DNA of 53,778 nucleotides, filler included, from Stramenopiles sp. TOSAG23-2 (Eukaryota): NCBI GenBank assembly GCA_900128395.1. It is 3 parts of 3 records of this genome, joined end to end, with 100 filler letters (N's around TTAATTAATTAA, not from the genome) between each part and the next. Parts side by side here need not be neighbours in the genome. Positions count along the whole stretch, not along the records: positions 17,973 to 35,843 come from LT649621.1; 2 more parts are not named here. One strand, given 5' to 3'. The notes beneath the pieces were generated by a model. It was not told the origin of the DNA. It was given only the letters and a program-made list of their open reading frames with translations, and made no database searches. Below, in pieces: positions 1-53,778 of this stretch. The position numbers and the translations under genes were made by a program. The number at the start of each line of letters is the position of its first letter. Within the stretch, counting starts at the first letter, position 1.

Positions 1-268
1 TCTACTGTATAATGATGTTTTTCGTTTTTATCACTTCTTACATCATACCGCATTTACCAGCATATTCTATTAATTCTATAACTACAGTTTTTTTTTTTTT
101 TAGTTGTGTTGTTTGTTTAATTTCATTAATTCATTTAATGTTTAATTTAATTTAATGTAAACATAAAAATACATAATACATAAATACATATGCATGTTGC
201 TTTTGTCGGACACCAGGTGGTGTGAGAGTTAGTTCAACCTTTAACGAGCTCTCCAAAAACCGAAACCG

Positions 269-1603
269 ATGCCTGGAAAACGAAAACGCAAACTCGACGC
301 GCAAGGGATTGCAGAGACACGAGCTGCAGCTCTCGATGCTATGGCTGGACGAGACTTTGCCGCTGCGATTCGCTCTCTCGACCGGCTAATTTCTTCTGGA
401 GACGCGGCACACGAGTGTCGTCTTCTCCGCTCGTCGTGTCAGCTCGCACTGAGCAAGAGCATTTCAAGTGCCCGGCTGCCCAAGGCCCTCAAAGATGTGG
501 AGGCAGTGTGCAAGAGTGCACCTATGATGCCCGAAGCGCGTCTTTGTATGGCCCGTGTCCTTTTGGCCCAGGGAAACCCTTTTAATGCCGAGATTGCTTG
601 TGTGCATGGTATCCGGCAAGCGGCAGCCAAGGCGGCAGCGCAGGCTATGGCAAAAGGTGGTGGGAAAGACGAAATACGGCCTGATGCTGGAGCAGAGGGT
701 AGCAAAAGCGGCACCGAGGGACCCACGGGGGGCGACAGTGGCTTGTTATGGGTGGGCAGCACCGTGGTCGTCGTCGGCACTTCTCGAAAGGATCTCAATG
801 GCCAGGAGGCCTCTGTCACTGCCCATCAGGAGAGCTCTGGGCGGTACTGTGTACAGCTTCGGGGCGGGGGGGAAGAAGAAGTGGCACTCAAGCCCGAGAA
901 CCTCTCGCTTCCGTACGCCGCGGCCTTCCTGACGGCGGAGGAGGTGCGAAAGAGACTGGAAGAAATTCTCTCAAAGGCGAGGGCGGAAGCGGACCCCCGT
1001 CGGGAGAAAGCCTTGGCACTGAAAACGAAGGCAAACGCATCCTTCTCCTCCAGTTCTGCCATGGCTAACTACGATGAACGCAAAGTGCCTTCGCTGATCG
1101 AAGCCGCCAGCGGCTACACGGAGGCAATCGAACTCTGCCCGCAGGACGCTGTTTTGTTTTCTAATCGTGCAGCATGCTACATGAAGCTCGGTAAATGCGA
1201 CCAATCGGGAGGAGGAAAGGCTGCGAGTGGCAAGTGGTTCAAAAAAGCGGTGCAAGATGCCAAAAGATGCGTAAAGCTGCGCCCGACGTGGCCCAAAGCT
1301 TACCATCGTTTGGGAACGGCCCACCTATTGGTCGCAAAAAGCGAATGTGCTTCCTATCTCGAGGCAAGTGCAGGGCAGTGTTTTCTCGATGGCTTTCGCA
1401 GATGTTACCCCTTGAAAAATTGGACTCCTATTGGCACATCTACTGAGGGACAAGCCACGGAGACGCACACACGTGGGGACGCCATGTCCAAAGCACTCAC
1501 TGCAGGATGGCAAAGTATTAATCCACTCTATCGGCCCACTACCACAACGGAGGAGAAAAGAAAGCAAGGACTAAATCTAAAAAACGATCGTACCTACAGA
1601 TAG
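269..1603 (+). CDS. TPR-repeat protein (STI1/HOP-like C-terminal TPRs) with a central KOW/SH3-like module
   Basis: 444-aa ORF. TPR consensus in ALALKTKANASF...YTEAIELCPQDAVLFSNRAACYMKLG and AVQDAKRCVKLRPTWPKAYHRLG. Module VVVVGTSRKDLNGQEASV...SGRYCVQL...LKPENL. N-terminal NLS-like KRKRK. Much higher GC than its neighbours. Confidence 0.8.
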   Translation: MPGKRKRKLDAQGIAETRAAALDAMAGRDFAAAIRSLDRLISSGDAAHECRLLRSSCQLALSKSISSARLPKALKDVEAVCKSAPMMPEARLCMARVLLAQGNPFNAEIACVHGIRQAAAKAAAQAMAKGGGKDEIRPDAGAEGSKSGTEGPTGGDSGLLWVGSTVVVVGTSRKDLNGQEASVTAHQESSGRYCVQLRGGGEEEVALKPENLSLPYAAAFLTAEEVRKRLEEILSKARAEADPRREKALALKTKANASFSSSSAMANYDERKVPSLIEAASGYTEAIELCPQDAVLFSNRAACYMKLGKCDQSGGGKAASGKWFKKAVQDAKRCVKLRPTWPKAYHRLGTAHLLVAKSECASYLEASAGQCFLDGFRRCYPLKNWTPIGTSTEGQATETHTRGDAMSKALTAGWQSINPLYRPTTTTEEKRKQGLNLKNDRTYR

Positions 1604-1865
1604 GACGGTGTAAATTACTACGTACGTATGCATATTAGGAAAAGCTAATTTTTTGTCATTTTTGTGTATTATATATAATAAGCTAATTTTTGTGTACAGT
1701 ATAGTGTTGTAAAATGAAGTGTTTTTTTTCTTTTAAAATATTTTACGAGAGAGTATATTTTTGTAATTACCCCAGCACACTTTTCCCCTTCCCCTCTTGC
1801 CAATGAGGCTTGCCTCCCTAGTCAATATTATCTAAATATTGTTAAATGTATACATTAGGTCATTT

Positions 1866-3224
1866 TTACTTTTTTTTATGTTTCATTTTATTTTGTCTTG
1901 TCATTGCAGGCTTCATACGAAAGCTCTGTTCAGTTTGCTCTTCCGCTTCCAATTCACCAAAACTCAATGCACAATTACGACATGAAAATCTAAATTTATG
2001 TTTTTGTTTTAAAATATCTAAAGCTTCGACTACTTTACATCCATTCATTGCCATTATTAAATTTGTAAGCACTGTACCTGTTCGTCCATGCCCTCCATAA
2101 CAATGTATATATAATACATTGTTTTCTGGATCTTCCTCTATGTACTTTTGAATTTCTGCTATTAATCCAAGTAAACTATTATCGTCCATAATTGAAAAGT
2201 CTGCAATAGGTGCATGTAGAAATTTAAATGTCCGTGAAGATGGGAAATTCTTAAACTCTTCCTTTGTATCGCGTTCTACCAATAATTCATCTAATGTTTT
2301 ACGGTAATCTCTACATCCATATTCTTCATAACTTTCTTGTAAACATAGAAATGCATTTATGTTTGATTTAGTAACAAGATCATATATTTGTGATTTATTC
2401 ATTCTTCCAGGTGTTGAACCACAACAAATGTTTTTAGAGATATAATGCGTACATGATATTGGGCCAGTAAAATCATTATTCTCTATTAATACATTGATTT
2501 TTTGGTTGCTAACAGTAATAGACGACTTATCTTCTTCACCTTCATTATTATTATTATTATTATTATTTGTTTTTTCATTTTTTTCTTTATCATCATTGTT
2601 ATTATTATCCTTGTCATTATTGTTATCTTTCGATACGTTTGTATTATTTGATTTGATTTTATAACACCATTGAAAATGAAATCTTTCACTTTCATTTCTT
2701 TTTGGAAAATCAATACTTATTTTTTCGTTTGGAATATCTAATGCATTAATTAATTTTGTTTGAATATTTCTATCATGAATTGATTTGCCTGCGGCGTTTG
2801 AAATAATACTACATGCGGCATTTGCAATACTATCCATTTCCTTTGCTAAAAGTATACCAGCTAATAAATGTTCTGAACCACACGGATTACAGATTCTAGT
2901 GGCTATTTTTAATGCTCTTGATAATGATGGAGATAAATTTTGACGTGCACTTATTTTTCCTGAATCCACAGATGTTGATTTAATAAAATCCTTTGTTTCA
3001 CTAATTATTTTCTCTAAATTAATATCCGGAAATGCCCAACGTAACCATGCACATGTTCTATTTCCTTTTTCCTTATACGATGGATCTTTCTTGGTCAATA
3101 TAGCTAAAAGCAAATGCTCCGTTCCTATAAAAAATGAATTATTTGCATGGCCAATACGAAATGCTAAATCATATATTCCTTGTCCATTTTCGGTGAATGG
3201 TGTTTTTTTATTATTATTATCCAT
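1866..3224 (-). CDS. Clp N-terminal repeat domain fused to a dual-specificity/protein-tyrosine phosphatase
   Basis: Two Clp-N-like repeats (PFTENG...IGTEHLLLAIL; LSPSLSRALKIA...CGSEHLLAGIL), an Asn-rich linker, PIADFS acid loop and the P-loop YIHCYGGHGRTG (CX5R). Confidence 0.85.
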   Translation of the reverse strand: MDNNNKKTPFTENGQGIYDLAFRIGHANNSFFIGTEHLLLAILTKKDPSYKEKGNRTCAWLRWAFPDINLEKIISETKDFIKSTSVDSGKISARQNLSPSLSRALKIATRICNPCGSEHLLAGILLAKEMDSIANAACSIISNAAGKSIHDRNIQTKLINALDIPNEKISIDFPKRNESERFHFQWCYKIKSNNTNVSKDNNNDKDNNNNDDKEKNEKTNNNNNNNNEGEEDKSSITVSNQKINVLIENNDFTGPISCTHYISKNICCGSTPGRMNKSQIYDLVTKSNINAFLCLQESYEEYGCRDYRKTLDELLVERDTKEEFKNFPSSRTFKFLHAPIADFSIMDDNSLLGLIAEIQKYIEEDPENNVLYIHCYGGHGRTGTVLTNLIMAMNGCKVVEALDILKQKHKFRFSCRNCALSFGELEAEEQTEQSFRMKPAMTRQNKMKHKKK

Positions 3225-3992
3225 ATCTATCTATATTTAGTTTGTTATTATTCACTTTTTTAATTACAATTTGTACCAACAACCAGGAGATGGTATGATA
3301 TGAATGATCTATCCTGAATAACAATAATAAATTATTATTATTGTTATTATAAAGAAGTAATGGAAAGAAGCTACACTCTATTATTCCCAATAATAATACT
3401 AGTCAGACGCTTGCCATATATATATATATATATATATATACATTCTATACAATATAGCAATGTGGTATCCATTATCTTTTATAAATTAATATATATATAT
3501 GTGAAGAAAGAAGAAGAATAATTTCCCAAGCAGCAATAGCAGTTTTTAGTTGTTTTAAGGAGTTTAAGTTGTTAAAGACCATTTTATCTGTTTATTAATA
3601 TAATAGTACAGTGAGAATTATAAATTTACAATCATATATTGGGATAAATTCCTTAATTAGTTGATATCCGACCTGTGGCATTCATATCTTTTTTTTTTTA
3701 TTTCTTATTCTTCTTCTAATAATACATGATGATGGGTTAAAAGAGAATATAATACATGTAATACAATTGAAAAAATAATATTTATATTAAAATTGGAAGA
3801 AGTATATAGTAGAATGTTGATTGATGGATTAGAGGATATATAATATTAATATATATAATATATAACATATACTGGATAATATCATCCGTATTATTAGCTA
3901 CCATCATCATCGTCAATCTCTGGGTCTTTTGTAGTATAGTATAGTTCTACCAGGTATATTGTTGTTGTGGTTGAAAATAATAATATATAGAA

Positions 3993-5108
3993 ATGGCTTT
4001 TATAATAACAACATTGAAATTTGTTATAGTAATAATAGTAATATTACAAATAATTATCATAACTCAGGCAATTGCAAAGCCAGGATTTCCACCATCGCAA
4101 AAGCCAGGTTGTTTACCAAGTGATAATCAAACTAATTTATTTTGTCCTGGGCAATATGCGTATGGTTGCTACAAAATTCCATCATTACTTGTCGTTCCAG
4201 ATAAGAATATATTGATTAGTTTTATTGAAGCACGTAAATATAGTTGTGATGATAAAGGCTATGTTGATTTAATTTACAAACGTAGCATGGATAATGGTAA
4301 GACATGGAGTGATATGAAAAAATTATATGGAGAATCTACTGATGAAAATTTTGTCACAATTGGAGATGCAAATCCTGTTTATGATAAACATACAAAAACA
4401 ATTTTCGTTATTTTTGCGCGTAATAATGTTGATTTATATGTAACTTCATCAAAAGATTATGGTGCAACATGGGATAAACCTATTAATATTACATCTAGTG
4501 CAAAATATGGTGATTACGGGGGCTGGGCTGGAACTGGACATGCAGGTGGAATTCAATTGGCCGAATCAGGAAGATTAGTAATTCCAGGATATACTTCTTC
4601 TACATATGTCATTTATAGTGATGATCATGGAAGTTCATGGCATGTTGGTGGTATATTGGATGGTGGGGGTGAAGCAACAGTGGCAGAAATATCAAACAAT
4701 GTTTTATTAATGAATATGCGTAATAATAATCAAAAAAAAACTGGAGATTATCGATTACAATCGTATTCATATGATGGTGGTTTAAGTTGGAATCATACCT
4801 CAATTAATAAAGATTTAATTGCACCAGTAGATGGATGTGAAGCTTCATTAATCAAACATCCAAATGGCAATTTATATTTTTCAAATCCAACTCATTGGCC
4901 ATTGCGTTATAATTTGGATATCAAAAAATCTACTGATAATGGACAAACCTGGAAACATCATCATACGGTATGGAAGAAATCGGCGGGATATAGCTCCATG
5001 CGAGTGATGCCTGGTACGGATGAAATAGGTATTTTATATGGTCGTAATAATAAAACTATGATTATTTTTGAAGCACAAAGTGTTAGTTTTACATTAGTCG
5101 ATCCGTAA
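3993..5108 (+). CDS. Secreted sialidase/neuraminidase-like glycoside hydrolase (GH33, BNR/Asp-box beta-propeller)
   Basis: Hydrophobic signal peptide. YKIP at the FRIP position. Five Asp boxes (SMDNGKTW, SKDYGATW, SDDHGSSW, SYDGGLSW, STDNGQTW). GEATVAE, MNMR, LRYNL and AGYSSM motifs. Confidence 0.9.
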   Translation: MAFIITTLKFVIVIIVILQIIIITQAIAKPGFPPSQKPGCLPSDNQTNLFCPGQYAYGCYKIPSLLVVPDKNILISFIEARKYSCDDKGYVDLIYKRSMDNGKTWSDMKKLYGESTDENFVTIGDANPVYDKHTKTIFVIFARNNVDLYVTSSKDYGATWDKPINITSSAKYGDYGGWAGTGHAGGIQLAESGRLVIPGYTSSTYVIYSDDHGSSWHVGGILDGGGEATVAEISNNVLLMNMRNNNQKKTGDYRLQSYSYDGGLSWNHTSINKDLIAPVDGCEASLIKHPNGNLYFSNPTHWPLRYNLDIKKSTDNGQTWKHHHTVWKKSAGYSSMRVMPGTDEIGILYGRNNKTMIIFEAQSVSFTLVDP

Positions 5109-5728
5109 AAAGATAAAACACCGACACATGGAAAGTGTAAAAGAAACATTTTAATATTTCATTTTATTATTCTACATATAAAAAGACCGAAACAAAATTA
5201 ATTACTAATATACGACTATACTCGTATTACGTAGATTTTTCGTATATATCTCTCTATAAAATATATTTTGAAAGAGTACAGGAATTGTCATGGGTAGGAA
5301 AATAAAAATTTAAAAATACGCGTACTTTATTAAAAATATTATTTAAAAATAATATAATATTTTATTATATACAAAAATACATACATCATACGAATTCGTA
5401 TATATATTTAAAATGTAATAATTTATTAAAATATTTTTATACGATCTCGTGTAATAATATACGCGTTCGTATCAGTTATGCATTTTAATTAAAATTATAA
5501 TACACGACCCAAGTAATATTATACGAAAGTATATAATTACACCCCACTGTATTTGTAATTTTTTTCATTTTATTTTCTCGTCTCTCTCTCCTCTCTCCTG
5601 GCCTTGGAAGCAAAAGAAATGTAATCACGGTAATCACCGTAACCATCATCGTAATCATAATCGTAATCATCTTCATCAATTCACATCTATTTATATATAT
5701 ATATATATATATATCATATTACATCGTG

Positions 5729-7120
5729 ATGGCATCAGTAAATACACCACCATGGTGGCTATCCCTTGAAAATAAAATAGAACGGAAAAAATTAGATTAC
5801 ACATTAATCACACGCAAACAATCCATGAATTTGCCACGAAAATTATTATTTACTTTGCAAAATATTTTAAGAAAAATTTATGATAATAAAATAACAAATA
5901 TCAATCTAACAAATTTAGAATTAGGAAATTATGGCATATTAGCTGTGGTATCAGCATTAGAAAAGACGAGAAGTTTAACGTATTTAAATTTAACAAATAC
6001 AAATATGGGGGATTTTGCATTAGTAAGTAAATTCTATCCACCCTTGGAGAAACTTCTCTCTAACATGTACAATATATACTATCTCATAATATGCGTATAC
6101 TATGTGTTATTGATATGCACTTCACAGAAACGATTGGCTATTGGACTAGCGAAAAATCGTTCATTAACATCATTAGTGTGTGGACAAAGGCATATAACAC
6201 GAAACAATCACAAAGACAATTTAATTGGCAATGTAGGTTTAAAAGCATTAAGTGAAAGTATCATAGGGCATCCTACCTTGACATATTTAGATGTTAGTAG
6301 TGATAGAATTACCGATTTTGGCATAGAATCTATGTGCGTTGCATTAGAAGATCCAAATTGCAATAATATGTCTGGATTAGCATTTGGTACGAAAAAAATA
6401 AAAAAAATTAATAGAATTGTACAATCTTTAATCTTAACACCTAGTTTTATTACAGAATTAAATTTATCCAATTGCAATGTTGGAAATACTGGATGTGAAA
6501 TCATTGGCAATGTTTTATTTAAAGAAAATAAATCGATAATTGTTTTAAAATTAAAATTTAGTAATATAGGACCGCAAGGCATGATAGCTTTATTCAACGG
6601 CATTAGTGACAGTTCTTTGCTTCATAACCCGGCGGTAATATCAATTATGAAGGAAGAAAAGATAATTACAACTACGAGGGAAAATAGTACTAATAATGCA
6701 AATATTCCTATGAACAAAAATCAACAGGAACAGGATAATGACGATGAAGAAGAAGACGAATACGGGGAAAAGCAGTCAGAGAAATATACATCATCTACTG
6801 GGCCGTGCGTTTTACAATATTTAGATTTGACAGGTAATGATTTTAGTGATATTGCAGTTCCATCATTATGTAAAGCTATTGTAAATAGTTACTTGGAGAC
6901 GTTAATTTTAAGATCGACTAGTTGGATGAAAGGTTTTGGTGATGGATTGTATCAAATCGCTGATGTTTTAGAAGAGTATGATTATGATTTAGACGATAGT
7001 TTCGAATCTGCTATTTCATTGGCATTGTTAGATGTAAGAGGTCATGAAATTGGGGAAAGTTTAGAGATGCGTTTGTGGCGTTGCAATGAAGGTACATGTG
7101 TATTAACTGGAGAACACTGA
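5729..7120 (+). CDS. Leucine-rich repeat protein (ribonuclease-inhibitor-like LRR); exons 5729-6022 and 6128-7120
   Basis: Repeats LTYLNLTNTNMGD, LTYLDVSSDRITD, ITELNLSNCNVGNTG, LKLKFSNIGPQG and LQYLDLTGNDFSD. ATG at 5729. Probable in-frame intron at 6023-6127. Confidence 0.85.
   Translation: MASVNTPPWWLSLENKIERKKLDYTLITRKQSMNLPRKLLFTLQNILRKIYDNKITNINLTNLELGNYGILAVVSALEKTRSLTYLNLTNTNMGDFALVSKFYPPLEKLLSNMYNIYYLIICVYYVLLICTSQKRLAIGLAKNRSLTSLVCGQRHITRNNHKDNLIGNVGLKALSESIIGHPTLTYLDVSSDRITDFGIESMCVALEDPNCNNMSGLAFGTKKIKKINRIVQSLILTPSFITELNLSNCNVGNTGCEIIGNVLFKENKSIIVLKLKFSNIGPQGMIALFNGISDSSLLHNPAVISIMKEEKIITTTRENSTNNANIPMNKNQQEQDNDDEEEDEYGEKQSEKYTSSTGPCVLQYLDLTGNDFSDIAVPSLCKAIVNSYLETLILRSTSWMKGFGDGLYQIADVLEEYDYDLDDSFESAISLALLDVRGHEIGESLEMRLWRCNEGTCVLTGEH
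6023..6127 (+). other. Spliceosomal intron (105 nt, phase 0, stop-free)
   Basis: GTAAGT at 6023 and TTCACAG ending at 6127. Removing it restores LRR periodicity (MGDFAL|KRLAIGLAKNRSL) and deletes a non-LRR Tyr/Ile-rich stretch. Confidence 0.8.
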
Positions 7121-7252
7121 AAGAAAAAATACGTTTACACGAATAAAAGAGAAAAATTACAATAGACATTAAAATAAATGATCATCATATATATGAGCCG
7201 ACTACAAAACATTTTTTTACTTCAACAATTTAGTATTTTCTTTCCCTCTTCT

Positions 7253-10200
7253 TTAACCATCGCTTGAATCACTACTATAGTAGAATTCATCGCTACTGGT
7301 AGTATCACCATCCTCATCACTATCTTCCTTTTTCTTATTAGTTGATGCTGATATTAATGTATTTTTATCTAAATTATCTTTATTTGTCTCTAATAATATC
7401 GTCTCTGACCATGAAAACGATGCCAAAGAAGTCATAATTAGTATCATCAATGTGAAAAAACTTGCATTGCTGAAATATTGCCTATTTTCAGTTTGCCTCA
7501 ATAGCAAACGTTTGCGATATTCAGTTAAACTAATTTTCGATTCTTCAACATTTTCAACATTCGAGGTACAGTTTGCATGCACGGTTTTTATTTCAAGCGC
7601 ATCCCTGTTTCCAAAATAGACCACCGCATCGCTTGCCCGCAAGTCGATGCAAAATGTATCATTTCTTGCCAACACTCTAATTTTCGAATTCTGAAAATAT
7701 TTTTGCAACGTAGTTTGCAATGTTAACCTTGTGTTGAAAAATGACGAGTTGGTGGTATGCAAATGAATAGTAGAATTCCATTCCATATTCCATCGTTTAT
7801 CGCCAGCATACTGCATAGGGGCAGAACTGCCAAGCGCAACTGTTCTTATATATCCCCGAATTCCCGTTAAAGCTTCTTCGTGCGTAAATGTTATGCAATA
7901 TAAAATACCATTTAATTTTGTATCTGCTGCAAAATTGTTGTAATATATGGAATTCAAAAATTTACTGTGATCTCTACCAAACTCGGCACTATTCGAATCA
8001 CAGCTTAAACGGTTGCTACCAGATTGTTGAATAGTGCCATTGCCTGTTTTGTAACACACACCTCCATTGGCTGTGTCACTATTTTTTAAATCCGTATCAT
8101 TGACATATAAAATTCCTTTTCGTTGTCCGTAATGATTAAATTCCACACGCCATTCCGATTTGGTGCACTCCTCTTCAAAACTTGCACTGCCCCTTGCACA
8201 AACAACATTTACCCCGGCCTTCCCAATATTCGTAAATTGTTGGAGTGCCGACTCCACATTTTTTGCCGTGTCGTTGAATGACAAATCGACCGTGGTTTCA
8301 TTGCCAAATGCGACTGTAAACGTGCCACCAATTGCATTTATTAATTTTATAGTTTGCACTTCTTTCATTTTTTTCCATTTGTCAATATATTCTATATGTG
8401 GAAGTACTTGAGAAAATGTGTTCCCACATCCTAATACTTGATAACATCGCCGATGCACCGGTTGCTGAATTTGCGTGTTAAAAGTACAAGCCTCTTTAGG
8501 GGTTTTAGGAAAACACATTGAAGCGTAGGTTGCACCAATTGATGTTGTTTCATCATTGATTTGGGTCACGTAACCAGGATCATGTTCGCCATCGTATCCC
8601 GCAAATGTTGGTTTGCCAATTTTCAACTTTCGATTGTTATAATTGCCCCAACAAACCACTTTTTCGACTTTGTTGGCGTGTATCTTTTTATCATTGAAAA
8701 CTTTTAAAGCGCAAGTATGCTGGGAACCGGCACTAACTTCTACATATCCCGTATCTTCTGGTGCATTACTTTGTCCCTTTATATTTGCACCCCAGCAATA
8801 TACCCGGGATTCGTCATTAGCAATGCCACAAGCATGGCGGTGTCCCGATGTTACACTTCTAAATTTAACATTTGCCGGCGTCGGACTATTTTGCATGCCT
8901 ATACCCCAACAATCAATAGTGCCATCCATGAATAACCCGCATGTATGTTGAATCCCCAACGCGACGTCTGCAAACGGGCCAATTGTAACAGCGCATGTGC
9001 GTTCCGTTTCATCTAGCATGGTACCATTGCAATTTGAAGCACCTAATTGCATTCCTGAATTATCTCCCCAACATAAAAGGGAATTGTCGTCAGATTCAAT
9101 AGCACAATTGTGGGATACGCTTGACGCCGTGTGGATATATGGTGATTCTTTTATATCGGGTTTCTCCGTACATGCTAATAATTTTGAATCTACAAACTTC
9201 GCATTCGCAGACATCATCCCACTTTCCTTACGGTGGCAAACACTATTTGGTGGAGTAGCTTTTGACAGCAATTGTTCCCCCCAGCAACTTAATTTTCCTT
9301 CCACGGTTACAGCGCACGTATGGTATGCGCCAGGTGATATGGAACTAAATCTTAAATCGGATGGTGCCTCAATTTTAATCTGTAAGCCAGGGTATGCCAG
9401 CCCATAACAAACTGCCAAGCCGGTTACATCTTGGACACCACACGTATGCGAATAGCCTAATCTAAAATTTTTCCACGAAATGTCCTTATAATTTATCCAC
9501 GACTTTTGATCTGGTAAGACGACAGGATCGTACTCTGGGTATAATTGCCGCTGCATATTATCGCCCCAGCACTTTATTCGACTATCAGCACTACGTGCAC
9601 ACGTGTAATCCCACCCTGAATAAAGCGACGGATCGCAAGCAATGCATGCGGTTGGCCAATGTATACCATTGAAAATGAACTGTTGTATCTTGTAATCATA
9701 TTTCTCCGAGACTATTTGGAGCTTTGATCCATCATAATTTAATAAGCTATGTTTGTAAACTTTAAAGTTTGGAATGATTAGTATGGGTGCAGATGTTGAA
9801 AACGTTGCCCACCATGTATATGTAATGCCTTCTGGTAAATCCGTTACGTTATACGTAATAGATACGGCTAGATTATCCCGATCTATGTCACTTTCTCTAA
9901 TCAGCGACTTTAATAATTTCGATAAGTAATTGGCATCTGTACCAACCGTATTGTTAACATAAATTGTATCTCCATAGTCGTTTTCTATTTTCAACTTTAC
10001 CATTAAAGTATTTGGAACAAAGCCATTAATAGTGACAGCAAAGGAAAATACAAATGCGACTGCCATGTCGTTTTCTTGTTTACAGGAACCGAAAATGGAA
10101 TGTTTCTGCTGATAGGATGAATCACGCCTTAGAACTGGTTTGCCATGCTGGTAAAGCATCAACGTCGACTGGACAATGTGGAATGGCCATTTTGGCATTA

Positions 10201-13200
10201 AGCACAGTATACGTGTAGACGACACGGGAAATGCTGGTGGAGATACAACATAATATAACGACTTGTTAGTGAATTGCATTCTGCATCGATATTCCCGAGA
10301 GCTCATGTTGAAACCGTTGCCTTCAACAACAGTTATCCCACCATTTACGCTTGTGTTTTGAATCAAAGTTTGCGTCCATGTCTCATAAAACGTTAGGTTC
10401 AATAATTTTATCCTAGTTAGCAAAGCATTCGTAGTCTTACACACTTTTTCATCGCAAAACCCTGTTTGCAATGTAACACCGAACCTTGAGACTTGCACCG
10501 TCACTACCTTTGCTTTGTATAGCCATATTGGCGTGAGGCAAGTCATCCTAGTCGTATTGAAAACACTTGCATTAGTCACCTCTTTGTTCCCAACTTCATC
10601 ATAAAAGTGACATTGATACCCACCTTTTTTCCACTTGTTATCAAAATCGACACCCTTAATAGTAATTAATGTTTCAACACCTGCATCTGCTGCTAGTGGA
10701 GCTAATTCTTCGATCCATCCGATTGTTGCTAATATTGTCGAAAATTCACCCGCTAGAGGATGATACAAATGAACCATCATTGCACCGCCAAGCTTGTCTT
10801 GAATAGGCTGTTCTGTTTCTGGGTCAATCATCCTGGTAAGCCCAAAAGAATTTTGTTGGAAAATAATGTTTGTTTGAAAGTACGTTGTGCCTTCTTTTTG
10901 AAGCAAGCAGGTTGCTGACGTATCGAAACAATTACTGTTTAAAACTGTATTTCCTGCTTGATTTGTCGTTGCCATAACATATGGTATCAGTTCCGCTGGG
11001 CAATCAAGACCTTTCATACATAAAATCATCTTTGGTGTATCTGATTCAAAGTAAGTAGGATTAGTGCTCATAACTGTATCTTCACAACAACTGCGATATC
11101 CGGGATAATTATCTTTTTTATTCTTTTCATTACCTGCCCCGCAACAACGTGTTATATCGCTCTCATAGATTAACAAGTCGGTTGCTTTGATTCTTGGTTT
11201 GTATAATAAAAATCCATTGCCTTGAAGTTTTACTTTGATATTTAATATACTATATAAAACTTTCAAATCAATAATTACATGTTCTTTGGTTGGAAATGTT
11301 ATCCCAAATGCTCTAGTAAATTCACCAGTTAAAAAACACGTCGATTTTGCATTACCAGAGAAAATTGGTTGCAATTCAAATGTCGTTGCAAACAATAAAT
11401 CACTTACCCCAGTATCCTTCACAATTAAACTAGTGTGAATGCCATTTACATCCCCAATTACTGGAGGGGGATACTTGTTACTTGTAACTTCCTGTAATGC
11501 AATTTCTTGCCAGTTATGGTCCAGGGCACCAGGGATCAAGTCTATGCCATCAAATCCAGAACAATCATCTCGTGGATCTTCAATCAATATTTCAAACGTC
11601 TTCGGCGTCGTCCATTTCATCCACGCCATATATCCAATGCAAACGGCTTTAAATTTACCATATAACAACTTCAAATGCTGATAGATTACCATTTTTAAAC
11701 ATTTGTATTTTCGTTTGATAGAAAGATCGTTATTTATATCGAATATGTCCTGACAACCTGGATCGCCTCGGTAAAGTTCAGGCAAACCAGTAATACTTTG
11801 CATGCTGCTCTGTGCTAATGTTACTACAATACGATCACCAACACCGTATGATCGTGGTGTGCATCCGTCTTTGGCAACAGCAGACACGATTCTATTTGGT
11901 CCCATGAACGAGCCAGTTGCGTATACTCTTGGGAACAATGGCAATGATTCAATTTGATCAGATGGACAGATGCCTGGCCCAGTAATATTTCCATTGCTAT
12001 CTTTTATTGTTTCACCATACACATTTGAAGTTGCATAGAAATACAAAGTACCAGGTAATGGATTCATATTTCCAGTCGGATCAGTAATTTCAATTCTATA
12101 TCTTGTGTATCGATTCCATGTACCAAAATATGCCGCACCTAAATCAACAGATGGCACAAAATATTTCAAACTCTCCGCTTTTGTCAAATCTTGTTTTCCT
12201 ATCTCATTATCAGTTTTAGCACTTAGATCAATTTCTATTACTATGCCTTTACCCCATGCCATGTCTTCGTTTGTATTTGCAAAAATTGTAACCTTTTCAA
12301 TTTGTGGTATTTTTGAAAACGTACCTGTTAATGCTGGAGTTGCGCCATTTATATAAGTACAAACAGTACTATTAACTATCCTGTAACTTAGACTTTGATT
12401 CCTTATAATCCCTCGAAGGTTTATAAATTCATCGTGGTTGCCAGCAGTTGATGTTGGCCCACCCGTCGCGTCTATGATTTCAATTGTTAAGGCATAATAC
12501 GTTAAACCATCTATAAAATCGGTTTTCCATTTACCTGTATATTTGCTACCGAGGGAAGGAGAAAATTGCATAAATTTGTCAATTTCAGTTTTGTTGACAT
12601 TTACATTTTCTGTCACAAGGTCCAACTCGCCATTTACATTTTCTGTCACATTTTCAATGTCCAACCCGCCTTGAAAAGTAATTACAACTTTAGAACCAGC
12701 TCCATATGAACAATTATGTGCAATAGCTTCAAACCGTATGATATTAGAGGAAGTTCTAAAAGGGATAAAAGGTTTTTTTTGGTTTTCCGTAATTGGCGAG
12801 ATTGCTAAACAGGATTCAAATGTCGCTAAATTATTCATATCGTTATAAGTAGCACTTAATTTTCCAACTACATCAAAATCTTGTCCATCCGTTGCAGTAA
12901 TTTCGATTTGAAATGTAGCATCATCTGTCCATCTACCAGAAAAAATCGTACCGATGTTTCTGTTAAATGTCCATAACGATTTTATTTCCGTCTCATTGAA
13001 AACTAGCTCTTTATTGCTCAAGTAGTCGTACACTGGAGCATTAAAAAGTATCCTAAAATGTGTCATTTCTAGTGGGGGACATTCATCCACCGGATAGTCA
13101 ATTGAGTAATCTATCGAAGAAATATCAAACAACGTTACCACTTTTGTTTCTCGGAGCAATATGTGCAAATTTTGTATCATAATTGTTTTGTATCCAGCAT

Positions 13201-15247
13201 ATGCTAATGGTATATTACCATCGCCGTCAAGCGCTAAATGCTTTGTCAAAGTTTCGAGAACACGTATATTTAACTTATCTAAAAAGCCGCCGTTGTCATT
13301 AAACATTTGCTCATCTAACTCGATAAATTGCGCTACGCTTTGATACCCTGTACGAACCCTGTTTGGTATAATTTTACCCGGGGGAAATTGTTCATTAATA
13401 GACCCACTTGCTTTTAGTGCTATATGTTCCGGTGAATATACAAAAAATGGCTCTGACGCAGTGCCATAATTCTCATATATGGCAAAGTGTTTCTCGGAAG
13501 AAAGATCCTCTGGATCTTTATTACTAATTATATCTATGTCGCCATCCCGATCAATGTCAATGAAAGTAGGAGTTCTCATGAAGGTATGATTAAACTTGAA
13601 AAACATGTTACTATCTTTTTTAATTTCTTTTATACCTTTTGTAGATGGTGTATATTGGAAATATCGCAACCAATTATTAGAATGAGCGACTAAAATATGT
13701 AGTATTTTTGTTTCACTTGGTTGTTGATATAAGTCCGTTATTGTTATATGTGGATTTGGATATATTGTATCTGCAACTGTGCTTCGTAGTAAATCCGGAT
13801 TTGTATAACCATTGTAAAACTCCAGTTCGCCATTTGGTTTTCCTAAGACAATCAAAAACGAATCTTCAAAATCCTGCTCGGTTCTATTTACACCGGCAAT
13901 GGATCCAATACCTACGGTGCAATTAATACAGTCGCTTTCAGCCTTCCAAATGCCTTTGTTTTGAAATCGATTTTGATCTTCATCAAATTCAAAACGATAT
14001 ATATCATTACCTATGTTCAACAATGCAAAATCATCAATTTCATCACCATTTCTATCGCCAAAAGCAACACTTTGAAAGGAATCTGAAACACCTAAATAGC
14101 CTAAAGGGCTGTTGCCGGCATAAATTTCGTTCCATTCTCCAATACCTGATACAGAAAAATAACCTAATGGGGATTTATGAAATGGCATATTTACTAATAA
14201 ATCTTGCTTCACATATTGTTTTAATATGATGGAAGATGAATGAGTCAAACGCTTTTCTTTTAATGTTTGAAATTGGAACAACGTATTGATACTGTTTGTT
14301 AAGTTGAGGGAGATATTTGCATAATATTTTACGGGGCGACTTAAAACTAGGTTTAACATAATATCCTTTCTATTGCATGAAAAATTTGAGGACGAACTGT
14401 AATAATTATTAGTAGCTTTTGATAAAAATGCAGCCTGTATATGAAATTTACCAAAACGACCTTCTCTATTTAATATTTTGTATGTACTGGATGTTGATTG
14501 GACTGGAGTTGGCAACGTTGTCAAATTTAAACGGCATTTTGAACCTGCTGGAGTATTTTCATCACCGCAATCTATTGTATTTGTTTCAACGCTACTCGTA
14601 TTTGATGTTGGATTGTGTAGGTATAGATTTCCAGAAACGGCATCAGACAAATTACCATTAATACGAAAATGTAAGTTTGGAGGACCGCTTTTAAATAGAC
14701 TTTTTGATGCACCCGTCACATCTTTGATAGTAATAATTAAAGTTTTAGTATCGTTCCATACTCCATCATATGCAAGCCCAAGGTTAACCCTTTCCATTCT
14801 GTCTGGGATAGATGTTTCTGATGTAGCTTGAAACCAGTCGTCTATTTGATATTTAGTGACATTCCACGGTACCCCATGCTCTATGAGTTGATGAGCACTA
14901 CTTTTCAAGCGTATGACAATAGTATCATTTATTCCATATGTAGTATCGTCACCTACAGACGAAAAACGTATAGATTCTATCGCTACTGGAAAATACGTAA
15001 GCACATCACAGCAAGTACTAAATTCATCTCTCCAAATTTGCTGTGTATGGCGTTTCCACAAAGGCTTTTGTTGACCTAGAAAAGATGGGATACCCGTGCC
15101 AGCCATACAACTCCATTTATTGTAGGTTTGACCTCTGACAAATTCGCTTCCAGCTTTAACACGTTCCGTATGAAAAATGATGAGACTAAAAAGTATTACT
15201 ATAAATAAATAAGAGCACAATGGATTGAAACTAATTATGAAACCCAT
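7253..15247 (-). CDS. Giant (2664 aa) type I cell-surface protein: signal peptide, FG-GAP/VCBS-like, IPT/TIG-like and RCC1/BLIP-II-like propeller domains, C-terminal TM helix and acidic tail
   Basis: N-terminal hydrophobic signal. FGDRNGDEIDD and FIDIDRDGDIDI Ca-loop motifs. IPT-like ITIKGVDF...YQCHF...MTCLTP (twice). About seven SAGxxHTC...CWG repeats. TM FFTLMILIMTSLASFSW. Confidence 0.8.
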   Translation of the reverse strand: MGFIISFNPLCSYLFIVILFSLIIFHTERVKAGSEFVRGQTYNKWSCMAGTGIPSFLGQQKPLWKRHTQQIWRDEFSTCCDVLTYFPVAIESIRFSSVGDDTTYGINDTIVIRLKSSAHQLIEHGVPWNVTKYQIDDWFQATSETSIPDRMERVNLGLAYDGVWNDTKTLIITIKDVTGASKSLFKSGPPNLHFRINGNLSDAVSGNLYLHNPTSNTSSVETNTIDCGDENTPAGSKCRLNLTTLPTPVQSTSSTYKILNREGRFGKFHIQAAFLSKATNNYYSSSSNFSCNRKDIMLNLVLSRPVKYYANISLNLTNSINTLFQFQTLKEKRLTHSSSIILKQYVKQDLLVNMPFHKSPLGYFSVSGIGEWNEIYAGNSPLGYLGVSDSFQSVAFGDRNGDEIDDFALLNIGNDIYRFEFDEDQNRFQNKGIWKAESDCINCTVGIGSIAGVNRTEQDFEDSFLIVLGKPNGELEFYNGYTNPDLLRSTVADTIYPNPHITITDLYQQPSETKILHILVAHSNNWLRYFQYTPSTKGIKEIKKDSNMFFKFNHTFMRTPTFIDIDRDGDIDIISNKDPEDLSSEKHFAIYENYGTASEPFFVYSPEHIALKASGSINEQFPPGKIIPNRVRTGYQSVAQFIELDEQMFNDNGGFLDKLNIRVLETLTKHLALDGDGNIPLAYAGYKTIMIQNLHILLRETKVVTLFDISSIDYSIDYPVDECPPLEMTHFRILFNAPVYDYLSNKELVFNETEIKSLWTFNRNIGTIFSGRWTDDATFQIEITATDGQDFDVVGKLSATYNDMNNLATFESCLAISPITENQKKPFIPFRTSSNIIRFEAIAHNCSYGAGSKVVITFQGGLDIENVTENVNGELDLVTENVNVNKTEIDKFMQFSPSLGSKYTGKWKTDFIDGLTYYALTIEIIDATGGPTSTAGNHDEFINLRGIIRNQSLSYRIVNSTVCTYINGATPALTGTFSKIPQIEKVTIFANTNEDMAWGKGIVIEIDLSAKTDNEIGKQDLTKAESLKYFVPSVDLGAAYFGTWNRYTRYRIEITDPTGNMNPLPGTLYFYATSNVYGETIKDSNGNITGPGICPSDQIESLPLFPRVYATGSFMGPNRIVSAVAKDGCTPRSYGVGDRIVVTLAQSSMQSITGLPELYRGDPGCQDIFDINNDLSIKRKYKCLKMVIYQHLKLLYGKFKAVCIGYMAWMKWTTPKTFEILIEDPRDDCSGFDGIDLIPGALDHNWQEIALQEVTSNKYPPPVIGDVNGIHTSLIVKDTGVSDLLFATTFELQPIFSGNAKSTCFLTGEFTRAFGITFPTKEHVIIDLKVLYSILNIKVKLQGNGFLLYKPRIKATDLLIYESDITRCCGAGNEKNKKDNYPGYRSCCEDTVMSTNPTYFESDTPKMILCMKGLDCPAELIPYVMATTNQAGNTVLNSNCFDTSATCLLQKEGTTYFQTNIIFQQNSFGLTRMIDPETEQPIQDKLGGAMMVHLYHPLAGEFSTILATIGWIEELAPLAADAGVETLITIKGVDFDNKWKKGGYQCHFYDEVGNKEVTNASVFNTTRMTCLTPIWLYKAKVVTVQVSRFGVTLQTGFCDEKVCKTTNALLTRIKLLNLTFYETWTQTLIQNTSVNGGITVVEGNGFNMSSREYRCRMQFTNKSLYYVVSPPAFPVSSTRILCLMPKWPFHIVQSTLMLYQHGKPVLRRDSSYQQKHSIFGSCKQENDMAVAFVFSFAVTINGFVPNTLMVKLKIENDYGDTIYVNNTVGTDANYLSKLLKSLIRESDIDRDNLAVSITYNVTDLPEGITYTWWATFSTSAPILIIPNFKVYKHSLLNYDGSKLQIVSEKYDYKIQQFIFNGIHWPTACIACDPSLYSGWDYTCARSADSRIKCWGDNMQRQLYPEYDPVVLPDQKSWINYKDISWKNFRLGYSHTCGVQDVTGLAVCYGLAYPGLQIKIEAPSDLRFSSISPGAYHTCAVTVEGKLSCWGEQLLSKATPPNSVCHRKESGMMSANAKFVDSKLLACTEKPDIKESPYIHTASSVSHNCAIESDDNSLLCWGDNSGMQLGASNCNGTMLDETERTCAVTIGPFADVALGIQHTCGLFMDGTIDCWGIGMQNSPTPANVKFRSVTSGHRHACGIANDESRVYCWGANIKGQSNAPEDTGYVEVSAGSQHTCALKVFNDKKIHANKVEKVVCWGNYNNRKLKIGKPTFAGYDGEHDPGYVTQINDETTSIGATYASMCFPKTPKEACTFNTQIQQPVHRRCYQVLGCGNTFSQVLPHIEYIDKWKKMKEVQTIKLINAIGGTFTVAFGNETTVDLSFNDTAKNVESALQQFTNIGKAGVNVVCARGSASFEEECTKSEWRVEFNHYGQRKGILYVNDTDLKNSDTANGGVCYKTGNGTIQQSGSNRLSCDSNSAEFGRDHSKFLNSIYYNNFAADTKLNGILYCITFTHEEALTGIRGYIRTVALGSSAPMQYAGDKRWNMEWNSTIHLHTTNSSFFNTRLTLQTTLQKYFQNSKIRVLARNDTFCIDLRASDAVVYFGNRDALEIKTVHANCTSNVENVEESKISLTEYRKRLLLRQTENRQYFSNASFFTLMILIMTSLASFSWSETILLETNKDNLDKNTLISASTNKKKEDSDEDGDTTSSDEFYYSSDSSDG

Positions 15248-15480
15248 CTTATCTGCATAGATTACGGTTGTGTATGTGTCTTACTTCTTGGAGGGGGATT
15301 TTAGTTATTTCTCATGATACTGATATTATAACGTTTGTTTTCAATTAAAATGTTCGAAGTATATTAGTTTATTGTTGTAATATATATTAATTATAATATT
15401 ACTATTATATATATATAATAAATACAGTAATAATAACGTTGCAATCCAGGCAACACTGAATGCCAGGAATGTTAATGTGA

Positions 15481-15554
15481 GAAGGCCAGAAGGCCTGGAA
15501 CCTGGAAGGCCAGAAGGCTGGAAGGCCAGAAGGCCAGAAGAAGGCACAGGAAGG
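15481..15554. repeat. Degenerate GC-rich tandem repeat (GAAGGCCA/GAAGGCCTG units)
   Basis: gaaggccagaaggcctggaacctggaaggccagaaggctggaaggccagaaggccagaagaaggcacaggaagg, set in otherwise AT-rich intergenic DNA. Confidence 0.8.
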
Positions 15555-15857
15555 TACTCTGGAAACCAGAGATTTTCCTTGCCAGTATTACTATTTTAAT
15601 ACCCTGACCGCTCCTAGTATATTGTCTATTATATTAATATTGCCCCCTGTGTCCCTGTGTGTTTTGTAAAAATATTGCCTATTATAATGAAATTAATAAG
15701 AATACTATTTTTAATATTAGGTATCATAATAAAACTTTTAAAACATCGACGGCGCACCGCCACCTATAAAACCTAAACCTCGAAGCTAGCCAGGAACATC
15801 AATTATAGCAACAAATCAATACATCCTCGTCTCTTCTTCTTCTCTCTTTCTTCTCCC

Positions 15858-17872
15858 TCAATCGTCATATCTTCCACTTGAAAACGATTGCTTCTTAACT
15901 TGTTCATCTGTTAAATATTCGTCATTTTTTTCTATGCTGATTCGAACATTAATTAAATGGTGTTTACCATTTGCTTTATTTGCCATCGGTTCCATCCACA
16001 TTTTAAAGCCATTTTTTTTATTCCATTTTTCTTTTATATCGATCCATTTTGCTTCAAAAAGCATATCAGGCCTTTGTCGACGCATGTGTGGAATAAAAAC
16101 ATCAAGGAATTTCATAGCACTACTATATCTTATTTTCCCAATAGAAAGGCCACCAGCACTTTTTAAAATATTTCTTATATCTTCAACTGGTTTATGATCT
16201 AAAATATGACCCCATAGATTATAAACAAAACGTCGATTTGCTTCATTGCCTTTTAATATTTCTACTTGTATTAATCTTGACATTTCTGGAGTGCCTAACG
16301 GTCCCCAATCGATAGATTTTTTAACAACTTTTTTAGTCGATGGCACTAAATTAATAGATGATATGGCACTTTTGACGGAGTTTATTAAATTTTCACTTTG
16401 CTCCGTAGCGCTTTTTATAAGAAAATCACTATGTTCTGTTAACGATTTGCGTTTTTTCACTGTTGATGGAGAAGAATTGGCAGTTTTCGTGGTTTCTTTG
16501 TCATCTTCTTTTTGAAATATTTCGTTTCCAAAAATTGGAGTATTACGCCGTCTATCACCAATAGAATTTGATGCTTTAACATTTCGTATAGGTGACTTGG
16601 TATTATCATTATCTACAGTTTTCATTTGTTTAGAAGGGTCCTCTTGACGCAGTTCTTTTCCTATTTCGTTTTGTTCTTGTTCTATTGATTTTGCAAATGG
16701 ATTTGTTTTTGATAATCGCCTTGTAACTGGTGTTTTTTTCGCATTTGTTGATGGTGGATCATTGTCACTATTATTATTGTTTTCGACTTGATTTCCTACT
16801 ATTACTTTATTGTCATTATTATTTACATCAGTTTCAATATTTACTTCCTCCTTCCCATTGTTCTTTGAATTATCAGTTACTATCTCATTCGGCATTGTAG
16901 TAGGAGATGGACTGTTCCTTGACAACCCCTTTGCTTCTTCCTTATTGTAATCAGGATTATCAACTACGTGATTTAAATCATCATTTTCCATAATGCTATT
17001 TCTACGTTCCGTATTTGTTTCCGCTTTGCGATATTTTTCAATAGCTTTAATTAAAATCCTTTTTTGATTTGTAACTTTTGTCAAACGTTCAGCCATTGTA
17101 CCAAGCTTGGACATAGTATCGTCGTGCTTGTGTTTCCATTTGCTTGCTGTATTTTTCGCAGCTATTAATTCCGCTTCTGCTTGCAAACGCAATGTACGCT
17201 CATATGCCATCGTTTCACGTAATATTTGCGGTTCATTTTCGATCTTTTTGACCATCTCTTCTAGTGATTTAACTTTTGCCTTTAAATCACTTTCGTTTTG
17301 ATTCCCATCTTCAATAGATTGAACAAGTTTCTCTGTTAATTCTTTGATTTGATTTTTATGCAATTCAGTTTCCTCTAAACATATTTCATGTAACCTTTCC
17401 GCTTCCTCCGCACGCATCTCTGCTGCCAACATTTTTTCTGTCGCATTATCACTCTCCTCGCATAAAATGACATTAGCAGATTCTAATCGTACAACTTCTG
17501 TTTGTCTCTGCCTTGCCAGATCCATTGCTTCATCCAGTTCACTGACCAATTCACTATTACGTTGCAATAATCTTTCGATTTCAATATCCGCAGCTCTGTA
17601 TTTGTTCTCATATTCTAATACCTTTTGCTTCCATGCTTCTAATTCTCTTGCATTCTTTGTTTCCTTTGCTGTGAATGTTGTAATTTTCGATTTACCAAAA
17701 CCTTTCACCATGCCAATTTGTACAATTTTATTATCATCAGAGCCATCTAATTCATTACCATCTCCATTATCATTGGTATCATTATCATCAACAACATTTA
17801 TTATATTAAGCATTTTTCCTGGTGCCAATGAATTCCGTTTTCTGGTTGCACGACGACGGCGCACGCTACTAC
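15858..17872 (-). CDS. Coiled-coil protein of unknown function, probably 5'-truncated at the contig end
   Basis: Frame is open up to the gap; first ATG is at 17813. Long E/K/L-rich heptad region, disordered middle and a compact C-terminal domain. Confidence 0.7.
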
Positions 17873-17972
17873 NNNNNNNNNNNNNNNNNNNNNNNNNNNN
17901 NNNNNNNNNNNNNNNNTTAATTAATTAANNNNNNNNNNNNNNNNNNNNNNNNNNNNNNNNNNNNNNNNNNNN
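17873..17972. other. Artificial contig linker (44 N + TTAATTAATTAA + 44 N)
   Basis: Six-frame stop linker at 17917-17928; total length exactly 100 nt. Confidence 0.98.
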
Positions 17973-18444
17973 AATCAAGCATTACTTCTGGCAATGCAAT
18001 ATTCTTCGCTTGTTCATGGTATGCAGACATAATAGCTTCTTTTAAATCATAATGTTGTTGTAAACCATATGTTTCCGCCCACATAATTAATTGTGAACAA
18101 TTTATAGTGGTTCCAATATCACCTTCATATTTAAATGCAATATTAACATCATCTTCCAAACCAATATCAGTAATACGTTTAACCATTGCATTAAAACGCC
18201 CAACATCACCTTTAAACATTTTGATGTAACTTTCACGTTTATCAACATATTTCGTCGGTTCCCTTGCTAAATTTGGACGCAATAACCATGGACGATATCG
18301 TGTTATTACCGGAACATCACCAATATCAATCTGCGATATTGCAGATTCCAATCGACGTTTACCGATAAAGCACCAGGGTCAAGACGCGTCAGAGACAACA
18401 TCCACTATTATATATTCTTTTGGTTGTGTGTTGTTATTTGACAT
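17973..18444 (-). CDS. DsbA/FrnE-like thioredoxin-fold oxidoreductase, probable selenoprotein (UPWC), 3'-truncated
   Basis: ATG at 18444 gives MSNNNTQPKEYIIVDVVSDAS-TGA(18381-18379)-PWCFIGKRRLESAI, in frame with ORF 17917..18351. This matches the FrnE consensus D-V-x-S-D-x-x-C-P-W-C-[FY]-I-G-K-R-R-L. YRPWLLRP, GTTINCSQLIMWA and AYHEQAKNI follow. Confidence 0.88.
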
Positions 18445-18687
18445 GTTGTATAGTATTATATCGCACCGTCTGCCTAATTAATTCTGCCTAAATTGTGAAA
18501 AGAAGAGAAGAGAGTAAAAACTAGAGAGTCCAATATATAATATTACGAATATATATTTTTTTTTAAAACTTTTTTTTTACTTTTACTTTGGGGGTAACTT
18601 GCGCTATTATATTAATTGACTGGAATTTTACTGATGATATGAGGGTAAATAGTAAATTTCATACCAGATATATTTTATCTACTAACT

Positions 18688-19626
18688 TTATGAAGATCGA
18701 TTCTTTTTTTTTTTCCATCCACCATCAGCAGCTCCAGGATCATGTTTGAATTTTCGCTTTGTTGCATTACTGTTTGAAGATGCTGTGCCGCTACTACTAC
18801 TGCTACTACTTCCTCCACTTTTTTGTGACCTTGCATTTAAATGTTGTGCTTCAAAATATTGATCAATGATTTTTTTATCTTGCAAAAAACCAGCTGCACG
18901 ATAACGATATGTAATCGATCCAACTTTTCTAATGCGTTTGCTAGTTTGATAAGTGCCAGTCCCTTGATTAACTTCAACACCATCCTGTACATATATATGT
19001 TAGTTATTTCTACTATAAAGAATAGATGAATATATTAATAAATAACTTACACCAAATCTTGTACTAACTTTGTTGACACCATTTAACTTGTCGTCCATAG
19101 GTACTATTGTTCTTTCAGGTACATTACTTGCAGATGCTTGTGAAGCTCCACGTTGTTTGATTTCCATATTAAGAGAATTTTCCCATACGTCAAATTTAAA
19201 TGTTGACAGGTTACGAATGATTCTTTCTGCTTCTGCATCTGAAAATTTTGAACTAGATCCAGATTTACTCTCTTCGCCTGGATCCATCATTGCTAAATCG
19301 AATTCAAAAGGATATTTTTTATTACCATTATATTTTCCGTCCCAGGTCCATGTATGGTTAATTTTCAACGGAGTGGTACTAATCATTGCTTTATCATCAA
19401 TATAAAATATACAACTATACTTCTTATTTGGATCTGCAAAACGATTCAATTTAACGCGTATAGAATATGGGCTAAAACGCATGTAACAAAGAACAGGCAT
19501 GTAGTTCCATTGCTCACGAGTCCTTCTTGCACTTTCAACTCCGGCAGTTCCAACTACTTTTTTTAATGTTTCATTTTCACATACAATCTCAAGGTCGATA
19601 GGTAAGTTATAATTTGTTTGCAACAT
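18688..19626 (-). CDS. Hypothetical protein (~290 aa) in two exons, 19626-19051 and 18984-18688; tentatively DUF7918-like
   Basis: A phase-0 intron joins ORF 19000..19626 to the frame of ORF 18688..18885 (STRFG|DGVEVNQG...ITYRYRAAGFLQDKKII). C-terminal basic NLS-like tail. The family resemblance is from memory and unverified. Confidence 0.75.
18985..19050 (-). other. Spliceosomal intron (66 nt)
   Basis: Minus strand reads GTAAGTT...AACTAAC (branch point)...GTACAG and contains the in-frame stop of the upstream ORF. Confidence 0.88.
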
Positions 19627-20458
19627 CTTGTTTCTGTTTTATTATATATCAAATTTTGGGAAGAAAGCAGGAAGGAATTAAAAAATAAAAAATGTTATTA
19701 TCTCGGTATATACGCTTTGTTTGTACGTTTTGTTCACTGGCTAGTTCGTATCATAGAAGTGATATAAAAATAATAATGTTCTTTTTCTTTTCTATCTATA
19801 TGTATTATGTTTTTGAATTTGTTTTTTTGATATAATTATAATTTAAATTATGTGTGTGAAATCAGAGGAGAACGAAAAGGAGGTAGTTTTCACGTTTTCA
19901 TGACCATTTTACCACTACATAGTATTGATTATGAATATATAATAAATGAAATATCCGATTAAATGAAATATAAGTTGAAATAAGTGGAGAGGTGTGGAGG
20001 TCGAATAAGATAATAAATGTGTTGTAAAAAGGGTAGTCGAAAAATAAAATGCAATGATAAATAGGGTTATGTTATGAAATACTAATCAGCATTCTCTATT
20101 AATCTAATTAAGAATCTCAACCAACATACTACAAATGTAATAAGATATATGTGTATATTTTTATCATTATGAATTCCATTGATGTAGATATTATTTTGGT
20201 AAATTTCAACAATATTCGACAAGGAGGAATCTCTCAAGACGACAAATGTATTTTTCTGTATTTCCCTTAATATAAGTATAAACCCTTAATATATGTATAT
20301 ATTTTTTTTTATTTTTTTGATTATATATTCAGATATATATCCAGATATATATATATAGTGCTATACAGAAGGAAAAAGATTTTTTTTATAACTAACTTTT
20401 GAAACATATATTTTTGTATTATAATAATAATATTTAAACAACTCACCATTCAGTTGCA

Positions 20459-21757
20459 ATGTTTCGCCTTTCCAAACGTGTGACTGCAGCCGCTTTTAAT
20501 ACAGCGGCTATTCGCCGATTTAATTCCAGTACCGCAGGGAAGCCCATTGAATGTCTCGCAGCCGTAGCATGGCAGCCTGATCCAGAATTTTACGAAAATG
20601 GTACGAAACCTTCTGAAACTGCACTTTCATTGGAGAAAGTCATTGTACAACCACCAAAAGAAAATGAGGTAAGAATTCGCATTGATTATGCGACCTTATG
20701 TGGAACGGATTTGCAGGCAATGGCGGGGAAAGATGGAGAGGCTTACTTTCCTTCTATTTTAGGACATGAGTCGGCGGGTACAGTGGAGTCAGTTGGTCCC
20801 GGAGTCACAACGGTGAAACCTGGTGACAAAGTTATCCCAACGTACCAGGCCCAATGCTTTGACGAAGACTTGGCAAGTGATACTTGTCCTCGATGCAGAG
20901 GTTATCGCGAGCGGAAAACCAACCTATGTGGTAAGATCAGATCTTTCACCGGTGCGGGTGTGATGCGTAATGGTGGTGTCCGTTTCCAAGCAGCGAATGA
21001 TGGCCAAGATTTAAAGCACTTCATGGGGATCAGCTGCTTCTCTCAGTACACGGTGGTGCACGAGGAAAGCGCTGGTGCGATCCGCGAGGATGCACCTTTG
21101 GATAAGGTACCATTACTTGCCTGTGCCCTCCCGACGGGATATGGTGCCGTCTTTAACACAGCAAAAGTGGAAGCTGGGTCCAGGATTGCTGTTTTCGGGC
21201 TTGGGACAGTGGGACTCTCTATTATTGAGGCATGTCAACGCATTGGTGTTGAGAAAATTATTGCAATTGATGTCAACCCTGAAAAATTCCATCGTGCTGC
21301 GGCCTTTGGCGCCACTGAATTCGTGAATCCCGCCGACCATGAGGCACCAATTCAAGACGTCATTGTCGATATGACAAACGGAGGTGTAGATTATTCATTT
21401 GAATGTACCGGTTCAGTTGACGTCATGCGGGCAGCGCTAGAGTGCGCTCATATTGGATGGGGAAAAAGTGTTGTCATTGGTGTTGCAGCTGGTGGAAAAG
21501 AAATCTCGACACGTCCTTTCCAGTTGATAACGGGGCGTACTTGGACTGGCACTGCGTTTGGTGGTTACCGTTCTCGCGAAGGTGTTGCACAGCTTGTTGA
21601 TGATTATATGGATGGTAAATTTGATATTGAACCATATATCACTCATAACGTTCCATTGCAAGACATCCATGAAGCCTTTCGCTTACTTAGTGCAGGAGAG
21701 AGTCTTCGCACAATCATATGGATGCATGATGATCCTCCACACGTTGGTGCCGTCTAG
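20459..21757 (+). CDS. ADH5: Class III alcohol dehydrogenase / S-(hydroxymethyl)glutathione dehydrogenase (GSNOR-like) with a mitochondrial-type presequence
   Basis: [67 protein letters not shown] and [22 protein letters not shown]-terminus [25 protein letters not shown]. Confidence 0.93.
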
Positions 21758-22114
21758 AGGGTGGTTGTTGAGAATAAAAAAAAAAATAAAAAAATGATTT
21801 AAAAAAAAAGATATTTTTGATTTTTTATATTTTCGTATTCTACATTTCATTTAAGTATATATCTACCCTATCAAAATAAAAATTTAATATTTTGAACAAC
21901 AACATTTTTTTTTTATTAATTTAAATTTTCAAAAAAAAAAAATCTTTAATTTTTTGTATATATAATTATAATATTACTGGATTACAGTTAGACGAATGTA
22001 AGAAGAAAATATTACATAGCTACTTACAATATGACATGCAAGTTAAATAACTTATTAACAATAACAAATAAGGAATAAAATTTAAACGAGAAAAAACATA
22101 TATTGTACATAGCA

Positions 22115-24862
22115 ATGGCATCGATTTCTAATTCATATAAACAAGGCCGTTGCTATTTGAAGGGAGATGGTGTGGAAAAAGATGTTAAACAAGCAATTCG
22201 ACTGTTTGAAAGATCAGCTGAGCAAGGTGAGACACTGGCTCAACTACAACTTTTAAATATTTATTATCGTGGCATGTATGGCATCAAAAAGGATGCTAAG
22301 AAAGCAATTGAATTTGGTACTAAAGCAGCTGAGCAAGGAAACCCAACTGCACAGACTGTTCTCGGTAGTTTTTATAAGGATGGTATTAATGGGGTAAGAA
22401 AAGATGTTAAAAAAGCAATTGAACTTTGGAACAAAGCAGCTGAGCACCAAGAAAGTTTTGGTGCACAGTTTATGCTTGGTCTTTGCTACATGAATGGTGA
22501 AGGTGTGGAAAAAGATGAGAAAAAAGCAGTTGAACTTTTTAAAAAGTCAGCAGAGCAAGAATATTTGAATGCAATGAGGGAAGTTGCCAAATGTTATGAA
22601 GATGGTAGAGGCATTGAAAAAGATCCAAAAATTGCATTTGAATTATATATTAAAATCTCGGATCATAACGAAGCAAGTGCAGTAGATCAATATAATGTTG
22701 CATGTTGTTATGTCAATGGTATTGGTACCGCAAAGGACAAAAAAAAATCGTTTGAGTATTTGTTTAAAGCAGCACAGGGAGGAGATACATTAGCTAAATA
22801 TCAAGTTGCTTTGTGTTATGAAAAAGGTGACGGTGTCGAAAGAAATGTCAAAGAAGCAATGGAACTATTTAGGGCAATAAGTGATGGCAGATCCAAATAT
22901 TCTGGAGACGCGTCAAATAATTTGAAAAAAATGATTGCGGAAGATCTTAATAATAGTGTTAATGGCATTAGTATTAGTACTAAGAAGATAGCCAGGATAG
23001 CAAAAAATCAGAATCATATGAAAAACTTGGTTGGAAGAATTTTTGATCATTTTAGTTTACCTGACGCTAAACGTCCAAAAATTGATCCTGACACTGTTGT
23101 TGTAAAAGTAGTAGATTATCCATTTATTGTAGCTTGTGAATATGGAGATTTAAATCGTATTAAACAATATTTAGTCAAACACAATCACCATCCGCATAAT
23201 AATAACATTATTGCAAATGAAGTTGGTATACCATTTGCATTTCTTCAAAGCAATTATAGCTATGTTTTTGATTGCATAACTGAAGATGGTAGCTTTTGTG
23301 GCAATACAGGATTGTATTATGCGGCATTTTGTGAACCGAACCATCAAGACAAAACTATTGTAAACTACTTAATGGCAAATGGCGGCAATGAAATGGACAA
23401 AAGAAAAGGGTACGAAGATATTTTTGTTCATTCGTTCATCAAGGGTGATTTAGACGTCGTAAAATATCTTTTACAAAATAACCGTGTCGATCCAAATAGG
23501 ATGATCACAAGAAATCGTTGGCTATCTGGGACAACCAGCCAAAATATATTGCATTACTTTTTTACGTGGGATTGGTGGCAGAATAATGCAAACGGCATGA
23601 ATGTATTCAAATGGTTTGTAAATCACCACAACATTCAACGAATCGTAAATCAACTCTGTCCCGGTTATTACACACCGCTGGATCATTTATATGCAAGCAA
23701 TTGGTATGAAGACATTTCACAGGACAAAGAAAGATGGGAAGCTATTCAAATTTTGAAAGGTAAAGGGGCCAAAAGATCAATATGGGCTGTAGTAGAAGAG
23801 GGTGATATTGAAGGGTTGAAGGAATTGATTATGGATGAATCAACAGATTTTATGCAATTGAGATATGGTGAGGATATATTGCAAAGATTTAGTTGTTGCG
23901 ATTTTGACGAGCTTAAGCGCAAAGCAAACGTTTCAGCCCTTCCACTGTTGCAACTATTGTTAGATCAACCTGGAGTAGAAACACTTATTAATAGATCTAG
24001 CAATTATAATTTGTTAGATCGTTTGTTGCATGAAAAAGAAAGTTGCAAGGTTATGGAAAGTGACCTTGATGCGGCAATTGCATTGATGAAAAGTAAAGGT
24101 GCCAAGCATTCATTGTTTGAGCTTGTATCTAGTAATCATGATAGTTTGTTGAAAAAAATGTTGTACGACGAATCAACCAATATTGAGTATATCAATGATC
24201 ATTACGGCAATGTATTGCATGAGGCTATCCAGCATGCTAATACAAACGCAATGGCAATAATTTTAACTCATCCAAAGATTCATAAAATCATCAATGCAGT
24301 TAATATTGATGGTTATACACCGTTGGATACCTTGATATATAGTAAGACAAACGGAACACATGATACAAAGGAGGAAGAAAATTGGATTGAGCATTTACAA
24401 AAATTAGGTGCTCAACGGTCTATATTTAGCGTTATTGGAATGGAAGATACGGAAATGTTAAGAAAGATGATAAATGAAACTTTAAGAAAGATGATAGAAA
24501 ATAAATCTGATTCTTTCAACAACCTTTTAAATAAAACCAATAGTCACGGCCACAATATATTGCATTGCGCAATGAACTTCAAGGACGAACGAAAGAAGGG
24601 TATATCAATATTAAAAATAATTCTTGAAGAGATACCAGGAATTTCTCAAATTATCAATCAATCGTGTACCGATGCAAATCAATCAACACCATTAGATTTA
24701 GTATACACTCGTGCAATTAATGAAAAGAACAAACACAACGAAGGACCTTCTCTTTCAAAGGAGGAGGAAGAAGAAAAATTGCACCGAGATTGTAAAATTC
24801 GAATAGACATGATTCAATTATTAAGAAAACATGGCGGAAAAAGGAAATCTGAGATGTGTTAA
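22115..24862 (+). CDS. Sel1-repeat plus ankyrin-like repeat protein
   Basis: About seven Sel1 repeats (AQFMLGLCYMNGEGVEKDEKKAVELFKKSAEQ), followed by ankyrin-like units (ACEYGDL, GNVLHEA...GYTPLD...GAKRS). First ATG at 22115. Confidence 0.85.
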   Translation: MASISNSYKQGRCYLKGDGVEKDVKQAIRLFERSAEQGETLAQLQLLNIYYRGMYGIKKDAKKAIEFGTKAAEQGNPTAQTVLGSFYKDGINGVRKDVKKAIELWNKAAEHQESFGAQFMLGLCYMNGEGVEKDEKKAVELFKKSAEQEYLNAMREVAKCYEDGRGIEKDPKIAFELYIKISDHNEASAVDQYNVACCYVNGIGTAKDKKKSFEYLFKAAQGGDTLAKYQVALCYEKGDGVERNVKEAMELFRAISDGRSKYSGDASNNLKKMIAEDLNNSVNGISISTKKIARIAKNQNHMKNLVGRIFDHFSLPDAKRPKIDPDTVVVKVVDYPFIVACEYGDLNRIKQYLVKHNHHPHNNNIIANEVGIPFAFLQSNYSYVFDCITEDGSFCGNTGLYYAAFCEPNHQDKTIVNYLMANGGNEMDKRKGYEDIFVHSFIKGDLDVVKYLLQNNRVDPNRMITRNRWLSGTTSQNILHYFFTWDWWQNNANGMNVFKWFVNHHNIQRIVNQLCPGYYTPLDHLYASNWYEDISQDKERWEAIQILKGKGAKRSIWAVVEEGDIEGLKELIMDESTDFMQLRYGEDILQRFSCCDFDELKRKANVSALPLLQLLLDQPGVETLINRSSNYNLLDRLLHEKESCKVMESDLDAAIALMKSKGAKHSLFELVSSNHDSLLKKMLYDESTNIEYINDHYGNVLHEAIQHANTNAMAIILTHPKIHKIINAVNIDGYTPLDTLIYSKTNGTHDTKEEENWIEHLQKLGAQRSIFSVIGMEDTEMLRKMINETLRKMIENKSDSFNNLLNKTNSHGHNILHCAMNFKDERKKGISILKIILEEIPGISQIINQSCTDANQSTPLDLVYTRAINEKNKHNEGPSLSKEEEEEKLHRDCKIRIDMIQLLRKHGGKRKSEMC

Positions 24863-25242
24863 AAGAGTGTCCTGTTAATATACAACAAAGACCAGAAAGA
24901 CGTGGAGAGAACCGAATTTTTACGTTTTTTCAAATAAAATCGTTATCCAAAAGTGTGAGATTATTATTAATTATTCTAGTATAATACTTGAAAAGTCTAG
25001 GACCTAGTAGATTAGTATAATCCGGACTATGTTAGTTACATTTTTGTGTATTTGATTAACAAGACAACACTCTCATTTTTCGCTTCTTATAAACTTATAT
25101 ACTAAATGCGGACATTTCATTGTGTAATATTTTTGGTATTTTTAGATTTTTAGGCATTTATATTTCTGATATAGATAAATGCATACACTATAACTAAAAA
25201 GAATAATATTATAATTTCAATAATGAATGTGTTTTTAATTTG

Positions 25243-25273
<31 letters not shown>

Positions 25274-25387
25274 TTATGTGGAAACAACAACAATATCTAT
25301 CTATAAAAACGTTGATATAGTAATTTTACATTGATATCAATCATACGCGTATTGTATATATATAAAAAATATTAAGTCTCCAACAAA

Positions 25388-27121
25388 ATGGCCTCCTTTT
25401 TTGATGATGATAATAATGATAAGACGGATACAACTGCTGATTTCTTTGCTGATTTTACAAGTAATAATACGGAAGAAGAAAGTAATAATAATAATAATAA
25501 GAAAAAAAGCAAAAAATCGAAAAAGAAGAAAAAATCCAATAACGATGATGGATTTTCATCATCCGATACATCATCTTCTTCTTCATCCTCATCATCAGAT
25601 TCTGATGATGATGATGATGCTATATTAGCTCAATTTATGAATAAGGCATTAAAAGCACCAAACGATGAGGTTTCAAAACGACGTGGTGCCAATAAACCAG
25701 TAACAAATAGTCCAACTCAAAAAACATTAACAAAGAAAAACAATGCAGCGCCATCCTCGCCTGTTGTCATGACAGCATTTGGTGTTGTGCAGTATATGCC
25801 ACCATCAGCAACCAAACAAGCTTCTAATAACAAACGTACAGGACATAAATATTCAATATCATTTGATATGAATAGTGAATTGGATATTGTATGGGAAACA
25901 GATTGGCGTGGTAAACTAGTACGAGTGAAACAATTTCGTTTAATAGATTCTTTACCTGGCCCTGCTTCCGACGATGGAAGAATTAAAATTGGACATACAT
26001 TATTAGAAATCAATGGAAAACCTATACCAGATGATTTTCATGAAACTGTTTTGTATTTAAAAACATTAACAAAATCAAAACAACAAATGAAAAATGATGT
26101 ATTAAAAGATGATAATGACAACGACAACAACAACAATAAAAGTAATAATAAAAAGAAAAAGAAGAACAAAAAATCATCTAAATATACATTACGTTTCTTT
26201 TCACCAGATGATGCACCAATCAGTCAAAATGCTCTTGCATTAAAAAGTGTAATGAAGGAAGTACATTTACATAAAATAGCATTGTACAGAGCACAATCAG
26301 AAGGTTTAACAAAAGGATTTATTGAACGATATCGTGGAGATCATATGACAACGTTTCATTTACATCGTGAAAGTGATAATAAATTTATATGTGGTGTTTC
26401 GTGTAAAAAAAATATGCAAGGTGATTTTATTTTTCATACATTAGTTGATATGACATGGGATGCAAAATTGAAAAATATACCAGTACAACCAAGCTCTGCT
26501 ACGTATTTAGGTCGAATGGTGAAAAATTATATGGGTACATCATTTACCTTGCATGATTATCGTGTAACAAATCCACATGATACGATGGCACCGAAACATC
26601 AATTAGCAACAATGGTTTATAAAACAAATGTTAGTGGTGGCGATCCAAATGCATTTACAACTATTTTACCACGATATGATGAAGAATATTTAGAAGGGGA
26701 ACAATTGGAAACGTTGGTCAATCGACATAAATTGTTGAAAAAACGACGAAGTAGTTTAGAGCAAACGATGATGGATAAATTACGCCGTAAAAAAGATTTA
26801 AAATATGGTTCCATTGAACAGCGAGAGGAAGCAGAATTATTAGTATTGCAAACACAAAAACCAGTTTACGATGATCAATTGCAAGCATATACACTTGATT
26901 TTGATGGTCGTGTCAAAATGCCATGTAAGCGTAATTTTATTTTATCCGTAGATCCTGAAAATCAACGTTTAGTCGATGAATTTGGTGAAGGTACGACGTT
27001 ATTACGCCATGGTAAGGTAAATGAAGATCGTTATTGTTTAGATTATCGTTATCCATTAAGTCCAGTCCAAGCATTAGCTATATCATTAACATCGTTTGCT
27101 GATAAATTGTTGGTTACTTGA
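25388..27121 (+). CDS. Tubby-like protein with a PDZ-like domain
   Basis: C-terminal Tubby domain (NYMGTSFTLHD; YTLDFDGRVKMPCKRNF; DYRYPLSPVQALAISLTSF). PDZ-like GPASDDGRIKIGHTLLEING. Low-complexity N-terminus. Confidence 0.88.
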   Translation: MASFFDDDNNDKTDTTADFFADFTSNNTEEESNNNNNKKKSKKSKKKKKSNNDDGFSSSDTSSSSSSSSSDSDDDDDAILAQFMNKALKAPNDEVSKRRGANKPVTNSPTQKTLTKKNNAAPSSPVVMTAFGVVQYMPPSATKQASNNKRTGHKYSISFDMNSELDIVWETDWRGKLVRVKQFRLIDSLPGPASDDGRIKIGHTLLEINGKPIPDDFHETVLYLKTLTKSKQQMKNDVLKDDNDNDNNNNKSNNKKKKKNKKSSKYTLRFFSPDDAPISQNALALKSVMKEVHLHKIALYRAQSEGLTKGFIERYRGDHMTTFHLHRESDNKFICGVSCKKNMQGDFIFHTLVDMTWDAKLKNIPVQPSSATYLGRMVKNYMGTSFTLHDYRVTNPHDTMAPKHQLATMVYKTNVSGGDPNAFTTILPRYDEEYLEGEQLETLVNRHKLLKKRRSSLEQTMMDKLRRKKDLKYGSIEQREEAELLVLQTQKPVYDDQLQAYTLDFDGRVKMPCKRNFILSVDPENQRLVDEFGEGTTLLRHGKVNEDRYCLDYRYPLSPVQALAISLTSFADKLLVT

Positions 27122-27891
27122 ATTTCTTTGATATCATTTAAAAATTCACTATTTAAGATTGCATTGTAAATTAAAATCGTTTGATCGTTTTTTTGTGCAC
27201 ATACCCAAAAACGTCCATTTATACCAACTGCAATTTCAAATGGTACACGACTTGATATTACTTTTAATATTTTACATTCATTATTTAATAATTTCCTTGC
27301 TAAATGCAATGAACAAGTTCCACTTAAACCATTATCTAATTTACCATAATATGCTTCACCAGTCATCCAATCTTTACGAACACCACTTTTCACTTTACAT
27401 GATAATTCAGGTTCAATATAAATGCTATCACTAGCAAGACGTGCATATATTAATGATCCTTCTTTTAAATTTGGATGGTTTCGTTTCGATGCACCATCAA
27501 ATTCTAATAATGGTAAAAATGCTGCACAACGCCCATTAACATTCACTAAATATCCATTCATTCCTAATTTTTGTTCTATAATACCAACAATTGGATCACC
27601 AATTTTTGGTTGATATCGTTTTTCATTTGTTTCGACCCAAAAATTACCTGGACTTTCAAATTGCAATATTCCAGATTGCACTACTTGTATTTCATCCGTC
27701 TCATGATTCAATGGGTCCTTTACTTGCATCAATCCATTACCAATGACTACGACTCTTGTTACATATTTTTTTACAATGTGTGTGATTATATCACCTGCTA
27801 AAACAATTTGTGGTTGAAATGTTATTGTCGAATTGACTTGATTTAATAAATCATTTGTCAACGCATCATTATCCGTCACCATAGTTGTCAT
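27049..27891 (-). CDS. EXOSC3: Exosome complex component RRP40
   Basis: KRYQPKIGDPIVGII, LEFDGASKRNHPNLKEGSLIYAR, EPELSC and PFEIAVGINGRFWV (S1 + KH domains). Confidence 0.93.
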   Translation of the reverse strand: MTTMVTDNDALTNDLLNQVNSTITFQPQIVLAGDIITHIVKKYVTRVVVIGNGLMQVKDPLNHETDEIQVVQSGILQFESPGNFWVETNEKRYQPKIGDPIVGIIEQKLGMNGYLVNVNGRCAAFLPLLEFDGASKRNHPNLKEGSLIYARLASDSIYIEPELSCKVKSGVRKDWMTGEAYYGKLDNGLSGTCSLHLARKLLNNECKILKVISSRVPFEIAVGINGRFWVCAQKNDQTILIYNAILNSEFLNDIKEIQVTNNLSANDVNDIANAWTGLNG

Positions 27892-28243
27892 CTTTTGTTG
27901 TTGTTGTTGTTTTGTTTTCTATATCAAAATAAATCTATGTAGATATATGTACAAATATAATACTTTCTTTAATTTTATAATCTGATAATTTTATTTTTTG
28001 TCCATACGAAAAAGTTCTTTCTTGTTTTTTTTCCCCGTTGCTATCTCTTTCTCTATCTCACACACCATATCTATTATTATTTGTATCAATAAAAAAGGTG
28101 TTTTGTGAGTCATTTTATGGCTCTAAAAAATTGATATTTTATATGAATAATCATCAATAATATATATATAGAAATAGAAATATACAAAATGCTAGAAAAA
28201 TACATATATATATATATATATATATACAAAGAGACACGACAAG

Positions 28244-28504
28244 ATGGATTTCAAAGGACAAGAGTTAGCAGAGAATATATATCAAATTGTGATTTTAATT
28301 TTTGGTATCATTGGTTGGATATATGGATATGTATTAAATGATTTAACGCATAGTTTTCATGTATGGTGTATTGGTGTCGTTATTGCATGCATTATAGCTA
28401 TACCAAGTTGGCCATGTTTTAATAGGAACCCAGTAAAATGGTTAGATGAAATTCCAAAAAGACCTGAACCAAAAAGAAAGAAGAAACCGAAAAAGAATAA
28501 GTAA
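28244..28504 (+). CDS. SPCS1: Signal peptidase complex subunit 1 (SPC12)
   Basis: MDFKGQELAE, two TM helices and IPSWPCFNRNPVKWL. Confidence 0.93.
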   Translation: MDFKGQELAENIYQIVILIFGIIGWIYGYVLNDLTHSFHVWCIGVVIACIIAIPSWPCFNRNPVKWLDEIPKRPEPKRKKKPKKNK

Positions 28505-28860
28505 AGAGTAATGTAAGAAGTATCGTTTATAGATGTATACATAATATATATATATATATATATGTAGAGAGAGAAAGACAACCGAAAGATGAAAAAGACA
28601 TGTATATATATATATATAATAATTGTGTGTAAATACATTTTTATAAAAATTTAAATCTTGTAAAACAAATATTCCATATAATATTTTACGTACACAAAAA
28701 ATAAAAAAACATATAGAGTAAGCAATATTTCTGTTCTTCTAAATATAGAAGCATGAAAATGTTTTATACATCAATTCAATATAACAAAAAAAAACACACT
28801 CCTATATGTCCATCACACACACATAAAATACACTTTTATGTGTGTATCGATATATTATTT

Positions 28861-31800
28861 TTACGAATAAAATGTTAATACATTTTTTTGATTTCCACGT
28901 AAAAAACAAATTGGTGGTGGATTTTCACCTCTATCTGTTAATGCAACTGCTTCTAACCAAGTTAAATATTCTTTTGCTGTTAATTTATCTGGTACTGCTG
29001 GAAATGGTAATGTCATATAAATAAATGTTGAATCTTTACTTTCCTTTGCCATGACTTCACCAACACGTAAAAATCGTTTTAATTTACTTTTAAAATTTGC
29101 TTGTTGTTCTTTTTTTTTATTTTTATCAAATATATCTGGAAAACGATTGTAACTTTTTTGCGTTGGTTTTGAATACATATCAAATGGTTCTACACTTGCA
29201 ACTGGAATTCGAAATTTTTGAATCATACGCATTACTTGCGCAGTTGTTTGAACCATCATTTGTCTACTACTATGTAGAAATACACGTAAATCACACATTC
29301 CATGCCATTTCGCCCAGATTGCATGTAAATGCGCAACAAGTAACAATGCACCACCAGTATCTGCAAGCCAATAGACATCAATCACTGGTTTACGTTTTGT
29401 GTTATTCTCATTGTTGTTAGTATTACCACCACTACCAACACAACAACCATTTACAGTCTTGTTGTTTCCATCCTCATTTACAAAGTCATCTTCCCATGAC
29501 GTTTTTTTATTTCCAAAATTATTATCATTATTTTTAATATGTAACAAGCCAACACCATACCGTAATGTCAATGCATCGTTAATCATATCAACATATTCCT
29601 CTGCAGTCAATATCGGATTTTCATCATCTGTTTCTTCAAAATCTTTACCTACTTTTAATGGCATAATTAACATATTTGGCCGCATACTACCAACACCCGC
29701 AGTTTGCAATAATTGATGTATTCCATTTGACATTCGTGGAGTAACAATCGTTTCTACTAAAATATCTAAACCTACAATAAATTTATCTTCATCATCCAAT
29801 TGATCAATGATAGACAGACGCCGATCAATAATAGCCGGTGGTGGTTTGCCACCACTGAGACTACTATCTTCTCTTTTTATATCGTCGTTTATTAACTCTG
29901 CAATATTGGTCAATGCTTGTTTTTGTTTTTCATCCTCCGTAGCATTGCTATTACCATTTGGTGAATTTGGTCGTTGTTTCTTTTTTTTCACTTTCGTTAA
30001 TGCGATTAAAATACGATTAGTTGGTGGTAATAAACGTCGATCACGAAAGACATCTCCAAGTTCATTGAATGAACCTACTAATACATCTGCTAAAATGGAC
30101 AAACCATTTCCTAATTTCAATTGTTTCGCCCATTTTAACATACTATTTTTATGCTTTAATTCAAGTGGTGCAAGTAAATACAATGGACGCCATGTTTTCG
30201 CATGTCGTGCCAAATGCATGCGTTCCAATCGCAACATGCTTTGTCGTGCAACTTGCCATTGTAATCCTTGTTCCGCTGCACCCCAATTCACTTCAGGTGC
30301 TTTTGTCTTTACGTAATAATATAATATAGCACCAATTCCAAGAGTTATCAAGGCTTGGATCCAACTAATGGCAAACATCACTAATACACATAAAAATGCG
30401 GTAAACAAGGATAAATTTGCATTGTAATAATGATATGTAGGTCTCCAACCAGGTGATTTGGAATAACTTGCCATGAAACATGCTAAATTAATAAACGTCC
30501 GTGTAGCAAGGAAAAAATTTGTAATCAATGGCGCTATGGCATTCAAATCACCAATAATAACCCCAACAAATGCAACACCAACTGCAAGGAAATAACCACG
30601 TACGGGCTCATTATCTTTCTCCCTACCTTTTGCAAAATATTGCAATGGTTGAAATAATTTGTCCTCACAAACTGCTTTTAAAATTCTCGGCGCACCAATT
30701 AATCCTGCCAACGCACTTGATAGTGTAGATGCGAAAATACCAATAACAACTAATGGTGACCAAACAGCAATTCGTATCATCAACATGGAATCATCATATA
30801 AACCACCTTCCCCACCATCACGTTCACATGTTGCACCAAGAAACCATAAAATCGCCATGTATACCAATGATGATACAAAAATCGCTAACATCGTACCAAA
30901 TGGAATACTTTTTTGTGCATCTTTCAATTCCCCGCTAATATTTGCACCTGCCATCATACCAGTCATTGCTGGAAAGAAAATGGAAAAAACACTCATGAAA
31001 CTTTCCCCATCTGGCTGTTGCACTGTTTTACGATAATCAGGCAACCAATTAGTAGCAAAGGTTGTGCTAGAATATCCTGTAAATGCCCAACCAGGGGTTG
31101 ACGGTGTAGTAAAGGTTCCAATAATAAATGCTAATATTCCAATTACTAAAATGACTAATTGAAATAAATCAAATTTCACTACCCATGATGCACCTAAACA
31201 TGCAATGCCTAATAAAACGACCAAAGCAATGCTACCAATGATACGTATATCACCTTGCTTTGTCGTCATGAAATTTTCTGGAGATGTACCATATATACCA
31301 ACAACAGTTTCTGCAAATCCAACTAAATACATCGAGATACTAATTGCATTTGCTAAGCTAAAAATCAAACCAATACTACCACCATATGCAGCACCTAAAC
31401 TACGGCTGATTAAAAAATATGCACCCCCACCTTCCACTTCACCATTTGTTGCAATGGCAGATAATGATGTGGCAGATAAAATGGATAATAAAAATGATAA
31501 AAATATAATGAAAGTTCCATGCAAGACACCAGCATGTGCCGCAACAAAGCCCATTCGCAAAAACATAATTACACCCCAAATATTTAATAAACAACGTGCA
31601 ACAACGCCATCAAAAGTACCAAAACGTTTTTGCTCAGCTAATTTCGCCCTACTTTGTTTCACTTCTTCCACTGCTTTCAACCTAGATTCCAATACCACGG
31701 TTGGTTGCCCGGCAATAACTGTTGCATAACCAGGGCGGACTTGCACCGTACCTTCTGCGTTATATAAATAGTTATCTACATTTGGCATTAATTCAACAGT

Positions 31801-32061
31801 ATTTGCATAGCCACTAGCATATCCGGAATCAACAGTATCTTCTCGTTTAAATGTAATCAATTCAGATTCACCACCATCATCATCGTCCTCTTCAGCATTT
31901 GTTGATGAAGAGGATGTGACGTTGATATTATTTTCTTTCGTATTTTCAGCGTTATTTATATTATTATTATTATTATTATTATCCTCGTTGGTTGATAATT
32001 CTATATCAACTTTTACTTCTTCTGTAGTTATTTTCTCGTCATTTTCTTTAGATGTTGACAT
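28861..32061 (-). CDS. SLC12 cation-chloride cotransporter (NKCC/NCC-like)
   Basis: FGTFDGVVARCLLNIWGVIMFLR, AIATNGEVEGGGAYFLISRSLG, FFPAMTGMMAGANISGEL, SPGWRPTY, KTWRP, IDVYWLADTGG and RGNQKNVLTFYS. Confidence 0.95.
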   Translation of the reverse strand: MSTSKENDEKITTEEVKVDIELSTNEDNNNNNNNINNAENTKENNINVTSSSSTNAEEDDDDGGESELITFKREDTVDSGYASGYANTVELMPNVDNYLYNAEGTVQVRPGYATVIAGQPTVVLESRLKAVEEVKQSRAKLAEQKRFGTFDGVVARCLLNIWGVIMFLRMGFVAAHAGVLHGTFIIFLSFLLSILSATSLSAIATNGEVEGGGAYFLISRSLGAAYGGSIGLIFSLANAISISMYLVGFAETVVGIYGTSPENFMTTKQGDIRIIGSIALVVLLGIACLGASWVVKFDLFQLVILVIGILAFIIGTFTTPSTPGWAFTGYSSTTFATNWLPDYRKTVQQPDGESFMSVFSIFFPAMTGMMAGANISGELKDAQKSIPFGTMLAIFVSSLVYMAILWFLGATCERDGGEGGLYDDSMLMIRIAVWSPLVVIGIFASTLSSALAGLIGAPRILKAVCEDKLFQPLQYFAKGREKDNEPVRGYFLAVGVAFVGVIIGDLNAIAPLITNFFLATRTFINLACFMASYSKSPGWRPTYHYYNANLSLFTAFLCVLVMFAISWIQALITLGIGAILYYYVKTKAPEVNWGAAEQGLQWQVARQSMLRLERMHLARHAKTWRPLYLLAPLELKHKNSMLKWAKQLKLGNGLSILADVLVGSFNELGDVFRDRRLLPPTNRILIALTKVKKKKQRPNSPNGNSNATEDEKQKQALTNIAELINDDIKREDSSLSGGKPPPAIIDRRLSIIDQLDDEDKFIVGLDILVETIVTPRMSNGIHQLLQTAGVGSMRPNMLIMPLKVGKDFEETDDENPILTAEEYVDMINDALTLRYGVGLLHIKNNDNNFGNKKTSWEDDFVNEDGNNKTVNGCCVGSGGNTNNNENNTKRKPVIDVYWLADTGGALLLVAHLHAIWAKWHGMCDLRVFLHSSRQMMVQTTAQVMRMIQKFRIPVASVEPFDMYSKPTQKSYNRFPDIFDKNKKKEQQANFKSKLKRFLRVGEVMAKESKDSTFIYMTLPFPAVPDKLTAKEYLTWLEAVALTDRGENPPPICFLRGNQKNVLTFYS

Positions 32062-32982
32062 GGTGTTGATTATTATTATTATCGGGAAAAAAAAAAATTA
32101 TTACGTATATATTTTATATATATAAATATATGCGTGAAATTGTATATGTAAAGAGAGGGAAAGAGATATGCACAGATAAAATTGTAAATATCTATATATC
32201 TATATACATATAGACATAGAAGAAAGATGGTTCACTACTTCTATTTTATCAATTTTGATCAATTCAAATGTATTTTTAGTAGTTGTATTTCCATGCTATT
32301 TTATAACGATTTTTTTAGATGATAATAGATTAAGATGTGCGGTTGTTCGCTCAATTGCTAATAATACAGACTTTGTGTGTTAATAACTTAATAACATAGA
32401 CTTATCATTATAAAAATGCTGGAAATGCACACACTTTATATCAGGAAGCACCAGCTGACGGCTCTGATGATGACTCTTTTACACAACTTGATCACTCTTG
32501 ACTTGACTCTTGACTTGACTCTTGGCACCTTTTGATCACTTTTCCAAAAAACCAATCCTGATGGTGTGGCAATCTTTTTTGTCTTTTTTTGTTGAGGCAG
32601 ACTGGCAGACTTCCTGGACTTCTATTATTATTTATATTATTTTTATTATTATTACTCTTACCACAGTGGTATAATACTTACATACACTTCTTTTACATGT
32701 AGTAAATACTAATAATGAATAAACATATATGTATATATTATACATACACAAACTACAAAAGGAATAGTTCAAACTTAAATAAAAGATCAATTTTTTGCAT
32801 ATTACTAAATATATAAATTTAAATAATTTAAATCATATATAAACCATATATATCAATTATTTGTCTATAAAAATCTGAATATAAATGTATATATATGAAT
32901 AATTGAAATATACAAACGGGAGGGGTATATATTATAGTAGAATAATCTATTTTTTGATACTTTTTATATACACATATATATA

Positions 32983-35406
32983 ATGGGTGGAATTATAGCA
33001 AAACGTAGGCAAAGGGCGGAGCAACGAGCTGAAGAATTAGCACAGAGATATTTGCAAGAGGATGAGGAATACATGCAACAACAAGAACAACTTGGTGAAA
33101 GGCAAGAAAGGCAACGTGAAGCTATTAAACATGTTATGACTTATATGTATCCATATCAAAATGTAAATACTAGAATTGCGAAACATCCAAAAGGTTCGCC
33201 AAAAGCTGGTGAAAAATTTATGTGGATAACACGTAGTGTTGGCCGTAGTTCTTTTAGTGCGCCAAGAGAAGCAAATTATCCTGAATGTGTCACAGTCGAT
33301 AAGGAAGGAAATGTATATGTCTCTGAACATACAGATCAAGAAACATATAAAATATCAAGTGAAGAAATATTAGCAGCAAAATATGTACCAGCTAAACCAC
33401 GTTCACCTCCATTATTATTGAAACGTACACAAGCAGATATTGCAGTTGAATGGGAAAAAATCTATGCACGTGTAGATAGGTATGAATTGCAATATCAATT
33501 GTATGATGAAGTAGATAATTGGAAAACGTCTAGTGCATTTTTATTTACAAATTGTGGAACATTGAAAGATATTAAATGTAATCAAAAATATATATTTCGT
33601 GTCCGTGCACATAATATGGTTGGATGGGGTGAATATAGCGATGCAAGTGCTATTTTCAGCAGTGCACCTGGTCCTCCAGAACGACCAGATGCACCAAATT
33701 TAACATTTACAAGTGAATTTGCAATTGGGTTAGAATGGACAACGTGTAATGATAATGGTTCGGAAATATTTTGTTACACCGTACGTTGTAAAGCGGAAGG
33801 ACCGAATAATAAATGGCGTGATGCCTTTGTTGGTTTATCAACAAATTGTACAGTAACGGAATTAGATGACAATACATCATATTTTTTCCAAATTTTTGCT
33901 ACTAATGATATTGGTAGAAGTGATGGTAGTTACAATGTAACTTATACGACAAAAGAAGCACCGTTGGATATATCTGGCCCTGTATTGCGACGACATGGTG
34001 TATGGGAGGAATATTACGATAGTCGTCGCCAAGCATGTGTATATTTAAATACAAAAACAAATCTTCGACAAAAGAAAACACCATTTGAATTGCGCAGTGA
34101 AGCAAAAAGTGTATGTGATCCTGATGTTGAATTTAGGAAAAAAAGATATCGTTTCATACGTTCAATACGCAAAAGTGCCGTACATTTAGAACGTCGACAA
34201 AGTAGAGCATTGAGTATGTCAGACGATGGCTTGATCTTTTCGGATAGTGAAGATGCAACTATAAATGATGAAACTCCAGTATCACCAACCATTGTTTCCG
34301 TTCTCGCTTTGCAAATTGAACGCGAACGAATTTTTGAAGATACATTTGAACAATTTCAAGCGATGCCAACACATTATTTAAGTCGTCGTACACGCGTTGA
34401 ATTTCAAGGTGAAATGGGTATTGATTCAGGTGGTTTAACAAAGGAATGGTATTTAGAACTTGCACGTACATTTGCTGATAAATCAAGACGATTATTTAGA
34501 AGAACATCGAATAAATCAGCTATTGGCATAGATCCAAAAGCTGTCATAAAATTAAAACATTGTGGTATACCAGAATTTAGATTTATCGGACGTATTGTAG
34601 GAAAATCTATTTTTGATCGCCAATTAATAAATGTGCAATTTGATCGTGCAATTTTAAAATCAATATTAGGACATCCATTAACAATGGAAGATTTAGAATT
34701 AGTTGATCCAGTATATGCAAAAAGTTTGAAATGGATATTAGAAAATGATATCACTGGTATTATAGATGAAACATTTAGTTCCTTTCGGAAAGATGCATTA
34801 GGTCGTGATGAATGTGTTGATTTAACGGTGAATGGCACCAAAATTGTAGGTGGGCGTAATATTGATGTAACTAATGATAATAAAATGGATTATGTATCTG
34901 GTATGGTTCATTTCTCGTTATATGGACAAGTGGAACATCAATTAGATTCATTTTTAAAAGGTTTTTATGAAATTGTACCAAAGGAAGATATATCATGTTT
35001 TACAATAGAGGAAATTATATTGTTAATGAATGGTAGAGAGGAAATTGTCGTATCGACATTGGCGGCATCATCGAAATATGATGGTGGTATCGATGAAAGT
35101 AGTGATATTGTAGTATGGTTATGGAAAGTTGTGGAAAAAATGACAAAAGAAATGAAAACAAAATTTTTAACATTTGTAACTGGTTGTCCACGTATACCAT
35201 TAGATGGGTTTGATCCACAATTTACAGTAACATGTAGTGATGATATGGAAGCTACAGCATTGCCACGTTCACATACGTGTTTTAACCAATTGGTATTGCC
35301 ACCATATCATTTAGCATGCCCAGGTGATTTAACAGTTGGACGAAAAACATTGAAAGAAAAATTATTATACGCAATTGAACATGCACATGGTTTTCACATG
35401 ACGTAA
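32983..35406 (+). CDS. HECT E3 ubiquitin ligase with two FN3 domains and a degenerate WW domain
   Basis: FN3 (YIFRVRAHNMVGWGEYS; YFFQIFATNDIGRS), WW-like GVWEEYYD...YLNTKT, and HECT VEFQGEMGIDSGGLTKEWY...FVTG...LPRSHTCFNQL...GF. MGGIIAK N-terminus. Confidence 0.92.
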   Translation: MGGIIAKRRQRAEQRAEELAQRYLQEDEEYMQQQEQLGERQERQREAIKHVMTYMYPYQNVNTRIAKHPKGSPKAGEKFMWITRSVGRSSFSAPREANYPECVTVDKEGNVYVSEHTDQETYKISSEEILAAKYVPAKPRSPPLLLKRTQADIAVEWEKIYARVDRYELQYQLYDEVDNWKTSSAFLFTNCGTLKDIKCNQKYIFRVRAHNMVGWGEYSDASAIFSSAPGPPERPDAPNLTFTSEFAIGLEWTTCNDNGSEIFCYTVRCKAEGPNNKWRDAFVGLSTNCTVTELDDNTSYFFQIFATNDIGRSDGSYNVTYTTKEAPLDISGPVLRRHGVWEEYYDSRRQACVYLNTKTNLRQKKTPFELRSEAKSVCDPDVEFRKKRYRFIRSIRKSAVHLERRQSRALSMSDDGLIFSDSEDATINDETPVSPTIVSVLALQIERERIFEDTFEQFQAMPTHYLSRRTRVEFQGEMGIDSGGLTKEWYLELARTFADKSRRLFRRTSNKSAIGIDPKAVIKLKHCGIPEFRFIGRIVGKSIFDRQLINVQFDRAILKSILGHPLTMEDLELVDPVYAKSLKWILENDITGIIDETFSSFRKDALGRDECVDLTVNGTKIVGGRNIDVTNDNKMDYVSGMVHFSLYGQVEHQLDSFLKGFYEIVPKEDISCFTIEEIILLMNGREEIVVSTLAASSKYDGGIDESSDIVVWLWKVVEKMTKEMKTKFLTFVTGCPRIPLDGFDPQFTVTCSDDMEATALPRSHTCFNQLVLPPYHLACPGDLTVGRKTLKEKLLYAIEHAHGFHMT

Positions 35407-35843
35407 AAAATAAAAATAAAATACGCCAACGACCAAATCCGGTATTACTGATCAGCACTTCTCGATGACAGGCTTAGTAGACTACATAAATTATATATTA
35501 TGTTGATAGGAGTAGAAAACCGTAGTGTTAGTAATTGAAGTACAAAATAGACACACAGTTTATTTCACACAGATTTACATACAAATTTAAAACACATTAA
35601 TTAATCACCATGTTTTCTTCATAGGGATATAAATAAGTAATCAATACTCGACAATTTTTATTGTTTAATTATTGATTGTTTTTTCACCATCTTTATACTC
35701 TTTAACGTTTTCCACCTGGTTTATTTGGATTGAAAAATACGACCGTGTTACCATCTTCATTGTAATCGATATGCCAGAGTGGACATTATGTTGATATGAG
35801 CCGGTGTGGGCGGCTCGTTAATCAAGTTGCTATTTGGGTGGGC

Positions 35844-35943
35844 NNNNNNNNNNNNNNNNNNNNNNNNNNNNNNNNNNNNNNNNNNNNTTAATTAATTAAN
35901 NNNNNNNNNNNNNNNNNNNNNNNNNNNNNNNNNNNNNNNNNNN
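35844..35943. other. Artificial contig linker (44 N + TTAATTAATTAA + 44 N)
   Basis: Linker at 35888-35899; total length exactly 100 nt. Confidence 0.98.
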
Positions 35944-37302
35944 CTACCTGCTTTCACTTTTGAAAAATATTATAGTCCGTTTGATGAGAAACAAGTTAGT
36001 AATAATAACACGTCGGTCATATATCCAGAATATACTGATGAACTAATAATACCTATAAAAGATGGTTATCGTATACATATCCAAGGCATTGCGAATGAAG
36101 GGAATACATGTTATGCAAACGCATTATTTCAAGGATTGGCGTCAACTAATGCCTTTCGTGAGTATTTAAAAACATCGCTTGGTGATATAAATGAAATTGA
36201 TAATAATAATAATAATAATAAAAACAAAAAGAAGAAGAAGAAGAAAAAAAAGCATGATAAAAAAATTAATAAATATAACAACAACATGGAACACAACATG
36301 GATACAACAAAGTATTTGTATGAAATATTAAAACAATTAGAAACGAAGGTAAAAAAAGACGATGTTGAAAGCACGAATAATATGTTTAATAATATATTTG
36401 GATCTCAAAATAATAACATCAATACCGACTATTGCATTACTGATAGGATTGAAAAAAAACATGTAAAACAATTTTTAAAGAATTTTAAAAAGTTTGATTT
36501 TAAAGTACATCAACAAAATGATTCATTTGAATTATTACAAGGAATTTTTGAAATTCTTGATGACTTAGAACAACAAGCAGTGAAGGATAATGTTGAAAAA
36601 TATATAAAAAAAAAGAGTCAGGAAGACAATAATGACAATGACAACAATAAAGAAAAAGGGAATGATTATCAATCCGTAAATCCGTTAGGTATAAATGAAG
36701 TGGATATACGACAATGTAGTAATTGTAATAATATTACAAGCGATAAATTACAACCATCTTGTTATTTATCGGTAGACTTGAATAATGATAAGATGAATTT
36801 TTCAATGAAAAATTTTGTAGGAGGTAACTTGCCAAAAAACGTTGATGATTGTTTAGGACAATATTTTGCTAAAGAATCTATAGAAGGTTATCAATGTGAT
36901 AAATGTAAAACAATTGCAAATGTGTCTAAATATCGTCGCTTAGCATCTACGCCAACTATATTAACAGTACATTTTAATCGTAGAATGGGTAGTCATATTA
37001 TTACAGATAAAATTGAATTTGATAAAACAATATTGAAGCTAAAAGATGAATGGATGATTGATAGTTTAAAGAATAATAATAATAATAATAAGATAAAGAA
37101 ACGATATAGATTAAAATCTATTATTAAACATATTCCTTTCACTAGTGGTGGTGGACATTACATATCATATCGTTATGTATGTGATGGTATTAAATCTAGA
37201 TGGATAGAAGCAAATGATGATTCATTGAAAGAAATAGATTTTAATGACGATATTAAAGAATGTGTAGCATACATGGCATTCTATGAACGAGTTGATCGAT
37301 AA
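35944..37302 (+). CDS. Ubiquitin-specific protease (peptidase C19), 5'-truncated
   Basis: Frame is open from the contig start. The Cys box GIANEGNTCYANALFQGL lies upstream of the tracked ORF start (36136). QQNDSFE, CSNC/CDKC zinc ribbon and His box GGGHYISY...WIEANDD. Confidence 0.9.
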   Translation, partial: LPAFTFEKYYSPFDEKQVSNNNTSVIYPEYTDELIIPIKDGYRIHIQGIANEGNTCYANALFQGLASTNAFREYLKTSLGDINEIDNNNNNNKNKKKKKKKKKHDKKINKYNNNMEHNMDTTKYLYEILKQLETKVKKDDVESTNNMFNNIFGSQNNNINTDYCITDRIEKKHVKQFLKNFKKFDFKVHQQNDSFELLQGIFEILDDLEQQAVKDNVEKYIKKKSQEDNNDNDNNKEKGNDYQSVNPLGINEVDIRQCSNCNNITSDKLQPSCYLSVDLNNDKMNFSMKNFVGGNLPKNVDDCLGQYFAKESIEGYQCDKCKTIANVSKYRRLASTPTILTVHFNRRMGSHIITDKIEFDKTILKLKDEWMIDSLKNNNNNNKIKKRYRLKSIIKHIPFTSGGGHYISYRYVCDGIKSRWIEANDDSLKEIDFNDDIKECVAYMAFYERVDR

Positions 37303-37518
37303 AAGAGGGTTAAAGTCTAAGTGTTATTATATATAATAATTTTTTAAAATCTTATAAAGTTTATATTTTTAATATCATATCGTATCAATAATTTTTATAA
37401 CATCATTAAAATATACACTATGTAGTATCATAGAGAGTGTGCGTATCATATATAAAAAATATTGTACACGGTACGAACCTCGTACAACTTTGTGAAACCT
37501 CTCTCTATATCTCTTGAT

Positions 37519-38430
37519 TTAATACAACGGATTACTTTTAAATACACACTTCATCCAATCATTTGATTTTTCTCTGTATGTTTTGATAGCACATGCTGGA
37601 CTAACACTCAATGGAACGATTAATTTAACAGCTCGTTTTGTTTTTATTTGTTTTTCAAAAAAATGACCTTTCTTAAATACTTTCAATGCAGCTTCATTTC
37701 CAGATTCAAAATGAAATTGTGCATGTTTATTTGATAACAATTCTTGTATTTTTTCTTTATTTACTTTTTTAAACAAATTTGCCGATGTAGATCCAGAACA
37801 AAATACTATTTGATTTAATGTTGGATATTTAATTAACAAACCAAATATATCATTTGCAACTCCATCTTTTATTGAATTATCATCACTATTTTTAATTTTC
37901 GCTGATTTCAATATATCCCATAATATATATCCATTATTGTTTAAACATTTTACTTGCTCATCATATGATAAAATCGGTACATTACAATCTTCTTCATAAC
38001 GGTTTGTATCTTTCAAAGCTTGTAATATTTGAGCTTGAACATTTAATGGCGATCCATCCTTTTTAAAACCAAATTGATATGGCCATGTTTCATTTACATG
38101 TTTGCCACCACGTCTAAAATTAAACTTATCAGATATTATCCACCAAAACGCATTATTACGATGTCCATAATATTGTGATAAACCATGTGATGTTATCGAT
38201 GGCATTGTTCCAACAAGCAATGTATGAGGTTTTGAATTATTATCCCCAATTATGTGTTTAAAACTTTCAACTTTATATTGTTTATCACCAAGTGAAATCC
38301 TTTTTGGCGAGGAGGTTGCATTATTGTTGTTGATAATAGTTGTTTTTCTTTTTCTTTTTTTATTAACATTATTATTATTATCCTTCTTGAAATAATTACT
38401 ACTATTACTACTACTCTTCTTTCTAGGCAT
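37519..38430 (-). CDS. Uracil-DNA glycosylase superfamily, family-6/HDG-like (hypoxanthine DNA glycosylase)
   Basis: LLVGTMPSITS...QYYGHRNNAFW, LWDIL...SDDNSI and C-terminal PLSVSPA motifs. N-terminal NLS KKRKRK. Confidence 0.82.
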   Translation of the reverse strand: MPRKKSSSNSSNYFKKDNNNNVNKKRKRKTTIINNNNATSSPKRISLGDKQYKVESFKHIIGDNNSKPHTLLVGTMPSITSHGLSQYYGHRNNAFWWIISDKFNFRRGGKHVNETWPYQFGFKKDGSPLNVQAQILQALKDTNRYEEDCNVPILSYDEQVKCLNNNGYILWDILKSAKIKNSDDNSIKDGVANDIFGLLIKYPTLNQIVFCSGSTSANLFKKVNKEKIQELLSNKHAQFHFESGNEAALKVFKKGHFFEKQIKTKRAVKLIVPLSVSPACAIKTYREKSNDWMKCVFKSNPLY

Positions 38431-39171
38431 GATGATTAATTCTTGTGGAAAAAATTAATAATGATTGATGATATATTGTTAGATTGTATAAATGGATAAT
38501 GTTTTTGAATCCTGTTTCTTTCTGATATTCTTACATATCATTGGTTGCATTGAAATGGTATATTATTGTATTGTAATAATATTTTTTTTATTTATATAAA
38601 TTACTACATACAGGTAATAAAATGAGACATCATGTGCACATATGGTGCGAGTACAGTAAGTAGGTCAGCCGTTTAAGGTGTTTGATCTGGTATAAACATT
38701 TATACTTACTAGTATATAATAATTATTAGCTGGAATGCAATCTAACCACATCAACATTTTAATTTGCACACTGGCACACCATCCACCCACACCACACCAC
38801 AAACTTAAACTCTGGGAACTCAATAAATCACAAAATCCGGAGAAAATTACTGTACCTGTATCCTGTTGTAGGTTGTAGGAAGATGAAATTTACCGACCTT
38901 ATGCACTGCATATAGGTATTACTCCATAGTATGGACATATATAGCCAATCCAGCAATAATAATAGAACAACAAAAAGAGTTAGAGTGCCAAATATAAATA
39001 TATATTACATAAAATATAATAATTCATACACGAGTACTACTGTATTTATAGATATCCATGCGCTTCAGAGATACCTAGAATACTGTAACTCAGATAACTC
39101 ACATATATAACACGTATTACTAATATTAAATATAAAACATTCAAATAATACACAAAAAATATAGCAGCAAA

Positions 39172-40425
39172 ATGGCAGAGTCAACAATAACTCCCATACA
39201 TATATTGCAACGTAAACCAGCATTAGCCATACAAGCATATTTACTAACAGCAGAAATTCCGTTCACGGTGGAAAATATATATTTTACAAAGGCTTTAAGC
39301 ACTGGATCTTTCCCACAGCTAAGGTATGCTTCAACTTCGCGTGTACGTTTAATATCAAGTGATAATGCTATATCTTATTTAAAAGAGAATGTGTATGATC
39401 TAGATCAAGATTTAACGGAGGATCAACAAATATTGAATCAATTAATATGTAATACTGTAGAAAAAAAACTAAATGTAGCATTACTTTATAGTCATTGGGT
39501 TGGTTGGCATTTTGAATATAAGAATTTTGATTGTAATATTTGGAAAAATCGAGAGGATATATTTCGAGAGGCAATAAAACTTGAGTGCAAAGTGCACGGT
39601 ATACATTATATTTTCCCTAGCTTGATTGCACCAGCAGCAAGTTTTTTGAACGAATATTTGCCAGAACAATTTTTACCAATAATTTTTCATGATGCAAAAC
39701 AAAGTATGAAAAAAATTGAAGCAAATAACAATATGCTGAATGAACCTGTTGAATCCATTTTTAATGAAACGCATAAAGATTATGCGGTGCTTGAAAAAAT
39801 ATTGAGTTCCTCAAGTACGACTTATTTTCATTCAAATGTAAAACCATCGATTGCTGATGTCGTAGTTTTTGAACATTTATCAAATGCATTTAATGAAAGA
39901 ATATCAATTTATCGTAATTCATTTCAAAGGAAATATGTAAATTTATTTAAATTATACAATGAAATGAATGCAATATACTTTCAACAAGATGGAAGATTAT
40001 TAAATCATATAGCTGTTAATGGTGATAACAAATACCAAATGATAAATGCAGAAAATGGAAAGAAACAGCGAAAAGTAGTAGAGGAATACAAAGAAAAGTT
40101 AAAATTGACATTATCCACCCCAAGCAATTCACCAACAAAAGCTAATATTGATAAAAAATTAGCAAATGATAATAATAATACACCACGTGGAGCATTTAAA
40201 CAAGCAAAACATTATGAGCACAAGAATGAAAATAATAGTAATAAATCAACTGAGAATGAAACAACATTTGCAAAAAAAACTACGAAAACGATGGCAGAGC
40301 AAAAAAAAGAATTGTATAACAAAGCATTTCTTGCTGGTATTATGATTTTATTTGGTATATATGCATTGAAAAATTATACACCAGAAGAAATAGATATTGA
40401 AGATGATGTTTATGCAGTGTATTGA
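39172..40425 (+). CDS. Metaxin/FAX-like GST-fold protein with a C-terminal TM anchor
   Basis: LAIQAYL...IPFTVEN...STGSFPQL, DLDQDL, ALLYSHW, YFHSNVKPSIADVVVFEHL and TM AFLAGIMILFGIYAL. Confidence 0.75.
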   Translation: MAESTITPIHILQRKPALAIQAYLLTAEIPFTVENIYFTKALSTGSFPQLRYASTSRVRLISSDNAISYLKENVYDLDQDLTEDQQILNQLICNTVEKKLNVALLYSHWVGWHFEYKNFDCNIWKNREDIFREAIKLECKVHGIHYIFPSLIAPAASFLNEYLPEQFLPIIFHDAKQSMKKIEANNNMLNEPVESIFNETHKDYAVLEKILSSSSTTYFHSNVKPSIADVVVFEHLSNAFNERISIYRNSFQRKYVNLFKLYNEMNAIYFQQDGRLLNHIAVNGDNKYQMINAENGKKQRKVVEEYKEKLKLTLSTPSNSPTKANIDKKLANDNNNTPRGAFKQAKHYEHKNENNSNKSTENETTFAKKTTKTMAEQKKELYNKAFLAGIMILFGIYALKNYTPEEIDIEDDVYAVY

Positions 40426-40688
40426 GATAATAAAAAAATATGAAATATTATATCATCTCTTTTGATAATTTATTTTTTAATTTACTCCCCTAACCAGCTA
40501 ACCCTACTCGTAATAATTATTATACTTCGTATAAAATATATATTTTTGCGACCATCATTAGTACGAAGTACATGTATAATCGCGGTCAATAATACTCTTG
40601 TACTTCCCTCGTTTTATAGTTCCACTCTCTCCTCTCGATCTCATCTCTAACTCCTTCTTGCAGCTGTTTTGTGGACGTTGTTTGTTGC

Positions 40689-42722
40689 TTATTCATAAAT
40701 AGGACAAAATGTATTCATTCCTAATGTAAAATCACCAGGGTCATTGAATCGTCTCCCTCTTTCCAAGGAATTAAGTTGATCCATATCCTCTTTCGTTAAA
40801 CTAAAATCCAAAATATCAATATTTTCTTTCATACGATGTACTTTAGTTGATTTAGGAATGATAGACATCTTACGTTCAATACCCCAACGTAATAGCACTT
40901 GTGCAGGCGTTTTACCTTTTGCACTTGCAATCGTTTTTACAACCTCTTCAAGCATACAAGAATCAGTCTTTTTTGCCATATCTAATTCAACATATGAACT
41001 TGAACCAAGCGGCGAAAAACCGGTAACGACAATACCTTCTTCTTCACAGAAACGTACCAATAATTGCTGCTGATTGTATGGATGCAATTCAACTTGTAAA
41101 ACTGCAGGTGGTATTGTACAAAAGGAAAGAATATCACGCAATCCAGCTGTATTAAAGTTACAAACACCAATATTTCTAACTAAACCTTTATTTACTAGAT
41201 TTTCCATAGCTCCCCATGTTTTGTAGACTGGGACAGGAGAAAATTCCATCCTTGGCTGTAATGCTGTAGGATCATGGACCCATTCCGGTGGATATCGTGT
41301 TTCAAATGGTACGAAACGCAAGGAGATTGGAAAGTGTATCAAATATAAATCTAAATATTCAAGACCTAGATCTTCTAAGCTACGACGACATGCTGCTTCT
41401 ACATGTTCAGGCGCATGGTATGTATTCCATAATTTAGATGTAACCCATAGCTCATCACGAGTAACGATACCATCTGCAATAGCCTTAGCAATACCTGCAC
41501 CAACTTCTTTCTCATTGCCATAATCACATGCTTCATCTAAATGCCTGTAACCAATTTTAATAGCATTGTATACAGTATCAGCACATGCATCTTTTGGAAC
41601 TTTCCAGAATCCCATTCCCACAGCAGGCATACGATCGCCAGAGCGTAAGGTACACATTGGCATATTTGTAATAGTACCAGGTACGGTTTTATGATTTTTG
41701 ATTTCAGCTCTTGGGCCGCCTAATGCTGCTAAAATACGACGTGGGCGTTCAAATGTATTTCTGCTATGCATGCAAACACCATTATCGATTACAATAACAT
41801 CGCCTTTTTCCCATTTGAAGCATACACGTGTTTTCATCATAAATGCTTCAATATCTTTCAGCACACTACCTTCTTTTGCAGTTAACATCTCCCCGTTGCC
41901 AAATTGAACAGCTTTTGTTGGATCATTTCGTGAATCTATCCAACCAGTATATGCAGCAACCATTGCATTGATAAACATGGATGTCCCTGTGCGAGGATCT
42001 GTTTTCAATGCTGGCACCATAACAGTAGTAGTTTTTAACTCATCATTTGCTAACCATTCCCATGTGGTACCAATTTTTCTCATTGCATCTTCCGCTTGAT
42101 CCTTCGTTTCGCATAAAAATGTACTTCTCCAGGAACGTCCAATTGCAGAGGTATTATCATCTTCAAATGGCATAACACGGTTATATTGAACACCATGTTT
42201 CAATACTTTTTCAGTAAAATTAGGATGTTTCAACTTCATATACTCAGCCACTTCGTTGCTGAGAATGATAGGAGTTTCACCACCGACTGCTGAAGGGGTT
42301 TCGCAGTAAAACATGACGTATTTAGGAGGGGTGGGACATTGTGCCATTTCATGGTGAAATGGTATTGGTTCAGATGGAGGTGATTCATTTGTCGTAAAAA
42401 CAACATCACGTACAACGTTTGTTCTTGGTGCAGCTCCACCAACATATGGAAATTTCTGTAAATTCAATGAGTCAGCAACGTTAGCAAATTCTTCTGGTGT
42501 TGTCTCTGTCCATCCACGTAGAAGAACAGCGCCATAAGTGAGCGCTTGTTGCAACAATGCATCACGATTACTTTTCACATAATCAATTAAATGTGAAGTT
42601 GGTAAATTTTTCTCGACTGGTGATAATGCCAAAGGAAATGGCCTTCCTGATTTTGCGGAAAGTTTTTGACCTTGAATTGCTACACGTTCAACAGCTGAAG
42701 CCATTTTAACAACAGATGCCAT
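40689..42722 (-). CDS. Fusion of a TauD/clavaminate-synthase-like Fe(II)/2OG dioxygenase and an aldo-keto reductase (xylose-reductase-like)
   Basis: N-half: GAVLLRG, YVGGAAPR, TTNESPP..IPFHHEMA, GGETPI, WEKGDVIVIDN..MHSR. C-half: GYRHLDEACDYGNE, TSKLWNT, YLIHFP, QVELHPY, IIPKS. Confidence 0.92.
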   Translation of the reverse strand: MASVVKMASAVERVAIQGQKLSAKSGRPFPLALSPVEKNLPTSHLIDYVKSNRDALLQQALTYGAVLLRGWTETTPEEFANVADSLNLQKFPYVGGAAPRTNVVRDVVFTTNESPPSEPIPFHHEMAQCPTPPKYVMFYCETPSAVGGETPIILSNEVAEYMKLKHPNFTEKVLKHGVQYNRVMPFEDDNTSAIGRSWRSTFLCETKDQAEDAMRKIGTTWEWLANDELKTTTVMVPALKTDPRTGTSMFINAMVAAYTGWIDSRNDPTKAVQFGNGEMLTAKEGSVLKDIEAFMMKTRVCFKWEKGDVIVIDNGVCMHSRNTFERPRRILAALGGPRAEIKNHKTVPGTITNMPMCTLRSGDRMPAVGMGFWKVPKDACADTVYNAIKIGYRHLDEACDYGNEKEVGAGIAKAIADGIVTRDELWVTSKLWNTYHAPEHVEAACRRSLEDLGLEYLDLYLIHFPISLRFVPFETRYPPEWVHDPTALQPRMEFSPVPVYKTWGAMENLVNKGLVRNIGVCNFNTAGLRDILSFCTIPPAVLQVELHPYNQQQLLVRFCEEEGIVVTGFSPLGSSSYVELDMAKKTDSCMLEEVVKTIASAKGKTPAQVLLRWGIERKMSIIPKSTKVHRMKENIDILDFSLTKEDMDQLNSLERGRRFNDPGDFTLGMNTFCPIYE

Positions 42723-43132
42723 ATTTTTATTTGTATATGTTTTAATATTGTAAATTTGATTGGTAATTTTTCTTCTATGTACTTATTATATCTATGTATA
42801 TATACAGTATAATGTACATACACTATCTGTAATTTAACCTATTCTTGTATAATATATATTCCGGATATGTTACATATATATATTTGTACATACTGATGTA
42901 GTATAAGCCTGTGCTGGTGATGTGGTATAAGCTAATGTTAATGTGTGGTGATCAAGTGACGATGTTGAAATATCGGTGATGATGGATGATTTTGTTGGTG
43001 TTGTGTACAGTAATATATAGTATTAGCTCTAGTCTACAATATACCTGTGGTATGCTATGGTATGCTGTGTTATAGTGTGTGTGACTTAAAGATCTATGAA
43101 ATATACTGTATACATTCCCTTAAAAGGTGTAG

Positions 43133-43395
43133 AATATCTTTATTACGTATTATCTGCTAGTACTGTATTAGAATTGATATAGTATACGGTGTATATAAAT
43201 AATATTATATATATTCATATATAAAATGTTCTCNNNNNNNNNNNNNNNNNNNNNNNNNNNNNNNNNNNNNNNNNNNNNNNNNNNNNNNNNNNNNAATATC
43301 TTTATTACGTATTATCTGCTAGTACTGTATTAGAATTGATATAGTATACGGTGTATATAAATAATATTATAAATATTCATATATAAAATGTTCTC
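43133..43395. repeat. 101-nt direct repeat flanking a 61-N scaffold gap (unmerged overlap)
   Basis: 43133-43233 equals 43295-43395 except T43210 versus A43372. Confidence 0.9.
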
Positions 43396-43438
43396 TTACT
43401 CATATATTATATAAATATATATATATATATTATAGATA

Positions 43439-44203
43439 TTACTCTTTTGGAACAACTTTAAATCTATTATAAAATTCCACCTTTGTTAAACAACAACCAT
43501 AATTCTTTTCTGATTTTTCGTTTATAATTTCATTCATTTCTTTTTCTGAAATTATTCTTGTCGTTGGTACATCATCAGTGGTTGTAATGATTTCACTTTT
43601 CAAACATGACCAAAATTTATCTAAATTATGTTTGTCATTAACTGTACAAATTGGTGGATATTTAGGAGGAGGCATTTGATATGTTTTTCCATCATCTTTT
43701 AACATGTGATGTCTATCTGATGCAAATGTCGATACAAAATGTTTTGCATTTACAACACGAAACCATTGATGCTCATTGATATGTGCTGGACAAGTATCTA
43801 TTGGTAAAAAGGATTGATTGAAATATTCTTCAAACGTACAAGGAAATGAGAGTCTTGAATCCAAATCATAAATAAAATATTGCCTACTTGTTATATTTTG
43901 TTCAAGATAAATAACATGATAATCCCATGCAACGTAACCATTTTCATCGCTGCAGCTTTTTTGTTTCCATATTGGCACAATTCTCTTTGGACTACTTATA
44001 AATACAGCATATCTTTCTTTTTCAAGCATTCCTTCATTAATAATAATATTATTTTTGCAAATTTGAAAAACATTTTCCTCGCAATAGCATGATGTATATA
44101 TGCAATCTTTTGCTTTGATCGTTATGTCAACAGATGTGGAAGTTTTATTATTATTATCATTGTTATTATTATTATTATTATTGTTATTGTCAGTGATATT
44201 CAT
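43439..44203 (-). CDS. NTAQ1: Protein N-terminal glutamine amidohydrolase (WDYHV1)
   Basis: YTSCYCEENV, YAVFIS, VPIWKQ, WDYHVI, IYDLDSRLSFP and FASDRHHM. First ATG at 44203. Confidence 0.95.
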   Translation of the reverse strand: MNITDNNNNNNNNNNDNNNKTSTSVDITIKAKDCIYTSCYCEENVFQICKNNIIINEGMLEKERYAVFISSPKRIVPIWKQKSCSDENGYVAWDYHVIYLEQNITSRQYFIYDLDSRLSFPCTFEEYFNQSFLPIDTCPAHINEHQWFRVVNAKHFVSTFASDRHHMLKDDGKTYQMPPPKYPPICTVNDKHNLDKFWSCLKSEIITTTDDVPTTRIISEKEMNEIINEKSEKNYGCCLTKVEFYNRFKVVPKE

Positions 44204-44840
44204 CTTGCTTTCTGTTACACACAGATATATATATATATTCTTCTTCTTCAAACATACTAAAATATATATAATAAGTTAATATTATATGTATATTATATAC
44301 CAAGTTTTTTAATATTATTTTCGACAAATATAGATAGGTCGAGATAACCTGTGTAAAGAGAAGGTGAGAAGGTCGTATTATATTAATAATTAGTATAGTA
44401 ATAGTGTAGTGTCGATTTTTCCACATATTATTAGTTTATAGTTTATATAATACAATCCACAACACAAACAACACAATAACAAGCGCAAGGCCCAGCAAGA
44501 ACCGAAAATTTAATTAATAATAATTAAGGGTGTTGTTCAAAAAAAAAAAAATATCTTTATTATTATTAGATCTATATTAATATACTCTGTACTGTATATT
44601 ATACTTGTATTACATAAAAAGTATAAATATTGATGTATATGTTAATGTATTAGTATATTAGTTTAAAATGCATATCATTAAAACAATTAAAAGACGAACT
44701 GATTCACGAAATTACCATCAAACGTTTTGTTTATTATTAATAATAAATCGCTGTTAAATTTCAGTGTATAAATATAACTTTGATATATTGTATTATATAC
44801 ATATATTTATAAATCATTACTATTATTAATTTAGTTATAT

Positions 44841-46187
44841 ATGCAATATCAAAATATGTTCATATCAATTTCAAACTTGTATATGTTATTCATAATAATA
44901 ATAATCATTTGCATGGCAAATAATATATTTATCACTGCACATACTATAAAGGGTCATACGAAACAATGCGTAGATGAGTTTTATCCTATATTAATACCAA
45001 CTGCTGGAACAAAAGAATCAAAAATAGCAGAGGAAAGTCAAGTATGTAAAGTTATTCACTTTATTCGTCACGCAGAAGGATTTCACAATGTAGCAGATAG
45101 GAAACATGGGACAGATATATTAAAATTTGAAAACTCTGGTAATAATTTTACCGATGCAAAATTAACAGAAAATGGTATACGTCAATCACAAGCTTTAAAA
45201 AAACGAATCCAAAATCCGAAGGGATCATATGCAAAATGGACTATTGTGAATAAAGTGACGGAAAATTTCAAAGAGAGATATTTAGATATCGATGCTATTG
45301 TCACGTCAACACTGTCCCGTGCGATAGAAACGGCATTTTATGGTTTGCCAGTGAGTAAAAAGACTATCCATATAGCAACTGAATTGGGCCGTGAACGCGT
45401 AGCTGAATATATGTGTGAAAAAAGAAGAAATTTATCTGAAATTGAGAATGATTATCCATTTGTTCAAATTAAACATGCAACATCAGAAGAAGATGATCGA
45501 TTTGATGAGAAAGAAACTGAAGATGATTTATTAAAAGCACGAATTCGAGCTCGAAAATTTTTGAAATGGTTATTATTTGAAATGGCTGGAACAAAATTTG
45601 CTTATGTTTCTCATTTTGAATTTCTTCAATTAATTTTTGATGATTTCTTCAAAAAAGTAGATAATCGTCGTGCAGCATTTCGTGATAAAGCTAGAGGTGA
45701 GGATCAAATTTTTCCTTGGATTTTTGAATTTCGTAATGCACAGATTCAGCCAGCTTATTTGTGCCCTTCAAATCTAATTGAAGATCAAATATTGTGTTTG
45801 AATGATGAAGCACAAGTGAAATATGAAATTGATCAAATTCAGAAGAATGGTCCAATTTTTAGTAAAAAATCCCCACAACAATATAAAGGAAAGGCAGGTT
45901 CGCATGCTCCACTGGCATTTCAATCCATAAAAACACGAGAGATAACCGTCAAAGTTGAGCATGGAATGTCAGATGAACATTTTATTGAATATGTATACTT
46001 GCGTGATGTAAAAACGAAAGAAATAGTGGCATTTAAAAAATTTTCAAAGGAAATGGCAAATGATAAAAATTTGCATCAACCTATTTTAAAATTTATGCCT
46101 GAAAAAGAAACAGAAGGAAGAGTCAGGCCGTATGCATATTGCAACAAACATGGATTGTGGAAAGGGCCTGCGATTTCATATCTGTAA
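44841..46187 (+). CDS. Secreted histidine phosphatase (PGM/PMU1-like) fused to a superoxide reductase (desulfoferrodoxin Fe-binding) domain
   Basis: Hydrophobic N-terminal signal. HFIRHAEGFHN, DAKLTENGIRQ, TSTLSRAIET, RER...CEKRR and VSH. C-terminal SHAP...HGMSDEHFIEYVY...YAYCNKHGLW. Confidence 0.87.
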   Translation: MQYQNMFISISNLYMLFIIIIIICMANNIFITAHTIKGHTKQCVDEFYPILIPTAGTKESKIAEESQVCKVIHFIRHAEGFHNVADRKHGTDILKFENSGNNFTDAKLTENGIRQSQALKKRIQNPKGSYAKWTIVNKVTENFKERYLDIDAIVTSTLSRAIETAFYGLPVSKKTIHIATELGRERVAEYMCEKRRNLSEIENDYPFVQIKHATSEEDDRFDEKETEDDLLKARIRARKFLKWLLFEMAGTKFAYVSHFEFLQLIFDDFFKKVDNRRAAFRDKARGEDQIFPWIFEFRNAQIQPAYLCPSNLIEDQILCLNDEAQVKYEIDQIQKNGPIFSKKSPQQYKGKAGSHAPLAFQSIKTREITVKVEHGMSDEHFIEYVYLRDVKTKEIVAFKKFSKEMANDKNLHQPILKFMPEKETEGRVRPYAYCNKHGLWKGPAISYL

Positions 46188-46485
46188 TACATCTCTTGGA
46201 TTTTAAAAAATACGCGGAAAGTAGTAAAAAATAGTAAAAAATACAAAAAAATAATATTTGGCTCAGTCACTGTTTTCTTTCTGAGAGTAGGAATTGTCAC
46301 ATGAGTAGGAAATACGAACCGTATTAAAAAATAAAAATATACGCATATACATGATATAATGATAAAAAAAATAATATCAAAATGATATGCATATATCACA
46401 TTACGAAAGAAGTATGATATTATTAAAAATGCATATACGCCCGTATATTAATAATATTATATTTATTTTTAAAATATTTTAAAGT

Positions 46486-49400
46486 TTAAATTAAGGCTTC
46501 CTCTTCTACTTCCGACAAATTAGTCGAATTTAACACGTTTTCGATTTGTGTGTTGTTCAAGTCAGTATAATCAGACAGACGCGATAAATTTAAAGACGAT
46601 TCATCCTCATAGATTTCCTCTTTCACTACGTCACCATCGGTATTTGTCTTTTTCACATCATCATTATTTCCACTAGGCAAAACGCCATTAGTGTTTGATA
46701 ATTGAGAACTATTCAACATCTCCTGCCATTCTTCCCTTGATGGTGTATTAACTTGGAACATAGTATTTTCATTTACTGGTTTATTATTTAAAGATTCACG
46801 AGGAGGCGTTTGCGGAGTTGGTATGTGCGAAATATCAGAATTATCATGAACGGAGGGACTTAACATTGGATCAACTTCTAAAAAATTAGCAATAGTTTTC
46901 ATGGCTGGACTTGGTTTATTATTTTTCTTTGTTGAGGATTGAATAATATTGCTTTCTGCATCATTTTCTTCTACTTCTTTTTCAACTACAGTTTTAACAA
47001 CTTTTGGTGTTTTATTCGAATCACTAGCAGTCGGGCTACTTGACTCTTCTCTAACAGCAGCCAATGAAGGAACAACTTTATTTGTAAATGAAGTTAACAA
47101 TTGTTCATCTGGATCTATAACAGTATTGGCTACATTACCAATAGTGGCATTCGTACCGTTAATTTCTTCATGCTCACCATCAAAAGGGACAAAATGGCTA
47201 CTAGATTGCAAAGATTGCTCAACTAAAGAGTTGCGATTACGTGTAAAAGAGTTTCGTACCTTGGAATTACGCATTGGCGAAGGACTAGCTTGTGGCATCA
47301 ACCATGTCTTATCTAATGGATCTCCAGCTTCTACAAATGCCTGAACCAATTTTGAATGCCCTGATATTGAGGTTTCTAAAGATGAATTTCCATGAAATGA
47401 TTGGTCATGCGTAAGCATTTCGCTTATACTTGAAATATCAAGCGAATTGATTAACTTTGGGCGGCTGACAAATGCATCATCAGGTACGACTACTGGAGTT
47501 TTAAGTCTGCGAGAACTGCCACTACGATGCAAACCCGACTGCGATTTTCTATTGCTACTACTAGTACTTAGCCGAGTTTTAGATGGAGTTGGCGTCATGC
47601 TATAATTATTATTATAATTAATATCATCTAATGGCATCGATAAAGACTCGGTTGACCTTTGCACACTATGCGTTGGTAATACAGAGTTTACAGGACTTTT
47701 CCATTGTCGTCTGGTCCCGGTTACGTTTTTGTTTTCAACCATACTGTCGTGTTTATAACTTTGTTGCTGTTTCTGTTGAGCAGATGCCATTGCCAGCTGC
47801 ATTTTCTGTTGCATTTCAAATACTAAATTTTTCTGTTGCTGAAGCTCTTCCTGTAACTGCCTTTGACGCTCTTCCATCTCTAGTCTAAATGCAATAGCAG
47901 CAGGATTATCGTCGGTTGCAGATATGTTATTGGCATTGGTTTGATTATCAACAACAGCATCATTAGCGCTTAAATGTAACTCCCTGACGTTTTGACTTGT
48001 GGCAACAGAATGCGAAAAAACGGGTGGTTGCTGCTGTGGTTTATGTTGTGGTGAAAATGCGACAGGACCATTGGATGTCAACTCGCCTCTTGGCGACGTT
48101 TCGACAGGTCGATCTTTCTCTTGTCTATATTTTCTATTCATTTCATCTAATTCACGTTGAATTCTAAGAGCTTCTCTCTCCTCAGCTTCCTTTTCCTTCT
48201 TCTTTTCCTCAGCTTTACGTTTTTTAATTTCATCTACTTGTTCTTTTAAAGTAGCACGAAATTGATGTTGTTGTCGTTGTTTCCGTTGTACTCCTTGAAA
48301 ATCTTCTACACCAGGATGCAATTCACCAGAACGCTGTCTAAAATATCCTTTTGGCGCCGCGGATAATTGCATTTGTTGTTGTGGCACCCCACTTGAGGGT
48401 GGGTGGTTCAATGCTGCCTGCGCAGAATATTGCCTTTCGATTGGTTTTCCAATAAGACTATCATGGTTTGCATTTAAATCGGATTGATTAAAGGAAACAG
48501 ATCTATTTGCTGGCACGCCGAAAGCATTTCCTGGTTGTCGTTGTTGTTGTTGTTGTACAACTTGCTCATCACGAACCGGCTCACCACCGCCGCCACCACT
48601 ACCAGCATTACTCCCCAAGACAGCAGCGACTCTTCCACCAGTATTGATTTGCTTTAATTTAGCCATTAATTTCACTTCTTCTTCTAATCGTTTTGATTTG
48701 CTCAAATCCTCTCTAGCTTTTTTCTCGCGCATTTGTTGTTTCAACTCTTGGCCATAATCTTTTTTACGTGCAAGTTCAGTTTGACGTTGAAGGATTTGTT
48801 CTTTTTCCATTTTTAATTGAGCATAGTGAACGTCAACTAAATTTTGCTTAGCACCATAACCACTGAAATTCATATCATGTTCCATATGTATCGTTGGCTT
48901 TACCGGGTTGAACATTGGCGGCTGTTGTTGCTGTTGTTGAGATAAATTGCGATGTGAATCCATCATCTTCATTTGCTCCAAATATGGATTTCCATTGCCA
49001 TTCATGCTGCTATAACTATTATTCTGTCTATTGAGTGGCAAATTGTACTTTTGCGTAATATCATTTCTATTGTTATTATTATATACACCTTCCGTTGTCG
49101 ATGATACAGCTTGCTGCCGTCTGTGTGGACTAATCATTGGTTTCTGCGTGATTGGTCCATCGTCCATTCTTCTAATTTGGTTTCTCGTTTCAATTTGACG
49201 ATTCAAATCTTCCATATATTTCGATTTACGAGCTTGTAAACGAATGTTTTTTTCTACTTCACGTCGGTCATTGTGTAACGTTTTGATCCCACCAGCGCCA
49301 AATGGACGACTAACTGGAGCATGAACTTCATGGCTACCTAATTTTGAAAATACATCGTCGCCATTGTTGTGGTACATGTCTCTTCGTTGTTGTTGTTGCT

Positions 49401-50799
49401 GCTGCTGCTGTTGTCGTTGTCGCGACGCCATTTGATTATCCAAATCCTGGCGATAACTATTACGTTGCATTTCATGTCTTCGATCATATTGTTTTTGTTG
49501 TAAATATGCTGGATTTGCATGAATATCATTGCTAAAAGTAGTAGTATTTGACCTGTTTCCAACTATACTTTTATTGTCTCCACGTACCATATCTTCTTCT
49601 TGTTGTTTTTTAAATTTAATTTGTTGATCTAATTCCATTTTATATTGTCTCATTCGATCTGCTTTATTCAGAAGATGAGAATTGCTATTATTAGTAGCGT
49701 CCCGTGGACTTGTATTAGATGGAAACGCAATCGTATTTAACGACGACGGATTTGCAGCATGTTTTAAATTACGACCACGCTCTGAATTTTTCAATGCAAT
49801 TTGTTTATCTAATTCTTGCTTATATCTTAATTGTAAATCTGCTTTTGAATTATTATGGTTACTAGTAGTATATTGAGGTGGCACCGGTGGTGATTGATTC
49901 ATATTTGCAGTTTGTGGAGATGGTGCAAAAAAGTTATTTTCACCATAAGGTATATTGTGGTTGCCTTGACTGTTATTACGTCGTCCATCCATCTTTGATG
50001 GCGTCGACCGCAATTTCATTTGTTGCTCTAAATCATGTCGATATTCAGCTTTTTTTCTACGTTCCAATGCACGTTTATCCATATCAAGATGCATACTCGA
50101 TAAACGAGAGCCAAGTCTTGATTGTGGAGGACTAAGAATATTTCCAGTCTTGTTGTTTGCTCCGTAACTATTCTCTTTGAAAGAGTGCATCATCGGTATG
50201 GCTTGTTGTTTCATCGAGTTGACATTCTCTTTATACCTAGGTTCCGATGGCGAAGGTGCTTTATTTTGAAGAGTAGTACGATTAATATTTGGTGCTCCTT
50301 CTTCTTTAATAGTATGTAGTTCTTCAACAAGCTTTTGGTTTTGTTTTTGTACAAGTGCTTGTACCGCTGCTTCAAAATCAGGCTTAGTTGTACTTGCTAA
50401 ATTATTAGTTTGTTGTATCGCTGTGTCATTACGAGAATCTAATATATTTGCTACATTTTGATTGCGTCCAGTTGTTGGTGGACTTCTACCAGTGCGTATT
50501 AAAAAATCTTGACGTTTTCTTTCCCACTTTTCGTCTCTTTTCGATTTCGTTTGCATGGATCCAGGTGAGTTCACCGGTTTCATCAATGGTTGCAGATGTG
50601 ATCTTGGTTGATTGTACATACCTGGTGTTGGCGATTTCATCGATTTTGTCTTGTTAATATATGGTACATGCGGAACAACATCCTGAGCTAGCGGGCTTGG
50701 ACGTGTTGTTGAAACAGTACTTGTAACTCCTCCATTGTTGCTGTTGTTGTTGGTCGAGTGTTTCCCCCATCGTGGTACAAATCCAGTAGTAGTAGACAT
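46486..50799 (-). CDS. Large low-complexity coiled-coil protein, CSPP1/CCDC66-like (centrosome/cilium associated)
   Basis: Repeated Y/F-x-x-[ED]-L-x-x-Q motifs (EYRHDLEQQM, RYKQELDKQI, QYKMELDQQI, SYRQDLDNQM, KYMEDLNRQI, DYGQELKQQM, QFRATLKEQV), GGGGEP, and a charged helix KKRKAEEKKKEKEAEERE. Confidence 0.65.
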   Translation of the reverse strand: MSTTTGFVPRWGKHSTNNNSNNGGVTSTVSTTRPSPLAQDVVPHVPYINKTKSMKSPTPGMYNQPRSHLQPLMKPVNSPGSMQTKSKRDEKWERKRQDFLIRTGRSPPTTGRNQNVANILDSRNDTAIQQTNNLASTTKPDFEAAVQALVQKQNQKLVEELHTIKEEGAPNINRTTLQNKAPSPSEPRYKENVNSMKQQAIPMMHSFKENSYGANNKTGNILSPPQSRLGSRLSSMHLDMDKRALERRKKAEYRHDLEQQMKLRSTPSKMDGRRNNSQGNHNIPYGENNFFAPSPQTANMNQSPPVPPQYTTSNHNNSKADLQLRYKQELDKQIALKNSERGRNLKHAANPSSLNTIAFPSNTSPRDATNNSNSHLLNKADRMRQYKMELDQQIKFKKQQEEDMVRGDNKSIVGNRSNTTTFSNDIHANPAYLQQKQYDRRHEMQRNSYRQDLDNQMASRQRQQQQQQQQQRRDMYHNNGDDVFSKLGSHEVHAPVSRPFGAGGIKTLHNDRREVEKNIRLQARKSKYMEDLNRQIETRNQIRRMDDGPITQKPMISPHRRQQAVSSTTEGVYNNNNRNDITQKYNLPLNRQNNSYSSMNGNGNPYLEQMKMMDSHRNLSQQQQQQPPMFNPVKPTIHMEHDMNFSGYGAKQNLVDVHYAQLKMEKEQILQRQTELARKKDYGQELKQQMREKKAREDLSKSKRLEEEVKLMAKLKQINTGGRVAAVLGSNAGSGGGGGEPVRDEQVVQQQQQRQPGNAFGVPANRSVSFNQSDLNANHDSLIGKPIERQYSAQAALNHPPSSGVPQQQMQLSAAPKGYFRQRSGELHPGVEDFQGVQRKQRQQHQFRATLKEQVDEIKKRKAEEKKKEKEAEEREALRIQRELDEMNRKYRQEKDRPVETSPRGELTSNGPVAFSPQHKPQQQPPVFSHSVATSQNVRELHLSANDAVVDNQTNANNISATDDNPAAIAFRLEMEERQRQLQEELQQQKNLVFEMQQKMQLAMASAQQKQQQSYKHDSMVENKNVTGTRRQWKSPVNSVLPTHSVQRSTESLSMPLDDINYNNNYSMTPTPSKTRLSTSSSNRKSQSGLHRSGSSRRLKTPVVVPDDAFVSRPKLINSLDISSISEMLTHDQSFHGNSSLETSISGHSKLVQAFVEAGDPLDKTWLMPQASPSPMRNSKVRNSFTRNRNSLVEQSLQSSSHFVPFDGEHEEINGTNATIGNVANTVIDPDEQLLTSFTNKVVPSLAAVREESSSPTASDSNKTPKVVKTVVEKEVEENDAESNIIQSSTKKNNKPSPAMKTIANFLEVDPMLSPSVHDNSDISHIPTPQTPPRESLNNKPVNENTMFQVNTPSREEWQEMLNSSQLSNTNGVLPSGNNDDVKKTNTDGDVVKEEIYEDESSLNLSRLSDYTDLNNTQIENVLNSTNLSEVEEEALI

Positions 50800-51198
50800 A
50801 ATATTTATAATATTTTTTGTTGTTGTTATGAATCAATTATGAAATGTATACGTGCTTTGGTTAATTATGTTATTGTATTGATTTATGTGTATATGTATTT
50901 ATCTATCTACAATATGATAATACTTTGTTGTTACTATTGTATGTTGATATTATTTCTATTTCTCTCCTCTCTAGTCTAAATCTATCTATTATGTTTTTTT
51001 TGTGAAGTATATTTTTACCAGCAAAAGTAAAGACGAGTTTCCAATGATATTCCTATACTGTAATGATGTGATTTTTATGTGTGATTTGAACTTTTTATAG
51101 CAATAATCCGCTTTTCAAATTAAAAACCGGAAATCCGCCAAAAAAATATTTGATTTATGATGTGGTTATAATTAGGGTTAGCATGGATAGGTGATCGG

Positions 51199-51252
51199 TA
51201 GCGTCTAGGACGGATATAGCGTCTAGGATGGATATAGCGTCTAGGATGTATT
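51199..51252. repeat. Three tandem copies of an 18-nt unit, TAGCGTCTAGGAYGKATW
   Basis: Units start at 51199, 51217 and 51235. Confidence 0.85.
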
Positions 51253-51637
51253 ATAGTGCTAGATGTATTATAGGTTATAGGTGCTGCTAATAGATATATT
51301 ATCCCACAGCTACAGTATAGATTGTAGAATGTACAGTATACATGTAGGTGCTATATCCATCCTAAAGTGATAAGACAATCCTCACCACCAATCATCCATT
51401 TTCTAAGCAAAGGGCAAGTTTCGAGTTTAGTAAGGATATACCATTAAAAAGGAATCAAGATGTAGTAGTTACCATAGATATAGAATATATATATATATAT
51501 AGTTCTATACAAACATATACATAGATAGAAATATATATATACATATATTCGTACAATCATATTGTAGAAAGAAGACAAGCTGAGATATACATATAAACAA
51601 GTAAAAGAAGTACAACAAATACCAACAAATATAAAAT

Positions 51638-52075
51638 ATGCCAGGCGGTCATCCATCTCACTACGGTAATAAATCAGGTAGAAAATACTTGCAAAAGCAT
51701 GCACAAAACAAAACAGATCCTAACTTCCTTGCTGGACATAATGGTAAAGCAACTGACAATGGTAGACTTTACGTTCGTGGCGCAGTTATGGCATACAAAG
51801 GTGGTTTAAGAACCCAATATGCACATACCAGTATCCTTAAGCTCGAAAACGTTGCTGATGCAGCATCTGCACGTTTCTATGCTGGAAAACGTGTTGCATA
51901 CGTTTACACCGCAAAAAATAAGAACACACAAGGAACCAAATATCGTTGTATCTGGGGAAAAATCACTCGTCCACATGGTACCAGTGGATGTGTTCGTGCT
52001 AAATTCCGTAGTAACTTGCCACCAAAAGCAATGGGTGGACGTGTACGTGTTATGCTTTACCCATCAAACATTTAA
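51638..52075 (+). CDS. RPL35A: 60S ribosomal protein eL33 (L35a) with an N-terminal extension
   Basis: [17 protein letters not shown] and [41 protein letters not shown]. Confidence 0.97.
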
Positions 52076-52631
52076 ATTTATCTGGTTGTTAGTTTTGATC
52101 TTATAAATTTTTAATATAGTATATTATCATAGTGTTTGTATATTTTTCGTTTATTATTTATAAAATGCATGATATTTGATATCATACACAGACAACAAAA
52201 TATAGCATATATTAGTGATGTATTTTTAGAAAACACACACATCATGACACACTCACACTTTCAATTATAACACGCACACACATTCTCCCTTCGAAATATG
52301 TATATATGTGTATATATTAAATATGACTTCTCATGTACACACATACAAAAAAGTATATCCCCAATCCCCACATTCTACGTACTCCAACAAAAGGTAAATA
52401 AAAAATCTCTTCCATCCTTTGCAAAGATATATGATATGATATTATACAATCTCCGCATTTATTTTCTGGTTAAGGATATTTCACGTACCAGGCATATACC
52501 AGCATCCCAGCATATAAATTACAGAAGACTACATTATATACTACAGACACTTTTGCTCGAGGAATAAAACCCTTAAATAACTTTTTAATTTTTACATTTT
52601 TTTTTTATAAATATTATTATTATTACTGAAA

Positions 52632-53408
52632 TTACCACCATGAGGTAAGATAATCTTCATTCAATTGAAATATAATTTCATAAGTTATATATAATGCATA
52701 AAAAAAATGCAAACATGAAACAACAATAATAATATCATAATACAATTTCATTTTTGGTGGAGAATCCAGTAAATGAAATGGCAAAGTAGAAAATATTGTA
52801 CGCATTAAAAATTGGCATATCAATAATGCAAATACAATACTAAAAAATCCTTGCACTGTTATCAAAAAAAATTGTTCAGAGTATGAAGACAATGTTACAT
52901 ATGTCCCAGCATCAAGATATGTACCAAATATACGTGCAACATGAAGATGAAAAAACGCATCGATAACTTTCATGCCGCCAAAAAGTTCCATACGATTGGA
53001 TAAATTAGTCAAAAGACGATGGAAAAAAAACAAACCAAAAATTAATAATAAAAAATATAAAAATGATTTCAAAACGTAACATTTCAATACAATAACTGAA
53101 AACCAAAACAAATAAGCTAAATTTGCAAAAAATGAAACAGAATTATATTCAACCCGATGTTTGTAAACATCTTTTAGCAGTTCTAAATATAATTCCTCAT
53201 TGCTTTCTACTGTAACACCACCACCTTCAACTTTAAATCCCAATGGCAACTGTTGTGCTAATGCTATATCTTTGAAATATGTTCTGTTTTTATTTATCAA
53301 TCTATGTTGTTTAACACGTAATTTTTTCTCCAATTTATCCTGTGACTTTTGGAAGTCTCTTCGTTCTTTTCTATTCGGCTGCCTTCGCTGTTGCGGTTGT
53401 TGCTGCAT
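52632..53408 (-). CDS. Hypothetical multi-pass membrane protein
   Basis: 258-aa ORF with a Q/basic N-terminus followed by four to five hydrophobic segments. No family recognised. Confidence 0.65.
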   Translation of the reverse strand: MQQQPQQRRQPNRKERRDFQKSQDKLEKKLRVKQHRLINKNRTYFKDIALAQQLPLGFKVEGGGVTVESNEELYLELLKDVYKHRVEYNSVSFFANLAYLFWFSVIVLKCYVLKSFLYFLLLIFGLFFFHRLLTNLSNRMELFGGMKVIDAFFHLHVARIFGTYLDAGTYVTLSSYSEQFFLITVQGFFSIVFALLICQFLMRTIFSTLPFHLLDSPPKMKLYYDIIIVVSCLHFFYALYITYEIIFQLNEDYLTSWW

Positions 53409-53778
53409 GGTTTAATTTGAATTGTATGTATAATAATTGTATATAGAATGTACTATGGCAACAATCTTTCTGGCATAATCTATGTCTGGGAATGCAATCA
53501 TCTCCTCTGCACCGCGTGGCCCAGATGGACGCCCAGAAGAGAAGACGACAGAGGAGATTATATTATATTAATGGCCATTGCATACTGTGTATAGCCTGGA
53601 TGGATGACAGCTGGATAGCACTATATAGCATCACAGTGCAAACATTATTCATGCTCTAAATTACATTTTTATATCAATATATATTTTATTATAATAAATA
53701 TCCGATATATTTGTTTACGTAAATAGAGCACAATAATTAGAAAATTTCAGATTTTTTTTAGGCAATCCCTTAAAAAAA

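Follow-up and report, generated by a model that had tools for sequence, protein, structure and literature searches.

The window considered here, a stretch of 53,778 nucleotides from the genome of Stramenopiles sp. TOSAG23-2 (GCA_900128395.1), is AT-rich and carries genes of eukaryotic type with few introns. Its minus strand contains the 5' portion of a FrnE-type gene of the DSBA family (Table 1), whose reading frame starts at ATG 18444, the first ATG downstream of an in-frame stop located 11 codons further upstream, and extends through 157 codons up to the contig end at 17973. Translation of this strand from 18444 to 17974 yields MSNNNTQPKEYIIVDVVSDAS*PWCFIGKRRLE..., in which the sole in-frame stop is the TGA at codon 22 (18381-18379), and this codon aligns with the first cysteine of the CPWC motif in Deinococcus FrnE (5cnw; E 1.1e-9). 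The translation and the alignment bear out the original prediction, which had placed a recoded TGA at exactly this point, and had further stated that family similarity continues on both sides of the codon and that the ORF track misses the gene. The Pfam DSBA profile (PF01323, cut-off 25.6) indeed matches residues 14-154 across the TGA, with 42.2 bits when Cys is placed at codon 22 and 34.5 bits with X in its stead, and the ORF track begins only at TTG 18351. As judged by eye, the N-terminus has no export signal: it is polar, the first strand begins at residue 10, and an in-frame stop lies upstream. No match for the FrnE-type protein was obtained in NCBIfam, and the ESM Atlas returned only generic DSBA clusters.

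Table 1. Features discussed in the text, in window positions unless a contig is named
Feature	Position	Strand	Remarks
FrnE-type DSBA-family gene, 5' 157 codons	17974..18444	-	cut by contig end
In-frame TGA, codon 22, putative selenocysteine	18379..18381	-	just before helix 23-38 of the DsbA-type fold in the model
Cys25 (TGC), putative resolving cysteine of U-P-W-C	18370..18372	-	
GT..AG stretch, 26 nt	18331..18356	-	with out-of-frame ATG 18401 gives the N-terminus of P0011; judged a mis-prediction
Assembly linker between contigs C1414 and C1415 (unlinked)	17873..17972	.	N44-TTAATTAATTAA-N44
Canonical Sec-FrnE paralogue (L002)	C1824 1276-1935	-	220 aa, DTV-U-PWC, SECIS-like hairpin
Third TGA-bearing DSBA-like gene (L010)	C5539	-	C-T-Q-U-P-H-G, TGA at the same position

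The linker begins where the contig ends, and the last 90 codons of the gene are absent along with its 3' UTR; the full length of 247 aa is that of the near-identical public protein P0019. The original prediction had warned that the SECIS would be out of sight for this very reason, and it is absent from the assembly and was not recovered. The 3' end was not found in the organism's own genome, whether searched with the protein or with a back-translated pattern allowing 2 mismatches, and a metagenome scan with the family alignment confirmed none of its 159 candidates; contigs from public runs extend 41-311 nt beyond the contig end. The neighboring ORFs at 19000-19626 and 15858-17813 are without a Pfam match, the latter lying on another, unlinked contig. 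Elsewhere in the window, the segment at 1-1700 stands apart in composition, with 51% GC in the first 1 kb versus about 33% in the remainder, and a TPR-like ORF (269-1603) in this GC-rich start shares the deviant composition, such that a chimeric join or a recent insertion is possible. Two further ORFs display domain architectures assigned by eye: a 677-aa ORF (40689-42722, minus strand) combining a TauD/TfdA-type dioxygenase with an aldo-keto reductase, and a 448-aa ORF (44841-46187, plus strand) joining a desulfoferrodoxin-like domain (YCNKHGLW) at its C-terminus to a histidine phosphatase.

The AlphaFold model of P0019 (pLDDT 92.5; built with W at position 22) places the protein with FrnE. 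The top five Foldseek hits are all FrnE structures (E 1.8e-13, TM 0.75-0.79), with kappa GST lower (E 3.8e-7) and the DsbA structures far below FrnE. The only cysteines of P0019 are at positions 25, 116 and 158, and the C-terminal CxxxxC of FrnE is absent. According to passages of PMC8945050, Deinococcus FrnE is regenerated via this motif, which is present in many members and missing from some; because named FrnE proteins thus lack it, its absence is no bar to membership in the family.

The genome encodes two additional TGA-bearing proteins of the DSBA family. The first, on C1824, shows 36% identity to the window protein, lacks a PTS1 tail and groups in our tree with other untagged UPWC genes. 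The second, on C5539, has a hydrophobic N-terminus and a Cys three residues ahead of the Sec, with none behind it; C1116 carries a fragment of a close paralogue of this gene. The pattern U-P-W-C-[FY]-x-[GA]-K-R recovers at least 120 metagenome loci. Among the matches listed, 60 loci retain a complete frame of at least 190 residues after the TGA, just one of these 60 full-length genes has a PTS1 ending, and the closest of them to the window protein shows 35% identity. One such UPWC gene (L077), on a GC-rich metagenome contig of another lineage, ends in ARL.

A type 1 peroxisomal targeting signal (PTS1) conforms to the C-terminal consensus [SAC][KRH][LM]. As the window and the assembly stop before the C-terminus of the gene, the tail was read from public proteins, namely P0018, which matches the window protein at every position from 33 to 157, and P0019, which differs from it at 3 of 157 positions; both end in HETDASKL. 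Among the 37 close public homologues (P0002-P0038) 34 end in SKL or AKL, and the remaining three are fragments or carry a frameshift. The residues ahead of the tripeptide vary (HETDA, QQENV, CETTET), and orthologues at 70-79% identity likewise end in AKL or SKL with differing upstream residues. However, the 37 homologues collapse into 7 clusters, 33 of them falling in three, and hence represent few independent events. Among the window's 21 long ORFs, no ending of the SKL/AKL type occurs. The genome contains a Pex14 gene, and in another stramenopile, Nannochloropsis, SKL sends a reporter to small punctate organelles taken as the peroxisome marker, as reported in a section of PMC7710942. It is therefore likely that the full-length protein is imported by Pex5/Pex14 through a PTS1.

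Trees were built with 178 and with 49 sequences. Proteins shorter than 170 aa and the chimeric P0041 were left out, so that 117 of 151 were retained, and the paralogue was added. The tree of 49 took in the whole 23-member group along with 14 selected and 12 randomly drawn others, its sequences having been stripped of their last three residues. The chimeric-looking P0008, P0041 and P0211 were not relied on alone. The 23-member group of the window protein contains 13 canonical PTS1 endings and 5 near matches, versus 4 and 4 among the other 155 sequences, a contrast to be read with the caveats that the outside set is rich in bacterial proteins and that the search profile itself ended in SKL. The corresponding Fisher p of 1e-10 counts related sequences as independent and does not represent a probability. 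The named members of the tailed group come from two choanoflagellates and one dinoflagellate; most members have CPWC, and L077 is the member with UPWC and ARL. The target with two orthologue clusters receives an ultrafast bootstrap of 100, as it does when the Cys-type sister is added, and a group of 12 around L077 receives 89. The tail-bearing group as a whole (22-23 members) has FastTree values of 0.845 and 0.975 and is also present in the IQ-TREE consensus with an ultrafast bootstrap of 28; in a fast tree it has 21 members and an SH-aLRT of 41. Given the low value for this union, we make no claim of a single origin of the group, nor of the direction of change between Sec and Cys. The sister cluster (P0039/P0188 and P0042), which includes an entry labelled Stramenopile MAST-4, shows 43-44% identity to the window protein and differs from it in having CPWC, an N-terminal GNAT-like domain and no canonical PTS1. 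P0039, P0042, P0187 and P0188 are all fusions of such a domain (named GNAT-like in the source) with a Cys-type FrnE, and P0039 ends in GGNL. Alongside the metagenome loci that carry TGA-PWC, this CPWC sister group supplies TGA/Cys pairs among relatives, for which the original prediction had proposed to look.

The foremost alternative is that a Sec-FrnE functions mainly in the cytosol as a copy of the known Sec-DsbA, its SKL tail being weak, partly used or incidental. The sister group without a canonical PTS1 is in line with this, and so are the partly acidic residues preceding SKL in P0018 and P0019, as acidic residues ahead of the tripeptide weaken a PTS1. Bacterial FrnE is likewise cytoplasmic, as stated in part of PMC8945050. 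We nevertheless regard this alternative as unlikely: SKL/AKL is retained in orthologues of 70-98% identity despite the differing residues before it, and canonical PTS1 endings are concentrated in the target's part of the tree, with the above reservations concerning the bacteria-rich outside set and the SKL-ended profile. Another possibility is that the protein is peroxisomal and behaves as a glutathione-dependent glutaredoxin or peroxidase in the manner of kappa GST, rather than as a protein disulfide reductase or isomerase. Kappa GST has the same fold, a PTS1 and, according to sections of PMC10295636, glutaredoxin-like activity in peroxisomes, and the absence of the FrnE CxxxxC from P0019 would also fit. 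This appears improbable, however, since the dithiol-type motif U-P-W-C is preserved at the site of kappa GST's S-x-x-S, and both structure and sequence are far nearer to FrnE. Moreover, Ser-type or otherwise divergent genes of the DSBA family exist separately in the genome, among which those on C1429 (L009) and C2386 (L006) lack CxxC, are kappa-GST/HCCA-isomerase-like by eye, and end in SRL and SKM, respectively.

Of 24 listed public runs, 20 contain parts of the stretch, and these are marine or carry no label; X21-X24 have almost none of it. Four of the 20 (X1, X2, X15 and X17) were compared in regard to the TGA, a contig being considered as bridging if it has 31 letters on both sides of the codon. 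A DNA contig of 787 nt from X2 (one of the four runs) bridges it, its shorter flank being 67 nt, and agrees at the codon; as this contig spans the codon unchanged, the TGA is not a sequencing error. Codon 22 is also contained in contigs from X1 and from the poly(A) run X15, near their ends (3 nt past the codon, or 24 nt on one side); that of X17 stops before it. Across the four runs there are 7 coding differences, 6 synonymous and one E62D, and of 14 indels the 12 that are listed all lie upstream of the ATG. No disabling change besides the TGA was seen in the frame, and the pseudogene that the original prediction had entertained as a refutation thus finds no further sign in the sequence.

The position equivalent to codon 22 is unaligned in 36 of the 37 close public homologues and W in one (P0019), with Cys in none; most simply, this W is a TGA read by table 4. 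The truncated starts of P0003, P0007, P0040, P0123, P0134 and P0175 fit a TGA at codon 22, though their agreement goes no further than such a fit. In public catalogues the gene is thus truncated or mis-spliced, with the correct residue 22 in 0 of the 37 close entries. One of them, P0011, relates to the single point on which the original prediction was mistaken: it had seen no splice sites around the TGA, yet a 26-nt GT..AG pair (18356-18331) combined with ATG 18401 offers a gene model that dodges the codon. We reject this model because it discards the conserved DVVSD-x-x-x-PWCFIGKRRL motif and, more weakly, because the X15 RNA contig runs through 18356-18331 without a gap or joint, although just 28 nt of this contig lie beyond the stretch. 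Apart from this bypass, the TGA might go untranslated as the true stop of a pseudogene or by virtue of a downstream start. P0011 does carry the bypass N-terminus, the SECIS of the gene is unseen, and no RNA contig bridges the TGA by 31 letters on both sides; but the changes flanking the codon are synonymous in the TGA frame, and the paralogue and the at least 120 pattern matches have a TGA at the same position, making an untranslated TGA very improbable. Least credible is that a variant code or a suppressor tRNA inserts Trp or Cys at UGA, which the W in P0019 might suggest, as TGA terminates 4 of the window's 21 long ATG ORFs (25388-27121 among them, the kind of ordinary stop to which the original prediction had pointed) and Trp is written TGG 157 times in them, so that TGA is not globally reassigned, while a tRNA-Sec with dedicated factors is present and Trp at 22 would abolish the nucleophile.

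Decoding of this TGA as selenocysteine is in keeping with the machinery detected in the genome, which the original prediction had expected. There are three identical tRNA-Sec genes of 86 nt with anticodon TCA (64.4 bits; Rfam cut-off 47), located on C1254 and C7545, two of them in tandem 179 nt apart. SepSecS, eEFSec and selenophosphate synthetase (SPS) all score above their own cut-offs, and a PSTK-like gene scores below its curated cut-off. An SBP2-like gene has a frame of 1,029 codons in which a Lys-rich motif, taken here as the SBP2-like feature, comes before an L7Ae domain. The genome is a bin, and these genes are tied to the FrnE-type gene by the bin only. Several of the machinery genes have unusual architectures: the PSTK-like frame (C692, L146) runs about 500 residues past the kinase match; the SBP2-like frame (C722, L152) continues into a C-terminal methyltransferase-like region, as a fusion or two adjacent genes; and the selenophosphate synthetase (C1626, L148) is of the Cys type and fused to an N-terminal FAD-oxidoreductase-like domain, named by eye.

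The Rfam SECIS_1 model (RF00031) has no match in the whole genome, and no Rfam family matches within the window. Our own SECIS pattern matched in 5 of the 17 UTRs tried. The best of these, 73 nt past the stop of the C1824 paralogue, is a hairpin with ATGAT, 11/11 pairs, an AAAA and a TGAG, and an apical part of 41 nt; 0 of 200 shuffles equal it, although the fold of the region differs little from shuffles (z -0.35). The corresponding counts are 1/200 for L071, 2/200 for L083, 7/200 for L074 and 21/200 for the C5539 gene, whose hairpin is weak (9/11 pairs). The pattern misses the UTR of L077, where a SECIS-like hairpin of the form AUGAC..UGAC was picked by eye and folds no better than shuffles (z 0.05). 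Considering the codon and the machinery, we are nearly certain that UGA22 is recoded to selenocysteine by a SECIS in the 3' UTR.

On the basis of these observations, we propose that a 3' UTR SECIS would recode UGA22, and that the resulting Sec22, at the start of helix 1, would attack a substrate disulfide. Cys25 would then resolve the adduct into a selenenyl-sulfide, the selenium counterpart of the sulfur chemistry carried out by the CPWC of FrnE; by analogy with FrnE, this division of labor between the two residues is very likely. Pex5 and Pex14 would import the full-length protein via its PTS1, and within the H2O2-rich peroxisome the enzyme might reduce or reshuffle oxidised protein thiols, or strip glutathione off them. 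Since the C-terminal CxxxxC relay of Deinococcus FrnE is absent, glutathione or a partner would re-reduce the enzyme. For this predicted peroxisomal thiol repair, with its mode of re-reduction, the chances seem evenly balanced. Its cytosolic counterpart would be the canonical paralogue on C1824, which bears no tag. Overall, with location and activity being predictions from sequence, the gene product is probably a peroxisome-imported FrnE-type selenoprotein of 247 residues, a DsbA-family member of the thioredoxin fold.

We also lean, if less strongly, toward the view that marine protists keep a dedicated peroxisomal FrnE-type disulfide reductase with selenocysteine. Sec would then occur in at least two separate lineages, those of the window gene and of L077; the tailed relatives, which come from choanoflagellates, a dinoflagellate and uncultured protists, are mostly of the Cys type. 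If true, the enzyme would be the dithiol catalyst by which oxidised proteins are recovered within peroxisomes, and would belong to a small selenoproteome of that organelle. The repair of oxidised thiols in peroxisomes is described as an open question in passages of PMC10295636, which also note, for mammals, that no peroxisomal glutaredoxin or glutathione peroxidase has been pinned down in molecular terms; tailed FrnE is a candidate for this role. In its Cys and Sec forms, the tailed group further provides an expressible candidate and a natural Sec/Cys comparison. We found no peroxisomal selenoprotein, or selenoprotein with a PTS1, in the open-licence literature, which does not establish its absence from print, and a passage of PMC11303474 on this subject concerns catalase. 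In the same literature no MAST-4 selenoprotein was found, and the words 'DsbA' and 'seleno' are absent from the main text, as available, of the protist-peroxisome papers PMC7710942 and PMC9244630.

Comparison with known systems relates the protein to several groups. The closest match in sequence and fold is FrnE, represented by Deinococcus radiodurans DR_0659 (5cnw, 5cp1) and SCO1869 (3gl5), with which it shares a CP(W/F)C-type motif, the lack of a signal peptide and a GVP loop (200-202 of P0019). It differs in having Sec for the first Cys, in lacking the CxxxxC relay, in being eukaryotic and in the PTS1. In parts of PMC8945050, Deinococcus FrnE is portrayed as a disulfide reductase/isomerase of the cytoplasm, and the corresponding mutant as sensitive to both cadmium and diamide. 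Exported DsbA oxidases, in contrast, have an N-terminal signal peptide, which the window protein lacks. Kappa GST (GSTK1/DsbA-L), the known peroxisomal representative of the same Pfam family, has, as described in sections of PMC10295636, a proposed role in the recovery of peroxisomal thiols after oxidation, but it has no active-site Cys and shows 12% identity to the window protein in the structural alignment. Finally, by every feature examined in the sequence (domain, TGA at the Cys, selection and machinery) the gene is a member of the Sec-DsbA family. Portions of the literature record this family (PF01323, UxxC) in marine metagenomes (PMC2398784), in Micromonas, Ciona and amphioxus (PMC2874816), in marine invertebrates (PMC3473315) and in algae, where it counts among the most widespread selenoproteins (PMC7539508), in agreement with the original prediction that such proteins occur in marine algae and bacteria. 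Its reading of the gene as a selenoprotein is thus supported, yet not new, as Sec-DsbA is a catalogued family; the C-terminal SKL and the paralogues lay outside its view. Members of the PTS1-tailed branch may already be listed in the supplement of PMC7539508, in whose main text, as available, the string 'peroxisom' is absent. Like the catalogued Sec-DsbA proteins, the gene has a DSBA domain, Sec for the first Cys of CxxC, mis-annotated first codons and a marine provenance, and as such would be ordinary; unlike them, it represents a divergent branch with a conserved C-terminal PTS1, and it is this peroxisomal tail that gives it its added interest.

What the first reader, a model, noticed from the sequence alone, without database searches (positions are those of the whole stretch)
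40689..42722. Two-enzyme fusion: Fe/2OG dioxygenase plus NADPH aldo-keto reductase
Seen: a complete clavaminate-synthase-like domain (HxE...H triad, HHE and MHSR) is joined by a ~16-aa linker (about 41665-41712) to a complete AKR with the D/Y/K/H tetrad and IPKS. There is no stop or intron signal at the junction. Known: the plant At3g21360-like CAS family has no firmly assigned substrate, and the HFP...YPP-type AKRs are aldose/xylose reductases. Inference: a Rosetta-stone link suggesting an oxidative cleavage (desulfation, desulfonation or demethylation) that releases an aldehyde or aldose, which the second domain reduces. This could be an undescribed catabolic route for modified sugars or osmolytes.
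Basis: partly seen in the sequence, partly recalled or inferred. Interest (0 to 1): 0.7.

Follow-up and report, generated by a model that had tools for sequence, protein, structure and literature searches.

The report
Fused sulfoquinovose dioxygenase-reductase in a protist
A marine protist gene joins the two enzymes that bacteria use to strip the sulfur off the plant sulfosugar sulfoquinovose and turn it into glucose, which gives a directly testable candidate for the long-missing eukaryotic route for breaking this very abundant compound down.

Summary
ORF 40689-42722 (-) encodes 677 aa: a TauD-family Fe/2-oxoglutarate dioxygenase, a 14-aa linker and a complete aldo-keto reductase. RNA-library contigs from 3 of the 4 studies laid cross the linker with no joint. 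119 of the 120 listed homologues have both domains, from many marine protist groups.

The N-domain is of the sulfoquinovose (SQ) dioxygenase SqoD type (PDB 9YUT, E 7e-76). Every SQ, metal and 2-oxoglutarate ligand residue of that crystal structure is kept. Of its 80 bacterial relatives, 63 lie beside an AKR and 65 beside a sulfoquinovosidase candidate.

The C-domain is 58% identical, shared C-terminal tail included, to the AKR directly upstream of SqoD in Alteromonas-type SQ clusters, where the published 'SquF' rises 56-fold on SQ.

Best reading (about 0.75): a one-polypeptide sulfo-SDO pathway, SQ to sulfite plus 6-dehydroglucose, then NADPH reduction to glucose.

The chemistry is known in bacteria. 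A dinoflagellate SqoD+SqgA gene appears in a 2025 supplement. I found no description of the SqoD-AKR fusion, and reviews say that eukaryotic SQ-degrading enzymes are unknown. No enzyme activity was tested here. The scan had not noted this before.

The parts
40689..42722 (-). Whole ORF, 677 aa plus stop: fused SqoD-like dioxygenase and AKR
   Evidence: ORF and translation; Pfam TauD plus Aldo_ket_red; 119 of 120 listed homologues have both domains
41709..42677 (-). N-terminal Fe(II)/2-oxoglutarate dioxygenase domain, SqoD / At3g21360 type (residues about 16-338)
   Evidence: at E<=1e-5 the only PDB hits are 1y0z (1.4e-78) and 9yut = MaSqoD (7e-76), aligned over residues 16-334. Foldseek 1y0z TM 0.94 (normalised to the target)
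42348..42356 (-). H123-H124-E125: first His and Glu of the 2-His-1-carboxylate metal triad (MaSqoD His115, Glu117)
   Evidence: H and E kept in 106/106 fused, 116/116 standalone and 80/80 bacterial rows
41766..41768 (-). H319: third metal ligand (MaSqoD His308). R321 follows at 41760-41762
42339..42341 (-). Q128: sulfonate-binding Gln (MaSqoD Gln120)
   Evidence: paper; alignment; Q in 106/106, 116/116, 80/80
41940..41942 (-). W261: sugar-binding Trp (MaSqoD Trp253, which H-bonds SQ C1-OH and C2-OH)
   Evidence: W in 106/106, 116/116, 80/80
42423..42446 (-). Y93-V-G-G-A97-A98-P-R100: active-site lid loop (MaSqoD loop 84-93 with Tyr85, Ala89, Ala90, Arg92)
   Evidence: (paper)
41667..41708 (-). 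Inter-domain linker, residues about 339-352
   Evidence: pLDDT 55 for residues 341-350. (PDB alignments end at 334 and begin at 353). (RNA-library contigs bridge it). (spacing varies among homologues)
40725..41666 (-). C-terminal NADPH aldo-keto reductase domain (residues 353-666), xylose-reductase-like, of the subfamily found in bacterial SQ clusters
   Evidence: 5zci 1.1e-96, 1jez 5.2e-90. (58% identity over 316 aa to the AKR of the Alteromonas-type cluster on L120). (TM 0.94-0.97, normalised to the target)
41334..41537 (-). AKR catalytic tetrad codons: D396 (41535-41537), Y401 (41520-41522), K430 (41433-41435), H463 (41334-41336)
   Evidence: codons. D396, Y401 and K430 invariant, H463 kept in at least 90% of 78 fused proteins
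40692..40724 (-). Conserved C-terminal tail (...FCPIYE), shared with the bacterial SQ-cluster AKR and not seen in the fungal xylose reductases aligned
   Evidence: P674 invariant, I675 and Y676 at least 90%; the L120 AKR ends ...HPIYD; the alignments to fungal XR stop before the tail
40523..42744 (-). Extent covered by RNA-library contigs: about 5-22 nt upstream of the ATG and about 100-165 nt past the stop
   Evidence: table 8. No cover at 42768-42900 in any of the 4 runs. Contigs cannot prove transcript ends

Best explanation
The gene encodes a bifunctional, probably cytosolic enzyme that runs the two steps of the sulfolytic sulfoquinovose dioxygenase (sulfo-SDO/ASDO) pathway on one polypeptide. 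Step 1, N-domain: with Fe(II), 2-oxoglutarate and O2, it hydroxylates C6 of sulfoquinovose (6-deoxy-6-sulfoglucose). The alpha-hydroxysulfonate collapses to sulfite plus 6-dehydroglucose, with succinate and CO2 as co-products. Step 2, C-domain: the NADPH-dependent aldo-keto reductase reduces the C6 aldehyde to give glucose. Shown here: the fusion is real, is present in RNA libraries and is conserved; the N-domain has the SqoD fold, the metal triad and all SQ-contact residues; the C-domain is an intact AKR of the same subfamily as the AKR that sits beside SqoD in marine bacterial SQ clusters. Inferred: the substrate, the coupling of the two steps, and the cell's use of it, which would be recycling of its own sulfolipid or digestion of sulfolipid from algal prey, yielding glucose and sulfite.
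For: (1) N-domain. At E<=1e-5 the only PDB sequence hits are At3g21360 (1y0z, 1.4e-78) and 9yut (7e-76). 9YUT-9YUX are the M. aestuarii SqoD structures. The ligand residues named in that paper map as follows: His115/Glu117/His308 to H123/E125/H319, Gln120 to Q128, Trp253 to W261, Arg92 to R100, Tyr85 to Y93, Ala89/Ala90 to A97/A98, Ala185 to A193. Q128 and W261 are kept in 106/106 fused, 116/116 standalone and 80/80 bacterial sequences.
(2) Bacterial context of the N-domain's relatives (38-52% identity; 80 loci, including M. ushuaiensis DSM 15871, the strain grown on SQ in PMC10507154). A SquF/SmoB-type AKR is in the stretch in 63/80, a SqgA-like GFO gene in 50/80, a GH31 gene in 15/80, and TRAP DctM in 49/80. 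The L041 AKR matches SmoB structures 7bby/7bc1 at 3.4e-100. The L041 GFO gene matches SqgA structures 8zn9 at 1.8e-137 and 8qc2 at 3.9e-121. The three GH31 genes tested pass the NF007746 equivalog cut-off.
(3) C-domain. 80 metagenome loci were fetched with patterns from this AKR subfamily. In 26 the AKR lies directly upstream of a separate TauD gene, and 16 of those 26 also hold a SqgA-like or GH31 gene. 23 are TauD-AKR fusions. L120 reads TonB receptor, SSF symporter, GH31, TauE, GntR, AKR, TauD (335 aa with H121/E123/H313), a Cons_hypoth698 protein and a Mo-oxidoreductase. This matches the published A. macleodii SQ cluster in layout, SqoD length, residue numbers and the 9-nt AKR/SqoD gap. 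In that cluster MASE_18010 'SquF' is 56.6-fold up on SQ and AmSqoD releases sulfite from SQ. The L120 AKR is 58% identical to the window's AKR domain over 316 aa, through the ...PIY(D/E) end.
(4) Independent links to sulfoquinovosidase. P0365 is a SqoD-SqgA fusion (9yut 1.1e-91; 8qc3 1.5e-85) whose dioxygenase part is 47% identical to the window's. On contig L115 a SqgA-like gene (8zn9 3.7e-50) lies head-to-head with a fused SqoD-AKR gene.
(5) Reality of the fusion. AlphaFold gives pLDDT 93.3 and pTM 0.92.
Against: No enzyme activity was measured here, and none is published for any SqoD-AKR fusion in the papers I searched.
In the FastTree of 302 dioxygenase domains, all 80 bacterial loci plus 95 standalone sequences lie on one side of a branch (SH-like 91) with no fused protein among them. 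The eukaryotic domains are therefore a sister group of the biochemically characterised enzymes, not nested within them. The tree has no outgroup.
One pocket residue differs: MaSqoD Val249 is Ala in all 106 fused proteins, though also in 20 of the 80 bacterial ones. Met118 is Leu in 60 of 106, but that is a backbone contact.
The AKR is not a SmoB/SquF orthologue: 21% identity to the M. ushuaiensis SquF.
The AKR subfamily is not exclusive to SQ contexts. 31 of the 80 metagenome loci show the AKR alone, and 13 of those are contigs over 6.8 kb.
That L120 represents the published Alteromonas cluster is inferred from layout and numbering, not from a named sequence. The reductase activity of that 'SquF' is not described in the passages I read.
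No genome is held for this organism. I could not check whether it has a sulfoquinovosidase, makes SQDG or can dispose of sulfite.
Confidence: 0.75

Rival explanations
1. Same chemistry, different substrate. The dioxygenase desulfonates or desulfates another compound, such as sulfoquinovosyl glycerol itself, sulfofucose, DHPS, isethionate or a sugar sulfate, and the AKR reduces the aldehyde released (for example glyceraldehyde to glycerol).
For: The eukaryotic domains form a group apart from all 80 bacterial SqoD loci in the tree. Val249 of MaSqoD is Ala in every fused protein. The AKR resembles broad-range aldose/xylose reductases. From my own knowledge, DHPS and isethionate are abundant in marine algae. 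The closest plant structure, At3g21360, has no assayed substrate in the 13 papers listed for that name.
Against: All residues that contact the sugar ring and the sulfonate in the SQ-bound crystal structure are invariant across fused, standalone and bacterial members. Relatives are fused to, or adjacent to, sulfoquinovosidases (SqgA, GH31), which deliver free SQ. MaSqoD gave no sulfite with taurine (PMC10507154 passage).
Confidence: 0.15
2. Two unrelated activities on one chain. The AKR acts as a general aldose/xylose or stress-aldehyde reductase and the dioxygenase has a separate role, with no metabolic coupling.
For: The AKR subfamily also occurs alone on 13 long contigs and as standalone proteins about 60% identical in protists and marine bacteria.
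Against: The same pairing recurs in three forms: fusion in many protist lineages (119 of 120 listed hits), AKR-TauD operons (26 loci) and SqoD beside SmoB-type AKRs (63 of 80 loci). The pathway is known to need exactly this pair (PMC10507154).
Confidence: 0.06
3. Artefact: a mis-assembly or a read-through gene model that joins two neighbouring genes.
For: None found. In one of the four runs laid, X12, the contigs break at 41663/41724.
Against: One ORF with no stop or frame change. RNA-library contigs of three studies span the junction. Two other contigs hold the identical ORF. 119 of the 120 listed homologues are fused, many from cultured-strain transcriptomes marked as complete ORFs.
Confidence: 0.01

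Closest known systems
Sulfo-SDO (sulfo-ASDO) pathway of Marinobacterium aestuarii / Marinomonas ushuaiensis: SqoD plus SquF (PMC10507154; structures 9YUT-9YUX, PMC12951627)
   Same: The dioxygenase is of the same type: E 7e-76 to 9yut, with the metal triad, Gln120, Trp253, the lid loop and Arg92 all kept. It has the same need for an NADPH aldo-keto reductase partner.
   Different: There the two enzymes are separate genes in an operon with GntR, a TRAP transporter and SqgA. Their SquF is a SmoB-type AKR, only 21% identical to the window's AKR domain. Here the two are fused, in a eukaryote, and the dioxygenase domain sits outside the bacterial clade.
Alteromonas macleodii ATCC 27126 sulfo-SDO cluster (AmSqoD MASE_18005, 'SquF' MASE_18010, SqgH; PMC12780224)
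   Same: The AKR of a cluster with this exact layout (L120) is 58% identical to the window's AKR domain and shares its C-terminal tail. It lies directly beside the dioxygenase.
   Different: The AmSqoD-type dioxygenase is only 32% identical to the window's and lacks the PYVGGAAPR lid loop. The gene order is AKR then SqoD, as separate genes. That L120 equals the published cluster is inferred from layout, length and residue numbering.
Dinoflagellate genes with SqoD and SqgA parts (Symbiodinium pilosum SPIL2461_LOCUS1475, Polarella glacialis; PMC12780224 Methods and the data sheet for Suppl. Fig. 11)
   Same: A eukaryotic SqoD-like domain fused to another enzyme of SQ catabolism. P0365 from my search has this architecture, and its dioxygenase part is 47% identical to the window's.
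   Different: The partner there is the sulfoquinovosidase (the step before), not the reductase (the step after). In the passages and sheets I saw, it is listed only for the SqgA assays. 'aldo' and 'reductase' gave no hits where searched: 'reductase' in the main text, both words in the 5 readable supplements.
Arabidopsis At3g21360 clavaminate-synthase-like protein (PDB 1Y0Z/2Q4A)
   Same: It is the best PDB sequence hit of the N-domain (1.4e-78) and keeps HHEMAQ, GGAAPR and YTGW in the alignment. The MaSqoD authors note it as the closest structural homologue of MaSqoD.
   Different: It is standalone, and no substrate is assayed in the papers I found.
Fungal xylose reductases, AKR2B (Candida tenuis 1JEZ/1K8C, D. 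nepalensis 5ZCI)
   Same: They are the best solved relatives of the C-domain (1.1e-96; Foldseek TM 0.94-0.97 normalised to the target), with the same catalytic tetrad and IPKS motif.
   Different: They are standalone enzymes of pentose use. The C-terminal region differs: RFNDPWDW in fungi, against RFNDPG.F...PIYE in the fused and SQ-cluster AKRs.
Sulfo-SMO (sulfo-ASMO) pathway: flavin monooxygenase SmoC/SquD plus AKR SmoB/SquF
   Same: It has the same overall logic (oxygenolytic C-S cleavage to 6-dehydroglucose, then AKR reduction to glucose) and the same products (PMC9594981 and PMC10507154 passages).
   Different: The cleavage enzyme is an unrelated luciferase-like monooxygenase (PF00296), and the AKR is of the SmoB type.

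Membership tests
SqoD (Fe(II)/2-oxoglutarate sulfoquinovose dioxygenase) | TauD/TfdA fold, closer to SqoD than to taurine dioxygenase | tested here: met
   Pfam PF02668. At E<=1e-5 the only PDB hits are 1y0z and 9yut, and no TauD or AtsK entries appear. Foldseek 1y0z TM 0.94, normalised to the target.
SqoD (Fe(II)/2-oxoglutarate sulfoquinovose dioxygenase) | 2-His-1-carboxylate triad (MaSqoD His115, Glu117, His308) and the 2-oxoglutarate Arg | tested here: met
   H123, E125, H319; R100 (= Arg92) and R321.
SqoD (Fe(II)/2-oxoglutarate sulfoquinovose dioxygenase) | Neutral SQ-recognition network: Gln120, Trp253, lid loop 84-93 (Ala89/Ala90 amides), Met118 amide, Ala185 carbonyl | tested here: met
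   Q128, W261, Y93-R100, M126 and A193 are present. Q and W are invariant in 302 of 302 aligned rows. Val249 is Ala here.
SqoD (Fe(II)/2-oxoglutarate sulfoquinovose dioxygenase) | Placement inside the clade of biochemically characterised enzymes | tested here: not met
   The FastTree puts all 80 bacterial loci apart from every fused protein (SH-like 91). There is no outgroup, so this shows a sister-group relation only.
SqoD (Fe(II)/2-oxoglutarate sulfoquinovose dioxygenase) | Association with a 6-dehydroglucose reductase and a sulfoquinovosidase | tested here: met
   The reductase is fused. For sulfoquinovosidase, relatives are fused to SqgA (P0365) or lie head-to-head with it (L115). This could not be tested for this organism because no genome is held.
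SqoD (Fe(II)/2-oxoglutarate sulfoquinovose dioxygenase) | Sulfite and 6-dehydroglucose released from SQ | not testable with these tools
   This needs a bench assay.
SquF/SmoB (6-dehydroglucose reductase, SmoB-type AKR, PDB 7BC1) | Orthology to A. tumefaciens SmoB / M. aestuarii SquF | tested here: not met
   21% identity over 211 aa to the M. ushuaiensis SquF, which itself hits 7bby/7bc1 at 3.4e-100.
AKR beside AmSqoD in Alteromonas-type SQ clusters (labelled 'SquF' in PMC12780224) | Same AKR subfamily, full-length similarity including the C-terminal tail | tested here: met
   58% identity over 316 aa to L120:9986-10951, to the last residues. 26 loci have this AKR directly upstream of a TauD gene. 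The named Alteromonas protein itself could not be compared.
Aldo-keto reductase superfamily (PF00248) | (alpha/beta)8 barrel with the catalytic tetrad Asp-Tyr-Lys-His and the NADPH-binding IPKS motif | tested here: met
   Pfam 1.8e-46. D396/Y401/K430 invariant and H463 kept in at least 90% of 78 fused proteins. IPKS at 622. Model pLDDT above 90 over most of the domain.
AKR2 xylose reductases | Standalone pentose-pathway enzyme with xylose as physiological substrate | tested here: inconclusive
   Sequence and fold are close: 5zci 1.1e-96, about 46% identity in Foldseek. But the protein is fused, has a different C-terminal region, and groups with SQ-cluster AKRs at higher identity, 58%.

The most novel reading that the evidence does not exclude
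This fusion is the missing eukaryotic sulfoquinovose-mineralising enzyme. A single cytosolic protein, spread across diatoms, dinoflagellates, pelagophytes, dictyochophytes, chlorarachniophytes, cryptophytes, thraustochytrids, a kinetoplastid and uncultured flagellates, would convert the sulfolipid head group directly to glucose plus sulfite. If so, algae recycle their own sulfolipid, grazers digest that of their prey, and a sizeable part of the global SQ flux bypasses the bacterial sulfonate network. The same reading would make the standalone plant protein At3g21360 the plant SQ dioxygenase.
Probability: 0.5. Interest if true: 0.85.

Novelty: new variant of a known kind. Interest (0 to 1): 0.7.

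Why it matters
Sulfoquinovose is made at about 10 billion tonnes a year (PMC12890257 and PMC10755693 abstracts). [quoted passage not shown] Chlamydomonas degrades its sulfolipid under sulfur starvation to feed protein synthesis (PMC5638391, start of the abstract as shown in a search listing). A conserved, expressed protein that carries both steps of the sulfolytic route gives that question a concrete gene to express, assay and knock out. Published gene surveys counted prokaryotic sqoD and smoC and, for eukaryotes, only sqgA (PMC12780224 passages). The fusion also identifies a second, xylose-reductase-like family of 6-dehydroglucose reductases, in bacteria as well.

Tried and rejected
- Complex prediction with the two domains as separate chains gave no verdict (score 0.00). 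It says nothing for or against an interface.
- A search of the organism's own genome for sulfoquinovosidase or SQDG-synthesis genes was not possible, because no genome is held.
- My first idea was that the fused AKR is a non-orthologous replacement with no bacterial counterpart in SQ clusters. It rested on tblastn against the first 80 loci, which gave only 22-27% identity hits. I dropped it after the metagenome loci showed this AKR subfamily next to TauD genes.
- Run X12's contigs stop on both sides of the linker. This is not evidence of two transcripts.
- Foldseek's 50 listed rows did not include 9YUT, because AKR entries fill the list. The sequence search covers that point.
- The tree has no outgroup, so I make no claim on the direction of transfer between bacteria and eukaryotes.
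- The window's neighbours are ordinary eukaryotic genes (a Tom37/metaxin-like gene and an N-terminal glutamine amidase) and tell nothing about function.
I could not measure the distance between the two active sites, so substrate channelling stays a guess despite pTM 0.92.
- A word search of this scan's earlier notes for this fusion found nothing.
- Literature searches found no paper on a SqoD-AKR fusion. Subscription-only papers are outside the library, and supplement file 3 of PMC12780224 could not be read.
Full report
**Observation.** The window is AT-rich, gene-dense DNA with typical eukaryotic genes: HECT and UCH ubiquitin enzymes, Tub, RRP40, SLC12, a Tom37/metaxin-like protein and an N-terminal glutamine amidase. 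Earlier notes of this scan call the organism an uncultured marine protist or flagellate (I did not check this). ORF 40689-42722 on the minus strand is uninterrupted and gives 677 aa. Pfam finds TauD at residues 40-331 and Aldo_ket_red at 373-653. The linker is residues about 339-352 (41667-41708). It is the one internal stretch of low confidence (pLDDT 55) in an AlphaFold model that is otherwise very confident, with mean pLDDT 93.3 and pTM 0.92.

**Is the fusion real?** Rows from 8 studies hold the stretch, 12 of them on record as RNA libraries. I laid 4 runs from 4 of those studies. Contigs of three runs cross the linker (X1 41019-41981, X6 40869-42009, X8 40835-42221), and no joints were reported. 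In the fourth run, X12, contigs break at 41663/41724, which proves nothing. None of the four runs has cover at 42768-42900, upstream of the start. Contigs in an RNA library are not proof of transcription, but two of the three bridging libraries are oligo-dT or poly-A selected. Two metagenome contigs carry the identical ORF (L081, L082), possibly from the window's own source. GC3 of the gene is 0.24, within the neighbours' range. Of the 120 best homologues of near length, 119 carry both Pfam domains; the exception is P0110. The source names that are given cover:
- diatoms (Seminavis, Epithemia, Mayamaea, Craspedostauros)
- a dinoflagellate (Durusdinium)
- a thraustochytrid (Schizochytrium)
- a chlorarachniophyte (Amorphochlora)
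- a dictyochophyte (Octactis)
- pelagophytes (Aureoumbra, Chrysophaeum)
- a kinetoplastid (Neobodo)

Many of these are transcripts marked as complete ORFs.

**The N-domain.** Against all PDB sequences, the only hits at E<=1e-5 are At3g21360 (1y0z, 1.4e-78) and 9yut (7e-76). [quoted passage not shown] I read parts 2 and 3 of the 4 parts of that paper. [quoted passage not shown] The metal is held by His115, Glu117 and His308, and Arg92 binds 2-oxoglutarate. In the HMMER alignment these map to Q128, W261, A97, M126, A193, Y93-R100, H123/E125/H319 and R100. I aligned 302 dioxygenase domains: 106 fused, 116 standalone and 80 from bacterial loci. Gln, Trp, the triad and Arg92 are invariant in all three groups. 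Val249 of MaSqoD is Ala in every fused protein and in 20 of the 80 bacterial ones. Met118 is Leu in 60 of the 106 fused proteins.

**Bacterial relatives of the N-domain.** A scan of one genome per prokaryotic species returned 80 loci at 38-52% identity. They include Marinomonas ushuaiensis DSM 15871, the strain shown to grow on SQ (PMC10507154), and several Marinobacterium species. I searched the ORFs of these loci with profiles built from Pfam-annotated neighbours:

| Neighbour in the fetched stretch | Loci of 80 |
|---|---|
| SmoB/SquF-type AKR | 63 |
| GFO/IDH/MocA gene | 50 |
| GH31 gene | 15 |
| TRAP DctM | 49 |
| MFS_2 transporter | 8 |
| None of these (one of the five is a 4-kb contig) | 5 |

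The M. ushuaiensis AKR hits the SmoB structures at 3.4e-100. Its GFO gene hits the NAD-dependent sulfoquinovosidase SqgA structures 8zn9, 8qc2 and 8qc3 at 1e-121 or better. Three GH31 genes pass NCBIfam's PRK10426 equivalog cut-off; that this model is E. coli YihQ is my recollection. This dioxygenase family is therefore embedded in SQ catabolic clusters almost wherever its context can be seen.

**The C-domain.** Its best solved relatives are fungal xylose reductases (5zci 1.1e-96; Foldseek TM 0.94-0.97 normalised to the target). It is only 21% identical to the SmoB-type SquF, so at first it looked like an unrelated recruit. A metagenome scan with patterns from this AKR changed that reading:

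| Arrangement in the locus | Loci of 80 |
|---|---|
| TauD-AKR fusion | 23 |
| This AKR (52-61% identical) directly upstream of a separate TauD gene | 26 |
| AKR alone | 31 |

Of the 26 operon-type loci, 11 also hold a SqgA-like gene and 5 a GH31 gene. Of the 31 AKR-only loci, 13 are contigs over 6.8 kb. L123 and L125 may be one sequence filed twice.

Locus L120 reads TonB receptor, SSF symporter, GH31, TauE sulfite exporter, GntR, AKR, TauD, a Cons_hypoth698 membrane protein and a molybdopterin oxidoreductase. Its TauD gene is 335 aa with His121, Glu123 and His313. The AKR and TauD genes are 9 nt apart.

This is the layout that PMC12780224 describes for the SQ-induced cluster of Alteromonas macleodii ATCC 27126. 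AmSqoD (MASE_18005, residues H121/E123/H313) releases sulfite and 6-dehydroglucose from SQ. The adjacent MASE_18010, labelled 'SquF, oxidoreductase', is 56.6-fold more abundant on SQ. The cluster also holds GntR, SqgH, a TonB receptor, a sulfate transporter and a two-component sulfite dehydrogenase (passages and supplementary tables).

The L120 AKR is 58% identical to the window's AKR domain over 316 residues, to the very end (...HPIYD against ...CPIYE). That tail is conserved among the fused proteins and is not seen in the fungal enzymes aligned. The L120 dioxygenase is only 32% identical to the window's and lacks the GGAAPR lid loop. The protist protein thus combines a MaSqoD-type dioxygenase with an Alteromonas-cluster-type reductase.

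**Further links to SQ.** A profile search of 1.84 billion representative proteins gave 1559 hits at E<=1e-30. I ran Pfam on 20 of the longer ones:
- 4 are full TauD+AKR fusions and 3 are truncated ones.
- 2 are tandem TauD-TauD proteins.
- One, P0365, is TauD plus GFO/IDH/MocA.

P0365 hits MaSqoD at 1.1e-91 and the SqgA structures at 1.5e-85 to 7.8e-75. Its dioxygenase part is 47% identical to the window's. Its nearest relatives sit in the clade that holds fused eukaryotic proteins.

On the 30-kb contig L115, a fused SqoD-AKR gene is split by a frame change, which suggests an intron. It lies head-to-head with a gene whose only PDB hits are SqgA structures (8zn9 3.7e-50).

**Mechanism.** The most likely reading (about 0.75) has two steps. 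The N-domain hydroxylates C6 of SQ using Fe(II), 2-oxoglutarate and O2; sulfite leaves, and 6-dehydroglucose passes to the AKR domain, which reduces it with NADPH to glucose. Shown here are the architecture, its presence in RNA libraries, conservation of all ligand residues, and the recurring genomic association of both domain families with each other and with sulfoquinovosidases. Inferred are the substrate, the coupling, the cytosolic location and the physiological role. The cytosolic location rests on the alignment to MaSqoD starting at residue 16 and on about 100 of the 120 fused homologues having fewer than 40 residues before the conserved core; no targeting predictor was run.

**Points against, and limits.**
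- Nothing was assayed.
- The eukaryotic dioxygenase domains are a sister group of the characterised bacterial clade, not nested in it, and the tree is unrooted.
- One pocket residue differs.
- The AKR subfamily also occurs without a TauD neighbour.
- The identity of L120 with the published Alteromonas cluster is inferred.
- No genome of this organism is held, so its sulfoquinovosidase, sulfolipid synthesis and sulfite disposal are unknown.
- The main rival (about 0.15) is the same chemistry on a related sulfonate.

**What is known.** The two-step chemistry was published for bacteria in 2023 (PMC10507154), and the dioxygenase structure in 2026 (PMC12951627). The latter paper mentions At3g21360 only as the closest structural homologue. 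PMC12780224 lists in its Methods a Symbiodinium pilosum gene as 'SpsqgA+SpsqoD', and the data sheet for its Suppl. Fig. 11 compares SqoD and SqgA parts of S. pilosum and Polarella glacialis genes with the M. aestuarii proteins. A eukaryotic SqoD-like domain has therefore been seen in print. In that paper 'reductase' does not occur in the main text, and neither 'aldo' nor 'reductase' occurs in the five supplements that could be searched; file 3 could not be read. Seven library searches found no description of a SqoD-AKR fusion. Reviews state that eukaryotic SQ-degrading enzymes are unknown.

**Verdict.** This is a new variant of a known kind: a fused, eukaryotic form with a mosaic origin, worth a bench test. 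Interest 0.7.

Noticed in passing
P0365 (protein); locus L115:8167-11928: There is a second kind of fusion in the same family. P0365 (751 aa) joins a SqoD-like domain to a SqgA-like NAD-dependent sulfoquinovosidase. On contig L115 a SqgA-like gene lies head-to-head with a fused SqoD-AKR gene. Dinoflagellate examples of the SqoD+SqgA form are listed in a supplement of PMC12780224.
   Followed up: partly
L103, L120, L155 (also L121, L122, L131, L140, L142, L147, L148, L152, L154, L157, L160): Many marine bacterial clusters pair a TauD-family dioxygenase (AmSqoD-like, 31-39% identical to the window's) with a xylose-reductase-like AKR instead of the SmoB-type SquF. 6-Dehydroglucose reductases therefore seem to come from two AKR subfamilies. 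The papers I read label both 'SquF'.
   Followed up: partly
PDB 1y0z alignment: Arabidopsis At3g21360 keeps HHEMAQ, GGAAPR, YTGW and the metal triad of MaSqoD, so it may be a plant sulfoquinovose dioxygenase. None of the 13 papers listed for that name assigns it a substrate.
   Followed up: no
L047, L057, L063, L065 (Vibrio loci): These loci have a SqoD homologue with a SqgA-like gene and a TRAP transporter, but no SmoB-type AKR and no xylose-reductase-like AKR within the 8-kb flanks. The reductase must lie elsewhere or be of another kind.
   Followed up: no
P0397, P0465: These are tandem TauD-TauD proteins (680 and 673 aa) within the SqoD-like family.
   Followed up: no
window 44841-46187 (+): A 448-aa ORF combines a histidine phosphatase domain (His_Phos_1, residues 143-270) with a C-terminal desulfoferrodoxin / superoxide-reductase-like domain (367-441). 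This is an unusual pairing for a eukaryote.
   Followed up: no
window 269-1603 (+) and 20459-21757 (+): Two ORFs stand out in composition. The TPR protein at 269-1603 has GC 0.56 and GC3 0.55, and the zinc alcohol dehydrogenase at 20459-21757 has GC 0.48 and GC3 0.39. The other ORFs have GC3 of 0.16-0.31. Possible foreign origin or assembly seam at the window's start.
   Followed up: no
window 17873-17972, 35844-35943, 43234-43294: There are five runs of N, 237 bases in all. The last lies in the intergenic space about 510 bases upstream of the fusion gene's start.
   Followed up: no
L001:6758-7843 (+): In the bacterial locus closest to the window's dioxygenase (52% identity), a 361-aa ORF with no Pfam match sits between the YihQ-like GH31 gene and the SqoD gene.
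   Followed up: no
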